A stretch of DNA of 64,000 bases. Origin: Eledone cirrhosa (lineage: Eukaryota). A program made the translations under genes and the position numbers. The stretch is from NCBI GenBank assembly GCA_964016885.1, contig CAXHJY010001318.1:1-64000 (forward strand), given 5' to 3'. The notes under the pieces are model-generated. The model made no database searches. It was not told where the DNA came from and saw nothing but the letters and a program-made list of their open reading frames with translations. Position 1 is the first letter of the stretch, and every line of letters begins with the position of its first letter. This document shows positions 1-64,000 of the stretch, piece by piece.

Positions 1-43721: not shown

Positions 43722-44143
43722 ATTGTATGACACTCTGTCTAGCTCTACACCTCGCTACTGACGTGAACCTAAACATCGAGTGCTCGGACACTTTAACATC
43801 TACAACTTCGTATCTACCTCATTCTAATTATACTCCGTCATTCTTATTTTAAAGAAGTAACATGACTTTCAGTGCTTGATTTGAATGTTTACTGTCGAAA
43901 CGGCTTGAGCTCAGCCGTCGGGGTCCTACTCGTTCCTATTACCCACTCTACTACCCTAAGTATTGAGTACTTTGGAGCGTTATGGTCCATCTGGTTCCTT
44001 ACCACATTTCCTTCGTTATATATATATATATATATATATTAGAAGATACAAGGATGTGTGGTTGCTGCATAAAGTGTATTTAGAAATAAGAGGAAAGCAG
44101 AACGGGATATATTTCCCTTCATCAGTTGTCTGTTGGGGACCAT

Positions 44144-44186
<43 letters not shown>

Positions 44187-44292
44187 ATGTTTGTGTATGT
44201 GTATGTGACTCAACCGGGCGCTGGGTAAGCAACATCAAAACATTCGCCCTTGTTATGTCACAGTATAAGTTAAAAAAAGACAAAAAAATATA

Positions 44293-44351
44293 GCTGCCTG
44301 ATGAGGTCGTGTCTATTCCATGATTAATACCATTGAAATGTATATAACAGC
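44293..44351 (+). ncRNA. Degenerate hammerhead motif
   Basis: gctgc-CTGATGA-ggt...acc att-GAAA-tgtatat-A-acagc. A related 3' half is on - near 15225-15250. Confidence 0.5.
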
Positions 44352-45193
44352 AATGATGTAATTAATAAAATGATGTAAGTTTCTAACACATTGCATTCTT
44401 CATCATTATATACCAAATCCCGCCGAGGTTGACTTTGCCTTTCATCCTTACGGGGTCGATAAAATAAAGTACCAGTAATTAACTGGGTATTTGCTGGCCT
44501 TGTGCCTAAAGTAGAAACAATTATATATGTATGTATATATATACATTATATATATATATTCATACACACATATATAGTCTCGCTGTAAATTTAGGCACAA
44601 GTTATAGAAACAGCAATCTTAAAAGGCAGCCCCCGCTTTTGCTCTATTAGAATTGTTCCATATTTGACAGCTTCTTCCGGCCCCTATAAAATGTCTCTCT
44701 TTATATGATGGATAGTGTATATATATATATATATACATACATATATACACATTGTATATATATATACATATATATATACACATTTATATATATATATATT
44801 TATATTTTGTGGTGTGGTCTGTGTCAATGTAATTGTGTATTAGCTTGTTTCTATATGAGTGTCTATATATATGTGTGTATGTATATATATATATATATAT
44901 AAAAACAAATAACGAAACGAAATTAAATTTCGTTTCGTTTGTAACTCACTTTTGTATGACTGACGCTTAAACAATTAAGTTAAAAATGTACATCCACATA
45001 TGTATACTGAAATACTAGTATGCATATGAATACACACACGTATACATATGTAGATGTACCGAGTTTTTCACTGGTCACTTTACTGTGAGTGTCCAGCTAT
45101 TCTGTATGTAAACACACAGACAAACCGGTTTTTAGAGTCATACTGGTTTTTGAGGAAACACCTTTCCTCTATTCTCCAGAAAGCCAGACAAGG

Positions 45194-45238
45194 AATATTG
45201 AACTAGTTTCGATGTTGTTACATCTCATCAGCAATATT
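45194..45238 (-). ncRNA. Type I hammerhead ribozyme, first of 11 copies on - in the left arm (every 466 bp, last at 49854-49898)
   Basis: Reverse complement of aatattgaactagtttcgatgttgttacatctcatcagcaatatt is the same motif as 50789-50833. Confidence 0.88.
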
Positions 45239-48200
45239 TACCTATCTTCCGGCCTTTTTAGAGAATCGTAAAAGCACATATCGTTATATGCTTTTTCTAT
45301 GAAAATTAGTAGTGGGCAGACTAATTTGCATAGACCGTGAGTACGTACCGGTTCAACGGAGACGATAAAAACAAATAACGAAACGAAATTAAATTTCGTT
45401 TCGTTTGTAACTCACTTTTGTATGACTGACGCTTAAACAATTAAGTTAAAAATGTACATCCACATATGTATACTGAAATACTAGTATGCATATGAATACA
45501 CACACGTATACATATGTAGATGTACCGAGTTTTTCACTGGTCACTTTACTGTGAGTGTCCAGCTATTCTGTATGTAAACACACAGACAAACCGGTTTTTA
45601 GAGTCATACTGGTTTTTGAGGAAACACCTTTCCTCTATTCTCCAGAAAGCCAGACAAGGAATATTGAACTAGTTTCGATGTTGTTACATCTCATCAGCAA
45701 TATTTACCTATCTTCCGGCCTTTTTAGAGAATCGTAAAAGCACATATCGTTATATGCTTTTTCTATGAAAATTAGTAGTGGGCAGACTAATTTGCATAGA
45801 CCGTGAGTACGTACCGGTTCAACGGAGACGATAAAAACAAATAACGAAACGAAATTAAATTTCGTTTCGTTTGTAACTCACTTTTGTATGACTGACGCTT
45901 AAACAATTAAGTTAAAAATGTACATCCACATATGTATACTGAAATACTAGTATGCATATGAATACACACACGTATACATATGTAGATGTACCGAGTTTTT
46001 CACTGGTCACTTTACTGTGAGTGTCCAGCTATTCTGTATGTAAACACACAGACAAACCGGTTTTTAGAGTCATACTGGTTTTTGAGGAAACACCTTTCCT
46101 CTATTCTCCAGAAAGCCAGACAAGGAATATTGAACTAGTTTCGATGTTGTTACATCTCATCAGCAATATTTACCTATCTTCCGGCCTTTTTAGAGAATCG
46201 TAAAAGCACATATCGTTATATGCTTTTTCTATGAAAATTAGTAGTGGGCAGACTAATTTGCATAGACCGTGAGTACGTACCGGTTCAACGGAGACGATAA
46301 AAACAAATAACGAAACGAAATTAAATTTCGTTTCGTTTGTAACTCACTTTTGTATGACTGACGCTTAAACAATTAAGTTAAAAATGTACATCCACATATG
46401 TATACTGAAATACTAGTATGCATATGAATACACACACGTATACATATGTAGATGTACCGAGTTTTTCACTGGTCACTTTACTGTGAGTGTCCAGCTATTC
46501 TGTATGTAAACACACAGACAAACCGGTTTTTAGAGTCATACTGGTTTTTGAGGAAACACCTTTCCTCTATTCTCCAGAAAGCCAGACAAGGAATATTGAA
46601 CTAGTTTCGATGTTGTTACATCTCATCAGCAATATTTACCTATCTTCCGGCCTTTTTAGAGAATCGTAAAAGCACATATCGTTATATGCTTTTTCTATGA
46701 AAATTAGTAGTGGGCAGACTAATTTGCATAGACCGTGAGTACGTACCGGTTCAACGGAGACGATAAAAACAAATAACGAAACGAAATTAAATTTCGTTTC
46801 GTTTGTAACTCACTTTTGTATGACTGACGCTTAAACAATTAAGTTAAAAATGTACATCCACATATGTATACTGAAATACTAGTATGCATATGAATACACA
46901 CACGTATACATATGTAGATGTACCGAGTTTTTCACTGGTCACTTTACTGTGAGTGTCCAGCTATTCTGTATGTAAACACACAGACAAACCGGTTTTTAGA
47001 GTCATACTGGTTTTTGAGGAAACACCTTTCCTCTATTCTCCAGAAAGCCAGACAAGGAATATTGAACTAGTTTCGATGTTGTTACATCTCATCAGCAATA
47101 TTTACCTATCTTCCGGCCTTTTTAGAGAATCGTAAAAGCACATATCGTTATATGCTTTTTCTATGAAAATTAGTAGTGGGCAGACTAATTTGCATAGACC
47201 GTGAGTACGTACCGGTTCAACGGAGACGATAAAAACAAATAACGAAACGAAATTAAATTTCGTTTCGTTTGTAACTCACTTTTGTATGACTGACGCTTAA
47301 ACAATTAAGTTAAAAATGTACATCCACATATGTATACTGAAATACTAGTATGCATATGAATACACACACGTATACATATGTAGATGTACCGAGTTTTTCA
47401 CTGGTCACTTTACTGTGAGTGTCCAGCTATTCTGTATGTAAACACACAGACAAACCGGTTTTTAGAGTCATACTGGTTTTTGAGGAAACACCTTTCCTCT
47501 ATTCTCCAGAAAGCCAGACAAGGAATATTGAACTAGTTTCGATGTTGTTACATCTCATCAGCAATATTTACCTATCTTCCGGCCTTTTTAGAGAATCGTA
47601 AAAGCACATATCGTTATATGCTTTTTCTATGAAAATTAGTAGTGGGCAGACTAATTTGCATAGACCGTGAGTACGTACCGGTTCAACGGAGACGATAAAA
47701 ACAAATAACGAAACGAAATTAAATTTCGTTTCGTTTGTAACTCACTTTTGTATGACTGACGCTTAAACAATTAAGTTAAAAATGTACATCCACATATGTA
47801 TACTGAAATACTAGTATGCATATGAATACACACACGTATACATATGTAGATGTACCGAGTTTTTCACTGGTCACTTTACTGTGAGTGTCCAGCTATTCTG
47901 TATGTAAACACACAGACAAACCGGTTTTTAGAGTCATACTGGTTTTTGAGGAAACACCTTTCCTCTATTCTCCAGAAAGCCAGACAAGGAATATTGAACT
48001 AGTTTCGATGTTGTTACATCTCATCAGCAATATTTACCTATCTTCCGGCCTTTTTAGAGAATCGTAAAAGCACATATCGTTATATGCTTTTTCTATGAAA
48101 ATTAGTAGTGGGCAGACTAATTTGCATAGACCGTGAGTACGTACCGGTTCAACGGAGACGATAAAAACAAATAACGAAACGAAATTAAATTTCGTTTCGT

Positions 48201-50788
48201 TTGTAACTCACTTTTGTATGACTGACGCTTAAACAATTAAGTTAAAAATGTACATCCACATATGTATACTGAAATACTAGTATGCATATGAATACACACA
48301 CGTATACATATGTAGATGTACCGAGTTTTTCACTGGTCACTTTACTGTGAGTGTCCAGCTATTCTGTATGTAAACACACAGACAAACCGGTTTTTAGAGT
48401 CATACTGGTTTTTGAGGAAACACCTTTCCTCTATTCTCCAGAAAGCCAGACAAGGAATATTGAACTAGTTTCGATGTTGTTACATCTCATCAGCAATATT
48501 TACCTATCTTCCGGCCTTTTTAGAGAATCGTAAAAGCACATATCGTTATATGCTTTTTCTATGAAAATTAGTAGTGGGCAGACTAATTTGCATAGACCGT
48601 GAGTACGTACCGGTTCAACGGAGACGATAAAAACAAATAACGAAACGAAATTAAATTTCGTTTCGTTTGTAACTCACTTTTGTATGACTGACGCTTAAAC
48701 AATTAAGTTAAAAATGTACATCCACATATGTATACTGAAATACTAGTATGCATATGAATACACACACGTATACATATGTAGATGTACCGAGTTTTTCACT
48801 GGTCACTTTACTGTGAGTGTCCAGCTATTCTGTATGTAAACACACAGACAAACCGGTTTTTAGAGTCATACTGGTTTTTGAGGAAACACCTTTCCTCTAT
48901 TCTCCAGAAAGCCAGACAAGGAATATTGAACTAGTTTCGATGTTGTTACATCTCATCAGCAATATTTACCTATCTTCCGGCCTTTTTAGAGAATCGTAAA
49001 AGCACATATCGTTATATGCTTTTTCTATGAAAATTAGTAGTGGGCAGACTAATTTGCATAGACCGTGAGTACGTACCGGTTCAACGGAGACGATAAAAAC
49101 AAATAACGAAACGAAATTAAATTTCGTTTCGTTTGTAACTCACTTTTGTATGACTGACGCTTAAACAATTAAGTTAAAAATGTACATCCACATATGTATA
49201 CTGAAATACTAGTATGCATATGAATACACACACGTATACATATGTAGATGTACCGAGTTTTTCACTGGTCACTTTACTGTGAGTGTCCAGCTATTCTGTA
49301 TGTAAACACACAGACAAACCGGTTTTTAGAGTCATACTGGTTTTTGAGGAAACACCTTTCCTCTATTCTCCAGAAAGCCAGACAAGGAATATTGAACTAG
49401 TTTCGATGTTGTTACATCTCATCAGCAATATTTACCTATCTTCCGGCCTTTTTAGAGAATCGTAAAAGCACATATCGTTATATGCTTTTTCTATGAAAAT
49501 TAGTAGTGGGCAGACTAATTTGCATAGACCGTGAGTACGTACCGGTTCAACGGAGACGATAAAAACAAATAACGAAACGAAATTAAATTTCGTTTCGTTT
49601 GTAACTCACTTTTGTATGACTGACGCTTAAACAATTAAGTTAAAAATGTACATCCACATATGTATACTGAAATACTAGTATGCATATGAATACACACACG
49701 TATACATATGTAGATGTACCGAGTTTTTCACTGGTCACTTTACTGTGAGTGTCCAGCTATTCTGTATGTAAACACACAGACAAACCGGTTTTTAGAGTCA
49801 TACTGGTTTTTGAGGAAACACCTTTCCTCTATTCTCCAGAAAGCCAGACAAGGAATATTGAACTAGTTTCGATGTTGTTACATCTCATCAGCAATATTTA
49901 CCTATCTTCCGGCCTTTTTAGAGAATCGTAAAAGCACATATCGTTATATGCTTTTTCTATGAAAATTAGTAGTGGGCAGACTAATTTGCATAGACCGTGA
50001 GTACGTACCGGTTCAACGGAGACGATAAAAACAAATAACGAAACGAAATTAAATTTCGTTTCGTTTGTAACTCACTTTTGTATGACTGACGCTTAAACAA
50101 TTAAGTTAAAAATGTACATCCACATATGTATACTGAAATACTAGTATGCATATGAATACACACACGTATACATATGTAGATGTACCGAGTTTTTCACTGG
50201 TCACTTTACTGTGAGTGTCCAGCTATTCTGTATGTAAACACACAGACAAACCGGTTTTTAGAGTCATACTGGTTTTTGAGGAAACACCTTTCCTCTATTC
50301 TCCAGAAAGCCAGACAAGGAATATTGAACTAGTTTCGATGTTGTTACATCGAAACTAGTTCAATATTCCTTGTCTGGCTTTCTGGAGAATAGAGGAAAGG
50401 TGTTTCCTCAAAAACCAGTATGACTCTAAAAACCGGTTTGTCTGTGTGTTTACATACAGAATAGCTGGACACTCACAGTAAAGTGACCAGTGAAAAACTC
50501 GGTACATCTACATATGTATACGTGTGTGTATTCATATGCATACTAGTATTTCAGTATACATATGTGGATGTACATTTTTAACTTAATTGTTTAAGCGTCA
50601 GTCATACAAAAGTGAGTTACAAACGAAACGAAATTTAATTTCGTTTCGTTATTTGTTTTTATCGTCTCCGTTGAACCGGTACGTACTCACGGTCTATGCA
50701 AATTAGTCTGCCCACTACTAATTTTCATAGAAAAAGCATATAACGATATGTGCTTTTACGATTCTCTAAAAAGGCCGGAAGATAGGTA

Positions 50789-50833
50789 AATATTGCTGAT
50801 GAGATGTAACAACATCGAAACTAGTTCAATATT
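50789..50833 (+). ncRNA. Type I hammerhead ribozyme, first of 12 copies on + in the right arm (every 466 bp, last at 55915-55959)
   Basis: Helix I aatattg/caatatt; core CTGATGA; helix II gatgt-aaca-acatc; GAAA; palindromic helix III aactagtt; NUH triplet GUU with predicted cleavage after 50826. Matches the hammerhead consensus. Confidence 0.88.
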
Positions 50834-53800
50834 CCTTGTCTGGCTTTCTGGAGAATAGAGGAAAGGTGTTTCCTCAAAAACCAGTATGACTCTAAAAACC
50901 GGTTTGTCTGTGTGTTTACATACAGAATAGCTGGACACTCACAGTAAAGTGACCAGTGAAAAACTCGGTACATCTACATATGTATACGTGTGTGTATTCA
51001 TATGCATACTAGTATTTCAGTATACATATGTGGATGTACATTTTTAACTTAATTGTTTAAGCGTCAGTCATACAAAAGTGAGTTACAAACGAAACGAAAT
51101 TTAATTTCGTTTCGTTATTTGTTTTTATCGTCTCCGTTGAACCGGTACGTACTCACGGTCTATGCAAATTAGTCTGCCCACTACTAATTTTCATAGAAAA
51201 AGCATATAACGATATGTGCTTTTACGATTCTCTAAAAAGGCCGGAAGATAGGTAAATATTGCTGATGAGATGTAACAACATCGAAACTAGTTCAATATTC
51301 CTTGTCTGGCTTTCTGGAGAATAGAGGAAAGGTGTTTCCTCAAAAACCAGTATGACTCTAAAAACCGGTTTGTCTGTGTGTTTACATACAGAATAGCTGG
51401 ACACTCACAGTAAAGTGACCAGTGAAAAACTCGGTACATCTACATATGTATACGTGTGTGTATTCATATGCATACTAGTATTTCAGTATACATATGTGGA
51501 TGTACATTTTTAACTTAATTGTTTAAGCGTCAGTCATACAAAAGTGAGTTACAAACGAAACGAAATTTAATTTCGTTTCGTTATTTGTTTTTATCGTCTC
51601 CGTTGAACCGGTACGTACTCACGGTCTATGCAAATTAGTCTGCCCACTACTAATTTTCATAGAAAAAGCATATAACGATATGTGCTTTTACGATTCTCTA
51701 AAAAGGCCGGAAGATAGGTAAATATTGCTGATGAGATGTAACAACATCGAAACTAGTTCAATATTCCTTGTCTGGCTTTCTGGAGAATAGAGGAAAGGTG
51801 TTTCCTCAAAAACCAGTATGACTCTAAAAACCGGTTTGTCTGTGTGTTTACATACAGAATAGCTGGACACTCACAGTAAAGTGACCAGTGAAAAACTCGG
51901 TACATCTACATATGTATACGTGTGTGTATTCATATGCATACTAGTATTTCAGTATACATATGTGGATGTACATTTTTAACTTAATTGTTTAAGCGTCAGT
52001 CATACAAAAGTGAGTTACAAACGAAACGAAATTTAATTTCGTTTCGTTATTTGTTTTTATCGTCTCCGTTGAACCGGTACGTACTCACGGTCTATGCAAA
52101 TTAGTCTGCCCACTACTAATTTTCATAGAAAAAGCATATAACGATATGTGCTTTTACGATTCTCTAAAAAGGCCGGAAGATAGGTAAATATTGCTGATGA
52201 GATGTAACAACATCGAAACTAGTTCAATATTCCTTGTCTGGCTTTCTGGAGAATAGAGGAAAGGTGTTTCCTCAAAAACCAGTATGACTCTAAAAACCGG
52301 TTTGTCTGTGTGTTTACATACAGAATAGCTGGACACTCACAGTAAAGTGACCAGTGAAAAACTCGGTACATCTACATATGTATACGTGTGTGTATTCATA
52401 TGCATACTAGTATTTCAGTATACATATGTGGATGTACATTTTTAACTTAATTGTTTAAGCGTCAGTCATACAAAAGTGAGTTACAAACGAAACGAAATTT
52501 AATTTCGTTTCGTTATTTGTTTTTATCGTCTCCGTTGAACCGGTACGTACTCACGGTCTATGCAAATTAGTCTGCCCACTACTAATTTTCATAGAAAAAG
52601 CATATAACGATATGTGCTTTTACGATTCTCTAAAAAGGCCGGAAGATAGGTAAATATTGCTGATGAGATGTAACAACATCGAAACTAGTTCAATATTCCT
52701 TGTCTGGCTTTCTGGAGAATAGAGGAAAGGTGTTTCCTCAAAAACCAGTATGACTCTAAAAACCGGTTTGTCTGTGTGTTTACATACAGAATAGCTGGAC
52801 ACTCACAGTAAAGTGACCAGTGAAAAACTCGGTACATCTACATATGTATACGTGTGTGTATTCATATGCATACTAGTATTTCAGTATACATATGTGGATG
52901 TACATTTTTAACTTAATTGTTTAAGCGTCAGTCATACAAAAGTGAGTTACAAACGAAACGAAATTTAATTTCGTTTCGTTATTTGTTTTTATCGTCTCCG
53001 TTGAACCGGTACGTACTCACGGTCTATGCAAATTAGTCTGCCCACTACTAATTTTCATAGAAAAAGCATATAACGATATGTGCTTTTACGATTCTCTAAA
53101 AAGGCCGGAAGATAGGTAAATATTGCTGATGAGATGTAACAACATCGAAACTAGTTCAATATTCCTTGTCTGGCTTTCTGGAGAATAGAGGAAAGGTGTT
53201 TCCTCAAAAACCAGTATGACTCTAAAAACCGGTTTGTCTGTGTGTTTACATACAGAATAGCTGGACACTCACAGTAAAGTGACCAGTGAAAAACTCGGTA
53301 CATCTACATATGTATACGTGTGTGTATTCATATGCATACTAGTATTTCAGTATACATATGTGGATGTACATTTTTAACTTAATTGTTTAAGCGTCAGTCA
53401 TACAAAAGTGAGTTACAAACGAAACGAAATTTAATTTCGTTTCGTTATTTGTTTTTATCGTCTCCGTTGAACCGGTACGTACTCACGGTCTATGCAAATT
53501 AGTCTGCCCACTACTAATTTTCATAGAAAAAGCATATAACGATATGTGCTTTTACGATTCTCTAAAAAGGCCGGAAGATAGGTAAATATTGCTGATGAGA
53601 TGTAACAACATCGAAACTAGTTCAATATTCCTTGTCTGGCTTTCTGGAGAATAGAGGAAAGGTGTTTCCTCAAAAACCAGTATGACTCTAAAAACCGGTT
53701 TGTCTGTGTGTTTACATACAGAATAGCTGGACACTCACAGTAAAGTGACCAGTGAAAAACTCGGTACATCTACATATGTATACGTGTGTGTATTCATATG

Positions 53801-56180
53801 CATACTAGTATTTCAGTATACATATGTGGATGTACATTTTTAACTTAATTGTTTAAGCGTCAGTCATACAAAAGTGAGTTACAAACGAAACGAAATTTAA
53901 TTTCGTTTCGTTATTTGTTTTTATCGTCTCCGTTGAACCGGTACGTACTCACGGTCTATGCAAATTAGTCTGCCCACTACTAATTTTCATAGAAAAAGCA
54001 TATAACGATATGTGCTTTTACGATTCTCTAAAAAGGCCGGAAGATAGGTAAATATTGCTGATGAGATGTAACAACATCGAAACTAGTTCAATATTCCTTG
54101 TCTGGCTTTCTGGAGAATAGAGGAAAGGTGTTTCCTCAAAAACCAGTATGACTCTAAAAACCGGTTTGTCTGTGTGTTTACATACAGAATAGCTGGACAC
54201 TCACAGTAAAGTGACCAGTGAAAAACTCGGTACATCTACATATGTATACGTGTGTGTATTCATATGCATACTAGTATTTCAGTATACATATGTGGATGTA
54301 CATTTTTAACTTAATTGTTTAAGCGTCAGTCATACAAAAGTGAGTTACAAACGAAACGAAATTTAATTTCGTTTCGTTATTTGTTTTTATCGTCTCCGTT
54401 GAACCGGTACGTACTCACGGTCTATGCAAATTAGTCTGCCCACTACTAATTTTCATAGAAAAAGCATATAACGATATGTGCTTTTACGATTCTCTAAAAA
54501 GGCCGGAAGATAGGTAAATATTGCTGATGAGATGTAACAACATCGAAACTAGTTCAATATTCCTTGTCTGGCTTTCTGGAGAATAGAGGAAAGGTGTTTC
54601 CTCAAAAACCAGTATGACTCTAAAAACCGGTTTGTCTGTGTGTTTACATACAGAATAGCTGGACACTCACAGTAAAGTGACCAGTGAAAAACTCGGTACA
54701 TCTACATATGTATACGTGTGTGTATTCATATGCATACTAGTATTTCAGTATACATATGTGGATGTACATTTTTAACTTAATTGTTTAAGCGTCAGTCATA
54801 CAAAAGTGAGTTACAAACGAAACGAAATTTAATTTCGTTTCGTTATTTGTTTTTATCGTCTCCGTTGAACCGGTACGTACTCACGGTCTATGCAAATTAG
54901 TCTGCCCACTACTAATTTTCATAGAAAAAGCATATAACGATATGTGCTTTTACGATTCTCTAAAAAGGCCGGAAGATAGGTAAATATTGCTGATGAGATG
55001 TAACAACATCGAAACTAGTTCAATATTCCTTGTCTGGCTTTCTGGAGAATAGAGGAAAGGTGTTTCCTCAAAAACCAGTATGACTCTAAAAACCGGTTTG
55101 TCTGTGTGTTTACATACAGAATAGCTGGACACTCACAGTAAAGTGACCAGTGAAAAACTCGGTACATCTACATATGTATACGTGTGTGTATTCATATGCA
55201 TACTAGTATTTCAGTATACATATGTGGATGTACATTTTTAACTTAATTGTTTAAGCGTCAGTCATACAAAAGTGAGTTACAAACGAAACGAAATTTAATT
55301 TCGTTTCGTTATTTGTTTTTATCGTCTCCGTTGAACCGGTACGTACTCACGGTCTATGCAAATTAGTCTGCCCACTACTAATTTTCATAGAAAAAGCATA
55401 TAACGATATGTGCTTTTACGATTCTCTAAAAAGGCCGGAAGATAGGTAAATATTGCTGATGAGATGTAACAACATCGAAACTAGTTCAATATTCCTTGTC
55501 TGGCTTTCTGGAGAATAGAGGAAAGGTGTTTCCTCAAAAACCAGTATGACTCTAAAAACCGGTTTGTCTGTGTGTTTACATACAGAATAGCTGGACACTC
55601 ACAGTAAAGTGACCAGTGAAAAACTCGGTACATCTACATATGTATACGTGTGTGTATTCATATGCATACTAGTATTTCAGTATACATATGTGGATGTACA
55701 TTTTTAACTTAATTGTTTAAGCGTCAGTCATACAAAAGTGAGTTACAAACGAAACGAAATTTAATTTCGTTTCGTTATTTGTTTTTATCGTCTCCGTTGA
55801 ACCGGTACGTACTCACGGTCTATGCAAATTAGTCTGCCCACTACTAATTTTCATAGAAAAAGCATATAACGATATGTGCTTTTACGATTCTCTAAAAAGG
55901 CCGGAAGATAGGTAAATATTGCTGATGAGATGTAACAACATCGAAACTAGTTCAATATTCCTTGTCTGGCTTTCTGGAGAATAGAGGAAAGGTGTTTCCT
56001 CAAAAACCAGTATGACTCTAAAAACCGGTTTGTCTGTGTGTTTACATACAGAATAGCTGGACACTCACAGTAAAGTGACCAGTGAAAAACTCGGTACATC
56101 TACATATGTATACGTGTGTGTATTCATATGCATACTAGTATTTCAGTATACATATGTGGATGTACATTTTTAACTTAATT

Positions 56181-56220
<40 letters not shown>

Positions 56221-56314
56221 TTGTGTGACTTTCATGTGGTTGTCCATGGTGTAATTTTCTGTCACATATTCTCTATTTTGTGCTCAAGTATGTCTTCACG
56301 TGTGTGTATAACAA

Positions 56315-56362
<48 letters not shown>

Positions 56363-56491
56363 TTAAACATTCGTTTTATGTTTGCAAAAGTGTGTTCCTT
56401 TGTCGCGTGTCATATATATGTATAATATGTGTATATATGTGTATAAGTTTGTGGGTATGTGTAAGTATATATATATATATATATATATATA

Positions 56492-56757
56492 TAACGAAGG
56501 AAATGTGGTAAGGAACCAGGTGGACCATAACGCACCAAAGTACTCAATACTTAGGGTAGTAGAGTGGGTAATAGGAACGAGTAGGACCCCGACGGCTGAG
56601 CTCAAGCCGTTTCGACGGCTAATTCTGGACTAAATGAAAATTTTTATCCTGGTATATGAATAGCCGGCTATTCATATACCAGGATAAAAATTTTCATTTA
56701 ATCCAGAATTAGCCGTCGAAACGGCTTGAGCTCAGCCGTCGGGGTCCTACTCGTTCC

Positions 56758-56760
<3 letters not shown>
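56492..56760. mobile_element. Fold-back element, family B (3' half of a hammerhead), in (TA)n
   Basis: Near-perfect palindrome ~56572-56759 centred at tagcc|ggcta (56665/56666). Contains GAAAC-ggct tgagctc agcc-GTC. Other family B pieces at ~1790-1890, 12890-12962, 15363-15420 and 43860-44020. Confidence 0.78.

Positions 56761-56788
<28 letters not shown>

Positions 56789-64000: not shown

What the first reader, a model, noticed from the sequence alone, without database searches (positions are those of the whole stretch)
50320..50367. The inversion point of the giant palindrome is helix II of the ribozyme
Seen: the centre reads ...agtttc GATGT tgtt ACATC gaaact... The axis of symmetry is the gatgt/acatc stem of the hammerhead, and the CTGATGA half is missing there. 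Inference: the arms were joined by snap-back or 5-nt microhomology at this built-in hairpin. Family A junctions (~6512, ~6890, ~15060, ~36808) and a family D junction (~42788) also fall in or next to the hammerhead core. This suggests reverse transcription stalls or switches template at the ribozyme fold.
Basis: partly seen in the sequence, partly recalled or inferred. Interest (0 to 1): 0.75.

Follow-up and report, generated by a model that had tools for sequence, protein, structure and literature searches.

The report
Two-armed retrozyme joined at a hairpin
The mirror point of this 11-kb palindrome does lie in the ribozyme's helix II, but other copies of the same repeat join anywhere along it, so this is likely an ordinary short-overlap join of two DNA copies made by a Penelope-type jumping-gene enzyme rather than a stall at the ribozyme; the neighbouring families that do join at their ribozyme probably do so because their capped RNA begins there.

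Summary
Observation confirmed; the stall idea is not supported. The centre is helix II of a minimal type I hammerhead in a 466-nt unit, with 11.7 antisense and 12.5 sense identical copies between (TA)n tracts.

In 49 other inverted insertions of this family, 8 of 98 arm ends fall in the ribozyme (8.7 expected) and none has both ends there. Genome-wide, near-symmetric joins number 3 at helix II against 3 and 4 at two non-ribozyme sites, one with the same in-register geometry.

The outer ends lie at two fixed sites about 70 nt apart, the Penelope-like (PLE) tail signature. A variant private to this locus is in both arms. Best reading: both target strands primed cDNA on one probably circular RNA, and helix II supplied a 5-nt overlap.

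Families A and D do cluster at their ribozymes, but at the first base of helix I, with a hard upstream edge. An extra G precedes it (1,868 against 416 A+T in family A), and family A has a TATA box 30 nt upstream: likely run-off at a capped transcript start.

The scan found the two-armed retrozyme reading before on other DNA. No independent reads confirm this junction.

The parts
44881..44898 (.). Left (TA)n tract, inferred target
44899..50350 (-). Left arm: 11.7 identical 466-nt units in antisense; outer end at unit position 333 (long fixed end), inner end at position 8
50337..50350 (.). Junction: helix II stem-loop of the hammerhead; 50346-50350 is the 5-nt overlap shared by both arms
   Evidence: DNA hairpin energy -2.0 kcal/mol
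50346..56185 (+). Right arm: 12.5 identical units in sense; inner end at unit position 17, outer end at position 264 (short fixed end)
50789..50833 (+). First complete minimal type I hammerhead of the right arm: 7-bp helix I, CUGAUGA, 5-bp helix II, GAAA, 2-bp helix III with palindromic centre, predicted GUU cut site; repeated every 466 nt
   Evidence: no Rfam match at gathering score
50760..50781 (+). 22-nt variant word found only in this insertion, in all 23 units that cover it, on both arms
   Evidence: 23 of 23 genome-wide matches
56186..56217 (.). Right (TA)n tract, inferred target; the flank beyond it is single-copy in the assembly
6455..6643 (.). Family A inverted insertion (PLE pseudo-LTR fragment), junction 6511/6516 at the hammerhead core
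6820..6965 (.). Family A subfamily inverted insertion, junction 6881/6894
14931..15113 (.). Family A inverted insertion, junction 15058/15063
36747..36918 (.). Family A inverted insertion, junction 36790/36806
42535..42998 (.). Family D inverted insertion; the + arm begins in helix I just before CUGAAGA; 116-nt helix II

Best explanation
The palindrome is one very young insertion of a 466-nt hammerhead repeat (non-LTR retrozyme) whose two arms were likely reverse-transcribed by a Penelope-like element's enzyme from both strands of a cut (TA)n target, probably rolling round one RNA circle, and then likely joined through the 5-nt complementarity of helix II, which serves as a convenient overlap and is not a junction hotspot in this family. 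Shown: the anatomy, the two fixed outer ends, the variant private to both arms, junction positions spread round the unit, and equal numbers of symmetric joins at non-ribozyme sites. Inferred: the enzyme, the priming on both strands, the circular template and the joining step. End annealing cannot be told from a brief fold-back followed by annealing to the other cDNA. The clustering in families A and D has a different, inferred cause: their template is a linear capped transcript that starts at the first base of hammerhead helix I, so both cDNAs run off there.
For: Fixed outer ends: 1,970 exact copies of the 333 end joined to TA. In 50 inverted insertions anchored there, the other arm ends at 259-264 in 33 of the 35 resolved; 15 ran off the fetched DNA. 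PLE enzyme cuts and extends both target strands and starts at two adjacent RNA sites in vitro (PMC11167929). In 47 of 49 junctions the two inner ends are more than 4 nt apart, which a fold-back cannot give. Ribozyme not enriched: 8 of 98 ends, 8.7 expected. Near-symmetric joins: 3 at helix II, 3 at the hairpin at 63-80, 4 at 367-382. L275 has the same in-register geometry at the non-ribozyme hairpin, with arms of about 185 and over 1,500 nt. One template: variant word in 23 of 23 hits here; a second array has 14 of 16 identical full units across both arms with an asymmetric junction. Family A: 37 of 68 inverted ends at -8 to -2 and 1 of 68 at -50 to -9; TATA box 30-34 nt upstream in 27 of 28 read-through copies scored; G 1,868 against A+T 416 where the template has C. 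An extra G marks capped full-length L1 insertions (PMC11702581). Family D: 6 of 8 ends at -7 are preceded by G.
Against: No read of the source individual was available, so the junction and the unit count rest on the assembly of an unplaced 81-kb contig. At this locus alone, snap-back plus a one-unit slip fits the lengths (5,840 minus 466 is 69 nt short of the full palindrome). Exactly symmetric junctions are 2 of 49 against about 0.1 expected (post hoc), so a small fold-back class may exist. Ends near the predicted cut site are mildly raised (5 against 2.0, p 0.047 uncorrected). Arm-sharing is modest family-wide: arms are closer to each other than to any other sampled locus in 20 of 38 insertions, tied in 10, further in 8. 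A 70-unit array with 34 distinct units shows that later tandem expansion also happens. Of the first 30 G rows, 13 can be explained by the partner arm or flank and 1 is a read-through variant. No RNA data. The PLE that mobilises the 466-nt unit was not identified.
Confidence: 0.75

Rival explanations
1. Reverse transcription stalls or switches template at the hammerhead fold, making the ribozyme a junction hotspot.
For: This junction is in register with helix II. Family A and D junctions cluster at their ribozymes. Ends near the cut site are mildly raised in the 466-nt family.
Against: No enrichment in the 466-nt family (8 of 98 against 8.7). Controls match helix II. The same insertion passes 23 ribozyme copies without a break. 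Family A and D ends sit at the 5' edge with an extra G. Family D's long helix II is read through.
Confidence: 0.08
2. Single-primed snap-back: the first cDNA folded at helix II and copied itself, with a one-unit slip or later expansion, and the copy then joined the second target end.
For: The retained loop is on the strand of the left cDNA; arm lengths are similar; both arms share a private variant. Self-priming was proposed for palindromes at PLE inverted junctions (PMC3846280). 2 of 49 junctions are exactly symmetric.
Against: The right arm is 388 nt longer and ends at the family's second fixed end, like asymmetric insertions that cannot be fold-backs. The hairpin is weak (-2.0 kcal/mol). 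L275 has the same geometry with very unequal arms.
Confidence: 0.1
3. Library or assembly artefact: a fold-back or amplification chimera, or a miscounted array.
For: Unplaced contig; 100% identical units; no independent read spans the junction.
Against: The flanks are not mirrored and the right flank is single-copy. The outer ends are the two different fixed ends seen in chromosomal copies and require an inversion point between them. Like arrays lie on chromosomes. No N in the window.
Confidence: 0.07

Closest known systems
Metazoan non-LTR retrozymes (Cervera and de la Pena 2020, PMC7229834, passages seen; Li, Clavereau and Pollet 2026, 10.64898/2026.07.22.740005, part 1 of 5 and passages seen)
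   Same: Non-coding tandem units, each with a type I hammerhead; proposed circular RNA and PLE origin.
   Different: Two opposed arms with fixed outer ends in (TA)n. The word 'inverted' occurs 0 times in the first paper and once, in the reference list, in the second. Circular RNA and cleavage were not tested here.
EN+ Penelope-like elements with inverted pseudo-LTRs and a tail (PMC8557442 passages; PMC3846280 passages; PMC11167929 parts 1-2 of 4)
   Same: Head-to-head inverted 5'-truncated copy, tail on one end only, (TA)n targets, hammerhead in the pseudo-LTR, two start sites, palindromes noted at the inverted junction.
   Different: The 466-nt unit has no ORF; the tail is about 70 nt rather than 30-40; arms are many units long. 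The papers explain junction palindromes by self-priming, whereas most junctions here are asymmetric.
L1 twin priming and the cap-derived extra G (PMC11702581, passages)
   Same: Two cDNAs primed from the two target ends and joined end to end with little or short homology; extra G at the junction of full-length copies.
   Different: In L1 the two cDNAs copy different parts of one linear RNA; here both start about 70 nt apart and copy the same sequence. The enzyme class differs.

Membership tests
Non-LTR retrozyme | At least two consecutive tandem units, each with a complete type I hammerhead | tested here: met
   23 motifs at 466-nt spacing; definition
Non-LTR retrozyme | Hammerhead folds below -5 kcal/mol (criterion of Li et al.) | tested here: met
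   -8.9 kcal/mol with helices I and II formed, though not better than shuffles (z -0.91); no Rfam match at gathering score
Non-LTR retrozyme | No protein-coding capacity | tested here: met
   Longest ATG-started ORF 19 aa sense and 50 aa antisense on the circularised unit
Non-LTR retrozyme | Transcribed, self-cleaves, forms circular RNA | not testable with these tools
   No RNA holder listed; circle inferred from DNA only
PLE-type insertion | Inverted head-to-head arms with a tail on one end (two fixed 3' ends) | tested here: met
   Ends at 333 and 259-264
PLE-type insertion | Insertion into (TA)n or AT-rich target | tested here: met
   Both ends here; second-arm ends
PLE-type insertion | Linked to an autonomous PLE (RT plus GIY-YIG endonuclease) | not tested
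   No partner sought for the 466-nt unit
Autonomous PLE (family A) | Pseudo-LTR with hammerhead followed by an RT ORF | tested here: met
   458 stop-free codons after the pseudo-LTR in L059; Atlas feature hits 0.93-0.97 to RT-domain clusters; no Pfam or PDB sequence match
Autonomous PLE (family A) | C-terminal GIY-YIG endonuclease and clade placement | not tested
   The fetched stretch ends inside the ORF
   8 of 98 against 8.7; 3 against 3 and 4 symmetric joins

The most novel reading that the evidence does not exclude
Penelope-like elements in this genome start their capped transcript at the very first base of hammerhead helix I (two unrelated families), so the ribozyme sits as a self-decapping switch at the RNA's 5' end: uncut capped RNA is the retrotransposition template and leaves a cap-derived G at inverted junctions. 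The retrozyme circle has no such end and is rolled round from both target strands. Junction maps thus read out from DNA alone whether a PLE template was linear and capped or circular.
Probability: 0.55. Interest if true: 0.68.

Novelty: new variant of a known kind. Interest (0 to 1): 0.45.

Why it matters
How Penelope-like elements form inverted insertions, and what their hammerhead does, are stated as open in the papers read (PMC8557442, PMC11167929). This locus does not show a new role for the ribozyme as a stall site. The test it prompted does separate two template types by their junction maps: spread round the unit for the retrozyme, and piled at a probable capped start on helix I for two PLE-type families. 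That gives exact coordinates for CAGE, circular-RNA and in vitro dual-priming tests. It also offers dual priming, rather than self-priming, as the main source of PLE palindromes.

Tried and rejected
Rfam scan: 0 matches. Search for an empty site or alternate haplotype: a left-flank DNA search gave only repeat hits elsewhere (40 of 2,599 candidates scored) and a right-flank 23-mer is single-copy, so polymorphism could not be tested. Sequencing runs: no RNA holder listed. Contigs of four best-holding runs showed no strand-changing joints, and one position of the window's variant was not seen in them, so they are probably not the source. Laying three contig sets and one raw run on the junction gave only uninterrupted units or nothing, which is no evidence either way. 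First BLAST-based junction calls suggested fold-backs at the strong hairpin at 293-321; split alignment showed these were boundary errors, so they were rejected. An apparent hotspot at 233-267 (19 of 98) falls to 11 of 82 against 6.2 once very short arms are removed and is left open. A splice acceptor as the cause of the family A edge was considered, because an intron end maps to helix I in Drosophila virilis (PMC4209133) and family A has an AG there. It was set aside because no common upstream exon sequence appears in 30 copies and family D shows the same edge without an AG. Pfam and PDB searches of the family A ORF fragment gave nothing significant. Paper searches for an untemplated or extra G in Penelope elements returned 0 papers, and the twin-priming search returned 2 unrelated listings. 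The library lacks most subscription papers and bioRxiv supplements are closed, so absence from print is not established.

Full report
1. What is there. The window is the start of an 81,312-nt unplaced contig of a 3.0-Gb genome. From 44899 to 56185 lies an array of a 466-nt unit: 11.7 copies in antisense, then 12.5 in sense, 100% identical, with (TA)n on both sides. Each unit carries a minimal type I hammerhead: 7-bp helix I, CUGAUGA, 5-bp helix II, GAAA and a 2-bp helix III with a palindromic centre. This matches the metazoan type described as working in dimers (PMC4209133, passages). With position 1 at the C of CTGATGA, the left arm runs from 333 (outer) to 8 (inner) and the right arm from 17 (inner) to 264 (outer). 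They overlap by 5 nt, the 3' strand of helix II.

2. The outer ends show how it was inserted. The 333 end joined to TA occurs 1,970 times in the genome. I examined the first 71 matches on contig C1. The script classed 51 as inverted, 13 as single and 7 as running off the fetched DNA. I then dropped one duplicate (L160) and one false call (L164) and added L168, leaving 50. The second arm ends at 259-264 in 33 of the 35 that could be read. Two fixed ends a short distance apart, one per arm, is the PLE tail signature (PMC8557442 and PMC3846280, passages). A purified PLE protein cuts and extends both target strands and starts at two adjacent internal RNA sites that bound the tail (PMC11167929, parts 1-2 of 4). 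I infer that each arm is a separately primed cDNA.

3. One template, probably a circle. A 22-nt variant word occurs 23 times in the genome, all in this insertion and on both arms. An array on C4 has 14 of 16 identical full units across both arms with an asymmetric junction. The long-end arm exceeds one unit in 45 of 70 copies. Family-wide the signal is modest: arms are closer to each other than to any other sampled locus in 20 of 38, tied in 10, further in 8; 7 of 38 share a variant private within the sample. A linear multimer from a donor missing from the assembly, or later expansion as in the 70-unit array on C1, is not excluded.

4. Test of the ribozyme-hotspot idea in this family. Split alignment gave 49 clean junctions (L184 dropped as unresolved; the window excluded). 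Weighted by how often each position was passed, 8 of 98 inner ends fall in the 45-nt ribozyme (8.7 expected), 2 in core plus helix II (4.8) and 1 in helix II (2.7); no junction has both ends there. Ends near the predicted cut site are slightly raised (5 against 2.0, p 0.047, uncorrected). In 47 of 49 the two ends are more than 4 nt apart. Overlaps are mostly 0-1 nt or replaced by inserts; 12 of 49 have 2 nt or more and 1 has 5 or more (diverged copies lower these counts). Genome-wide pattern counts of near-symmetric joins give 3 at helix II including this one, 3 at the non-ribozyme hairpin at 63-80 and 4 at 367-382; the other nine all align to the family. One at 63-80 (L275) has the same in-register geometry as the window, with arms of about 185 and over 1,500 nt. 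Uniform placement predicts about 1.2 joins with both ends in helix II among the known copies. So a stem probably helped this join, but the ribozyme is not special.

5. Snap-back or overlap join. The loop is kept on the strand of the left cDNA, so a brief fold-back (-2.0 kcal/mol) is possible; self-priming was proposed for such palindromes (PMC3846280). The right arm, however, is 388 nt longer than the left and ends at the second fixed site, so self-copying alone needs an extra one-unit slip. Annealing of two cDNA ends, or fold-back followed by annealing to the other cDNA, give the same product and cannot be separated here.

6. Why families A and D do cluster. Family A (18,098 anchor matches) is the pseudo-LTR of an element with an RT-like ORF. 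The first 100 matches make 75 places: 29 read through upstream, 34 are inverted (2 duplicates dropped) and 10 are short single copies. Of 68 inverted ends, 37 lie at -8 to -2 and only 1 between -50 and -9. Helix I begins at -6. A TATA box lies 30-34 nt upstream in 27 of the 28 read-through copies scored, and -7/-6 is a C-A initiator step. Where the template has C before -6, the genome has G 1,868 times and A or T 416 times. Of the first 30 G rows, 16 are not explained by the partner arm or flank, 13 could be, and 1 is a read-through variant (with three rows reclassed by eye). An extra G marks capped full-length L1 insertions (PMC11702581, passages). Family D repeats the pattern: among 30 rows, 12 read through, 8 ends lie exactly at -7, the first base of helix I, and 6 of these 8 are preceded by G. 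To get there the enzyme passes a 116-nt, -42 kcal/mol helix II. A hard edge on the far side of the fold with an added G fits run-off at a capped start, not a stall. Caveats: the family A anchor includes the cut site, so arms ending there are undercounted, and no RNA data were available. In the 466-nt family the equivalent position holds 1 of 98 ends (1.2 expected), as expected of a template with no free end there.

7. Artefact check. The flanks are not mirrored, the right flank is single-copy, and the two different outer ends require an inversion point between them. No independent read spans the junction, and the unit count depends on the assembly.

8. Relation to what is known. The unit meets the sequence criteria for a non-LTR retrozyme (10.64898/2026.07.22.740005, part 1 of 5 and passages; PMC7229834, passages). 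It works like a PLE insertion, but no partner element was identified. PLE pseudo-LTR promoters are known (PMC2377424 and PMC3846280, passages). I found no report of a cap-derived G or of a start at helix I in PLEs in searches, which cover only part of the literature. Earlier unchecked notes of this scan reached the two-armed, rolling-circle reading for this and sister families on other DNA; my reading was recorded before seeing them, and a word search for the capped-start reading found none.

9. Verdict. Interest 0.45, carried by the junction-map contrast and the probable capped start at helix I rather than by the helix II coincidence.

Noticed in passing
window 56493-56759: Another (TA)n-flanked inverted insertion with a perfectly palindromic centre at 56665/56666 (95-nt arms) and a longer tail on one side; a related copy lies near 43890-44020.
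   Followed up: no
window 42787-42930; L242-L271: Family D (4,493 exact anchor matches) has a hammerhead-like motif with a 7-bp helix I and a 116-nt helix II (fold z -5.35), too long for common search descriptors.
   Followed up: partly
G000:C1:81846872-81880713 (L068-L072): Inverted insertion of the same family with arms of 2.2 and about 70 units; 34 distinct sequences among 70 full units, suggesting later tandem expansion.
   Followed up: partly
G000:C4:249653239-249661955 (L073-L074): Two-armed array of 13.7 and 5.5 units, nearly all identical; one inner end lies at unit 30-32, the predicted ribozyme cut site.
   Followed up: partly
window 50346-50811 against public runs: The unit is held in part by contigs of runs from 17 coded organisms; three laid contigs are 95-99% alike over about 60 nt. 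Shared ancestry or transfer was not examined.
   Followed up: no
unit positions 233-267 of the 466-nt family: Excess of arm inner ends around the short fixed end (19 of 98 against 8.6; 11 of 82 against 6.2 without very short arms).
   Followed up: partly
L145, L173, L243/L244, L254/L255: Junction inserts that repeat neighbouring element sequence one to three times, as from repeated slipping during end joining.
   Followed up: no
window 1318, 2155, 22505, 44298 (+); 11224, 13238 (-): Further CUGANGA...GAAA motifs in other repeats.
   Followed up: no
window 23704-23746, 34015-34068, 37034-37054, 43180-43255: Further fold-back elements of unassigned families.
   Followed up: no
G000:C1 rows, e.g. 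114060210-114060252 (L239/L240): Family A insertions in which both arms reach -6 with an extra G and meet with 1-4 nt between them; 8 such adjacent pairs among the first 100 rows. Only L239/L240 was read.
   Followed up: partly
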